A program made the translations under genes and the position numbers. Under the pieces are notes generated by a model that was not told the DNA's origin, made no database searches, and saw only the letters and a program-made list of their open reading frames with translations. Of a stretch of DNA of 64,000 nt, positions 1-64,000 are shown piece by piece; position 1 is the first letter of the stretch; every line of letters begins with the position of its first letter. Origin of the DNA: Klebsormidium nitens (Eukaryota > Plantae > Klebsormidiophyceae); the NCBI GenBank assembly GCA_000708835.1, contig DF237309.1:12862-76861 (forward strand). Reading direction: 5' to 3'.

Positions 1-2472
1 GAGCGGCTACCTTCAAGAACCACATGTTTCCAGATCTCTAGCACGACACTACAGCATGCTCTATCACATAGCGGCCTCCTTGTCTTGCTCGGAACCGACA
101 GAGTAGCGGCTTACCTGCATGAGGGCGTCGGTGAGGAAGGACGTGCCGTACATGACGATGACCTGCGTGAAGATAGCCGCCACCGCCCCTGCAGCCATCA
201 CCGGCGAGTGCATCACACGTCTGCGGCGAGACCTGCCCTCAGGCCACACAGTGACTGCACCAAAACCGCAGTAACCGACCTTCGGCGCAACTCGGCTCTC
301 ATACGTTTTCGAAACACGTGCAATCCGCTGATGTGAGTCAAAATCCAGGGGCAGCGGGGAGGAGCCAATTCCAAAGTGCCCATCGCAGTCACCTTTGACA
401 GCCCTAGTGTGAGAGCCTGGGCAAAGCGCTGCTCACCGACAATGATGACCGACTTGTAGCTGAAGTATTCGGCGGCAGGCGCAGCCGCCACGGCGAAGAG
501 CAACACGGTGAAGATGCTGACGGGGAAGTTGCGCGAGTCCACCACCTGGGGAGGAGCGATCCGCTGGAGGAAACCCCCCTGCAAGCACATTTGCAAGAAC
601 AGTTGAGAACAGACGAAACCTAAACTTGGTCTATCCAGGATTAGAGCAGAAGCCTGATGTATGCTTGATCAAGTGCATTTCCAAGGGCCAACGACAATGG
701 TCGCACTCGCACTAGCTTTTCACCCTTGATGACATAACTATTGTAGACAGGGAAAATGACTCTGTTTTTCATATGGACTTGTTGCTTTTTTGCCACCCGT
801 CCGCATGGGACCGCCAAACTGAAAAGAGGACGATCTGGTCTTGATGTCGGGTGAACATGCCACACACCGTTGTGTTTGCGGGCGGTGGGGCGGCGATGGC
901 CTCCGGGGCCAGCTGCGTGACGCGGATGGCGTTGGCGAGCCCCCCGTCGTCCTTGAAGCCGTCCTCTGGCGCGGCGTGCAGGAACTGGATGAGCAGGTGG
1001 TGATCCGCCACCGCCGTCTTGGCGGTGTACGTGTATGCAGTCAGGCGGCCCCCCGCGCGCTCGACCAGGTCGATGGGCCCCTCCACGGGGTTATCCTGCA
1101 CGCAGCAGGACAAGCGCTTAACGACTTGGCAGCACCAGATGTGTAGACGACGAAGTTTACTGACCATCTGTAACCCCTCTGCAACTCAGCACCTGTCACA
1201 TATTGAGGCGTGTGTACCAAGCAGCTCTATTAACGCATGTCACATTCAGGCAGATCGTGGCGCTAGGTGCCCCAGACAGTGCGCTCACCTGGACCTGGAT
1301 GTAGAAGCCGCGGTCCTTGGGCTCCTGCCACCAGCTCTCGGCCATGTCAATGGACACCTCATACAGGCCGTTCTCCAGGTACGGCAGCGTGTAGTTGAAC
1401 GCGCCCCACCGCTCTGTCCAGTACAGCTGCGGGTCCGCCGTGTTGTTCACGTCCCCTTCGGTCAACCGCACACTGGTCCAGTTGGCGGTCGTGTACTGCG
1501 CGTTCTCCTGTGTGTAAAACCTGCCAAGCGCACCACATGATGGGTGAGCTCTCCAACTGTCCTGCGGCACATCATCAGAGACCTCCTAGCATGGATACAC
1601 GGCCAAGCCTGAATCTCCACTCGAGGCGTCTCTCAGTATTTGCCCCTGAAAAGGTGCATTGTCCGGGCCACACTCTCCTGAGGGCCCATGATGATTTAAC
1701 CGCAGGGCCTGCAGAAGTCGCCCCGCAGCAATCAAACATGTTGCACACACAATTGTCTACCCAGCTTTTTCGTCTGGGCTTCATGTTCTGCATGCTGACA
1801 CTGGCGGGGCGGAGTGATGGCGCATCCCTCAACCATCACAGTACCCTGGCAAGAATGTCTAAGATCTGACCCTCACCCGTCGGGCATATACACCACCCCA
1901 TCAGTGGCAGTGTACGCGTGGTCGTCGGCCACATTGAGGGCATACCCCTTCCTGTAGGCCTCTACTGGAGCAGGGGCGGGGGCGTGCGCCGCCAGGTATG
2001 CGCTCCGAGAGTATGTGGAGTGGGGCTTCAGATACTGCACGTGTGGATTGGGTTGAATTCACAGGATGCCAGGAACACATCACAAGCCGTCGATCAGCCA
2101 TTTGCTAATGCATCTAGTCAGGAAGTGGAATTGTCGATGGTGGTGATGAACGTGACACAAACTTGCACGAGGATAGATTCCACGAGGATAGATTCGAAAA
2201 TTCTGTAGTAACCAACGCAATCCTGAAAGCACCACATGTGAGCACAACGGGAAGAATACGACGTAGCAATCCGCGCGTGGTTGTACTCTTACCTGGACTG
2301 CATTCGGCTGCTGCGGCCGGATCTGCAGCAGGAACACAAAGGCCCCGAGCAGCAGCAGAATGCGCACCAACTGCTTGTCCAGGCCCAGGTTGGGGCGATC
2401 CAGGCCCAGGCGCTCGGCCGCGCGGTCAATGCCGCGCATCACGCTCTGCGCCGTGGCTGAGTCCTCCTCCAT
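1..2472 (-). CDS. Malectin-domain membrane protein, multi-exon, 3' end beyond the window start
   Basis: ATG at 2472. Exon 1 ends in a hydrophobic anchor (LVRILLLLGAFVFLLQ). Later exons give GYALNVADDHAYTATDGVVYMPD, LYWTERWGAFNYTLPYLENGLYEVSIDMAESWWQEPKDRGFYIQVQ and PIDLVERAGG (malectin-like), then a Pro-rich linker and hydrophobic segments (FPVSIFTVLLFAVAAAP; VMAAGAVAAIFTQVIVMYG). Joins are GT-AG and in frame. Confidence 0.7.
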
Positions 2473-4225
2473 GGCGACAAGCTGCAGGTGGCGACACCAT
2501 CACGCAGATCTAAGCAGTCTACTTGGAAGGAGCAACAATCGCAAGTGACATGACAGAGGCATCATTCACCGTGCGGACTACCATCAAGCCCGTATTTGTC
2601 GCAAATCCATGCTCAAACGTCCACCACCACACAAAAGTTGAGGCCCAGCGTGCCCTCAACTAGATCCATGTTGACTCCTGATGGTAGACAGGATAGGCAT
2701 GTTAAGTGTGCCCAAGGGACCACCCCAAAACAAAATGTTGAACACAAGACACGACAACATTAAAATGATCAAGTCCCCTCTCTGTCAATGAGCAATAAAC
2801 GAGAGGCGCTGGACAGCTTGCGTACAAAGTGGAGTCCAAACTATTGTCAATGAGCAACAACCTCTGCATATACGAACCGCACCAAAGCTCGAGGAGAAGC
2901 TATGATCCACCTAAACCATCTGACATGCAGGAGATCTGTGACCAGCTTCAGCGGACCGATCGACCCAATCTAAAGGGGAGAACTGCTGAGATTTGTCTTG
3001 GAAACTGCTCGAGGACACAACGCGAAGGGTCAGCATCATCCTTTCAAGTGAAAAACAGACTCAGTAAGGCACCGCTCATCTTGCTTCATCCCATGCTTCT
3101 GCAGCTACAAAGTTTGAAAAGATCTGGGTAGGTATTAGCAGACCGTACATACCTTGAGAAGCAAGCCTCCTCGGGTATGAGGAAAAGGCCAGACCCTCTA
3201 CCGGAATGCCTCAGGGTTCTGGTCTACCTATGGGTAAGCACTTCAAAGCGGCCGGAAGCTCACAGCGTTTACCTGACTTCCTCGAGTCTCTCCGCAGTTG
3301 CATCTACCCAGGTCCTAGCTCATTGCTTCTCAGGAGGTAGGTGAAAGTAGTGAGTAGTGCAATGACTGTGCATGTGACTCAATCGCCTCCACTTGAACTT
3401 TGCACAATGCAAATTGCAACTCATGTCTCTTCCATCTGCACACTCGTGAGCGTTCTTTACGGAAAGCCGCACGATGTCTCTCTTTGACGGGTCCCGGGAG
3501 TACGAACATCTGCACGTGCCAAATCACACGTGAACTTTGGGCAAATCTGGAGAAGAGGTCTCTTCTCAAAATTCAAATAGGCCAATGGCAAAGGCTTCTT
3601 ATGACACACAATTGAATGTCTATGTTCGTCGAAACTCGATGCATGTTGAGTTGCTTGCTTCCACAACCGTCAACATCAGTGACAGATCGTCTAAGTATGA
3701 TTCCATGGTGTATTGACCGATTCCACTGCGGGCTCATGACCGGCACACTAGATCATGATGGCTACATGTCTGATTTGATATTTGAGATAATCTTGCAGTC
3801 CCAATGAGCACCTAGTATAGCCACTCTTAGCGAGGGCATCACTGTCACCCCGTGTCTGCCGGAGATCTTGTTCAGGCCATGGCCCAAAGTGCGTAAGGGC
3901 TTCGACGATGACATTTAAACATTGCATTGCTATAATGATGTAGTCAAACCATCATACACTATGGTACCTTGCGTCAGATTGATACCATTCTTCCGGTAAG
4001 TACAGGCTACATGTGGCTAGTCAAATGGGCAACTAGAACAGCACTAATTAGCCGGCGGAGCGTAAAGGTAACATGTTAAGGTGGCCAGAACGACACAGCA
4101 TGTGTTACTACCTCGATGTACATGATGCAAAGCGCGGCACACGCTTGCAACATTCAGAAGAAAGATTGATGACGGAAAGAGACAATCGTAGACATATCAG
4201 GTTCGACGAGCTCAAGCACTGCAAA

Positions 4226-6507
<2,282 letters not shown>

Positions 6508-7780
6508 TGCGTCTGCCCCTGGCGTCTACGTCTCTTCCCCCGCTCCAGAAAACCGCCTTGCCGCCCAGCCCCAGGAACGACCAGCTGAAGAGGAAGAAGA
6601 TGAGGCCCTTCGAGGGGAGGTCTGATGGGGGGCACCAGTTTAGAATGAGTGCACAGCTTCGACTCGAGGAGTTCTAATCGGCGGTCCCAACTCCATTGGC
6701 CCGAAGACGTCTCAAGTCTCGATCATTCTCCAATTCTCATTCTACAATCCGGTCTGCATACCGGTACACAGCTTGAGCTGGGTGCACCAACCTCGCAGAG
6801 TTGGAACTCCGAGTCTCTGCTGGCACCATGATCTTAGGCTGGTTGCAGAGCTTCAACCTTCAGAGCTTTGTATTTGCAGGGACCACTTCCACTCTCAGTG
6901 GTTGGGCACAGACGCTGGCAGGAGTGAGCGGACCAATTCACAGGAGCTCGTATATGAGTAATTCTGGAATGGAGGTGTTGGGAGTAACATTTGGCTGGGC
7001 GTGAGTCCAGCGGGGGAGGACTTTCAGCATTCGCAAGACGCTGGCTGTCACTTGACCTGCTGACTTTCCGACACAAACATTGTGCTCAGTAGCTGGAAGT
7101 ACCTTGGTGGGCAGATATGTGCAAGGAGTTTGTCAAATGAAACGAGGGATAGCTCATGTGACAAGGGTTGAGGCAGGTGGACACGCCATAAAGGCATTTC
7201 TTTCTTTCCAATTGCGTGTGCTGAGAGTCGCCCATTGATGTCAACCGCAAGATCCTTCAGCTTGGTGAGTACGTCACAACAAGGCAACTTCTATGAATTT
7301 GGTGCGTGTTCCAGTGAGCAATTGTTTGGTGGACTCGTGAAGTGGTCGGATAGTCAATCTGGTTGAAACATGTGCTGCAACAACCTGAATGATTCGCATT
7401 GGTGGCATCTTTGTATAGGATGCTTAAGCTTCAGCTCTGCCACTTCAGCAATTAGCACTTCAACACAACCGCAATGCTGGTCGGGCAATCTAGTTTGCAA
7501 GACGTTTATTGTCGACGATGTCGTGTATCCTGTTGTAGTCTGCCGGGATTCATTTATCTTGGAAACATCCATCGGAGTAGGGTCGCGCAATAAGTGCTAT
7601 CAACGTCTAGCATGATCTTCTTACAAAGATCGATGACATGGACTATATCAGTCCCCTCATCCTTCTATTATGCAGGCTAGGCTGGCGGGCACAAGTGGGG
7701 CAAGCCCACCGTGATGCTGGTCAGAAGGCTAGCTAGTGGAGGAAACGGCATCTCCACCCGGAACCAAGGCAGGCACGGGG

Positions 7781-10700
7781 ATGGCAGCAGATGGCAGCCG
7801 GCCGGATCGCTCGATTCTCTGGGAGGGGGCCGTGCCGGTGGCGCCGGGGCTGGCCTACCTGGGGTCTACGAACGCGGGGTTCGATCCGCAGGTTCTCAAA
7901 GATCGGCATGTGCCGATCTTTGAGATGCCCCCCGGCTTCTTCCCCGCTCACCACAAGCACGGGCCCCCTCCAAGCGCTGCCGCTACGACAAAGCCGGGAA
8001 ACTCCAAAGGCCCATCTGGCAAGGCAAAGAAAGGAGGCGCCAAAGCGGCGGCCAAAGCGTCGGAGGCTAGCGGGCCATTGCAAAGCAAGCCTGCTGCTGC
8101 CCCTGCTCACCATGGCAAGACGCCCTCTAACGGGCCACCGAAGCCTGCTGTGTCTGAGTCAGCTGAAAGGTCGGACTCGGGCACGCCTGCGAGCGTTCCC
8201 TTTTCGCAGCCTGCAATCCAGGCTCGGAAGCTGACGGAGAGCGAGGCGCGTGAACTGGAGAGGCAAGCTGCGGCGACCAGGATCGACTACAGCAAGTGGG
8301 CGGCCATAGTGGACAGCGACGATGAGAGGAGCGGAGGGGGGGGGGTCGGGGCAGGACGAGGGAGGAGCTTCGGACGATGAAGTGGACGAATACGGCTGGG
8401 TGTTTGACGAGGATGTGGGGCATAACGTGTGGTCCACAACGGGCAGGACGATCAAGCGCAGCGAGGCAATCGCGCGCGGCCAGACGGTCTGCCGGCCAGG
8501 AAAGGGCGGCAAGGAGAAGCGGAGGAACTACGTGATGCCAGAGTTTGGGAGTGTGGACTTCTTTGAGCATATGGCGAGGTGGAGCATGTCAGCAGAGGGG
8601 AAAGCCGCCCTTGCCGCGCAGGCACAGGCCTCAGACAGAGGGCCCGACGCGGATGAGGACCACGAGGAGGGGGCCAACACTGAGGGGGGAGGGAAGCAGG
8701 GGCAGGCGAGTAGCAGAAGTCAGACCGATGGAACCGCGGCAGCAAAGGGGAGGCCAATCGATTACAGCAAGTGGGACGCGTTTGAGGACAGTGATGACGA
8801 GCGTGAGAGGGCGGCGGCGCAAGGGAAGGGGTGCTGCCGGCACTGCAAGTGCTGCTACCCAGACGGGAATGACTCGGACTCGGAGTGCAGCGACGACGGG
8901 CATGACCACCGCCACCGGCAAGTGCACACAGTGCCGGGGAGGACGCGCGACGATTCCCCAGAGCCGCGCAGCGATGCCGCTCCCAAGACGCGGGGGCGAG
9001 GCATGCGAGGTGTTGGGGGTAGAGGAGCGGGGGAGCCGCCTCCGTCTCGTGCTCCACGGGCTGGTCTCGCGAGTGTCGGCGAAGGTTCGAAGCATGAGAA
9101 GGAACGCGCTGTGGGGATTAAAGAAAGTGAGAGCGCAGCCAAGAAGCCGGGCCTCAAGGGCGGCTTCTTTGCGCCCAAGGCCGCAGCAAAGGCAACTGAA
9201 GAAGCGCCAGGGAGGAGTGGGAAGGAGGCGGGGGATGCGGGTTCGCAGAAGCCGTCTGTGGACGACCTGCGGATCTATCACAAGCTGGGGGGAACTGCGA
9301 AGCCCTTGACGGCCTTCCCGCTCAAGAGTCCAGAGGAGCAGGAGAACTGGTGGATGTACATTGTGAGACTCGCCGGGGCTGACCATCAATCTTCCGTCTG
9401 TGCCTTTCGAAAAAGTCCAAGTTTAACACACCAAATCTGCACAGCTGGAATGTTCCGATTTCTTGTCAGGGCGCCAGTCGTTCTTGCCCACTTCATCCTT
9501 TCCTATCTGCTTTGCGCAACAGATGACGACCGCTCTGCACGTATTTGACAGTAAACTCGTGCTGACGTCCATGGACGTACTACTTGTGATTCTTCCCGGA
9601 TAACCACACCGTGCGAATGGTCGTTCGTTCATAACTGACGTGCTTACGAGTTTCCACCTGATGCAGCATTCGGACGGCCGGCTCTACTTCGTGCGTGCTG
9701 GCAGCTCCGGGCTGGGCACGTGGTGGAAGCCGGAGGAGCTGCTCGACGTCACTGAGGCCCCGACGGGTGAGCTTCCGCCAGCATGGTGGAAGCTCAAGCA
9801 ACTTGACGCTCTGAACCCATCTATGCACTTGCGTCTTGTCTCAGCATGGAGACAATCAGGGCTTTTGCAGTCGCTTTCAATAGTGTCAGCTTCTTAGCGA
9901 GGAGTGTGTTTGCCCCATTCCTTCGTTGCCTTGAGCCTCTTATTTTCACCGAGATCGATCTCGTGTTGAACGATAGCTTTGTGGGCATCCGCCCATCCCC
10001 GCCCCCTCCTCTCGGCCCAGTCTGCGCCCCTTGTGCCCCAGCCACTGACGTAATCGCATGTGTCCGGCGCAGGGTGGCAGGAGCTGTACGACAAGACGGG
10101 CCGCGTGTATTACTACCACGCCGCCTCGGGCTGCTCGCTGGACACAATTCCCGACGACCTGGCCGTGGCGCGCTTCTCGTGGCCGGGCCGGAACGGCAGC
10201 GGCCCCCGAATGGACCTCATGGCGGAGGCGGCCTGGCACGACATCTGCAAGCACGCGCGCGGGGCGGCCACGCGGGTGAGCTCGCGCGGGGGGCGGACAT
10301 GCAAAGCTGAGCCGGAGGGGGCAAGGCTAACCCAGGATACTCTCAAGATGCGATCATACACCTACTCTCTGGCCGGCTTTGCGACGGCGTGCTCGATCAT
10401 CCCAGTTTCGCTGCATTGCTCTCATTTGCTGGCCCAAAACGGCGGGAGCTCCGACTGAGTGTGGTGTGTTTCAATCCGCAGGAGGAGGCTGCGGAGCGCG
10501 CAATCGCGTCCATGCGCTTCTCGCGCTTCTTCCCCGCGGGCCTCGACCCCGCGTCCTTGCCGGGCCTGCAGGACACCATCCGCAAGCGCATGCACGCCGA
10601 GTGGCCCGCCTGCTGCGAGGAAGGCGAGCAACCGGGGTTGCGCTGCCCGGTCGGCAAGCTCACCGACTTCCCGCCTAAGTTCCCGGAGAGGCACCACCAG

Positions 10701-13700
10701 TGGCTCTCCTATAAGGTGGGGGCGCCAGTCGAGACTGCGGGGCGTCTTAAAGTCCCAAGGGAGAGGCAACCCTTCTGGTATCTGCTTCTGTCCGGACGGA
10801 TGATCAGCACTTTGGAGGGGCCCTCACGATTCTTTGCTTGTCTCGTTGTTCTGCAGTTCGCCCTGGTTCTTCAGTCGCTTGACAATCGTCACTGCCGGTG
10901 CCTGAGGCTCAGGCAACCCATTCCGGCGAGAGGACCCACGTCTTGCAACACAGGACATCCGTTACGCTCTGAATTGCACCCAAGGCCATTGCAATTACTG
11001 CTTGTAACAGCTGCGTGTGTGTGTGGCTGTGTGCAGCACGCAGAGGGGCGCTTCTACTTCGTCCACACCGACGACCCCGGCCCCGGCACGTGGTATCGTC
11101 CCGAGGACCTGCTCGACATCCCCGAGTACATCACCGGTGCGTACGTGGGGCAGCCGGCACCAGGGGGATCCCCCATTCCAGGACAAAGTTTATATATACG
11201 TGGGCTGCGTTTCATTGGCATATTTTCGAGCCATCCTGTTCTGGCTGGTGCCCTATCTTCTGTATACCGCTGATCTCTTACCTTGCATTCTCGGCGGTGC
11301 CCTGACGTGTGTTTCGTGGTTGTCCCAGGCTGGCAGCAGGTTCTCGGCACCGGCCCGGGGTCGATGTCGTACTACCACGTGGACGAGTGCCGGAGCCAGA
11401 AAGCCCTTCCTGCCGTGCTGGCCAAGGCGCGTCTGCTGCAAGAGCACTGCCCCTTCTTGACACCCCACCTGGCCGCGCGCAGGTTTCCGGCCTTCCTGAA
11501 GCATATGGAACAGGCCAAGACAGAGGTGCGGTGACCGATTCTGCACTTCGTCCTTGGTTTGTGACTTTAGTCTGGTACTGTACGTTCTGCTCCAGTAATT
11601 AGGATCGTAGAGCAGACGGTTCCAGCAGTATCTCTTGGTAATTACTGCAGGAGTAGCAGACATTTGAAACTTTTCTGCGTCGCATTTCTTGATGCCCTCA
11701 TATGGTGGGATAAGTTCCGTTGAAAGCTTTTCATCCGCGATGTCGAGCATCAACCAGGTTATCTCTCGCAGCCTTCTGGAGGAAACCATCAAGCCCGCTC
11801 TTATGAATGCGACAAGCTTTCAGCGACTGGCCTTCGCGGCCATTTTCCCCAGCAGCAAACGCCCAGAAAGCCAAATCTTGTGACAAGCCAAAGATGCGAT
11901 CTGCCGGCTGTGCAGGCGCACGCGGAGCGGCTCGCTGCGGAAGCTGTGGCGAAGTATCTGAAGGTTCCGCCGCCGTCCGTACCCAGTTCTGTACCTGACC
12001 CGCGGCCTCAGAGCAGCGGGAGCCAAGCACACGGCAGTGAGCGCAAGACTGCTGACAACAGCTCAGGGCCTTCCAACGGGAGTCAGCGCAAGGCGGCCGC
12101 TGACGGCAGCAAGGCGGCACCGGCGAAGCAGGGCGGGACTTCGGGGCCGCGGTTTAGCGTGGAGAATTTCCAGCTGACACGCTACCGGCGGATGCAGGAG
12201 CAAGTTTACCACGACTGGCAGGCCTACAAGGTGCGCCCCCCGCTGCAAAGCACCCGACTCTCCGCTGTTGCTCGTCCATCGCTCTTCTTTTGATTTTGCA
12301 TGAGCGGACGTAAAGTAGGCACTTTTTTTGTCTGTGTCCAAGCAATGCTGCGAAGCAAGAAACCTGCTCTGGTGTCGTCAAACGTTTATGTCAACGATCT
12401 TTCTCCCGATCTTGCCGTTGCACGTAGATTATTTGGCAGTCTGAGTCTGATGGTTTGCTCGTCGGTCCGCTGTGCAGCACGCAGACGGGCGGCTCTACTT
12501 TGTGCGCGAGGGCGACCCCGGCCCCGGCACGTGGCGCAAGCCGTACGACCTGCAAGACGCCACAGAGGGCCTCTCGGGTAAGCGCTTCAACCTTCTAAAT
12601 CGCGAGTTTGTTTGCGTTCTGCCTAGCACACGCGCAAGGCTGCGTGTACACCGCGTCAGCTGGCCTATCGGTGCTGGGCTGCTCTAGCGATCCAATCGAG
12701 TTTCGCTTTCTTGCAACGAACCGTCAGAGTTAGGCAGAACTTTACCGAAGGTGTCTCAACTTCAGATCAACTTCAGATCATGATACAAAGCTCTGCACTA
12801 TGATGACCGTGGGTGTGCTGTGCGCACGTGCAGGGTGGCAGGATCTGACAGACGCGGATGGGCGACCGTACTACTGGCACGACGGCCAGCAGCGTCGCTC
12901 AACCGCGCTCCCCGAGGAGCTGCGGCAGGCACGGGACCTGGCGGACCGAGAGTCGGGGAATTACGGGCCACTGCCCGACCCGGCAGAAGTGATTGACCTC
13001 ATGCTCACAGCCAAGACGGTGAGGGGTCATTCGCTGGGTCCTCACGGTGATTTCGGTTGCGGATTGTTTACTGCATGCAGCATCTGCTGTTTGTAGACCA
13101 TGAATTGCCGTTGGCGAATTGTACGCCAGGGCTGCTCAGAGCACAGTGTGCTAGGAATCAATGTCGACGGCTTGCTTCTCGAAGAAGTTGGCTCCGTTGC
13201 AAACGTGCATGCAGCCTGATCTATTGTTTCGTGTGCCTTGGCAGCCCGAAGATGTCACGGAGGGGATCATGCGCGGCGCACTGACGGCAGGCATGACCGA
13301 GGCGGACAAAGCGGTGATGCACCGGCTGGTGGCGGCCAAGATGGCGGAGAAGTGGCCCGAGGTGCAGGCAGCACAGCCCAACCCCGCACCCGCCCGGAAC
13401 AGAGCCCCGGGGGCCAACGCGACGCCCAGCGGGGCGGCCGCGAGGTCCGGAGCGGCTGACGGGAAGAGCGGGAAAGCGGGGGCGCAGGCTGACGTCAGCA
13501 GAAGGAAAGAGGACGCCAACGGGAGGCGAGATGGGGCGGTCAAGGGGGCCGCCGGGGCGGGGACAGCGACGAGCAGCGGGGCAAAGGCGGGGACAGCAGG
13601 CACGACTCCCTCGGACGAGGACGCGGCGGCGGGCGAGGATGCAGGGGAGGGCGGGTACCGGGTGGGGCCGGGCGGGGAGCGCGTGAAGGTGTGCTGGAGC

Positions 13701-14210
13701 TGCGGCAAGGACGAGACGGAGGCCGGCAAGTTCAAGAAGTGCGACGCGTGTGCGCGGGCGCGCTACTGCTCACGTGAGGCCGCCCCTCCTGCGCAAAGCC
13801 ACCCAATGTTGTCAAGACGTCTGCGTCATGGAGCGTATTTCGGTGCAAGCAAGAGTCACCAGCTTGCAAAAGTCCGGTCAATCCTGTCTTGCTTCCTTGC
13901 TCCCCAGCTTCTGTTCTGAGTGCCATCCATCTCTGCCTCAAAAATGATGTTTAGTTGTTCATCTTAACTGTCTCCGTCCACTTATGCTCCAAGTCGCGGC
14001 CACTGAGGAAGGCTTGCGCCACATGGTCGGACTAAGCGGAGTACCTGGCAAGTTTTTCCGAAGTCGACAGATGTAAGCCGCTTTCAATGTATGTGTGCTG
14101 TCTTGGCTGCAGGCGATTGTCAGCGCGACCACTGGAGGTCGCACAAGGACGTGTGCAGAGAATGGGCGGCGGAACGGCTCAAACGAAAGCTGGCAGCCAA
14201 CAACGGATGA
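7781..14210 (+). CDS. Large protein with two DYSKW/SDDE motifs, three tandem pairs of WW-like domains and a C-terminal MYND zinc finger; apparent frameshift at 8336-8345
   Basis: MYND finger CWSC...KKCDACARARYCSR|DCQRDHWRSHKDVC is joined across an intron (last exon ends TGA 14210). WW-like units include WWMYIHSDGRLYF...GTWWKP and GWQELYDKTGRVYYYH. The 5' ORF (7736 frame) and the 8322 frame join only if the G10 run loses one G. The start codon is uncertain. Confidence 0.75.
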
Positions 14211-15397
14211 ACGCTGTTCGGAGCTGCACTGCTGGTTGGTGCTCGGAAGATCGTAAAAAGAGGTTTTATTGGTCGTCAAGACACAATTATTGGTAGGGGT
14301 TGATCGAGGTTTTGATGTAACGTCGTTCCGACGCACCAGATTGCTGATTACCCGACTTTAGGTACTACGGTCCGGCCCAAAATCGTTGTCCCATCGAGGA
14401 TGATGAAATAGACACTCGAGAACACAGCATATGCATGGGCAATCTGGGTCGGGGCCGCTGCTGTGCAGCTTGCGTGCAGCCGTCGGCGCCAATGAATCCA
14501 TGTCGATGGTCATGAGGTGCCCTCCGACATGCCACCATGTCGGCATGCCATGACATCAGGCTTGACAAGCTAAGCGAGTCTTAACGTCGGCCCGGGCGTT
14601 GATCTACTGAGCTGTGGGGCGTCATTAACTTATATACATTAATGTATATATTTGTAGCTGCCGCGGCCGGGCGCGGCCGGCGCCCGCGGCCCTCAGCTCG
14701 ATTCATACTAAGCTTAGCCCGATCGACTTAAGTGTTTCAATCATACCTTCTGCCCTTTTTGTGGTAGGTGCTGGCGGCTCCCGCGTCGGATCAGTATACG
14801 CACACATGCAGCCGCGCTAGCTGCAATTGATCTGATCCTGCGATCGTTGCATTGCAGGCACGGCCCGCTGCGGGCCGGACGTAGTGCCACCCGGGCACCA
14901 ATTTGGAATTAGTACGTCTTGTACAACTTGTATACCATGCCGCCATGTACGGTACGTATACATGGTCACTAAGTTCTTTCCATACATCGATGTCGCGCGG
15001 CTGCAGCTTTCGAGGATAAAAGCATGCAACCGAGTGCATGCGCACCGGCCATATGAGCTTCCGATGTTCCGGACCCCGGGGCCACCGGCAGCCGTGAAGG
15101 TTCCTTGACAATATATTAAAGTCACCGCTTTCATAAGATAATGGGTGCAGCTTGTGCCCGGGGCCGGTACATATAGTCACGCTGACGAATTATAAGACTG
15201 ATCATTGCTCTTGAACTGCTCAATGAAGCAATGTTTTGTGGAAAGTGGTTGCATGCCGCCAGACTCGAATTGGAGCATCAAGGAGCTTGCAAAGGCCAAT
15301 CCCATGCATCCAAACGGAGTGGGCAAAATGTATACTAACGAGGACCTGGCACCTGACACAATTGCGATCGGCCATAGCAAGAAAGAACAATGACTAT

Positions 15398-18216
15398 TTA
15401 TCCGTTGTTGCACAAAAGAAACACCGCAACCCCCAATGCAAACGTCCCCGCAAGCAAGCCGGCCCCAAACAGTTTCGTCCTTCCATCCGGCGTCCCCGTC
15501 TCTTCCAATCCTATCCGCGTTTTCCTTTCCAAAATGTCCCGCACTCGGTCCATGTCCCCATCCTTGGCCGCTTTCCGCAGCGCGTCCTCTCGTTGCAGCC
15601 TGTTCTCTTGCCGTGGGCTGGTGGCCCGCCAGAGCATGACCCCCACGAAGCAGCCCAGCACGACGTCCACCGAGTAGTGGTGCCGCTCGCGCACCTCGCG
15701 CATGCCCGAGTGCGCCAGCAGCGCCCACACCGCAGCGCTCGTCCAACCGGGATACACGTCCTGCAGCGCAAGACTTAATACCCTTCACTGAGTCTTAAAC
15801 GAAGGCGACCAACATTTGCGACTGCTGTAAACTCTCCTCGTGGTGAGTCCGTTTAGGTGATGCAGGTCGAAGGCAAAAACGGCTCATCACAGATGAAGCG
15901 AAGCCAATTCACAGAAGCAGCATCTGCTCAACCAGTAAGGGTCGTTCACAGATGCAACTATTTGCTTCCTGAAGGACGCCTTAGCCTCAAAGCAAAGCCC
16001 AGATACCGGTCTCTTTCATAGCGAAGCACCCCACATAATACCAGAGACCTGCAGAGTCCACTTAGCTCATCACTTTGCTGGTGATATCAGGATAAACATG
16101 GTTACACGCACTCACCTGGAAGGCTGCCGCAGTGAGGGCGGCGACCAGCATGTGGCCGCTGAAGACCAGGTCGTTGCAGCCGCCCCCCGCCCGCTTCAGC
16201 GTGGTGAACCAGTCGTCGCTGGACTCGGGCGTCGGGCGCAGGAAGGGCGCCAGGAACTGGAGGCGGCCCCACGCAGGGACGAACTCGGGCGGGGACTCCG
16301 AGGGCGGGGCTAGCAGCGGGATCAGGAGGTGCGTCAAGCGGAGTTAGAATGAGGCATCCAGCAAAGAGATATGAGCAGGCCCCGCGTGGCGGCGACGAGA
16401 AGCTGCAAGCGTAAGGAAAGTAAGAAGTGCTACCCAGCGAATCCAAAAGAATTTCCGGATTTCTTATGCGCGTGAGGGTAGATTGTATACATTCAATCAT
16501 CCTTGCAGTCGCAGGTAGTAGGTGCCGTTTGACGACGAGATACTCCGCTACGTGACCGTTGATGCGCTATAAGAGTGTACTGCAGCTGACCTGCAGCGCG
16601 GTGGTCCTTGAGGAGGCCCCACAGCGCCATCTGGTCGTGGGCATACGGCAAGTGGTACTGTTGGGCCCAGGGGGACGCGTGGGCGGGGACCTGGAAGCGG
16701 TGGGGGCCGCACCTGCAGCAGCCACAACCGATCAATCAAGGCTTGTAAAACTCTATCCTCCGGGACTTATTGAAAAAGGAGAGACCTCGACTGATGCGTC
16801 CCAAAACGCTCCATTGCAGGGCGGATGCAATAAAACCAGCCCCACGAGCAGGTTCAGAAGAGTCTCCTTGCTTAGAAGCCGATAAATCTTAAATGATAAC
16901 CCCGAAATTCGTAGAGCCCACTACCCCAAAAGCATGCCTTGCGGCACAGCGCAGCACTGACCAGGGGCGTGGCGAGGGCAGGATGGTGCCCACGAAGGCG
17001 AGGGTGCGCAGGAGGCGGCCCCAGGCCATGGCGCGCATGTACTGGGCGCCAATGTGGACGCCGGGGCGGGGCGTGCAGCCCCACAGGGTGGAGAAGCACA
17101 GCATGAGGAACAGCGCCAGAAAGTGGTGCAGGCCCAGCAGGGGGGCGCGCAGCAGCGCTGTCACGGGGGCCGGCAGGCGCTCGTCCAGGGCCTGAAACAG
17201 CCACTGCAAAGAGACAGGGAAAGGGTGAGCTGGGAGATCAGTGGGCGGTTCCAAATTGGGCAAGGCAAGGTTTTAACGAAGAAACAACTTTAGGACGATT
17301 TCAGAGTTTGAGTGTACTATGAGAACGAGCGACGACGTTGCAGGGTGGGTTTGGGTACTGTTTGAGTGGAGCAAGCAGTTGACTGAGGGAGGAGAGCTGT
17401 ATTCATGCATTGGGGGCCACGTACCTGACCCGTATCGGGGAGTGGGGGCTGTGACCTGCACAACCAAATGCAAGCAGTTGGGAGAAGCTGTGCCACACTC
17501 ATCTCCAGAAAGCGTAAATCAAGTATCTTCCACATTCATGAATTGCCGGAGGTTCCAAAGTATCATTTGTCCGCTTGTGTGCCCCTGATTCTGCTGGACT
17601 CACCTGTGCCAGTCGAGGCCCATGAGCGCTGTCACAAAGTGCACCCCAAACACGGCCTCAAATGCCAGGCTGGCCACCATGAAGAGCATGGACAGCAGGA
17701 ACAGCGGCACATGGCGTGCTTCCTGGGCCCAGCCTTCGTACGCAGGGATTCTGGATCAGAATGACAAGCGTGGATCTCATTGTCTGAATTCGCAAACAAG
17801 GTGAAGGCAAATCTGAAAGCGGCAGCACTGAAGAGGGTCCCTCTAAGACTTCCGTTGTCTCAAGTCCAAAAAAGGGGAACGGCAATGTAAGGGCCCACCA
17901 AACCCTAATTCTCGACAAGTCTGTATGAGCAATCAGGAAAGCAACATGGTGCCCATGCAGTGTTGCAGGCTTTAAAAGCTTATTGCTGAGGTCTCAGCAT
18001 TATGTTCTTGCTGAAGTCTTAGTGGGCGCCCATGCCAGCGTTTGCTCACCTGCTCAATGCTGCGCACCCTAGGATTGCCCACACCCCGATTCGGACGTAA
18101 GTTGCCCAGGTGGCGGGGAGCCAGGGCAGCTGGTCCACCACAAAGTCCAGAAGAAGGTAACCGAGCGCCACCGGCCCTAGGAAACCATGAGTTGATTTTG
18201 GGCGGCCTTTCATCAT
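15398..18216 (-). CDS. Sphingomyelin-synthase-like / PAP2_C family protein (resembles Arabidopsis At1g43580), about 7 exons
   Basis: VTALMGLDWHR|SQPPLPDTGQ|WLF, GLHHFLALFLML, GRLLRTLAFVGTILPSPRPW, LKRAGGGCNDLVFSGHMLVA and REVRERHHYSVDV (catalytic H...HxxxD motifs), with C-terminal AAKDGD and a TM helix. Confidence 0.9.
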
Positions 18217-18987
18217 TCTGAAGGTCTGATAGGAAAATGAATGGGGCCCCAAGATGGACCAAAAAAAGCATAGTCTTGTGTATCACTGCGCTTGAGCCTT
18301 GAGGCTTGAGGTCTTGCCTCACACAATGCCTCACACATGTCACTGTAAGCTGTTAAGAACAGCACAATGCACACGCAGGCTGGGGCCTGTCTTAACCAAA
18401 CCCAAACCAAATCGGGTTCCGCCCAACAAAAGCTTCACGCTGTACCGTACGATGATAAGTACGGGGATTTGAAGGCCTTGATTCTGGCGGGTGTTTGAAC
18501 TTTCAAAATTCAGGTTTACAAATTCCTGGTGCCTCTGCAGGGTCTGCACAGGACGTTCCCGTGCAGAGCTCAGATCGAGAGGCAGTCTTCAAAGGACTTC
18601 TCTGGTCATGCGCAGTGTTTGTTGAGCTGGCTCCTAGTGCCTAGCAATGGAAAGCTGGCGGAGCAGGCAACATTGCATGGTTGGAAAGTCAGCCGTATGG
18701 TACGCTGGCGGGTCACAATCCATAGAAGATTGCCCATGCCAAGATTTTCTAGAGCACTTTAGCGATAAAATGCTGGTTGCTTTTCAGCGCTGCTCAAAGC
18801 TGATCATGGCGGAAGCTCATTGAGATCATGCTGCTGAGCAATCTGGACTACAGTGCTAACCAAGGTGGTTGACCTAAAAATTTGCAGCATCCATTTTTGA
18901 AAAAGCAAAGGGGAAGCTGAGCAGGAAGTGTCAAAAAGCTGTGATTGCTGAAGTCACATAATCTAGCAGTTGTCCACCTGACCCAAG

Positions 18988-21900
18988 ATGGCGGCTGCAG
19001 AGGAGCACGAGGACGATTGCGACACCAGGCCTCCAATATTTGAAGGTGTCCGCTTTGCTCTGCTGGGCTATGACGCTGTGCACGCAGCAGAGGTCAGTCC
19101 CTTCAGCCGTGATGCTCCTCTTTGGAGCTCGCCGCCGACTGATTATGATCTTTCACTAGTTTTTGTTATATCCACAGGGGAGTGAGTTCTGTACTTGAAC
19201 TGCTTGGATTCTGCAAAACCAGGTACTGAGAAGGCAATCCTTGTTGATAACATTGATAACATGGACCATGAAACGTCCATAGCCTCTTACAGTCATGAGC
19301 AAATCTGTGTTTGTGTTTGGGCAGCTGCGGTCCCTGCTGGAAGGTGAAGGGGCTCAAGAGGTGGTCGATGCAAGCGAGGTGCCCCCGGGCTGCACACACC
19401 TGATCACAGCGTACAACTATGACGATCCTGCCTGCCTTTCGGCCAGGCAGGCAAAGGTCGTGGTCGTGCGAGCACTTTGGGTGGAGCACTGCATGAGGCA
19501 CGGGCCGGTTAGCCCCCACCGGGTGAGACCATGATTCCTTTGCAGGGGCCCGCGCTTTTTTCCATACTGGATGTCATTCTCCAACCTTGTTCCAGGGCAC
19601 ACATGTCGTTGTGACTACCGCACTCTTTGGAAGAGAGCTCCCAGCCTACAGCATTCATTTGAGAGGAGCTCAAGCAGAACTTCCTGCCACGTCAAGCAGC
19701 AGCATTGACTCATTTCTCGGTGGCATTGCAGGTGGTGTACCAGCCCCCCCGCCCATCCGCCCCACTTGCTGGGGCGGCCTCGCTGCAGATCAGCCTCACG
19801 GGCTACAAAGGCATCTACCGCACCACTATCATGGTACGTGAGACTTCGCAGCCATTTCATCGCCCGCGATGGGTGCAGGACAGCAGATGCTGCAAATAAG
19901 TGAACGTTTGCGTCCTAGTGACATTGCTCAGACTCTCAGATCATGCCCTGTCGAGCCTTGCAGGCGCTGTGTGAGCAAATGGGTGCGGTGTACACTAAGG
20001 AGCTGTCCGCGGGCAACACGCACCTCATCTGCTACGAGTTCAAAGGTCAGGAGCGCACTTCTCACGAGGCTTTGCCGTCGTTATTTGTGCTACCAAGAGT
20101 GGCTGCATAGATTCATGGAAGCAGACTGCTTCCTTGAACATGTGGAAGCTGCAGAAGCCCGGGACTATATTTGCAATGTCTATGTCTAGCAGTCAGCTCC
20201 AAGGTGTGGATACACCCATTCCCCTGCCTGCAACTCCTGTTCTGCGCTGTTTGCATCCAGCATTCTGCATGCTACCAGATTTCCTTGAACTTTATCTGCA
20301 ATGCTGCCCTCTCCGCTGCCCTGACCGCGGCTTTCAGTATGAGCCTCTCTCGTGCTGTGTTTCCAGGCGAGAAGTACAACTTTGCGCGCGAGCGTGAGCT
20401 GCACCTGGTCAACCACCGCTGGCTGGAGGACAGGTGAGGGCACCAAGCTGCAATCCCTTACCCTCCGACAGCAGAACACGGGTAGAGAAGAGATGCAGAA
20501 TGAAGAGTTTGAATTCTCTGGTCAAGCATGCGTTGTGCGCAGCTCAAAGGGCCTCGTCTGCCTCGCAACCCCACTTTGTGGTGCTTGTTTGACCCTCTCT
20601 GTCTGCTTCTCTGTCTCAGCTTGCGCCTGGGTGCCCTGCAACCGGAAGAGCACTATACAGAGCTCAGGTATGCCGCACCCCCACAACCTCTTTTCAGCAT
20701 TGAACCTGCCCAAAATGACAGAAAGCGCGAATCCTCGAGTAGCCCCAAACGCACCTCTTGCGTGCGCTTCCCTTTTTGACAATGGTCAGCCTTGATTCAA
20801 CCGTTCCAGTACATGTTAGGGGTCTTCACCCATCTGAGTGGGTTTCCAAAGCTTGTAATTCGCTGGATTCTATTTACTCGCTTAGCCGCTGTGTTGTGTT
20901 GATACAGCGGTCAGGAGGTGGAGGCTGCAGAGGAGGCGGAAGACCCAGCTGCGGAAGACGAGGCAGCGGCACAGGAGAAACAGTGCAAAGCAGAAGGTGA
21001 GGTGACAGGGGATGAGCGCCATGAGACGGCAGGAGAGGGGGTCACTGGCGGCACAGGAAATGAAGCTGAGCCCATGCAAGAAGATGACGACGGGGGAAAT
21101 ATGCAGACTGAAGAAGAGGCACTTCAAGGCAACGTCGAAGAGGGCTCGAAAAGTGGAGGCCCAGCGGAGGAGAACGTCGGCAGTGTGAGGCCCGAGCGGC
21201 GGGAGGGTTGGAAGGCTGCTGGGGCAACGGTGCGGGTGCAAAAGGGGCTGGGGTATCTGGCGGGCAGCGCACAGCCCCCTGGGTGGGAAGAAAAGGAGAG
21301 GGGCACGAGCAGGGGCAGCCCGAAGGGCGTGCAAAAGTACCTGGACGAGATGTCGAGTCTTGCAAGCGGGGGCGCAGAAAAAGGACCTCTGGAAGGAGGG
21401 GGGTGGGAAGAAGAGGGCGGAAAGGACGAGGACGTTTCATTTGCCAAGATGGGGCTGACGGAGAAGACGGCAAAGAGTGCTAACGAGGAAACGATCAAGG
21501 GGGCAGCTGAACCGGCGGAGCCGATGCGCAGTGTGCCTGAAGGAGAGGCAGCGGCAGAGGTAGAAGTAGGACCAGCTGTTGGGAAGGCAGGGGGCGGCAG
21601 GTTGAAGAAGGTGGGTGAAGCGGCCTGCCTGACACCAGTCGTAGAAAGTGGGGGAGCAAACGGCGTGGTGCCCCTGGAAGAGGAGGAAGAGGAAGAGGGG
21701 GGCCCAGCGCAGGCCAGCAGCAAAAAGGGGAGAAAGCGGGGGAAGAGAATCTTACTGGAGAGCGATGAGAGCAGCCAAGAGGGGGCCGCTGATGCAGCGA
21801 CACATGAGCCCACAAGACCAGAGGCAGCAAATGAGGAGCAGGGGGAAGAAAAGGAAGACGGTATGGCAGAGCCGGTGCAGGGACCCGTGCAAAGAGAGCT

Positions 21901-24900
21901 TGCAGATGAGGGGGGCAGCGAGGGGTCAGGCGACGAGGCAATCGCTTGTCTAGCCAAGGGGAACAAGCGGAAGAAAGTAGGGCAAGGACAGCAAGGGACG
22001 GCCAAGAAAGCAGCGGCTAACAAGAGGAAGAAGAAGGGGAGCGAAGCCTCAGGGGCTGAGTGTGAGCAGGATTCTAGGTCAGAAAGGGACGGGACAAAGG
22101 GAGGGTCAGCCAATGGAGATGAGGCGGTCATCGCGGAAGCCTCAGAACGGAAGCAGGATGAGCAAACGGGGGCCATGCCTGAGCAGGGCCAGAGAGCAAG
22201 TAGCGCAGGGGACGAGCAGGAAGCACTAGTTGGAGAAGAGGCCGGTCAGCCGGCTGAACCGAAGCAAGACGAGGAAATGGAAACGGAAGCAGCAGGGGAG
22301 CCAAAAAGCGCCGCCCAGCGGTCTCCTTTGGCCGCAGCGGCGGCGGGCCTCGGGCGCACCCCCGGGAAGAACGCTCTGGTGCGCGCTAAGCCGAAACCGA
22401 TTGTTAGGCGGGTTGGGGGCAAACCGAACCGGGCGTTCCGGCCCCCTGCCAGGGTGAAGGCTGCGGAAACGGAAAGTGGGCAGGAGGGGCCCGCAAAGAA
22501 GCCAAAAGGTGGGGCAAAGAAAGCGGTCCCCACTAAAGCAGCGGTAGCGGACATTGCGGAAGAGGCTGAGGAAGAGGATGCGCAGCAGGGGGGCCTGCAG
22601 CCATCGGAGGGGGCCAGTCAGGAAGAGGAAGGCCAAGCGGGCAAGAGGAAGGGCGGACCAGCAGACGGGGACGAGCAAGGGGAGAAGAAAGTGAAGAGCG
22701 GGAAGAAGAAACGGAAGCTAGCCAGCAACGGTAGTGTTGTGGTGGGGAGGCGCAGCGAGGAGATGGTAACGCCTGCCAAGGGGGCAGAGAGAAAGTCGGG
22801 GTCCGCAGGGGGTGCACCAGAACCAGCGGCTGAGCCAACGAGCGACGACCTGAGGCACGAGGCGGCGGGTGGAGGGCCGAAGCCCGAAGAGGAGTGCGGA
22901 ACAGCCTCCGCACTGGATCCGACAAAAACAGGGGCAGGTGTTGTTGAAAAGGAATGCGAGGGGGGGAAGGAAAAGAAAGAGGGCAAGCAGAGTAAGAAGG
23001 GGGGCAAGAAGCCCCAAGGGGTCAAGAAAGGGACCGGCGAAATCGAGGGAGGGGACATAAAGGAAGCGGCGAAGGCGGATTCGCTGATTGAGGCAAACAA
23101 GGAGAACATCAAAAGCGAAGCCGAGAAAGCCGCAGCGCAGGGGGTGTCCTGCGAGGCGAAGAGCAGCCTGGGAGGAGCGCAAACGGCGCCCTACTTTGCG
23201 TTTGGAGGGAGCGGGGAGCAGAAGGACAGCATGGTCAAGAAAGTCAAGGTCAGGCGAACGTCACCTGTGCGCGTCTCGAGCATTCGCAGTTGGGCGTGCC
23301 TGCTTCACTCCGGTGCCCAGAGCGGCTGCAGCGGGGCTACTCCGACCCCTTTTGAGTCGTTTCCCCCATCGTTTGCACTGCCACGTCAAGCGAATGGTTC
23401 AAGTTACTCAAGAAAGTCTGCCCCGCATTTCGAAAGGGATTTGGTACCTCGCTTAACTACCAGCGAGTCACCGGCCGTTTCACGGACGCTTCATTGGCTT
23501 CACGTCCCTGAAGCTCTTCGACAGCCCACTTCCGGTCTCGGTACCGATCTACGTGGACGATCTCTTGCAGGCGCTGGGCGGCCGCGTGGCGCGGCTGGGC
23601 CACGAATTTGACCGCAAGACGACCCACGTGGTGCATCCCCCGCCCCTGAAACGCACCGAAAAGGTGCTGGCCGCGCTTGCTGCTGGACTCTGGCTGCTGC
23701 AGCCGGCCTTCCTCACCGCCAGCAAGCCCGCCGGGGGGTAAGGAACGAGCTCGCGTGTGACAAAAGACCCTTTTGCCGGTCGTCAAACCTGGAAATTCGT
23801 AGACGAGCGCTTTTTAGATGGTCGACCAAGTGTGATCAACACTGATCCTTGCAAGGGATCCCCCCCCGCTTTTCTTTGTCGCACAAGCTTTCTATTCGAT
23901 TCGTCCTCCCTCTGTCCGTTCCATTGCTGAAAGCGAAAATGAATCACAGACTGACTTGCTTGCGGAAGTTTGCCACTCAAGCGAAATATCTGTATTGCGG
24001 AGGCAAGGCGGTTGCAAGGCATGGGTTCCTCGCCACTCGTTGCAGAAACTCTCAGTCAAGCGTTCAAAAGATGCCGACCATTACAGCCGCCCTTCCCGTG
24101 TTCAAAACAAAACAGCAAAACAGCCTCGATACGGTCCCCTTTCAGCGTAGACGAATGAGATTCAAATGCCAATCCACTTCCGTCGACGTTCTCTTTTCTC
24201 ACGTGGAGTTTCTCGCTCCCAGGTGGGCTACCGAAGAGGAGCACGAGTGGGTCCCAGGGACCGGTGACGTGGGCGCGGCTCTTGATTTGTCGGCGCCGCG
24301 CCACTGGCGGCAGCGACGCGCGGAGACGGGGCGGCGTGCGTTGCAGGGCCTGCGCGTGGTGTTGTACGGCGACTTCCAGAACCCGACCACTGACGCGCTC
24401 AAGCGAATCGTGCTCGCGGGGGGCGGCCAGGTGAGGCGGCACGAACAAACTTGCGGCTGCCCTTGGAGTGAGGGTTGATTCAGGTTTAAGCTGGATTGCT
24501 CCCTTGTTGGGATTTGCCACGATAGCTGGTTGGCGTTGTGGCTTGATTTAAGATGATCGACCGCTCGAATTGACTGGGCTTTGTCGTGGCGTACTGATAT
24601 CGGCTCAATCCTTTCTTTGAGATGGACGATGCACGAAGGCACCAACAGAGTGTCCAAAACAGGCACGGTCGACTGACGCTTCGACGGTTATCCTTGCGTT
24701 TCTGCTTCTCCTTTCACAAAGCCACACTGAATATCCACGCTTCTCACGTTGAGCTCGTTCCTTAATTGTGTGGTTTGTTTCGTCGTTATTCCGCTTTTTG
24801 GACGCCCTCTTTTTGCCCTGCCAGGTGTTGGCCAGCGGCCCCGGTCCCCTCAAGCTGCCCGCTGCGAGTGCGAGCAGCGTACAAGTCGCCATCATCGGAG

Positions 24901-25469
24901 AGGGAGTGCTCAGCGCCGACGTGTGCGTGACGGAGCTTTTGGCGGCCGGCGCGGGTTGCGTCAATGCCACGTGGCTCCTGGACACGCTCTCGCTGCCACG
25001 TGGCGATCACTCGCAGCACGTGCTGTTCGGCACGGAGGCCGCCGTGGCTGCCGCCCTCGAGAGCGTCAACAGTGCTCCGGCGGAACCGCAGAAAGGTACC
25101 GGCAAAGGGGTAGGGAAAATGGGGAAGGCAGGACCCAAAGCGAAAGGAGTTCTGCAACCCCATAGTGCAGGAGGGAGCCTTAAGACCAGCGCAAAGACGG
25201 GGAAGAAGGCGGGCAAGGACAAGGGAACTGCGAAAAGCGGGGGTTCGGTTGAAGCTGAGGATAGCGTATTAGAGGAAGAGGATGACGTGGCGTGCGGGGT
25301 GTGCGGCCGCGTGGACCAGGAGGCGGAGATGGTGCTGTGTGACGGCAGAGGGGGGCAGTGTGACCTGGCAGTGCACATCTTCTGCATGGCGCCGCCGTTG
25401 AAACAGGTGCCCGAAGGGGACTGGTTCTGCTCCATCTGCCAGGAAGGACAGGGCGGAGCGAGTCCGTGA
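18988..25469 (+). CDS. BRCT-repeat protein with C-terminal PHD finger (resembles Arabidopsis At4g02110)
   Basis: N-terminal BRCT pair (IFEGVRF...THLI...WVEHC; ISLTGY...THLICYEFKGEKY...VNHRWLEDS), a long E/K/A/G-rich exon (~20908-23249), a second BRCT pair (THVVHPPPLKRTEKVLAALAAGLW; LQGLRVVLYG), and PHD CGVCGR...LCDGRGGQCDLAVHIFCM...GDWFCSIC. Confidence 0.9.
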
Positions 25470-27186
25470 GGCAGGAAACATGGTCTGCAGAAATGTCAAG
25501 CGGCTCTGGAGCAGTATTTTGTGGCTCTGTTGCATCGCGGCACGAGCAGTCAATCGGTTTAGAGAACACGCAGTTCCTCAAGTGCTGCAGGGGGTCAAAC
25601 GGTGCTAGGATGATGCACTCAGTATTTATTCTGCTGGTGCGGGCTGGTCGGACAAAAGCAGGCTGTCAAGTGAGATGTCAGCTGTGATTCCGACCACCCC
25701 AATCCTTCTGGGGTGCTCTACCCGTCCTCTTCACATCAATCTGAATGAGATTGGCAGGCCCGCGGTCGGGCCTGGAGCTCTTGCCTTGGAAACCCGGCAC
25801 ATATTTGCACACGCGAACGCGGAAGCGTGGCCCCAGACAATGTTGGTGTGCCCGGCCGCGCTACCGCACGTGACTTGTGACGACATACCTGTGCACTTAC
25901 TTAGGTGCGGTAGATCTCAAGGGCTGCAAAGCCCGATATATTTTGGCGCGCCCCTTATAGTTTGATAGTTGACTGTCATCTTAAGCATCATCGTACGTGA
26001 TCCACGAACAACAATCAACGTAGGTACATGACTTCATTTAGTCATGTGCGAATGTTGTTCACGATCGAACGATATGCCATCTATCAACTTCACTCCGACC
26101 AGCATGACGATTAAGTTGGTACCGTACCGTAGCTAGTAGGACCACATGATGTAGCATTTCTCTAGCTAAAATCAATGATGTGCCATGGATGAGCCCGCAT
26201 GCATGCCGCAGCGCGCTGCCGCCGTCGGACGTCCGAATCGCGATGAGTCTCACTGAGACGATCATTGTTTGGCGGCCTGCAGCACACTGCATGATTGGCG
26301 CAATGCATGATGTACGTGTGTGCCATGTGCGCGCGCGCTGCAGCATATGGGATGGACTCCATCGTCTGTGGGTGACCGTCAGGGATATGCAGTGCGGCGG
26401 CCATAATGATGACCATATTGCAATCAATAATCACTAGATCGCGGATCGCTCGATCACTGAGCCTAGCCTAGTGTATTGTTCGCGCTGGCATAAAATAAGT
26501 GTCCGGTCGGCCAGGATCAATCGCCGGATACGTATATAGGATAACCTGCTGCGGGCCCGGCGCCGCAATCGGCGGCATCAAATGTGGATTGCGCCGCAAA
26601 CATGGCGGTACCGCCATGTTTACATTGAATGTATACATTGAACAGTGAATACATTGCCCCGGCCGGCTACGCCGCCTAAAATTGCACAAGCGCATATATA
26701 TAGCCTGAACGCTGGCATGCCGCAGCTAGTGCTCACGTACATAGAAAGATACACAATGATGGGCGGCCAGAGCGACCTCCGCCGACCGAGCTGCAATCAA
26801 TCAACCAATCCAATGCACACAAGCAATTGATGGAGGCCCCGCCAATAGCGTAACGTGGAGTCGCCAAAAGCGAGTGGCCAAAAGCGAGTGCTCATGACCT
26901 CAAGTGACCAATAAGCACCCGTAAGTGCTCTCACTAGAACGATCTCGACGAACAGCCGAAAGATGTGCCCTCTTCAGCGTCTATGTCAATTTACCTCTAT
27001 CACAAGGTCCTGCCTTAGTATACACCAACGCGAGCAGATTGATCTAACAACGCATACATCCTAGATTCTCCCGAATGATAAACAACCGAGGTTGCCCTCT
27101 TCCATCTTTCCCCGCCCCTCGCCATTACCCTTCCGCCACCCTCGCTCCTTCAGCTCTCCTCAAGGCTATTTCAGGGGGTGCCCCGC

Positions 27187-30100
27187 TTAGGCTTGTCTTC
27201 CCCCCCTCAGCGACCTCGTTTTCCCGATGGGGCGCGCCTCCTTCTGCATCCCTCGGTTTGTCTCACCGTTACCTACAGCCGAGCCCGACTGGACAGGTGG
27301 CGGCTCCAGGATCGTCGATCCCGCCAAGTCGCGCACCGCTGCCTCCAGGTGCTCAAGACTGCTGCGCATCTGCACAAGCAAACGCGGTGGATACCACGCC
27401 AATTGCCTGCCCTTGGGAGAGCAACAAAAGGAACTTTCCGAAGCCTTCGGAATTCCTATTCAAAGCCTACCTAGTCATGAAATCCAACTGACCGTTTTTA
27501 CTGCAATCAGCAACTACGCCATCCCAACGGACACAAGCTCCGTAGAATAGAAGAAATATGTTACATGCAAACTCAAATGGCAATACGCAGTGCTGCGACT
27601 AGAGCAAAGGCCCGTTCACGCAGACATGTCTGTCTATATATGCGAGAATATCATCTTACATATGTCCGAGTAATAAGAGTCTTCTTACCTTGCGCTTCCC
27701 TGCTGTGGATCTCTTCCGCTTGACACCGGCCAGCGCGTTCTCCCCTTTCCCGCCCAGAAGGGACGCCCCGACCATTCCGTTTTCCGTACCTTCCATTTCT
27801 TCCCCTCTTGTCCCATCCACAGCCATCTCCGCTCCCTCCGACTTTTGCTTGCCCGCCAGTGAGCTAGGGCCACGTGGCACTCCCTGATGGATTCCATTGG
27901 GCAACTTCCCGCCGTTCTCAACCGGCGTCTCGTCTCCTTCCGTAGCTTTGCTCTCCGCTCGAGCTGCCACCTGTTTCTGCTCGGTGCGACTTGTACCGGG
28001 CAGCTCCTGGGAGTGGCCGCCAATGTTGCTGTTGGCCCGGTTTGGAGGCCCCGGGGGAGACGGCTCGGACGGCAACTGAAGCCCCTTCTGAGGGCCCTGC
28101 AAATGGAGATGGGGATTGGTTAGCTTTTCGAGACTGGAAAACCTTGTGAAAACTTCAGATGTGCCGAAAAAGCGCAAAACGAGGTTTTACAAAAGGTCAA
28201 GTGGAACTTTAAAAACCCTCGTCTAGTGGCTGTGCCTGTCTTTGAGTTTCTTTGAACGCCTGTATCAAGGTGCTTTAAACTCGACGATCCAAGAAACACG
28301 GATTAACAGCGAGGACCCAGACTCACGCTGACTTGCACAAAGCTGAGTCTCCTTCAGCCTGCGATGCAAGAGCGCTAAACCTGGCCTTACCTTGCCTGCC
28401 TTCTTTGGGCCCTTCCCCTTGGCCCGGGGCTGCCCCCCGGGGGCGCACCGCGGGCACACCACAATGGCCGGCACACTGTCCCGGTCCCGGATCCGCAGGC
28501 AGCGCGTGTGCAGCCACGTGGCACACGTGTCGCACTCTGCCATGCGCTCCCCGTCGTCGTCCTTCGTGCCACAAAGACAGTCCACCACCCAGCTCTCCAG
28601 CCCCGCCTCGAACCGCGCCTCGCTCGCAAGATCCGCGCCCGCACCGGTACCTGTGAGCGACCACAGCGCCACGATCGCAGGATCGTCTTGGCCGGGGGGC
28701 AACGGGTGCACTTTTCCCGTTCTCTGCTCCCCCCTGTTGAGACTACCTAGTGACCCTTCCGCTTGCTGTTTCCCCACAAGTAACCCTGCGTTCTGCTCAC
28801 CCCAAGCTGCAGAGAAGTGACGGGGGACACCCCCTCCGGCGCCTTCTTCCGACGCCTCTCTCTTCGTATTCGTTGGCCCGCCCCCACCTAGCTGCCCAAA
28901 CTCAAGCGCCATGTCAGTAATAAGGCCTCCCCCCGTTTCGAGGGGTGCACTGCTGGGCTCCCAGGGTCCTCCCCCACCCGTCGCTTGCCCCGCTTCCGCC
29001 AACCCCTCCTGACGTGGACTGTCCCCGAGCTCTCCCATAGTAACGTCAGCAGCCGACTCGGACGGATAGGTCACTCTGTCCGTTCCCCCAAGCGCACTCC
29101 CCTTGCTATTCGCCTTGTTCACCTCCCTCCCAAATCCGAAGCTCCTCTCCTTCGCTAACAGGGGCCTTACCGCCGCCTTGTCCGGCGTCCCCCCCCACCC
29201 CTCAACTCGCGTCACCCGGAATGACCTCATCATGACGTACATCTCCTGAAACGCACTCCCCGCTTCCGCTTTCAGCTCCTTGAACGTCGCCCCCGAGGGA
29301 AGCACAAGCAGCTCCTGCGGGGGGTCGCATTTCGCCCGTGGATTCGGCCCCTGATCTTGAAGCTTTACCCCAAACAAAAGCCGGATGTCCGCCCCCTGGC
29401 CCGGCTCTTGACACCGCGACTCGCCACGTTCCCCGTGATAGCTCTTGATGAACTTTTTGGTGTTGTGGATCGCTTTGGACGCGCGCAGCACAGCGACGGG
29501 GTCGATCGGCGAGGGGTCGGTGTGAACGGCCACCGAGAGCCCATTCCCCACGTGCTTCGGCTCAATCCCCTCCCTTGAAACACCAAGCGGTTCCTCCTTC
29601 CCCGTCGTCGCCGCTCGTCCGCGATGCTCAATAGCGATTTCTTCATTCGCCTCCTCCCTTACGTCACTGGCCAGATGCGAAACGCTCCCATTCACATGGA
29701 TTTCAGCAAAGGCCGCCGGCACTTGCGAACCAGATCCTGTTCGCCATTCCTGTTTGGCCTCCACCAGATCTAGCTCCTTCTTTTCCGGCTTCTTCTCCTC
29801 ACCCTCAGGCCCCTGCGTCTTCGAAGTGCCAAACTTCCCTTCTGCCCCGCGACCATGTGGCTGATACTCCTCAGGAGCTTCCTTTTTGACCGCAAATTTT
29901 CCATTTCCCGTCAGCCCGTCCCTGTTGCCCGCCTCATGCACGCAACTCTCCCCCTTCCCTGAAGTACTATTTATCTTCTCGTCCGTTTGCAGCAGACCCC
30001 CTGCCGAACCGCTTTCAAACCCCTTTCCGGTAAATTCTCCTCCTCCCGTCCCCTCCGCAACACTGGTCAGGGGGGTCATTCCCAGCGGCGTTTCCTCCCC

Positions 30101-33100
30101 CCCGAAAGGAGTGGTGGGCGCAATGCCGAGGGCGGGGTTGACGGATCCCGTACGGCGCAGCTTGCGCGCGGCTTTGTACGAGAGCACCACCTGCTGCTGC
30201 AAGTATCGCAGGTCCTTTACCACGTCCTGCTTTGTCAGCTTGTGCGCGCCGGCAGCAGTCACGCCACCTGCGAGTCCGGAAAAGCTGAGTGAGCACGGCA
30301 TTCATCCAACAAGAGAAAGAACTCGAAGAGAAGGGAGCTTATGGACGTAGAACTCAATATTGCTCCGGCCAAACGCAGATGGTATAACGCTCCCCAGATG
30401 CAAGGAGCGCAATCGAAATCTGCCTTGAAAGCAAGATCGCTCCGCTTTCCTGCCGGGTCTGACGCTCGTTTTGAATCAACTTACCAAAATTGCCTGCAAT
30501 GGAATCCCTTAGTAAGCCTCGGAAACATATTTGTGACTGACAGATTTACCACCGCAGTTTGGGGCTTCCATGTTGACTGCCCAAGCAAGGCAGGTGTAGC
30601 GGTGACAACAAGCAGCACGACCGCACAGCCTTACCTGGCGTCCCCTTCTGCGGGCTTCCAGCAACCCTCCTAGAGCGTTCCGGCCGCGCGCCATCATCTG
30701 CCCCCGCCGCCGTTTCTTCCGAGCCACCCCCCTCGGGCCCCTGCCTTTTCTTCCCCATCGTCCCCGCTTCCCCCTGTTTCGCGGTGCTCACACCCTCACT
30801 TTGCATTCCCGGCAAGTACAAACTCCTCCGGGCGGTTTTTGCCGCGGCACCTCCGCGCAAATGGTTCGCTGCCACGACGTGCTTGGACCCGGACCCCTTC
30901 CCACTTCCGCTTTCCTTCTGCATCCCCTCCCTTTCCGCTGGCCGTTCGGATGCACCCGTCTCTGCGGGGACGTCCGATGCTCCTTTTTTTGCGCCAGCTT
31001 CCATCTCCGCACCTTGCCCTCCCTCATTGCCTTTCCTTTCGCTCACGGCAGCCCCGGCGTCCTCAGCTTTTTCAGCACTTCCGTTCTCTGCAATCGCCGG
31101 GCTGGGGCCAGGTTCTCCGACCTGCCCTGAGGTTTTGCCCTCTCCCGAAAAGTGGTCGGAAGCTGAAACCCCGACCTTTTCCGTGGCCTCAGCAGCAACG
31201 GGAGGCGCAGTGAGGTCCACGGCGCCAGCGTGGTTCCCGAGGACCTCCAGCCTGGAAAAGAAAAGAAGGCCCGCTCAGGAACTGTGAGGGTTTGCTCGAA
31301 CGAAGAAGGGAACGAACAAGGCAGGATCCGCGACGCTGGAGCTTTGCTTGAAACCATCGGAACAGATTTGCATTCCACCTGAGTAACGTGACTGCTCCAA
31401 TAGGCAAGCTCGAAACTAGACCTCCTATGAAGCCTACAAACTATGTTAAAAGATTCACCATGTGGGATGAAACCAAACAGCAAAACGAAAACACTCGTAC
31501 AGCCCAGAGAAAGACCAGAATATCCGCTGTTCACGCACACCTGGGCCCAATCCAAAAACACATTCTAAGCGGAAATCCCCCGAAGAAATGCCGTCAAATT
31601 CTTAAGAACCAACAGCGCAAAAGTAATTGCTTACCTATATTCCATGACGTGGCTATCCGGGTGCACCATGCGCCGCACGACGGCCCCTCCGCCCACTTCC
31701 AGATTCTCCACCACCCGCAGCGCGTAGTTGAGCAGCCCGGTGTCCCCGATCTTGGTGCGTGCCTTCTCTTTCAGGCTGACACGTGTCATCCACGTGTTGT
31801 CCGGCAACGTCCGGATGATGCTCACCAGCGCTTTGATTGCATCGTCAATGCGGCGCGGGGTGTACCTACAGAAGATGTAAGGTCTGCTCGGTCGTCGATG
31901 AGTATTTTGAAAGATAATTACACAAACAAGGACTCAGGAAAACTCGGAACAGAACGGCAACTTTTGCTCGTAAACATCGGCTGCAGGAGGATCTGTTGGT
32001 TCTCAAACCGAACTTATCCCCGATTGATAACGCGAAAAGTCGTCAACAAAAGAAACTAGAAAGCAGCTCTTGCAATCTTCAAAGAAAGCTATCAGAAAGA
32101 AGCTTGAAATTGTGCAGAATCTTGCTATCACGGACGGTGGAGCCAACTTCAAAGTTCGTAGTCAAAGGCCGAGTTCCGCGCTATCTGCAGGTCGACCTTG
32201 GGGCCAACCTTCTCTCCCCACCTGCTCTTGCCGCTGTCCACGGAGGGGCTCCTGGTGCTCTCGCGCGACGACTCGAAGGTGCGCACCAGCTTCGACATCG
32301 ACCCCTCCGGCATCGGCGGCTTCCCCGCCGCCCGCCCGCTCTCCCCAACCTCCCTCTCCGGCGTCTGCTCCGGGGGGGAGTACGACAGCTGCAACGCCGA
32401 CCCGGGGTCTGCCCCCCTCCCATGCCGCGGGGGCCGCTTCGGTGTCCGCCGCACCGCGGGCGTGCGCGGCCCTTCGCTCGCCGCACGCGCGCTTTCGTAC
32501 GCGCTTCGCTGGAGAGGCGACGCCGCCCGCGCCCGGGGACTCCGAGCCGCCTCTGAACCAGTCACGCCTCCGGGTTCGGTAACCTGACCTTTTTCGCCCT
32601 CACTTGCCAGTGAATGCGGAAAGCTGACGTCACCATTGGCGGCGGGCCCGTTCTCCTGCTCCCCGAGGCGCGTCCTCTTGGCCTTCCTCCGGAGCGCTGC
32701 CTCGCTGTCGAGGCTGCCGTCGCGCTCAAACCCAGCCCCGCTCATCCCCAAAACGCGCGCCTCTTCCTCCAACCGCTGCCGCGATCTCCGCGGCCCGGGG
32801 CTCTCCTCCCGAGCTACCTCCCCCGCTTTGCGTTTCCGGGGGGACACGGGCGGCGACCCGTTGCCCCTTGGTGACGTCCTCGTTAGCGGCTTTTTGGGCG
32901 ACCTCATCGGCGAAGTAGCTGGCAGCTTGCCCGGGGACTTGGTGGACAATTTCCCGGGCGACTTGGCTGGTGAACTCCGGGGGCTCTTGCTCAGGTTCGG
33001 TGAGCGGGGGCTGCTGCTGCCGTTCCCGAGACCCATCCTTTGGCGAAACCCAACCTTTAGTCCTTTAGCCGGCCGCCGCATGTTCTGCGTCCGGGCCTTT

Positions 33101-35512
33101 GCAATCCCCTTCAGCGGACCCTGCATGAGGCCACGGAAGCGGCCCCCGTTTTGCGCCGACCCAATACCTCCCCGTCGAGCTTTACTCCCCTTCCCGCTCC
33201 CCTGCTTCAAGAACCCCGCCTTTTGGCCCCGCTTAAGCGCGTTCGATCCATTCTGCGTCTTTGCGAAGACCCCGTCTGCCTCCTTCCCATCCGGCAGTTT
33301 CGGCCGCAACTCGAGCATGAACCGATACAGCTCGCCCAGAGTGCGCACGGACCCCCCCGAAATCTTCTGGTACTTCGAAATGATAGCCGCCACGTTGTGA
33401 TCCACCAGCTCGAAGTGCGAAATTATCGTGGCGAGGGGGAGACTCTGGAGCAGCGCGACAGCGCCCGAGTAGGCGTCTTTGGAAACGCCGAAGCTGCCGC
33501 GGCCAAAGCGGTAGCCCCAGCGGCCGTACCACGTGCAGCCATAGGCAACGGCGTGCAGGAGCCGGAAGTCGAGGCCGAACTTCTTGCTGACGTCCTGGAC
33601 CGACACGTCCCTGCAGCAGGAAACAACGAAAGTCAAGTGAGACCAGAATCTGAAGGACCACAATTTCTAAGTGAAGGGTCTGCATGAAAGACAGAGTGGA
33701 GAAGAGCTGTGCGATGCACACTTCTGTGTACTGCTTGAAAGCACGACGGAGGACGGCTGAAGGACGAGGCCTTTGCAATCTTGAGTCCAGCTGAAAGGTG
33801 CGCCCAAATCCTCTCGACAACTCAGCCGAATGAAGGATGAAAGGAGATAGGTTACCGGAAATGAAGGACAAAAGGAGGGAGACGTCAGTCACGCTTCAGT
33901 CACAAACAGGCACTTTAGAAGCAACTCGAAGAGCAAATTGCAAGGACAAAGAAAAGATACGGGTTCTCAACGTGTCCGCCAAAAAAGAATGTTTGTCATC
34001 TTGCGAACGCTTTCAAGTCTGATTTGAAGCTGAGGTGACAAAGACGAATCCAAGTGCGCTGCTAGTTCGACTAGCATTGCGGAAAACAATCATCCTACCA
34101 GCTGAAACGTTATCTCCCAAAGAACGTGGCGTTTCAAGCCGTTTGCAAGGTCGTCTAATCAAGACGTTGCGCAGCAGTGATCCCTTTGCCTGTTGCTTTC
34201 ATCAAAAGCCTGGAGCTAACCAGAAAAGTGGAATTAATAACCTTGCGGCACCAATTAGGCTGTTAATGATTCTCAACAAGGCCAGCCAATTTTGCACGTC
34301 AGTCCCCCTTTTCATTTCCAGGAACAGTCGCCCAAGCTCAGCACGACTACAATGCAAGCTTCCAACTAAGCTTGAACCAAGTGTCACAGGACTAGGCAAA
34401 GTCCTCACCGAGCCTTGAGCAGCGTACAAAGGCGGTCCCAAAAGTCCATGAGCTGCGTCCCCGAAAGGACGCGCGAGCCCCGCTCCCGCCCGTTGATCCT
34501 CATCAGGTGTCCATACCCGTTTGAGTGCAGCACGCCATGTAGCAAATGGGTCTGCACCTCCAGTGCCGAGGACCGTCGCAGGTCGGCCCCGCACTGGGGG
34601 CACTCGCTTGACACCACCGGGCAAGATGCCTCGCAGCTGGGACAGTGGCGGGTGCCGGTGTCAAGAACGGTAGCGCTGTCTTCGCTGGGGAGGATGAAGT
34701 GGAAGCGCGAGCAGGAGACAGGGTGGTGGCCCCAGCCTGAAAAGATTGATGCAAAATGGTCAAAAACTTGTGCAAAGCTTAAGCATAGCTCGCAAAGAGG
34801 GCGCGTAAAGGACTTCATGACTTTGTGCACAATGAACGCAGTTCAAGCACCAAGCATTTAAGAACAGAAGTCAGCAATACCCTTCATAGCAGTCTCACCC
34901 TGTCTCGCGTGCTGTCAAAGGTCAGTCATAAGACACAAGGAGGCCAGAGGGCCGCAGAGGCAAGTCTAATCAACGCCAGTAGCACAGGGGGGCGGACTTT
35001 TGATTGCAAATTGAGCGGTTCATGGACGTGAAGCGGGCAGCTAAGGGCCACAATAGCAGCACAAGTAGTGCAAGGACTGACTTCCCAGTGGAAGAGTTGT
35101 CATCCAAACTGAAGGAAATTGGTCCGACCAGGTGCAATGAGATTGTCCAGAACAAGACTGCCAGCTAAGCACGCACACGAAGGAGTGATTGCCAATCTCT
35201 TGAGAGCGCACAAAAGCGTAAGCTGTATGAACCAGAGACGAGTGATGTCGCCTAGAAAAGAGTGTGACAGGATGTGGCCGGCTCACCGATCACCCTGCAC
35301 TGCTCGCAGTACAACTTCCCTGTTGCTGGCACATCCTCCTCAAAGACCAGCAGGTCATCAGTGCCCCCCTGGCCGTCGCTGAAGGCAATCTTCCACCTGG
35401 ACGTTCCCGCCAGGGAGCATGGCTGTGGCTCTCCCACTTCGGACAGCAGGCGCCGGACGTTGGACCGGAAGGGGCCGTCCAACCGGGCGCTGATTGGTGG
35501 AAGTTCCGCCAT
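27187..35512 (-). CDS. PHD-finger protein of the MS1/MMD1/At1g33420 family, multi-exon
   Basis: YCEQCRVIGWGHHPV, THLLHGVLHSNGYGHLMRINGRERGS..LSGTQLMDFWDRLC, FRLLHAVAYGCTWYGRWGYRFGRGSFG, IGDTGLLNY, PPQELLVLP and PHD VDCLCGTKDDDGERMAECDTCATWLHTRC...CPRC. The CxxC...CxxC insert matches the At1g33420 type. The last exons are less certain. Confidence 0.9.
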
Positions 35513-36797
35513 GCTGGCCGCATCCTGTCAGGCGCAGCTCATGGAAGGAGGGGGAGAGGGAGGGGGCTGTGTGCCTGTACAAGAGAGGGAGCCAGAGCTG
35601 TTCAAAGAGAGGAATCCTTTCAAGGACGCCTGCTGCAAAGCCTAGCATCCCACTACTTTCTTCTGCAATCTGGTTGACGCCCAGGCAACTTGAGACAGCG
35701 GTCAGGCAGGCAGCAGTTCTATTCAGACGGATGGAGTCATCATTCACGCACTAGTTGACCCCAAGCTGAGTCCTCCTGAGATGAGGGAGTCATTTGCCAG
35801 TGCTCTGTTGCTAGGCCCCACTGAGCAGCAGCGGTGAGCAGCACAGAGAAGGCAGGCTGCAACCGCAATGGCTGACTGGCAAGTGACAGTCAACGATTCC
35901 CCACACAACATTGACAAGCAGGCTCGGCAAGCAACAGATGCATCAGCAGACTGTGATGGGGCCAGTGAGCAATGGCTATCAAGCTGACAGGGACAGTGCA
36001 ACCATGTATGTTGTCTGTACCTTTGCAGGAGGCTTGGCTTCCAGGTTGACACAGCAGGGGCACATACAGTGGTCTTTGGAAGTAAGAGTAGCCTCAGGAA
36101 GGGGCATGAAGCTGAGGAAGAGATGCATTCATGGCCATAATGAGCAGCAACGACGAGCTGCAAACAGCACCCTTGCAACTGGGTCATTCAAGTATGTGGG
36201 AGCCATGCAAGTAGCACCAAGGCAGCTGCGACACACCGTTGGCTTCAGGCTGAGGAAGGTAGCACAGGTGCCAGACCCAGGCTGGCTCCAGCTGCTGCTG
36301 CAGCCTGCACTGGCAGGCTGTGATGAGGAGTGGGCCTGCTTCAGAATCGCACCGGAGCTGGACTTGCATGAGTTTGCGCAGACTGGGGGAGAACGCTGAC
36401 GTCACTGGCGAGTTCCGTCGACATTGCAGATCGAAGTCGGAGGGGCTGTTCACATGAAAGCAAACCGCCTCGAAGTTTCCGGAACCCTCTCTCAACGCCT
36501 GCTTGAACTGATGGTTACTGGAGAAAGCTGGAGGAACTGGAAATTTGATCCATGTGTAAACATGCTCGACTCAACAGCTTAAATGTACGGCCCAATATAA
36601 ACCGTTATCGTAACTTTTCAATGGGTAACTTGGCCTATAAACGGTTACCAATATCGAGCATTGTCTTTCGCATCATCCTAGTTGGTGTTCTTGCTGCATC
36701 TCGTGCTGGCAGAGTGTCGAAAAGGTGGGAAGTCTGAGCCTTTGAAGGTGCTAAAGTTCTGCGTTTGGGCTATCCTGTTTCTTTGAAGGCGGGCGCC
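35513..36797. promoter_or_regulatory. Shared upstream region of the divergently oriented PHD gene and LeuRS (5' UTR introns and probable bidirectional promoter)
   Basis: Head-to-head start codons at 35512 (-) and 36798 (+). No specific motif was assigned. Confidence 0.35.
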
Positions 36798-39700
36798 ATG
36801 ATGGCGCATGGGTCCGCTAGCGTCGCCGAAACGGCTTCCGCTTCTCTGAGAAGGCTCCACCTCTCAGCCTGCAGCACCAACCCGCTTCCTTCCCAGTGTC
36901 CTGCATTCGCGCGCCAACCGGGGGGTATGGCTGGCCGATGGCGGTCGCTGGCTTCTCGAGCCCCGGCATTGCAAGCCATTTTCGTACCCACTCAGCAAGC
37001 TTCCTGCAGTGCCTCCTCTACGCCCCTCGTTAAAAACGCAGACCTTCCAGGTGTTGCGCAGTCTCTGACGTCGTTCTTCGGCGCTCGGTTAGATCAGCCG
37101 GACTCGACCTCTGCGAATCAGTTCCGGAGATCCTTCCGGTCCGCGAGCCAAGTCTCTGCAAATGCTGCAATACTAGTAGAGGAAGCGGCGAGGGGGGAGG
37201 AGGAGAATGCGGCCCCTGCGCAGCGGGTGGGGGCGTATCCATTCAAGGAACTGGAGGCCAAGTGGCAGACAACGTGGGCGGAGCGCAAAACGTTCCGGAC
37301 GCCAGAGGAAGTGGACACCAGCAAGCCAAAGTTCTATGCGCTGGACATGTTTCCATACCCCAGGTACTGAATGCAAGCGTTCACACTGGCGATGAGTGGG
37401 TGGTGCATTGTGTCTCTCGCTGTGTTGCATTTTGCCCCTTCTTAGCCAGAAGAGTCTGGCGGTGGTACTGTTGCGTCCACATTCCAGCATGATGGTACTT
37501 AAGAGTGCATCCATGATCCCATTTCTTCAAGTAGTAGAAGATCTGATAGTCAGCGAGATCATCAGCTTCTTTAGTCCCTGTAGGAGAGCGTATGTGAGGC
37601 TTCCTAAAAGAACTGGGGCTGAAGCTTTGTGGTGTGGGGCTACACGGGCGCTCAAGCGCGTTTCTATGCATTTGGCCAGCAGTGTACATTTATGTGGTGA
37701 AAATGACACAAATGGATGATTGAGCGTTCCCAGCATACCTACTTCCATTGACGTCCTGCTGCTGTAAGTCCTCACATCGACGGTCCAGATGGTTTCAAGA
37801 AATGCGGCCGCCACCATTCATTTCAGGGGGCCAAACCTAGAGGGTAGTGTGTATAGGTGGCCCGAAGTCTTTATTTTCCGCCCATCCGTTTTTGAAGACA
37901 GCTCTTCAATCGCTGGTTCCGAATCGAGTACCAGATTACTTTCAAATACTCACGCTTTTCGGCCCCTTTGCAGTGGCGCTGGGCTGCACGTAGGCCATCC
38001 GGAGGGGTACACTGCGACCGACATCGTGTCGCGCTACAAGCGGATGAAGGGCTTCAACGTGCTGCACCCCATGGGCTGGGATGCGTTTGGGCTGCCGGCA
38101 GAGCAGTATGCGCTTGAGGTGATGAGCAACAAACTTGGTTTCTTATATCTTTGATCCTGTATTCAAGCCCCTTGAGGCTGAGAATCAATAATTGACATCC
38201 TGATGATGCATCTGACACAAGCTTTATTGGCCCCTTTCAATTACAAGCTCCTGTCCTGGCTCCCCCATATGGTCAGCGGGGCCATTGCGGGTTTCCCTAC
38301 AAAACGGGTCCGCACCAGCGGATTGCCTAGTACGGCTCCGAACCTGCAACTGGCGTATGGAGTTATGTTAGGATCTCGGTGTTCCCAGCTGGTCCTTAGC
38401 GTCACAAGTGGCATCATTCATCGAAACCTGCTCTGTCATATTTTCTGTGCCTTTCAAAATAGCGCAATCGGCCCGTTTGCACGTTTGCAGACGGGCACGC
38501 ACCCGAAGGTGACGACGGAGCGCAACGTGGCGCGCTTCCGCACGCAGCTCCAGTCGCTCGGCTTCTCGTACGACTGGGACCGCGAGTTCTCGACGACGGA
38601 CGAGAAGTACTACCGGTGGACGCAGTGGATCTTCCTCAAGCTCTGGGAGAACGGCCTGGCTTACCAGGTAAGCGCCGTTATTATTTCATCTCCGGAAGTC
38701 CGTACATACTAGTCGTTTATACGTTCAACATTGATTGTGGTGGATACCATACTTGATGGACAAAGAGAAGTGTGAGTCACTAGCCTCGTGGTCTGGCCGT
38801 TAAAATTGAAGTCCATCTTTCTGAGGCTCGATTGCTCCGAAGGGGCAGGTCGCTGACACTAGCAGAAGTTGTGTATGGAGATCAGCAAACAAAACTGCCC
38901 TCCGTGTGACGTTTTGTACCGGTCAATTTCTTTGGCGCTCTGCGTGAAAGGGTGCTCGGGCATTGCCCAATTCTTAGAAAGAGTAAGATTTAGCCTTATT
39001 GACTGCTTGTGGGCAAACCGGCTGATTTGACACCGGTTTCCGCTCTGGTCCTGCAGGCTGAGGTGCCGGTCAACTGGTGTCCGGCCCTGGGCACGGTTCT
39101 GGCGAACGAGGAGGTCATTGACGGCCTGAGCGAGCGGGGAGGCCATCCCGTCATCCGAAAGGTGAGCCTTCTCTTCACCGCTCGCTCACAAAAGCCTTCA
39201 TTCTGCATATTTGTGTGCTCATTTTCCCCTCCTATGTACCTATGTGAAAAAGGCATAGGGAAAAATCGTAACCGGAACGTATTTTCCGACCCTTTTTAGA
39301 TTCGAAAACCGGGGGGGCTGCCCCCGCCCCCGAGCCCCCCTGCTTTTTCCTTTTAGGCCTTTGTTTCATTGCATACGATTGATTGATAACGTCGTCTACG
39401 ACGAGAACGAACGGCTATGGCTGTGCTCAGGTCGCTGATAAATGTCGCACATGCGTGAAAGCCTCATCGGCATGAGAGTCGAAGTCCGGCCTACGTGAGG
39501 TATGACCTGCATGCTTATCTGATTTTGAGTCTCAACATATGTGTGTATTGTTGCAAGGACGAGTCACCCGCTGATCATTGTAAGAGTAAAGCTGCAACCG
39601 CGCGTGTGCTTCAGTCGAACTTCGAAGTACACCCGGTTCCGAGCAGTTTATTGGCGCCGTTCCTTCCTCGAGCTGCTTGTCTTTCCTGCCAAACCTCCAT

Positions 39701-42700
39701 TTCCAGAAGCCTTCATGTACTTGATTATCCAGTTAAGCGATTGTTGAAAATGCATCTGCTTTTCAAGCCTACTTTAAAAGCTTCCCGACAAGGCATCATG
39801 TAGAATTTAACCCCACTTCTGCTCCCCCGGCAGCCAATGCGTCAGTGGATGCTGCGCATCACGCGCTACGCGGACCGTCTCCTGGACGACTTGGAAGACC
39901 TCAACTGGCCCGAGAGCATCAAGGAAATGCAGCGCAACTGGATCGGCCGTTCCGAGGGCGCCGAGATCGACTTCCCCATTCTCGCCCCCGACGGTTCCGT
40001 CACCGAAAGCTCCCTCCGCGTTTTCACGACCCGTCCCGATACGCTGTTCGGCGCGACGTACATGGTCGTTGCGCCGGAGCACCCGCTGGTGGAGCACGTG
40101 ACGTCAGCAGAGCAGCGGGGGGCGGTGGAAGAGTACGTGAAGAAGGCGGCGCTGAAAAGCGATTTGGAGCGGACCGAGCTGCAGAAGGAGAAGACGGGGG
40201 TGGCGACCGGGGGATATGCGCGGAACCCGGCAACCGGGGAGAAGGTGCCCATCTGGGTCGCCGACTACGTGCTCGGCAGGTGGGCGGTAGAACCGGCTGG
40301 GGAACATATGTTACGGACCCTTGGAACGTTAGGTTTGGAGAGGCGACTATTGATTTGCGGAGATGGTACGATCTTTGCTGGGTTTAGCATTCAAGACCGT
40401 TGCTTTTGGGTATAAGCTTCGACCTTTGTGAATCGAAGAACCAACGCACCAGAACTTGATATATCAAACCTTCTTTGCGGGCTTTGCTAGCTCCGGTCCT
40501 TGTGAACTGCAGAAATTTCAGATCAAGTGTGTCAGGTTCGAAAGCGGATTCGTCTTTGTAGCTAAGATTTTCTTCTTTCCTTTGCAGCTACGGTACTGGC
40601 GCCATCATGGCCGTTCCCGCGCACGACTCCCGCGACCACGAATTCGCCACTGCTTTTGACCTCCCCATTATCCAAGTCGTTTCCGCCCCCAAAGGAATCA
40701 AAGTCGACTCCAACGAGGCCTTTTCAGAGCCGGGAAAAGCCGTCAACTCTAGTAGCGAGGCAACCGGGTTGAAACTCGACGGGTTGAGTACGAAGAAAGC
40801 GGCGGCCAGGGTTATAGAGTGGTTAGAGAGCACGAAGCAGGGGACAAAAAAGGTTAACTACAGGTTACGAGACTGGTTGTTTGCGCGGCAGCGGTACTGG
40901 GGGGAGCCGTTCCCGATGGTTTACGTGGACGGTGCAAGCGATCCTGTGCCGATTCCGGAGAGTGAGCTTCCGTTGGTGCTGCCGGAAACGGACTCGTACA
41001 AGCCGAGCGGAACGGGGGAGAGCCCGCTGGCTACGATCACGGATTGGGTCAATACAACAGGTGAGGACACTTTTTGGTCGACGTGACGACCCTTTGCAAA
41101 GCAGATTGGCAACCTTCTCAAAAGTATGCCCCTCGTTTGATATTGCTTCTGACAGTTGCCATTGGCTCTCGCTTGCCTCTCCTTGTCCATTGAAAAAACC
41201 CAAAGTACATGTCGTTGCGAGATTTCAGGAACATCAGAGGCAGGTCAAATTTCTGTATCCTCGCCTAGCTAGTTCGGTCTCTGAACGACTCTCACGCAAT
41301 CCCCTCTCTCCACGTGTTCAAATCCAAGCGGGCGGGCCGCGAGACGAGAAACCTACACAATGCCGCAGTTTCAAGATTCAAAAGGACTTATCGCCAATCT
41401 CCTCTTTCCACGTGTCCAGATCCGAGCGGGCGGCCCGCGCGACGAGAAACCAACACGATGCCGCAGTGGGCGGGGTCCTGTTGGTACTTCATCCGGTTCA
41501 TTGACCCGGGCAACGACCAGGCGCTCGTCGATCCGGATAAAGAGCGCTACTGGGGCCCGGTAGACCTCTACGTGGGCGGGGCGGAGCACGCCGTGCTGCA
41601 TTTGCTGTATGCGCGGTTTATTTACAAGGTGTGGGGAATGGAACGTTTTCCGTGTTTCTGTCTTTCGCCCACGAGGCCATTCGTGGCCCACTCGTGAAGT
41701 AAGCAAGGTCTCTCAAGGAAGCTGAGGTTGATAAAGTGGGTCTGAGGCAGCCTCATCGTTTGGCTAGGAGTTTGATTTGAACGCTGAGCAGTGGCGGAGC
41801 CGTCGAAGGAAAACTGCATAGGAAGGCAATCTCCATTCCATGTTCTCCTTTGAAACAGGACAGATACGTTCGCCCCAGTAAGCCTCGCGTGTCGTTGCTC
41901 TGCAGTTTTTGTTCGACATTGGCGTTGTTTCTCGAAAGGAGCCGTTCCAGAGCCTGGTGAACCAGGGCATGATCCTAGGGGAGGTAGGACCATCACACTG
42001 CTCTGCCCGCAGAGTTCATCCCTCCGAAGTCGTGCTTGTAGATCCTTTTGTCGAGCCTTGACTACGTACTTTCTTCTTGAGACTTGTGTTGCTCGCCTCG
42101 TCTGGAACTAGGGGCTTGAAAGGTCGGGACCGAGAAACATGCACGAATCGGTTAGAAGCTGTCTTGGGCCCCTTCAAACGGACCGCTTCACTGCGAAGAA
42201 GCACGAGTCCAAAGGGGTCGGGGTCTCACTCCTTGTGCTGACGCTTTGCTTCACCTCTTCTCCCCCTGGGTCGAAATATGACTACGAGATTTGGAGAAAC
42301 CTTGAGACTTTCTAACATTTCCTCCGCCTGCCAGGTTGAGTACACGACGTTCCGGAACGAGCGGGGTGAGCGGGTGTCTGCAGACGTGGCATCCTCCAGC
42401 CGAGAAACATACACCCCGGAGCGGATCCCGGAAAGCGAGGTACGCAGAGCTTCCGCTTGGGATAGTCAACGACAAAAACATTTTTCAGTTCCTGACGTTC
42501 TGGACACATCGCGTAGAACCTCAGAAAGTTCTTCTTGAGTTCACCTACAATTTTGATCTGCACAGTCAGCCTTGGCGCAGGTCGCCAGTCAAATTTATGC
42601 TTTTAATGTGTCTGAAACGAAAAGTTGGCGACGAATGTGAATCACTGTGAAAGTGTATCCCTCGTTTCAAGTTCTAAGCAAATCGAGGCTGACATCAGTC

Positions 42701-44961
42701 TACGAAAGCAATGTTATTGTGAGAATGATGACCAAGCTCACAACCGTAGATTCGCTTGCTCCCGCTGCCTTTACTGCTGTGCAATTTTGCTCTCTGCTGG
42801 ATCAAATCAAAACAAGTATCTATTCTAATGGATTGCGCGTGTTTGCTAACGCGGGCTAACATGAGTGCGAGCCCAAGGATCCGGACATTCTCAATGTTCG
42901 ATTCCTTGAAAGGTCAAGAAACTTTCCCCAGGTGACGAAGTCCGGCAACGAGTACGTGCTGCGCACCGACCCCGGCGTGCGCGTGCAGGCGCGCGCGCAC
43001 AAGATGTCCAAGTCGCGGGGCAACGTCATCAACCCGGACGACGTCGTGTCCGAATACGGCGCGGACAGCCTGCGCCTGTACGAAATGTTCATGGGTCCGC
43101 TGAAGGAGACCAAAGTGTGGAGCACTAATGGCGTAGAGGGAGTGCACCGCTTTCTGGCGCGTGCGTGGCGGCTGGTCGTGGGCCAGAAGGAGGGCGCTGA
43201 CGTCAGCGTGACGGAGAACGAGCCGAGCGAGGGGCAGCTGCGCACGCTGCACGCGTGCATACAAAAGGTGCGGCGTCTGATCTGGGCGGGTCGAAGCTAC
43301 TTGATGCGTGCTTATTGAATCTCAAACTTACACCTACACGACTCACCGAGGATGATGTGCTCGGTAAGGTTTCTCTTCTGTGAGCTCAGTAGGCTCAATA
43401 AAGTAAGTCGCTTCAGAATGAAACAGCCCACATCCGGATTGCTTGTTATCAAAAGTGAGTAAGCCGCTTGTTGCAATTGGTATCTGGGGCGAGCTTCCAA
43501 CGTGACTTCACTGATTCATCTGACGTTTTGAGAACCTGAACGCAAAATCCTGATTGTCAACAATGAAACTGGCCTCAGGTGACGGAGGAGGTGGACAACA
43601 TGCGCTTCAACACGGGCATCGCCGCCATGATGGAGTTTGTCAACGCCGCCAACAAGGTACGCAACTGTCACCATACAAGGGAATCACACGCCGGGGCTAC
43701 AGCTGTTTGCATCAAACTTGCCAACCCAGTTTAGATTTTGAATCTGGTCCGCAATGTTTGGCCGTCCGATGCCTTTGCATCGTCGATCGGACGCTTGAAG
43801 TCAGGAACCATGCTCGGAGCGTTCGGAACGCGAAAACAAGTACGACACGTATCGCCCCTGCGAACAAGAGCGTTCAAAGTGCGCGAGATAGCTTTCCTCC
43901 TTCCAGTCTCTTTGAGTCGTTCAGGGCGGATGGTTGGGTCTTTTTCAAGAGCCGTAATGAATGCACCGTGCCCTTCTCTTGGATGCGCCAGCCACGAGGC
44001 CGTCGAGGCAGATTTCTGCCTAGCAGACTGGTACGGACCAGGGTTCAGTTTGCACTTGCCTTTTACGCTCCGTTTTCTGCCGTCCACTGGAAGCGGCACC
44101 ACCACTACAGATACATTTGGCTCCATCCTGCCGAAGTCTGGCGCAGCGCCTGAGCTCCTCAGTCCTACTGCGATAAGATCTGAGCCCACCGTCAATCTGA
44201 TAGGGAGCCCTTTCACCCTGCACGGAATTCCTTCATCAAGTCTCTGATACCTTTTTCTGCACCAGTGGGATGACCGGCCCCGCGCCGCACTGGAGCCGTT
44301 CGTGCTGCTGCTGTCGCCGTTTGCGCCGCACGTCGCGGAGGAGCTGTGGCACCGCCTGGGGCACCCCGACTCGCTCGCGTACCAGCCCTGGCCGCAGGTG
44401 ACTAAGACCTTTAAATCACCCAAGCTGAAGATGACTCGTTTCATTTGGGCTATGTGTTCGAGTCGCGTGACCTTGTCAGCTCATCGAACCATTCCGATAA
44501 TGGGTCAAAACGTAGGGGTGACGTACGTCTTTCCGCCGAGTGATCGTCAGAGATGCTCCGTCAGCAGACAGATTCCTCCGGACTGGGTCGCTATCGTTTC
44601 TTCTATGGTGCAGCGTGTGCCACGAATTTTGCCTTCTTATGCATCCGTCCCCTACGAACCCAACCATTTCGAATCCTTCGGCACACCATCTTTTCACAAA
44701 GTCGGTGGAAATAAAACGTCCTTTTTGCCATTTGTGCCGCAGGCCGAGGAGAAATACTTGGTGGCCAACTCGTTCGTGCTGCCGGTCCAAGTGAACGGCA
44801 AGACGCGGGTGACGCTCGAGCTGCCGGTGGGCATCGACCAGGCGGCCGCTATGGCGCGCGCGCTGCAAGAAGAGGCGGTCGCTAAGTACACCGACGGGAA
44901 GGAGATCAAGAAGACGATCTACGTGCCCGGCAAGATCCTCAACCTAGTTGTTGGCAAGTGA
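36798..44961 (+). CDS. leuS: Leucyl-tRNA synthetase, bacterial type, organelle-targeted (about 13 exons)
   Basis: Ser/Ala/Arg-rich transit-like N-terminus, FPYPS|GAGLHVGH (HIGH motif), CP1 editing motifs TTRPDT and [39 protein letters not shown], and C-terminal [12 protein letters not shown]. Confidence 0.97.
41295..41467 (+). repeat. Degenerate tandem duplication (period about 98 bp) of a LeuRS acceptor plus exon start
   Basis: 41311 cacgtgttcaaatccaagcgggcgggccgcgagacgagaaacctacacaatgccgcagt versus 41409 cacgtgtccagatccgagcgggcggcccgcgcgacgagaaaccaacacgatgccgcagt. Confidence 0.85.
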
Positions 44962-45975
44962 CGGGGAGTAAGTTCACGGGGCCTTTTTAAGCCAGCGGCA
45001 GGAACGGGAGGGACGTCTAATAGACAATATACGTGCTTGGGACGACCTCGATTTAGTTGGGCACAAGCGAGGGGGTTCGTGCATAAGAGCGCGAGAGACG
45101 ACAGGAACTGCCGCGTTGTGGCCAGGCTAATTGCAGCAATACAGCATTATAAGGAGCTGCACAAACCCGCTGATAAGATGGAGCTGCACAAACCCAAAGC
45201 TGGCCGCCAGCGTCTCAGACATCTGCACTAAGACTTGCGCCAATCAGCGTGCACAACGTTGTCGTGCCTTTGAGCTCCATGACTCTGTGCGCGGCCCTGA
45301 TTTGCAAGAGTACTTGTATCGTCCTAGCTGAAGTCAAGGCTAGTCGCATGCTGATGTCTCGAGGGGTGGACTCCGACTGCTTGCCAGTACTAACGCTTGC
45401 AATAATTCAACAATAAGAACTGCGTCATGGGGGCTAGTCGATGCCCGGTGCCAGCTCAGTCACTGTCGTGCTAGACCGCGGGCCAACGTATGGCCGGGCG
45501 CGATCGAGTATGCACGCACGCGGTGCAGTGAGCAGACCCTTTGCGACCATGCTGTGAGCGTTTACTGAGCTCCCAAGTACGTGACTTAGCCTAGTAGACA
45601 AGTCTAAAGAATGAGAGCACTGATGTAAGGACATGAACGACTTAAGAACATCTAGAGCATGATTCGATTATGCATGAGCATACTGTGACACGCTTCATAC
45701 ATGTTAGACCGCCCAGAAGGGCGGCGGGGGCTTGCCTCTCTGGGGTGAGACTGGGCAGAATTTTAAAGGTCCATATTGTGGCGTCTACTTGTGCGTGGCT
45801 CTGTCATGCGCGAGCGCGCGCACAGACGCTAGGCTTAGTCCGTACAACACCTTGCGGTATGCACCGTAGGTAGGTGCACAGTGCGTACCAGGTTGTCTGG
45901 CACTCTTCTTTCCGGGCACTTTGGTCCAATCTGAAAATCCTTCGGGTGCAATAGTGAAGCAGTCCACTATAGAGC

Positions 45976-46848
45976 CGCAAATGGAGCCTGTATTTGCATT
46001 TCTGCAGGTTTTACATCTGACATCTGCATATTTCTATAAACGCAGCTTAAATACTGCACGTATGTACTTTCTCATTGGAATAATTGCATTGCTGCACAAA
46101 TACAGGACACATATTGCATATATGCACTTGAAGCACTGCATAAGTGCACAACTGCACTTTTGCATGTTTGCACGTTTGCATATTTGCATATTTGCACATC
46201 TGCACACCGGTGAATTTGAGTGCCGAGGTTCATCTGCCGGACACTGTAGGTGCCAGGTACGGTACCCCTTAGGTACCAGAGGTCAGTTATAGAGCAATAT
46301 GGACCTCAGGTCGTCATGCGGTACCCTTGCCAATTGTTCCTTTTCTCACCCGGTAACATCCTCTGGAGCCCCCGATCAGTCTCCGTCCAACCGGGCGTTT
46401 CGGGATGTTAGGGGGCAAATCATTGATAATCAGTCCCCAATGAGCGGATCTCAGGATGCATTTACAACCGTCGGATGATCCGCCGTTAATGGTGGTCCCG
46501 TTGAGCGCGAGCGTGAGCGTGTAGGTGCCAGCCTGCGAAATGCTGTAGCTGCCTGCTCGTGATGGCGTTGCCGTACTGGTCCGCGGCTTGCACCGTGAAC
46601 GTCAGATTCGCACCGGCCAGGCCCCCACTGATGCCCGCAGTCGGCGGCAAACGACTAATACGCTATTAGTTCGCAAAGGGGAAGTTGCAATACCTTATGA
46701 GATAGTACCTACCTACATATGCACATATGCAGACCTATAATGCACAAAACGCGAATATGCAGACCTCTACACACAAAAGTGTTATAATGTGCTCGTGCGC
46801 TGCACAATATTAGAAAATGCAGAAATGCATATTCTGTATCCATTTGCG
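45976..46848. mobile_element. Probable non-autonomous TIR element (about 870 bp) with TGCA-rich subterminal arrays
   Basis: Nested inverted matches: cgcaaatgga 45976-45985 with 46839-46848, tgcatttctgca 45995-46006 with 46818-46829 (same 9-nt spacing on both sides), and tctgcatatt 46023-46032 with 46754-46763. No target-site duplication or transposase was found. Confidence 0.55.
46470..46650 (-). pseudogene. Isolated, internally deleted filamin/Ig-like repeat fragment
   Basis: Reads GLAGANLTFTVQAADQYGNAIT, then shifts frame to AGSYSISQAGTYTLTLALNGTTINGGS. These are the start and end of a filamin-type repeat with the middle missing. Confidence 0.6.
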
Positions 46849-48304
46849 CTGCCATCGTCCACTGCAGATAAGCGTCATTTGAATTTTGATTTTATCGCTC
46901 ACTGCCCGGGGTACTGCACAGTGTCGCACACTGTCAGCCTCTCGGCAGCGGTATAAACCAGCTATTTCAACCTCGTAATGCAACGTGGCAGCTTCAGAAT
47001 TGTCCTGTTCGGAGAAATCGAGGTCAAAGTTGAACAAACGTTACATGATTACGGCATTTTGCGGCGGCGGCCTCGCGTCCGCGAACGATTTGTAGCACCA
47101 ACTCGCCGCAGCCGTGCGGCGCAGTCTGAGCTTGCTGTACATTATGGTCTGGAACTTTTGGGGTATTCTCCGTACGTTATCGTATTGAATGCCGGGCAAT
47201 TAGAAAAGGCAACAGACTGGGCGTGCTTATCTTCCGCAGAGCCACGTCGTACAGCGTCGCACGAAACGCGGTTTCATGGAATGCAAAAGCTTGCTATTTT
47301 ACTTCGTAAAAAAGAGGCAAGCCAATATGCGCTTCAATGCAGTCATGCATCGCCCAGACATTGCCTAAGCATATATGTGCGCGCGTGTCGATCATGCATC
47401 ATTTGACTGAGATACTTTACAAAAGAGGCTTCATTGCTTGATGTTGCACTGGCTAGAGTGGTTGAAGGGATTGCAAGTTAAGTCTGATAGGAAGCTGCAG
47501 AAGCTAACGTTGTGCACAATCTGTGTATAATCACAAACCTAGCGACTGCATGCCAGCGTGGCCGACGCGAGCTCGTCAGACTCGGCTCTGTTTCGGTTGC
47601 TTTTCGCCGGATCTAGCGGGTGGTGGCAGTCGAGATCGACGGCCCTGGTTTGCATGACGCTTATCGTCACGCTGCCCTGCATGCTTCGAGTAGGGCAAAC
47701 CCGATTGCTGATGCTTGATTCGATGAACATCGCATGTCACTGAAAGTGTAAGCGGTTTGCATCGTCTTGCAACGATCGCTTGACGGGAGGGCTACACCAC
47801 TGACCAGACGCCACATCTGAAACGACCAAGGAATTTTCACTTGAATGGACTCGCATCTGAAAGGTGTCGACGCCATGACAGAAATGCTGTTAGTTTGACA
47901 GAAGAACTTGCAACAGATCTGGCTTGCCAGTAGGGACCTTCTCAAAGCGTCGACGTGCCAACCCCTCAAAACATTGGTCATGGGCTCCCTGCAGCGTCCT
48001 CGGATGTTGGGCACAAGCGATCCAGAGAGTAGTTTCTGTTTTCTCATAACGACTTGCTAGACCACAACGCTCGCAATCATTATTATTGAATACTGCTTCA
48101 AATCAAAGCACTCTGATTGAGCTAGTGTTTCAGCTTCCTTTTCAGTCAAATATAGACCTCAAAGCTGGTCATTGTTTCTGTGTGGTCCTGTGGAGAGGTT
48201 GAGCAAGGAAGCTACAGGAGCTGACGTTTGTACATAGGCCGCTGTGATCTTTCGAACAAACTTCTCATCTGCAAAGTGTCACAGAACAGAACGGACGAGA
48301 GAGG

Positions 48305-51075
48305 ATGACGCAACGGGGCGAGTCTGGCGTCAGCAGGGAGCAGCTCAAGGAAGTGGACGACGTGGCGCAGGTCCTCTCAGAAGTCTTTGACGTCACCCCG
48401 GAGTATGTGCGTGGCGCGTTCACGTGCGTGTGGCAGGTGGGCACTTTCGTGGTGTTCTGAAAAACGGTGCAAGCACCCACTGTGAATATGCCAGGCAATC
48501 CGAAGGCAGCTGCTGACGTCAGGGGTAGGCTGCTGCCTGAGAAGCAAAACTTGGGCTGCTGACGTGTTGTTGCGGATGAAAAGCAGATTTTACGCTACGT
48601 TTCTCCTCCGGGTCAAACTTGCAATCTGGGATCCGCTCCTTGAAAACAATCTGCTTGAGAAAAAGTCTTGTCTGGTATCTTGCATCACGTCCATGTCTTA
48701 AAGCTCGATATATGATCCAACTTTCTGATCCAAAGTGGACCGAAAAATGGAGTCGGAACGTTGCAGCCATTTTCTCAAGCTAGACTAGAGTCCAAACACT
48801 GTCTGCTTTCGACATCGCAGAACTATGGATTCCAGCAGGAGGCGTGGGCTGCCATCAAGGAGGATGACTGGGCTGACATCACAACGTACATTGTAGATGA
48901 CCTCAGAGCAGCGAACCCAAATGATGACGTGAGCATATCGGCAGTCCCCGGGGCTGCGGTTGACCACCCACAAGAAGATTCATATTGTGAGTTGTCTGCG
49001 CCGTTGTCGAAGTAGCTTGTATTCAGTTTTCCTTTCATTCTGAATAAAGTGGATGCAAAGTAGCTCGCGTTTCAAACGTTTTGATGAAGCCAGAGACATA
49101 ACAAGGAGTCTTCAATCAAGCGCACTGAGTCGAAACACGAAGGATGCCTTCTGGATCGCTACAGGGCGTGATTTTGATACGATTTTACCAGATAAGCATT
49201 TTCAGGTTTGCATATTCGTAGTTGTGCTTCCGAAATAGGATCTACAGAAAAGCGCGAGGCAAAGTACGAATCGGCGACAAACATGCGGGATTCTTTACTG
49301 ACAATTTCACGCGACTGTTCTCCCTCTTAACTGAGTCTCTTGATGACTCGAAGGTCCTCATGGGCGCAGAATGATGTGCCGCTTCATCCAAAAAGCACTC
49401 GAGTAACTCGCGGGAAACGTTTCGAGTGCTGAATCAGATTTATGACCCACCAACGGTCACCTTAATATGCTTCGCGCAAAGGTACTTTTAGCTAGACACT
49501 TATCTGACCGTAGTTGTTGTCACCTTGCAGGGTTCCTTCCAAGATCAGAGCAGGGCGACGGAGGAAGTGCCGCTTCAGATCCCCGAGCAAAGACCAGCAA
49601 TATACCTAGTCAACTCTCCGACGGAGAAGCGCACTCAGAAGACTACGCCCAATGCTTAAGCGGCATTCCCGCGGTGTCGAAAGCGAGGGATCCCCCTCCC
49701 GGTGGGGGAACTGAGGATCTGACAACTGGTGGACGCGGCTCGAGAAATGTGGCACAAATCTGCGCCCAGAAGCAAGCGATGGGCGAACAAGAAAATCCAT
49801 TCGAGCAGTCGCTTTCCCCTCTTGAGCGCAGCAAAGCCACACTTCGTTTCAGAACTCCCCGCCGTAGGAGCCCAGACCGTGCACTGGAAGCGAGGACAAC
49901 TCCGGAATGCAACTTCCGACTTTCGGAATCAGCCGTCCCCACTTTGCCCAGGCCTTGATGAGAACGGTAAAAATCCAGTTGCACAAAGTGGGCCGCAGCA
50001 TCGGGAGGGGCTAACTTTAGCGGCCTTGGCGATCCAACCGGTACGAGGAAACCGTGAAGAGCGGGTGGTTTCTCCCGACATCTCGAGGGGGAGGGAGCGC
50101 GTGCCAATCTCGTGCGTCAATGCCTACACGGAGGACAACCTGCCCAAAGGCTTCCGCTACATGACAGGCTCCGTTCCGTTCGACGTGAGTAACAGAACAG
50201 GTTCGGAGCGGCTTTCATAGGTAACCCTCTAGTTGAACTGAAAGCTAAGGTCTCAGGGCAGCTATTATTCATGAAAGTCCTCGGTTTTCCCCCTTCAACG
50301 ACCAGCATTTTGGCAATTCAATCGGAATGTCGGTTACTTTTTCATCACTTCTGAGCCAAACACGATCCTCTATGTCCCACTCCAAGGCTTGGAAAACTAC
50401 CAAATCATATCTCGTAGAGATCTCTTTGTATCAACTGAATCCTCCAGATATCATTGTGATGCCGGGCGCCAAATTCATTCCCCTCGATTCCGCATACATT
50501 TGTCTCGAACTCAGGCCAGCGCATTTCAACTTTCAAGGAAAGGAATAAAGAGCGCCTGGAGGCCTCATTTTCGTTTCGCTTTGTCTTTTGTGGCCAAAAG
50601 TAGCCGGGAATTTTGCCCAGGCCGTATGAAACCCCTGAACTTGGCCTCGTTTGCTTTTGCAGAGAGCCCGGAAGTACGCCCCAGGATGCCTCTCCCGCCT
50701 GGTCGATCAGGACCAGTGCCGCTGCAAGGGTGACTGCGTGGGTCGGAAGTTCGAGTGCTGGTGCACAAACATCACCCGGGGATCCTACGCGTACAACCGG
50801 GAGGGGCAACTGAGCCAGCAGTTTCTGCGTCAAGAGGTAGGCCCTCTACGCTCTGTTGCTCTATTTACCGTTTGTGCCCAAGCATTGCAACATTCTCTTG
50901 CCGCCAACAGGACTTGCGATCCGTACCAAGGAATTGTGACCTTAAATTTCGTGGTTTTATTACGACTGGTTCTGGCTGCTTCGACTGGTTCTGTTCTATT
51001 GTCCGCGACTGTGTTGAACACGTGACAACTTTTGCGAAGACAGTTCATGCTGAAGAAGACTCTGCGGATGCATGA
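48305..51075 (+). pseudogene. SUVR1/2/4-like gene with WIYLD-like domain and pre-SET but no SET domain (truncated gene or pseudogene)
   Basis: VRGAFTCVWQ|NYGFQQEAWAAIKEDDWADITTYIVD (WIYLD-like), DISRGRERVPISCVN...LPKGFRYM, and CLSRLVDQDQCRCKGDCVGRKFECWCTNITRGSYAYNREGQL (pre-SET). The next candidate exon stops at 51075 with no SET motifs. Confidence 0.65.
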
Positions 51076-51297
51076 TGGAGTCTAGGAGGGTGGAAAAAAA
51101 GAAACTGAAAAGACCACGCATTGACGGCCATGAAGAAAGGCTGCTTGACAATCAGACTGACCAGATCCTCTCCGACTCGACGAGACTGGTAGAGATTCTG
51201 TTCCCGGTTATCCTGCGGAGTCCGCTTGCTTGAAAAGGGCAAAATTCTGCTCTCTTCTTGTTTGAAGTGCAGCTCGACCGGATGAAGGACATCGGAA

Positions 51298-51838
51298 ATT
51301 AGGGACTTCGCCGGATGTATGCCGGAAGTGTGCCGAGCCCAGACCGCTCACGCCGGCTGTGTGCCGGCTTTTTGCCGCGTGTACCCCGCGGCTGCCGCGT
51401 GTACCAAGGCTGCTGCCGGTACGGGTAAGCCGACTGCCGACGCTCATCACGCGGCAGGGCGCCGGCGACAACTATCGCCGGTCCGGCGGGACCTGGTGCC
51501 GGGCGGCTTTCCGGCTGAATAATCAGAAAAGCTTGGTGCCGGCAGGACAAACCGGGGGTTGTGCCGCCACACTGCCGGCCGGTATTGCAGGTGCCGCGGC
51601 CGGTCTCGGAGATCGCCGGAGCATATGGGCAGGTGCTGCCGGCCGGCTTGGTCGGCGAGTTACTATCGGTACTATGCGGTGCCGGGGTTTGCCGGCTGTA
51701 CGCCGGATGGGGCCGCGTGTAAGCCGTAGGCGGCCGCGTGTACGCCGGCAAGTGCCGTGTACGCCGGCTAATGCCGTGCCGGCAACTGTGATGCCGCTAG
51801 CCGCGCGAATGATCAAATATGCAACACGAATCGGTCAT
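51298..51838. repeat. GCCG/CGGC-rich block, copy 1 (copy 2 at 53422-53962)
   Basis: Dozens of gccg/gccggc words on both strands. Flanked on each side by catcggaa (51290-51297 and 51839-51846). Confidence 0.75.
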
Positions 51839-52182
51839 CATCGGAAGAAGCGCGCACATAGCTTTCAAAGCCTCTAGTTCCTGCATAATCCAGCTGAAAT
51901 ATGGCCCTCATGCTTCTGGAATGCAATTGCAGCTAAATAGCGGAAGCAAACAACATTGAATGAAACTGAATAATACTGAATGCCCTGATAATCAAGAACA
52001 AATCGTGAATGAGTTGTCATCTTATCAGACTGTGCAGTTCTGATGTGCAGGAATTTGAGCCGTGAGGACTTTGTTACAAAACAAGGTTGTTCTCTGTGAA
52101 CTGTTACGCTATCAAGTTGATCTTTTATGTACATTCTCCACAGGAGCTGATTACTACTATTCTATACTTCCCCTACTCTTAT

Positions 52183-53157
52183 TTACACTACGTACTTGCC
52201 CGGCCTCTTCTTAACCGGGAACCTCCACTCCCCCTGCCCCAGCTTGAGCATAAGGGCCCAGTCCGACTCCATCAGAGTCACCCTCTTGGCGTGAATGGCA
52301 TAGAGGTTTGCCTCCTCAAACATCTTGACGAGGTAGGCCTCCGCCGCCTCCTGCGGTGCGTCGTACGCCTCTTCCGCAAAGCTGAACAAACAAGAGTCGG
52401 TTGACAAAGTGCAAAGTCGCGAGTTCAAGCTACGACGCACAAACTCCAACGGACAACAGCCTCGCTCGTCTTTCGGATCGTATGCGCTCGCAAACTCAAA
52501 CTGAAGACCTTGTTCCTATTCGGGGCACAGATCTATAGAACAGCCCATCAACTTCATAAGAAAGTTGAAACCGCCCATCAACAAATTCAAGCTTATGAAC
52601 ACAGCCCATCAACAATTTTATCTTTGACGAACCAATCAGTAGAAGCATTATGACGACAGCCCATCAACTAAAATTGACAGGCTGGAGTTATAATTCGAAG
52701 CTTCGCGGATGTGGCACAGACCTCTTCGTTGAAAATAACAACCTGATTCATTTGTAGGAATGTTCGCGCCATGATTAAAACCTGAGACACAACAAACCCC
52801 AAAACCTCTGTGGCTGATTCATCGACCACGGCGCAATGTAAGAATGCTCAACAACAATGCAGTCCTTTAGAAGGAAAAGGTTGCATGCAACACTTACTGC
52901 GTGACCACTCCTTTCTTCGGTTGCACCTTCTCTGAGTCCATGACCTCCTTGCACAACCTGCGGAACGCCGTCTTCTTCAGCAGCAGCTCGGATGTCTTCT
53001 GGTACTTTCTGATCTCGCGCAGCGCCACTGTCCCAGCCCTGTACTCGTGCGGCTTGATGACCGGGGGCGCCGTCATCCTAGGGCACTTCGTTGCGGTGGC
53101 CTTCCGCTCCTGAGCCACCCCTGTGCTAGAGCTTGGCAGCTGCTTCGTTCGCGCCAT
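52183..53157 (-). CDS. Divergent histone H3 variant, copy 1 (exons 53157-52898 and 52381-52183; 152 aa)
   Basis: [72 protein letters not shown]...TH|[37 protein letters not shown]. The CA|GTAAG...TTCAG|C splice gives an intact 459-nt frame. Confidence 0.9.
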
Positions 53158-54306
53158 GCTTACTTGCGTCGGCGAAGGGTGCGAGTTGGCAAAAGGCTTT
53201 GCTAAAGCAAGGGCAAACGGGCGCCTTCAAAGAAACGACCTTTCAAAGTTATGGGGACAGGCGGTTCGTCGGCTTCCGATATGTCCATGGACCTCGGGCA
53301 GCCTGCGCTTCAAGACTCGAAAACAGCCTACTGCAGTCATGTGTGAGTGTCAACTCGTTCGACGAAGCAGAGTCATGGAGTNNNNNNNNNNNNNNNNNNN
53401 NAAGCGCACCTTCCATCGGAAATTAGGGACTTCGCCGGATGTATGCCGGAAGTGTGCCGAGCTTAGACCGCTCACGCCCGATGTGTGCCGGCTTTTTGCC
53501 GCGTGTACCCCGCGGCTGCCGCATGTACCAAGGCTGCTGCCGGTACGGGTAAGCCGACTGCCGACGCTCATCACGCGGCAGGGCGCCGGCGACAACTATC
53601 GCCGGTCCGGCGGGACCTGGTGCCGGGCGGCTTTCCGGCTGAATAATCAGAAAAGCTTGGTGCCGGCAGGACAAACCGGGGGTTGTGCCGCCACACTGCC
53701 GGCCAGTATTGCAGGTGCCGCGGCCGGTCTCGGAGACCGCCGGAGCATATGGGCAGGTGCTGCCGGCCGGCTTGGTCGGCCAGTTACTACCGGTACTATG
53801 CGGTGCCGGGGTTTGCCGGCGGTACGCCGGATGGGGCCGCGTGTAAGCCGTAGGCGGCCGCGGGTACGCCGGCAAGTGCCGTGTACGCCGGCTAATGCCG
53901 TGCCGGCAACTGTGATGCCGCTAGCCGCGCGAATGATCAAATATGCAACACGAATCGGTCATCATCGGAAGAAGCGCGCACACAGCTTTCAAAGCCTCTA
54001 GTTCCTGCATAATCCAGCTGAAATGTGGCCCTCATGCTTCTAGTATGCAATTGCAGCTAAATAGCGGAAGCAAACAACATTGAATGAAGCTGAATAATAC
54101 TGAATGCCCTGATAATCAAGAACAAATCGTGAATGAGTTGTCATCTTATCAGAGTGTGCAGTTCTGATATGCAGGAATTATAGCCGTGAGGACTTTGTTA
54201 CAAAACAAGGTTGTTCTCTGTGAACTGTTACGCTATCAAGTTGATCTTTTATGTACATTCTCCACAGGAGCTGATTACTACTATTCTATAGTTCCCCTAC
54301 TCTTAT

Positions 54307-55279
54307 TTACACTACGTACTTGCCCGGCCCCTTCTTAACCGGGAACCTCCACTCCCCCTGCCTCAGCTTGAGCATAAGGGCCCAGTCCGACTCCATCAGA
54401 GTCACCCTCTTGGCGTGAATGGCATAGAGGTTCGCCTCCTCAAACATCTTGACGAGGTAGGCCTCTGCCGCCTCCTGCAGCGCGTCGTACGCCTCTTCCG
54501 CAAAGCTGAACAAACAAGAGTCGGTTGACAAAGTGCAAAGTCGCGAGTTCAAGCTACGACGCACAAACTCCAACGGACAACAGCCTCGCTCGTCTTTCGG
54601 ATCCTATGCGCTCGCAAACTCAAACTGAAGACCTTGTTCCTATCCGGGGCACAAGAATAGAATAGCCCATCAACTTCATAAGAAAGTTGAAACCGCCCAT
54701 CAACAAAATCAAGCTTATGAACACAGCCCATCAACAATTTTATCTTTGACGAACCAATCAGTAGAAACATTATGACGACAGCCCATCAACTAAAATTGAC
54801 AGGCTGGAGTTATAATTCGAAGCTTCGCGGATGTGGCACAGACCTCTTTGTTGAAAATAACAACCTGATTCATTTGTAGGAATGTTCGCGCCATGATTAA
54901 AACCTGAGACACAACAAACCCCAAAACCTCTGTGGCTAATTCATCGACCACGGCGCAATGTAAGAATGCTCAACAACAATGCAGTCCTTTAGAAGGAAAA
55001 GGTTGCATGCAACACTTACTGCGTGACCACTCCTTTCTTCGGTTGCACCTTCTCCGAGTCCATGACCTCCTTGCACAACCTGCAGAACGCCGCCTTCTTC
55101 AGCAGCAGCTCGGATGTCTTCTGGTACTTTCTGATCTCGCGCAGCGCCACCGTCCCAGCCCTGTACTTGTGCGGCTTGATGACCGGGGGCGCCGTCATCC
55201 TAGGGCACTTCTTTGCGGTGGCCTTCCGCTCCCGAGCCACCCCTGTGCTAGAGCTTGGCAGCTGCTTCGTTCGCGCCAT
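54307..55279 (-). CDS. Divergent histone H3 variant, copy 2 (exons 55279-55020 and 54505-54307; 152 aa)
   Basis: Same structure as copy 1. [54 protein letters not shown]...[11 protein letters not shown]...AIHAKRVT; intact frame. Confidence 0.9.
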
Positions 55280-56624
55280 GCTTACTTGCGTCGGCGAAGG
55301 GTGCAAGTTGGCAAAAGGCTTTGCTAAAGCAAGGGCAAACGGGCGCCTTCGAAGAAACGACCTTTCAAAGTTATGGGGACATGCGGTTCGTCGGCTTCCG
55401 ATATGTCCACGGACCTCGGGCAGCCTGCGCTTCAAGACTCGAAAACAGCCTACTGCAGTCATGTGTTAGTGTCAACTCGTTCGACGAAGCAGAGTCATGG
55501 AGCNNNNNNNNNNNNNNNNNNNNNNNNNNNNNNNNNNNNNNNNNNNNNNNNNNNNNNNNNNNNNNNNNNNNNNNNNNNNNNNNNNNNNNNNNNNNNNNNN
55601 NNNNNNNNNNNNNNNNNNNNNNNNNNNNNNNNNNNNNNNNNNNNNNNNNNNNNNNNNNNNNNNNNNNNNNNNNNNNNNNNNNNNNNNNNNNNNNNNNNNN
55701 NNNNNNNNNNNNNNNNNNNNNNNNNNNNNNNNNNNNNNNNNNNNNNNNNNNNNNNNNNNNNNNNNNNNNNNNNNNNNNNNNNNNNNNNNNNNNNNNNNNN
55801 NNNNNNNNNNNNNNNNNNNNNNNNNNNNNNNNNNNNNNNNNNNNNNNNNNNNNNNNNNNNNNNNNNNNNNNNNNNNNNNNNNNNNNNNNNNNNNNNNNNN
55901 NNNNNNNNNNNNNNNNNNNNNNNNNNNNNNNNNNNNNNNNNNNNNNNNNNNNNNNNNNNNNNNNNNNNNNNNNNNNNNNNNNNNNNNNNNNNNNNNNNNN
56001 NNNNNNNNNNNNNNNNNNNNNNNNNNNNNNNNNNNNNNNNNNNNGGACTTTACAGTAGCTTCGTCACCTGTCCACATAATAATAGTAGCTAAGTAGTGCA
56101 ATTGTACAGCGACTTGTAATGTTTGCCACAGAATTAGTCGTGCTGGATCAGATGTAGTGACGTACACAAAGAACAGAGCTGCACTTTAGACAGATCATAA
56201 GTGTGTACACATTCAATGGTGTAATTGTGCTCGACATTGCAAAGATGCTATACAACCTTGTTCTCCTCATATATGTCACAGCATGCCAAGTAGCGCGCCA
56301 GACTCTATGCTCATTGGACATTTGGAGAACTGGACACGGTATTTCAAGTGCAAGCTCACATGGCGCGGGCCTTCCGGCAGCGGCTTGCAAAGCGTCTGTA
56401 TCAGATTGCGTGCGCCATAATGAGATACGGCAACATTGCCCACGCCTAGGGCGCGCAACATCCAATATTCAACCCCTGGCTTAGGTTTTAGGATCACATG
56501 CGCAGTATAAGTTCCCACAAGGAACAACCGTCTGCATTCTTGAAATTTCTGTTGTAAGCAGGTGGTGTTTGAAAACACCAGATTTTTAGCAGGAACAAGG
56601 TTGCGATAGTGCCTGCTTGTGCCC

Positions 56625-56743
56625 TCATATGCATGAGTCGAGATAGGCGAGCTCCTGGTTGCACACCGTGTCAATCTCAATCCCAAGCATTGGGTCACCA
56701 TCCACCTTGGCAAGTGACCTTTTCGCTCTGCGACGCTTCAGAA
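56625..56743 (-). CDS. C-terminal end of a second copy of orphan-family gene A (rest lost in gap)
   Basis: LKRRRAKRSLAKVDGDPMLGIEIDTVCNQELAYLDSCI* versus gene A ...AERSLAKVDGDPMLGIEIDVWNQELAYLDSCI*. Confidence 0.6.
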
Positions 56744-57282
56744 NNNNNNNNNNNNNNNNNNNNGAACTTTACAATAGCTTCGTCAGCTGTCCACATAATA
56801 ATAGTAGCTAAGTAGTGCAATTGTACAGCGACTTGTAATGTTTGCCACAGAATTAGTCGTGCTGGATCAGATGTAGTGACGTACACAAAGAACAGAGCTG
56901 CACTTTAGACAGATCATAAGTGTGTACATATTCAATGGTGTAATTGTGCTCGACATTGCAAAGATGCTATACAACCTTGTTCTCCTCATATATGTCACAG
57001 CATGCCAAGTAGCGCGCCAGACTCTATGCTCATTGGACATTTGGAGAACTGGACACGGTATTTCAAGTGCAAGCTCACATGGCGCGGGCCTTCCGGCAGT
57101 GGCTTGCAAAGCGTCTGTATCAGATTGCGTGCGCCATAATGAGATACGGCAACATTGCCCACGCCTAGGGCGCGCAACATCCAATATCCAACCCCAGGCT
57201 TAGGTTTTAGGATCACATGCGCAGTACAAGTTCCCACAAGGAACAACCGTCTGCATTCTTGAAATTTTTGTTGTAAGCAGGT

Positions 57283-57298
57283 GGTGTTGGAAAACACC
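57283..57298 (-). other. Conserved 6-bp-stem / 4-nt-loop hairpin downstream of orphan-family stops (also 56564-56579, 58990-59005; imperfect at 59366-59380)
   Basis: Sense-strand GGTGTT-TTCC-AACACC-ACC (A), GGTGTT-TTCA-AACACC-ACC (A copy), GGTGTT-TCCA-AACACC (B) and GGTCTT-TCA-AACACC-ACC (C1). Confidence 0.55.
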
Positions 57299-57343
57299 GG
57301 ATTTTTAGCAGGAACAAGGTTGCGGTAGTGCCTGCTTGTGCCC

Positions 57344-58003
57344 TCATATGCATGAGTCGAGATAGGCGAGCTCCTGGTTCCACACGTCAATCTCAATCCC
57401 AAGCATTGGGTCACCATCCACCTTGGCAAGTGACCTTTCCGCTCTGCGACGCTTCAAGATCATGTCTGTCGCAATAGGCTGAAAACCCCCCTTAATTTGC
57501 CATGGCGTCCACTTCTTGTACGGATACCAAGCGGGCAGCTCTGCCACCTTTGCCATGATCATGGCCTCATCCAGAGGGCCAAGACCTTCATCCTTGACAA
57601 ACTTCTGGACAGCTCGCCTCCATTTGGGGTGATGGGTCTTCCACCAATCGTCGTCAAGCTGCCTCCTCACTTTGTTGCCACCCCTGCGTCTCCATATTTT
57701 ACCATCTTTTGTCACTGTTATTTCAAGTGACTCACTGGTTGCAATGCTGAGGATTTCCCCCTCAACCCATTCTTTTTGAACGATTGGGCACTTTGCTACT
57801 TCATGCTTGCACGTCTCTTTGGCCTCCCTCAGCTTCTGTGCAACTGCCTTGCTATGCGCCCGTACGGGCCCGGTAGGACACGACACCCAGTAACGTGGGG
57901 CGGTACCAGGCCTTCTCCTCTTCCACGGTATGAGAATACCCGTACTGCGCGGCGTCTGAACGGGCGCGGCAGAACACAGCGAAGAAGGGGAAGGGAGACG
58001 CAT
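57344..58003 (-). CDS. Orphan basic protein, family member A (219 aa, intronless)
   Basis: Open ORF from ATG 58003, clearly paralogous to B and C (core EITVTKDGKIW...QLDDDWWKTHHPKWRRAVQKFVKDEGLGPLDEAMIMAKVAELP). Confidence 0.7.
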   Translation of the reverse strand: MRLPSPSSLCSAAPVQTPRSTGILIPWKRRRPGTAPRYWVSCPTGPVRAHSKAVAQKLREAKETCKHEVAKCPIVQKEWVEGEILSIATSESLEITVTKDGKIWRRRGGNKVRRQLDDDWWKTHHPKWRRAVQKFVKDEGLGPLDEAMIMAKVAELPAWYPYKKWTPWQIKGGFQPIATDMILKRRRAERSLAKVDGDPMLGIEIDVWNQELAYLDSCI

Positions 58004-58390
58004 GGCGGCTGATGTTTGGCGGACCGCCTTCACCTTGTCGCTCAAGTAGTAGAAGTATCCGCTTCAAGCTTTCAAGTTGATTCAAGGCATTCAAGTTCCA
58101 TGGCATGGTTGAGATGTCGAGGCGCCAGAGTTGGCGCCGAAAACGCTCAATCTGTGCCGTCCGTTGTGCCACGCTGGCAAAATCTGCTTCGTGCGATTTA
58201 AAAGTGTATGGAAAACTGCCAGCTTGGCACAACGGACGACCGAGTCCGCTGCCGCCAAGTTTGTGGGTATAATTACAAATTTGAAAATTGTTCAAAAGGT
58301 AGGTTGAGATTGACCAGTGCTCAGAATATTGAACTTCAAATCCCGTTTCCCTCCCCATGCTTGAAGGCGCCCCAGCAACAAGCAGCCGTC

Positions 58391-58942
58391 ATGCCTTTCG
58401 CCGCCCCTTTTTCTTGGACGTGGTGCCCCGCTGGGCGCATCCGTTCCTCAGTCAGCTCCAAGAAAGATGATGACCTGATTTCGAGAAGCTTCAGGGAGAG
58501 GACCAAGCACGAAGTATCTAAGAGCCTGCTGTTGCAAGAACAATGGGTAAAGGGTGAAATTCTGAGCATCACCACCACTGAGTCACTTGTGATCACAGTG
58601 ACAAAAGATGGGACAATCTGGGAACAGGTTGGCAACAAACCGAAGAAGCAACTTTCAGAAGCATGGTGGAAGGCCAAGCACCCCGCATGGAGGCGAGCTG
58701 TACAGCAGTTTGTGAAGGATAAGGGCCTTGGCCCTCTGGATGGGGCCGTCATCATGTCAAAGTTGGCAGAGCTGCCCATGTGGTTTCCACGTAAGGAGAC
58801 ATCGCTGCACAGGATCAAGTGGTTCCACGAGAATGCACGCCGCATGCTGCGTCGCAGAGCGGGCATGAAGGCGAATGAGCCGCTTCCCGATTACATCATT
58901 GTTGCTCTTTGCAAGAAGACACTCAAGGCAGCAAGCAGATGA
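58391..58942 (+). CDS. Orphan basic protein, family member B (183 aa, intronless), head-to-head with A
   Basis: KHEVSK...WVKGEILSITTTESLVITVTKDGTIW...WWKAKHPAWRRAVQQFVKDKGLGPLDGAVIMSKLAELP aligns to A almost without gaps. Confidence 0.7.
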   Translation: MPFAAPFSWTWCPAGRIRSSVSSKKDDDLISRSFRERTKHEVSKSLLLQEQWVKGEILSITTTESLVITVTKDGTIWEQVGNKPKKQLSEAWWKAKHPAWRRAVQQFVKDKGLGPLDGAVIMSKLAELPMWFPRKETSLHRIKWFHENARRMLRRRAGMKANEPLPDYIIVALCKKTLKAASR

Positions 58943-59402
58943 GTGCACAAGCAGACTTGACCTTCAAGGTCTCTCCTGCAGAAAAACCTGGTGTTTCCAA
59001 ACACCTCCTGTATGCATGATATTTCTCAACGTCGCAGACATTAGTTTTTCAAGGCGGAAACCCTCTGGACTGAACAGCTCAAATAAAGTCGCGTCTTGCT
59101 TAGTCGCTGCAACCTGCTTACATGTCAAGGACTTCCTAGCGCAGAGATTCCTTTTTTCCCAGATTCTGCTGATGCATAGGATCTTGCGCGCCACCACCTC
59201 AAGCATGCCAATGAGTGACTTTGAAGAGGTTGATCTGACGCACACAATCCAATGCAGGTAGAATCTGTATGGCTTTTGGAAAAGAAGCGCCCTCAATCTT
59301 CCTCACAAGGCTATAAATCTGGATAGGGTACTGGTGCACAAGTTGAAGATTTCCAAGAATTTGGTGGTGTTTGAAAGACCAGGGTTGTTGAAGCCGTTTT
59401 GG

Positions 59403-59867
59403 CTAGTCCTCATTGTCGAAGGTGCTGCTCAAGATCAGGCACGGGGTGGCACCCGCGCTGGGCACAGTCCATTTCACCGCATGGACGACCTTGCTGGGCA
59501 GCGTAGCCAAATCTCTAATCCCGGCCTGCTTGCGGAAGATGCTGTACACTTTCTTCCGGAAGTTTGCAGCACGATCAGCGGTTGCATCTTTTCTTGGCAG
59601 AATGGCCATTGAAGCCTTAATGATGGCCTTTTCCACATGACCGAGTTTTGTGCCCTTGGCAAAGTCATCCACAATGGAGCCCCAAAACCCGCGCTTGGTT
59701 TCGAACCATTTGGTATCCAGCACCTTCCAATGCTTGCCAGAGTTTTTGGACCTGAAAATGATCCCACGCTTGGTAACTCTGACCATCACATTCTGCTTAG
59801 TAAAGAACACCATTTTGGTTCCAGTTGCCGCCAATCGTTCCATGACTTTTGCAGTCTCTGGCTCCAT
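59403..59867 (-). CDS. Orphan basic protein, family member C1 (154 aa)
   Basis: ATG 59867 to TAG 59403. Core VRVTKRGIIF...VLDTKWFETKRGFWGSIVDDFAKGTKLGHVEKAIIKASMAILP. Confidence 0.7.
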   Translation of the reverse strand: MEPETAKVMERLAATGTKMVFFTKQNVMVRVTKRGIIFRSKNSGKHWKVLDTKWFETKRGFWGSIVDDFAKGTKLGHVEKAIIKASMAILPRKDATADRAANFRKKVYSIFRKQAGIRDLATLPSKVVHAVKWTVPSAGATPCLILSSTFDNED

Positions 59868-60078
59868 TTTGTTCCACTGTTCCGCTCTGGCTTACGGCTG
59901 CTAGGAATGAGGACCTAGTAACGCCGGGCGTCTTTCTTGGNNNNNNNNNNNNNNNNNNNNNNNNNNNNNNNNNNNNNNNNNNNNNNNNNNNNNNNNNNNN
60001 NNNNNNNNNNNNNNNNNNNNNNNNNNNNNNNNNNNNNNNNNNNNNNNNNNNNNNNNNNNNNNNNNNNNNNNNNNNNNN

Positions 60079-60540
60079 CTAGTCCTCATTGTCGAAGGTG
60101 CTGCTCAAGATCAGGCACGGGGTGGCACCCGCGCTGGGCACAATCCATTTCACCGCATGGACGACCTTGCTGGGCAGCGGAGCCGAATCTCTAATCCCGG
60201 CCTGCTTGCGGAAGATGCTGTACACTTTCTTCCGGAAGTTTGCAGCACGATTAGCGGTTGCATCTTTTCCTGGCAGAATGGCCATCGAAGCCTTAATGAT
60301 GGCTTTTTCCACATGACCGAGTTTTGTGCCCTTGGCAAAGTCATCCACAATGGAGCCCCAAAACCCGCGCTTGGTTTCGAACCATTTGGTATCCAGCACC
60401 TTCCAATGCTTGCCAGAGTTTTTGGACCTGAAGATGATCCCACGCTTGGTAACTCTGACCATCACATTCTGCTTAAAGAACACCATTTTGGTTCCAATTG
60501 CCGCCAATCGTTCCATGACTTTTGCAGTCTCTGGCTCCAT
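60079..60540 (-). CDS. Orphan basic protein, family member C2 (153 aa)
   Basis: Near-identical tandem copy of C1 with an in-frame 3-nt deletion. Confidence 0.7.
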   Translation of the reverse strand: MEPETAKVMERLAAIGTKMVFFKQNVMVRVTKRGIIFRSKNSGKHWKVLDTKWFETKRGFWGSIVDDFAKGTKLGHVEKAIIKASMAILPGKDATANRAANFRKKVYSIFRKQAGIRDSAPLPSKVVHAVKWIVPSAGATPCLILSSTFDNED

Positions 60541-61435
60541 TTTGTTCCACTATTCCGCTCTGGCCTACGGCTGCTAGGAATGAGGACCTAGTAACGCCGG
60601 GCGTCTTTCTTAGNNNNNNNNNNNNNNNNNNNNNNNNNNNNNNNNNNNNNNNNNNNNNNNNNNNNNNNNNNNNNNNNNNNNNNNNNNNNNNNNNNNNNNN
60701 NNNNNNNNNNNNNNNNNNNNNNNNNNNNNNNNNNNNNNNNNNNNNNNNNNNNNNNNNNNNNNNNNNNNNNNNNNNNNNNNNNNNNNNNNNNNNNNNNNNN
60801 NNNNNNNNNNNNNNNNNNNNNNNNNNNNNNNNNNNNNNNNNNNNNNNNNNNNNNNNNNNNNNNNNNNNNNNNNNNNNNNNNNNNNNNNNNNNNNNNNNNN
60901 NNNNNNNNNNNNNNNNNNNNNNNNNNNNNNNNNNNNNNNNNNNNNNNNNNNNNNNNNNNNNNNNNNNNNNNNNNNNNNNNNNNNNNNNNNNNNNNNNNNN
61001 NNNNNNNNNNNNNNNNNNNNNNNNNNNNNNNNNNNNNNNNNNNNNNNNNNNNNNNNNNNNNNNNNNNNNNNNNNNNNNNNNNNNNNNNNNNNNNNNNNNN
61101 NNNNNNNNNNNNNNNNNNNNNNNNNNNNNNNNNNNNNNNNNNNNNNNNNNNNNNNNNNNNNNNNNNNNNNNNNNNNNNNNNNNNNNNNNNNNNNNNNNNN
61201 NNNNNNNNNNNNNNNNNNNNNNNNNNNNNNNNNNNNNNNNNNNNNNNNNNNNNNNNNNNNNNNNNNNNNNNNNNNNNNNNNNNNNNNNNNNNNNNNNNNN
61301 NNNNNNNNNNNNNNNNNNNNNNNNNNNNNNNNNNNNNNNNNNNNNNNNNNNNNNNNNNNNNNNNNNNNNNNNNNNNNNNNNNNNNNNNNNNNNNNNNNNN
61401 NNNNNNNNNNNNNNNNNNNNNNNNNNNNNNNNNNN

Positions 61436-61897
61436 CCAGTCCTCATTGTCGAAGGTGCTGCTCAAGATCAGGCACGGGGTGGCACCCGCGCTGGGCACAG
61501 TCCATTTCACCGCATGGACGACCTTGCTGGGCAGCGGAGCCGAATCTCTAATCCCGGCCTGCTTGCGGAAGATGATGTACACATTCTTCCGGAAGTTTAC
61601 AGCACGATCAACGGTTGCATCTTTTCCTGGCAGAATGGCCATTGAAGCCTTTATGCTGGCTTTTTCCACATGACCGAGTTTTGTGCCCTTGGCAAAGTCA
61701 TCCACAATGGAGCTCCAAAACCCGCGGTTGGTTTCGAACCATTTGGTATCCAGCACCTTCCAATGCTTGCCAGAGTTTTTGGACCTGAAGATGATCCCAC
61801 GCTTGGTAACTCTGACCATCACATTCTGCTTAAAGGACACCATTTTGGTTCCAATTGCCGCCAATCGTTCCATGACTTTTGCAGTCTCTGGCTCCAT
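61436..61897 (-). CDS. Orphan basic protein, family member C3 (stop TAG reads as TGG at the gap edge)
   Basis: Third tandem copy. The apparent stop loss lies at the contig end and may be an error. Confidence 0.6.
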
Positions 61898-62430
61898 TTT
61901 GTTCCACTGTTCCGCTCTGGCTTACGGCTGCTAGGAATGAGGACCTAACGCCGGGCGTCTTTCTTAGAAGGGCCTAGCTGGTATTTGTGATACTTTAGTG
62001 CCTAGGTCAGAGTCGAGGTGACCCCATCACTTGGGCTGCTGACTTGCCGCTACCGAGATTCGAATTTGAAATGCATGCACATTCCGTCGAACTTCACGCC
62101 TACGTACCTACAATTGTACAGAGTATTGCGCTCCGTACGGCGTATAAGCGCAATACTTGTACGGATTGCGCTTCTGACCGTACAAAGGTCCGAGATGCGA
62201 TCGGCGCCGTACAATACGTGCAGCTTCGCGTGCAAATGTCGACGATTGGCCTCGCTTCGACTTCCGATGAATTTCAAGCCAAGTTCAAGCCTCGTCGCCA
62301 CTGGTTCGTCACGCGCCGTCGAAAAAATACCTGCAATGTCACGTTTTATGCACTCTCGTGCATGGCTTGCGTCCAGTCTCGTCCGTTCGAGTCGAGCCGG
62401 ACGACGATTACCCATGTCAAGATTAGCGAA

Positions 62431-63393
62431 ATGGCGCACACAAAGCAAACAGCAAGGAAGAGCACAGGAGGAAAGGCGCCAAGGAACCAACTGGCAACCA
62501 AAATAGCCCGGCTTTCAGCTCCTACTACAGCTCGCATCAATAAGCCGCACAGATGACGCCCAGGCACCAAAGCTTTGCGTGAGATCAGGAAGTACCAGAA
62601 GAGCGTTGAGAACCTGATTAGGACGCTTCAAGTTCTAGCGCCTTGTCAGGGAGATTGCTCAGGACTTCAAGACCGACCTGTGAGTCCTTGAATATCCCAA
62701 CATTGCTTTTCAAGATTCAAAGAGTGCTCTAGCATGGTTTTCAAGGTGATGGCGCCCCATCTCCTATAAGGTTTCGTTTGATCGCGGCATCGGAATGCAA
62801 GCGCCTGCTTTAGGGTTTTTGAGGTCAAGCTGCTGTTTACGTAGAGTTGATGAGGTTTGGAATCAAGCCCGTGCATGAAAGGCAAAGGCAGAGCCTCTGA
62901 GGCACACTGGGTGCAGGGGTGATCAACATTGTGCCCTGTGGCTGATTGGTAGTAGTCAGCCTTGTGGGTGCCCCTTGCCTGATTGGTGAGAATCAGCTTT
63001 GTAGGATCCCTGTGGCTGACAGCATCGGCCCTTATCTTCCGACACTGGTGTGTTTTTAGGGTCTACCGGAAGTTGGGCACCATTTGGGGGCCAGATCAGT
63101 TGCCTTCCCTTGAGGCCAAGGGGATGGCGCCAAGGTTCCAATACTCAGAGAAAGAACTGGTCTGTCGGAAAGCATGCTCCAGGCGGAAGTAGTAAGAGTG
63201 CCTTATGTCGAAATGACTTGTTTGCAGGCGGTTTCAGGCGCAGGCTATGCTAGCTATCCAAGAAGCAGCGGAGGCCTACCTTGTCCAGCTCTTTGAAGAC
63301 AGCAACCTGTGCGCCATTCACGCCAAGCGAGTGACCGTCTTGGCGAAGGACATGCAGCTTGCAAGAAGGCTTACGGAGAAGCTGGATCATTGA
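62431..63393 (+). pseudogene. H3: Histone H3 pseudogene (exons 62431-62679 and 63228-63393)
   Basis: [41 protein letters not shown] has a stop at Y41. A 1-bp insertion and a CAG>TAG change occur near RKLPFQRL. The remainder reads VREIAQDFKTDL|[37 protein letters not shown]. Confidence 0.9.
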
Positions 63394-63785
63394 AGCATTC
63401 TGTAGCTTTCAAGCAATTCTGCCCAGGTAATTGCTAGACTTGTGGAATGGAAGTCCCCTCTGTTGGATCCCACATATTGTCAAAGTCTTGTTTACCAACG
63501 CCTTAATCTTGTGGATGGCCATGCAAGATGTTGGATGATGAAACTATGTCACATCCGTTCAGAACCTTCCTAGAAGCAGCTTCATGGGAATAGATGTATC
63601 ATGGCAGTGCCAACCCGGGCAATGTGAATGCTTCATCGTGCTTGAGACAAGATCCAAATATAGAAGCATACATGATTGAGCTGTCAACTTGTGTTCTGCA
63701 TGCGAGCCGAGCCTGTCTCTATCAATAAGAGACAGATTCTAAGTCTGCGTGCTCATGGTCTTGCAGTTACAAAATTCTCTTCATC

Positions 63786-64000
63786 ATGGCCCCCAAGCGC
63801 CGCGCTGACGAGGCAGCTGGCAGCGAACGCCAGCCTTCACATCAGAAGAAGGCTGCCGGCTCCAGCAAGCCCCGCAAGGAAACCCCAAAGGCAGAGGGCG
63901 GGAAGGCTGCTGACGTCAAGCCCTCCCGCCCGCAGCCGGAATCTGATTACCCCCGCCCCCTGAGGCCCTCTTTTCGGACGCTCGCATCGACCTAGCTGCT
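63786..64000 (+). CDS. Possible first exon of a downstream gene (Lys/Ala-rich, NLS-like MAPKRR)
   Basis: GC-rich, coding-like ATG-started ORF at the window edge. It ends at TAG 63995 with no clear donor, so the product cannot be assigned. Confidence 0.3.

What the first reader, a model, noticed from the sequence alone, without database searches (positions are those of the whole stretch)
52183..55279. Intact histone H3 variant with natural K27M and K36I ('oncohistone'-type) substitutions
Seen: the tail aligns to canonical H3 without gaps from A1 to P30 (anchors R2 T3 K4 Q5, S10 T11 G12, R17 K18, K23, R26, A29 P30). Residue 27 is Met in both copies (ATG at 53076-53074 and 55198-55196; R26-M27-T28-A29-P30). 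Anchoring on K37-P38-H39-x-Y41-R42 puts Ile at 36 and Pro at 34. K9 is Ser and K14 is Ala, while K4, K18 and K23 are kept. Known: K27M dominantly inhibits PRC2 and K36M/K36I inhibit K36 methyltransferases in animal systems, and PRC2/H3K27me3 silences transposons in several algae and bryophytes. Inference: this is an endogenous pseudo-substrate histone that resists K9/K27/K36 marks and may lower H3K27me3 in trans. Caveats: C24/P25/T28 could weaken PRC2 binding. By hand count the two copies differ by about 8 replacement and 5 silent changes, so constraint looks modest.
Basis: partly seen in the sequence, partly recalled or inferred. Interest (0 to 1): 0.92.

Follow-up and report, generated by a model that had tools for sequence, protein, structure and literature searches.

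The report
Divergent algal histone H3 lacking K9/K27/K36
A green alga of the Klebsormidium nitens type carries a small, fast-evolving family of histone H3-like genes that have methionine at lysine 27 and isoleucine at lysine 36; the genes are real and at least one is spliced into mRNA, but nothing yet shows that they poison the silencing enzymes as cancer 'oncohistones' do.

Summary
Two minus-strand, one-intron genes (A 52183-53157, B 54307-55279) each encode a 152-aa H3-fold protein. HMMER aligns the tail to H3 without gaps up to P30/P31 and puts Met at 27, Ile at 36, Ser at 9 and Ala at 14. K4, K18 and K23 are kept.

The 20-N gap (53382-53401) lies 225 bp upstream of A's ATG, between two 2.1-kb repeat units. 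It touches no exon or intron.

A third copy, 92% identical and broken, sits on another K. nitens scaffold. A fourth, partial copy is in an ENA metagenome.

One RNA contig joins exactly the predicted GT..AG sites and carries copy A's alleles. Depth is only about 2, and unspliced contigs occur as well.

A and B show no measurable constraint against each other. Exon 2 of B versus the metagenome copy has 2/199 changes, both silent, against 79/965 in non-coding DNA (p=4.5e-5). The fold half was therefore under purifying selection. The tail could not be tested beyond three near-identical copies, and no orthologue was found in 5.8 billion protein clusters.

Best reading: a lineage-specific replacement-type H3 variant that cannot be methylated at K9/K27/K36 in cis, with copies in different states of decay. 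Trans-inhibition of PRC2 remains untested and, at this expression level, unlikely. The scan also noted this stretch as s1-316435.

The parts
51289..53381 (-). Repeat unit A (2.09 kb): 224 bp upstream region, gene A, 3' region with a GCCG-rich minisatellite block
   Evidence: blastn self-comparison, 97.6% identical to unit B; 92.4% identical to L001:9715-11796
53414..55502 (-). Repeat unit B (2.09 kb), same layout as unit A
52898..53157 (-). Gene A exon 1 (tail, alphaN, alpha1, start of loop 1); M27 codon 53076-53074, I36 codon 53058-53056
   Evidence: spliced RNA contig with copy A alleles
52382..52897 (-). Gene A intron, 516 nt, GT..AG, phase 2
   Evidence: the homologous joint was seen in RNA run X2
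52183..52381 (-). Gene A exon 2 (alpha2, alpha3, 17-residue C-terminal extension, stop); carries L-to-P in alpha2
55020..55279 (-). Gene B exon 1; M27 codon 55198-55196, I36 codon 55180-55178
54506..55019 (-). Gene B intron, 514 nt; holds 4-5 copies of a TTGATGGGC motif and a relic of the ATGGCGCGAAC start
   Evidence: (joint 54505/55020, ends CT..AC on the + strand)
54307..54505 (-). Gene B exon 2; protein identical to the metagenome copy L002 over 65 residues
53382..53401 (.). Assembly gap between unit B's 3' end and unit A's 5' end; intergenic
55504..56044 (.). Assembly gap directly upstream of unit B, at the same homologous position as the 20-N gap upstream of unit A
53423..54001 (.). GCCG-rich block of degenerate ~21-nt repeats downstream of gene B (its counterpart in unit A is about 51299-51877)
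62431..63393 (+). Separate H3 pseudogene with a canonical-like tail, an in-frame stop at the Y41 position, a frameshift in alpha1, and one intron near the L82 codon

Best explanation
This is a lineage-specific, fast-evolving paralogue of histone H3 in a Klebsormidium nitens-type streptophyte alga. It is carried on a 2.1-kb unit that has been duplicated at least three times: two scaffold-adjacent copies here, one dispersed broken copy, and one copy in an environmental sample. The gene has one intron and no histone 3' stem-loop, so it looks like a replacement-type rather than a replication-coupled histone. The protein keeps alphaN, alpha1, alpha2 and alpha3 and every H3-invariant residue in a sample of 44 H3-family proteins. 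It has a loop 1 that is 6 residues longer and a disordered 17-residue C-terminal extension. I infer that it can pair with H4 and enter nucleosomes. There its tail keeps the ARTKQ/K4 module but offers no lysine at 9, 27 or 36, so those nucleosomes cannot be marked by H3K9, H3K27 or H3K36 methylation in cis. That is the logic shown for Arabidopsis H3.15 (K27H). Copy B, together with the metagenome copy, preserves the ancestral protein. Copy A is drifting (7 private replacements, including a proline in alpha2) although it is the copy seen spliced. Copy C is broken. Shown: gene structure, splicing, H3 fold membership, the substitutions, and constraint on exon 2. Inferred: translation, nucleosome incorporation, and any effect on chromatin marks.
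For: - Pfam PF00125 hits both exons.
- phmmer to PDB H3 chains gives E 1e-18 for exon 1 and 1e-23 for P0002.
- The AF2 model shows helices at 14-28, 35-49, 63-91 and 99-110, with a disordered C-terminus. All top Foldseek hits are nucleosomal H3 at probability 1.00.
- All 16 invariant columns of the 44-sequence alignment are kept.
- An RNA contig in X2 joins 54505/55020 exactly, and its 7 differences from B are all copy A alleles.
- Exon 2 of B versus L002: 2/199 changes, both synonymous, with no indels. Non-coding DNA: 79/965 changes plus 49 indel columns. Fisher p=4.5e-5, or p=0.016 against the intron alone.
- The family stem is long (1.33 substitutions per site), yet A and B are open over 152 codons. 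That requires past coding constraint.
- No stem-loop lies behind the gene.
- H3.15 precedent: PMC10426802.
Against: - Between A and B the exons differ as much as or more than the intron and flanks (2.7-3.0% versus 1.95-2.7%). dN/dS of 0.47 cannot be told from neutrality (p=0.15).
- The only spliced contig comes from copy A, the more degenerate copy. B-type contigs are unspliced and could be DNA carry-over.
- Signal is present in only a few RNA runs.
- Copy C has a 19-nt deletion in the tail and a 3-nt insertion in alpha2. Two further H3 pseudogenes lie nearby, so the locus is a zone of histone-gene decay.
- An upstream ATG with a 37-codon uORF (in frame with the CDS in copy B) may reduce or alter translation.
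- The residues at the H3.3/HIRA signature positions 87 and 90 are E and D by alignment, so the deposition route is unknown.
Confidence: 0.45

Rival explanations
1. This is a decaying gene family. The variant was once functional, but the copies in this genome are now neutral remnants, and M27 and I36 are two of many tail substitutions with no role of their own.
For: - The A-B exon divergence is not lower than the intron divergence.
- The A lineage has 7 replacement and 4 silent private changes, including L-to-P in alpha2.
- Copy C is frameshifted.
- H3 pseudogenes sit next to both loci.
- RNA is very low and mostly unspliced.
- Only 19 of the 39 residues up to H39 match canonical H3, so loss of three lysines is not out of line. 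In 334 sampled H3-like tails, 21% lack K27.
Against: - B and the metagenome copy share an identical exon 2 protein across about 8% neutral divergence.
- The B lineage has only 1 replacement.
- Both ORFs and both splice sites are intact.
- A correctly spliced mRNA exists.
Confidence: 0.3
2. The protein is a germline-encoded pseudo-substrate that traps PRC2 (through R26-M27) and K36 methyltransferases (through I36), and so lowers H3K27me3 and H3K36me in trans.
For: - The R-M-T-A-P motif is in exact register with H3 R26-K27-S28-A29-P30.
- R26 is a main determinant of K27M binding (PMC4853476).
- K-to-M changes act dominantly in plants as well (PMC12069700, citing Sanders 2017).
- Among 334 sampled tails, the only other R-M in this register is one singleton contig whose cluster-mate is canonical there.
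Against: - Expression is very low.
- C24 and P25 replace A24 and A25.
- G33 and G34 are absent before I36.
- No conservation test is possible.
- PRC2 in this genome was not checked.
- No biochemical data exist.
Confidence: 0.12
3. The 2.1-kb unit is a selfish or mobile cassette that carries an unmarkable histone as an anti-silencing device (the reading of the scan's note s1-316435).
For: - The unit is found with the same 3' end (…CCGATG) in three different flanking contexts.
- The dispersed copy has the same 5' limit as the gap edges.
- Other readers noted transposon-linked H3-like genes in this genome (s1-267532, s1-267561; not checked here).
Against: - No terminal inverted repeats, target-site duplication, LTR, poly-A tail or Helitron-type ends were seen at the L001 boundaries.
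- Pfam scans of 20 of the window's ORFs of 150 aa or more found no transposase, Rep or RT domain.
- Only three or four copies are known.
- Two of the three 5' boundaries are hidden by gaps.
Confidence: 0.08
4. The second copy is an assembly artefact: one locus was assembled twice around gaps.
For: Both units start exactly at gaps, and their adjacency rests on scaffolding.
Against: - The copies differ at 2.4% of sites.
- A-type and B-type alleles are each recovered in independent runs.
- Contig breaks at repeat boundaries are what an assembler is expected to produce at a true repeat.
Confidence: 0.03

Closest known systems
Arabidopsis H3.15 (HTR15), an atypical H3 lacking K27
   Same: It is a lineage-restricted H3 paralogue whose position 27 is not lysine, so the deposited histone cannot receive H3K27me3 (PMC10426802). 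The gene contains an intron and is of the non-replicative type.
   Different: H3.15 has His at 27, whereas this protein has Met, the residue that gives PRC2 trapping in K27M. This protein also lacks K9, K14 and K36, has a 6-residue longer loop 1 and a C-terminal extension, and lacks the H87/L90 signature. Its function is unknown.
H3 K27M and K36M/I oncohistones; EZHIP as a K27M mimic
   Same: The residues are the same and sit at the same aligned positions, with R26 kept. The best PDB sequence matches to exon 1 are K36M mutant H3 chains.
   Different: Oncohistones are somatic single-residue mutants of otherwise canonical H3. This is a germline gene about 50% diverged from H3, with changed residues at 24 and 25 and a deletion of 32-34. 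No inhibition has been shown.
CENH3 / CENP-A
   Same: It is a divergent H3 with a lengthened loop 1 and a long branch in trees.
   Different: Its tail aligns to H3 residue by residue. It does not group with named CENH3 proteins.
Uncharacterised metagenomic H3 proteins with Ile at 36 (P0296, P0287, P0297, P0341)
   Same: They have a natural V-I-K-P-H in place of V-K-K-P-H.
   Different: They are otherwise near-canonical and keep K9 and K27. They were found because they share the word VIKPH with the query, so their frequency is not measured.

Membership tests
Histone H3 family (PF00125, H3 type) | Histone fold alpha1-L1-alpha2-L2-alpha3 preceded by alphaN | tested here: met
   Pfam hits on both exons; AF2 helices at 14-28, 35-49, 63-91 and 99-110; Foldseek top 50 hits are all nucleosomal H3
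Histone H3 family (PF00125, H3 type) | H3-type N-terminus (ARTKQ…) and H3-invariant core residues | tested here: met
   Gapless tail alignment; all 16 invariant columns of a 44-protein alignment are kept
Histone H3 family (PF00125, H3 type) | Pairs with H4 and is incorporated into nucleosomes | not testable with these tools
   Needs reconstitution, chromatin fractionation or mass spectrometry
CENH3 | N-terminal tail not alignable to H3; groups with CENH3 in trees | tested here: not met
   The tail aligns without gaps up to residue 31; the family is separate from six named CENH3 proteins
CENH3 | Lengthened loop 1 | tested here: met
   6-residue insertion in L1
K27M-type PRC2 pseudo-substrate (H3K27M, EZHIP) | Met in the lysine-27 register, preceded by Arg | tested here: met
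   R26-M27-T28-A29-P30 in copies A, B and C
K27M-type PRC2 pseudo-substrate (H3K27M, EZHIP) | Binds and inhibits PRC2; present at an effective dose | tested here: inconclusive
RNA contig depth is about 2 in a few runs. A24C and A25P have unknown effect.
K36M/I-type pseudo-substrate | Hydrophobic residue at 36 followed by K37-P38-H39 | tested here: met
   V-I-K-P-H
   3-residue deletion at 32-34, with Pro adjacent to V35
Replacement-type (replication-independent) H3 variant such as H3.3 or H3.15 | Introns present and no 3' histone stem-loop | tested here: met
   Intron confirmed by an RNA joint; no RF00032 hit behind the gene at E<=1
Replacement-type (replication-independent) H3 variant such as H3.3 or H3.15 | H87/L90 chaperone signature | tested here: not met
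   The aligned residues are E and D
Processed pseudogene | Intronless copy with a poly-A trace | tested here: not met
   A 514-516 nt spliced intron is present, within one codon of the intron position in the neighbouring H3 pseudogene and in the same phase

The most novel reading that the evidence does not exclude
This is a germline-encoded 'natural oncohistone': a histone kept by selection because its R-M-T-A-P tail traps PRC2, and its I36 blunts K36 methylation. It would be carried on a cassette that amplifies in the genome and use this to escape or relieve Polycomb-type silencing of itself or of neighbouring repeats.
Probability: 0.08. Interest if true: 0.9.

Novelty: new variant of a known kind. 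Interest (0 to 1): 0.5.

Why it matters
H3 variants that escape K27 methylation are known to reset Polycomb states in plants (H3.15). K-to-M and K-to-I histones are the best-understood dominant inhibitors of methyltransferases. A natural gene that combines M27 and I36 with loss of K9 would show whether evolution has used the oncohistone mechanism. It would also give a ready-made tool for a streptophyte alga close to the land-plant ancestor. The claim can be tested directly with a peptide, a reconstituted nucleosome and a tagged transgene. If the family turns out to be decaying, it still documents how fast spare H3 copies diverge in this genome.

Tried and rejected
- **CENH3.** Rejected, because the tail aligns to H3 and the tree separates the family from named CENH3 proteins.
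- **Retrogene or processed pseudogene.** Rejected, because the intron is present and spliced.
- **Replication-coupled histone.** No stem-loop was found.
- **Gap inside the gene.** Rejected, because the gap is intergenic.
- **Assembly duplicate.** Rejected on copy-specific alleles in independent runs.
- **Transposon ends.** No TIR, TSD or Helitron-like termini were seen at the only gap-free copy. Pfam scans of 20 of the window's ORFs of 150 aa or more found no transposon protein domain.
- **Orthologue search.** Three word-indexed searches of 5.8 billion clusters and one exhaustive phmmer of 1.84 billion representatives were run. The only proteins above about 62% identity were P0002 (copy C as annotated, starting at M27) and P0151 (a 46-residue ORF whose contig is the metagenome copy L002). 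The representative library is clustered at 50% identity and may hide close relatives inside canonical H3 clusters.
- **Exon 1 of the metagenome copy.** An exact look-up of exon 1 found nothing, so M27 could not be checked in the most diverged copy.
- **Natural M27 precedents.** P0041 looks like a local frame error, because its cluster-mate P0453 is canonical in that stretch. P0090 has an insertion there.
- **Literature.** Searches for Klebsormidium H3 variants and for PRC2 in Klebsormidium gave nothing specific.
- **The search of earlier findings by sequence.** Blank.
Full report
**What is there**

The stretch holds two copies of a 2.09-kb unit: A at 51289-53381 and B at 53414-55502. They are 97.6% identical.

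Each unit carries one minus-strand gene. Reading the sequence and joining at the only in-frame GT..AG pair gives a 459-nt CDS of 152 codons in both copies.
- Gene A: exon 1 53157-52898, intron 516 nt, exon 2 52381-52183.
- Gene B: exon 1 55279-55020, intron 514 nt, exon 2 54505-54307.

Both exons hit the Pfam core-histone model on their own (E 1e-10 to 4e-14).

**The gap**

The 20-N gap at 53382-53401 lies between the 3' end of unit B and the 5' end of unit A. It is 225 bp upstream of A's start codon and touches neither exon nor intron. The 541-N gap at 55504-56044 sits at the same homologous point upstream of B.

A third copy of the unit is on another scaffold of GCA_000708835.1 (Klebsormidium nitens), at L001:9716-11795, 92% identical. 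It has no gap at either boundary, and its homology ends exactly where the window's gaps begin. The gaps are therefore contig breaks at repeat boundaries, and nothing of the gene is missing.

The adjacency of A and B is only a scaffolding statement. They are nevertheless two real copies, because A-type and B-type alleles are each recovered in independent sequencing runs.

**The substitutions**

phmmer against all PDB chains aligns exon 1 to H3 without a gap from the initiator Met to P30/P31. A 3-residue gap follows (T32-G34), and the alignment resumes at V35-I36-K37-P38-H39. The aligned positions are:

| Position | Residue here |
|---|---|
| 27 | Met |
| 36 | Ile |
| 9 | Ser |
| 14 | Ala |
| R2, T3, K4, Q5 | kept |
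| S10, T11, G12 | kept |
| R17, K18 | kept |
| K23, R26, A29, P30 | kept |

The best-scoring PDB chains are K36M mutant H3, because the Ile aligns with their Met.

In the fold, loop 1 is 6 residues longer than in H3, and 17 extra residues follow alpha3. An AF2 model of the annotated paralogue P0002 shows alphaN, alpha1, a long L1, alpha2 and alpha3, with a disordered C-terminus (mean pLDDT 71.5). Its top 50 Foldseek matches are all nucleosomal H3 chains. All 16 columns that are invariant in a 44-protein H3-family alignment are kept.

In a maximum-likelihood tree the family forms its own very long branch (1.33 substitutions per site). It does not join six named CENH3 proteins.

**Expression**

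Words of the gene occur in several places:
- DNA runs of the same organism label (share 0.74-0.88);
- RNA runs of two studies (share 0.05-0.24);
- several metagenomes.

Laying contigs of four runs on unit B gave one 188-nt RNA contig (X2, depth 2.2) that jumps from 55020 to 54505 with ends CT..AC on the plus strand. This is exactly the predicted intron. Its seven differences from B are all copy A's alleles, including the Leu-to-Pro codon in alpha2. Copy A is therefore transcribed and correctly spliced.

Other RNA-run contigs are unspliced and B-like, at depth 2-4. They cover intron and downstream DNA alike, so they may be nascent RNA or DNA carry-over. Most RNA runs of the organism hold none of the words. 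Expression is therefore low or condition-specific.

No histone 3' stem-loop follows the gene. Together with the intron, this points to a replacement-type gene.

**Selection**

Between A and B the exons differ by 2.7-3.0%, the intron by 1.95% and the flanks by 2.4-2.7%. There are 8 replacement and 5 silent changes, giving dN/dS of 0.47, which is not distinguishable from neutrality (p=0.15).

Polarising with copy C shows that A carries 7 replacement and 4 silent private changes, whereas B carries 1 and 1.

Copy C has several defects:
- a 19-nt deletion that frameshifts the tail;
- a 3-nt insertion in alpha2;
- a changed donor context.

Its public annotation (P0002, 'histone H3') simply starts at Met27.

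A fourth copy came from an ENA metagenome contig (L002, 1190 bp), found through the 46-residue ORF P0151. It covers part of the intron, exon 2 and the downstream region, and is 90.6% identical to B. Against B, exon 2 has 2/199 differences, both synonymous, and no indels. Non-coding DNA has 79/965 differences and 49 indel columns. Fisher p=4.5e-5, or p=0.016 against the intron alone.

The fold-coding half has therefore been under purifying selection in the B/L002 lineage. The long family stem with intact 152-codon frames also requires a history of coding constraint. The L002 contig stops inside the intron, so the tail, M27 and I36 could not be tested beyond three near-identical copies.

**Relatives**

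Three word-indexed searches of 5.8 billion clusters and one exhaustive phmmer over 1.84 billion representatives were run. They found nothing closer than generic H3 (49-62% identity) apart from P0002 and P0151.

Among 334 fetched H3-like proteins with an alignable tail, 21% lack K27. Three have Met at or near position 27, and none is a clean case:
- one, P0041, is a singleton contig whose cluster-mate is canonical in that stretch;
- one, P0090, has an insertion there;
- the third was not examined.

Six of the 334 have Ile at 36. Four of these are near-canonical metagenomic H3 proteins, but that count is inflated because they share the search word VIKPH.

**Context**

The locus is rich in duplicated and decaying histone DNA.
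- An H3 pseudogene with a canonical-like tail, a stop at the Y41 position and a frameshift lies at 62431-63393.
- In L001 another H3 pseudogene lies head to head with copy C, next to a gypsy-type integrase fragment.
- Elsewhere the window carries ordinary host-type ORFs: PHD finger, MYND finger and tRNA-ligase fragments.
- No transposon ends were recognised at the gap-free copy.

**Interpretation**

This is the mechanism reported for Arabidopsis H3.15, which has His at 27 (PMC10426802).

The trans part is open.
- For it: the R-M-T-A-P register matches, and R26 matters strongly for PRC2 binding of K27M (PMC4853476). K-to-M histones act dominantly in plants too (PMC12069700).
- Against it: dosage is very low, C24 and P25 replace A24 and A25, G33 and G34 are lost before I36, no conservation evidence exists, and PRC2 in this genome was not verified here.

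My estimates are:

| Reading | Probability |
|---|---|
| Replacement-type, cis-unmarkable H3 variant with copies at different stages of decay | 0.45 |
| Family now wholly decaying | 0.30 |
| Trans-acting inhibitor | 0.12 |
| Selfish cassette | 0.08 |
| Assembly artefact | 0.03 |

**Verdict**

This is a new variant of a known kind (K27-less H3 variants). It is a good, cheap experimental lead, but it is not yet evidence for a natural oncohistone.

Noticed in passing
window 62431-63393 (+): H3 pseudogene with a canonical-like tail (Leu at 27, Asn at 36), a TGA at the Y41 codon, a frameshift in alpha1, and an intron in the L82 codon. That intron lies within one codon of the variant's intron position and has the same phase.
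   Followed up: partly
L001:9050-9322 (-) and L001:7468-8130 (+): On the other K. nitens scaffold, a second H3 pseudogene lies head to head 645 bp from the broken variant copy. A Ty3/gypsy-type integrase fragment lies just beyond it.
   Followed up: partly
window 59403-59867, 60079-60540, about 61440-61897 (-); 57344-58045 (-), 58208-58942 (+): Tandem family of ~153-aa ORFs, and a related longer pair, with no Pfam match. This is the subject of the scan's note s1-316383. They are not histones by Pfam.
   Followed up: partly
window 56045-56510 and 56766-57229: Two copies of a ~465-bp element, each starting right after an assembly gap, and 90.6% identical to L001:79-542. The element therefore occurs on both scaffolds that carry the variant unit: about 540 bp upstream of unit B here (across the gap), but about 9 kb from the unit in L001.
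   Followed up: no
window 57258-57303 (-): Weak match to the histone 3' stem-loop family RF00032 (19.8 bits, below the gathering score of 34, E=0.19).
   Followed up: no
window 54680-54800 and 54884-54899 (intron of gene B; same in A): The intron holds 4-5 spaced copies of a TTGATGGGC(T/G)GT motif and a near-copy of the gene's own start (ATGGCGCGAAC, i.e. M-A-R-T). This may be a relic of an older first exon.
   Followed up: no
window 55280-55462 (-) and 53158-53340 (-): An upstream ATG 183 nt before the start codon opens a 37-codon uORF in copy A. In copy B it runs in frame into the histone CDS, giving a 148-codon first-exon ORF. Its relevance depends on the unknown transcription start.
   Followed up: no
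window 24768-25469 (+) and 28265-30301 (-): Two ORFs with PHD fingers. The second also has an At1g33420-like ubiquitin-like domain. These are possible histone-tail readers about 25 kb from the variant genes.
   Followed up: no
proteins P0296, P0287, P0297, P0341 (metagenomes): Otherwise near-canonical H3 proteins of unknown eukaryotes with Ile at position 36. Natural K36I histones therefore exist outside this genome.
   Followed up: partly
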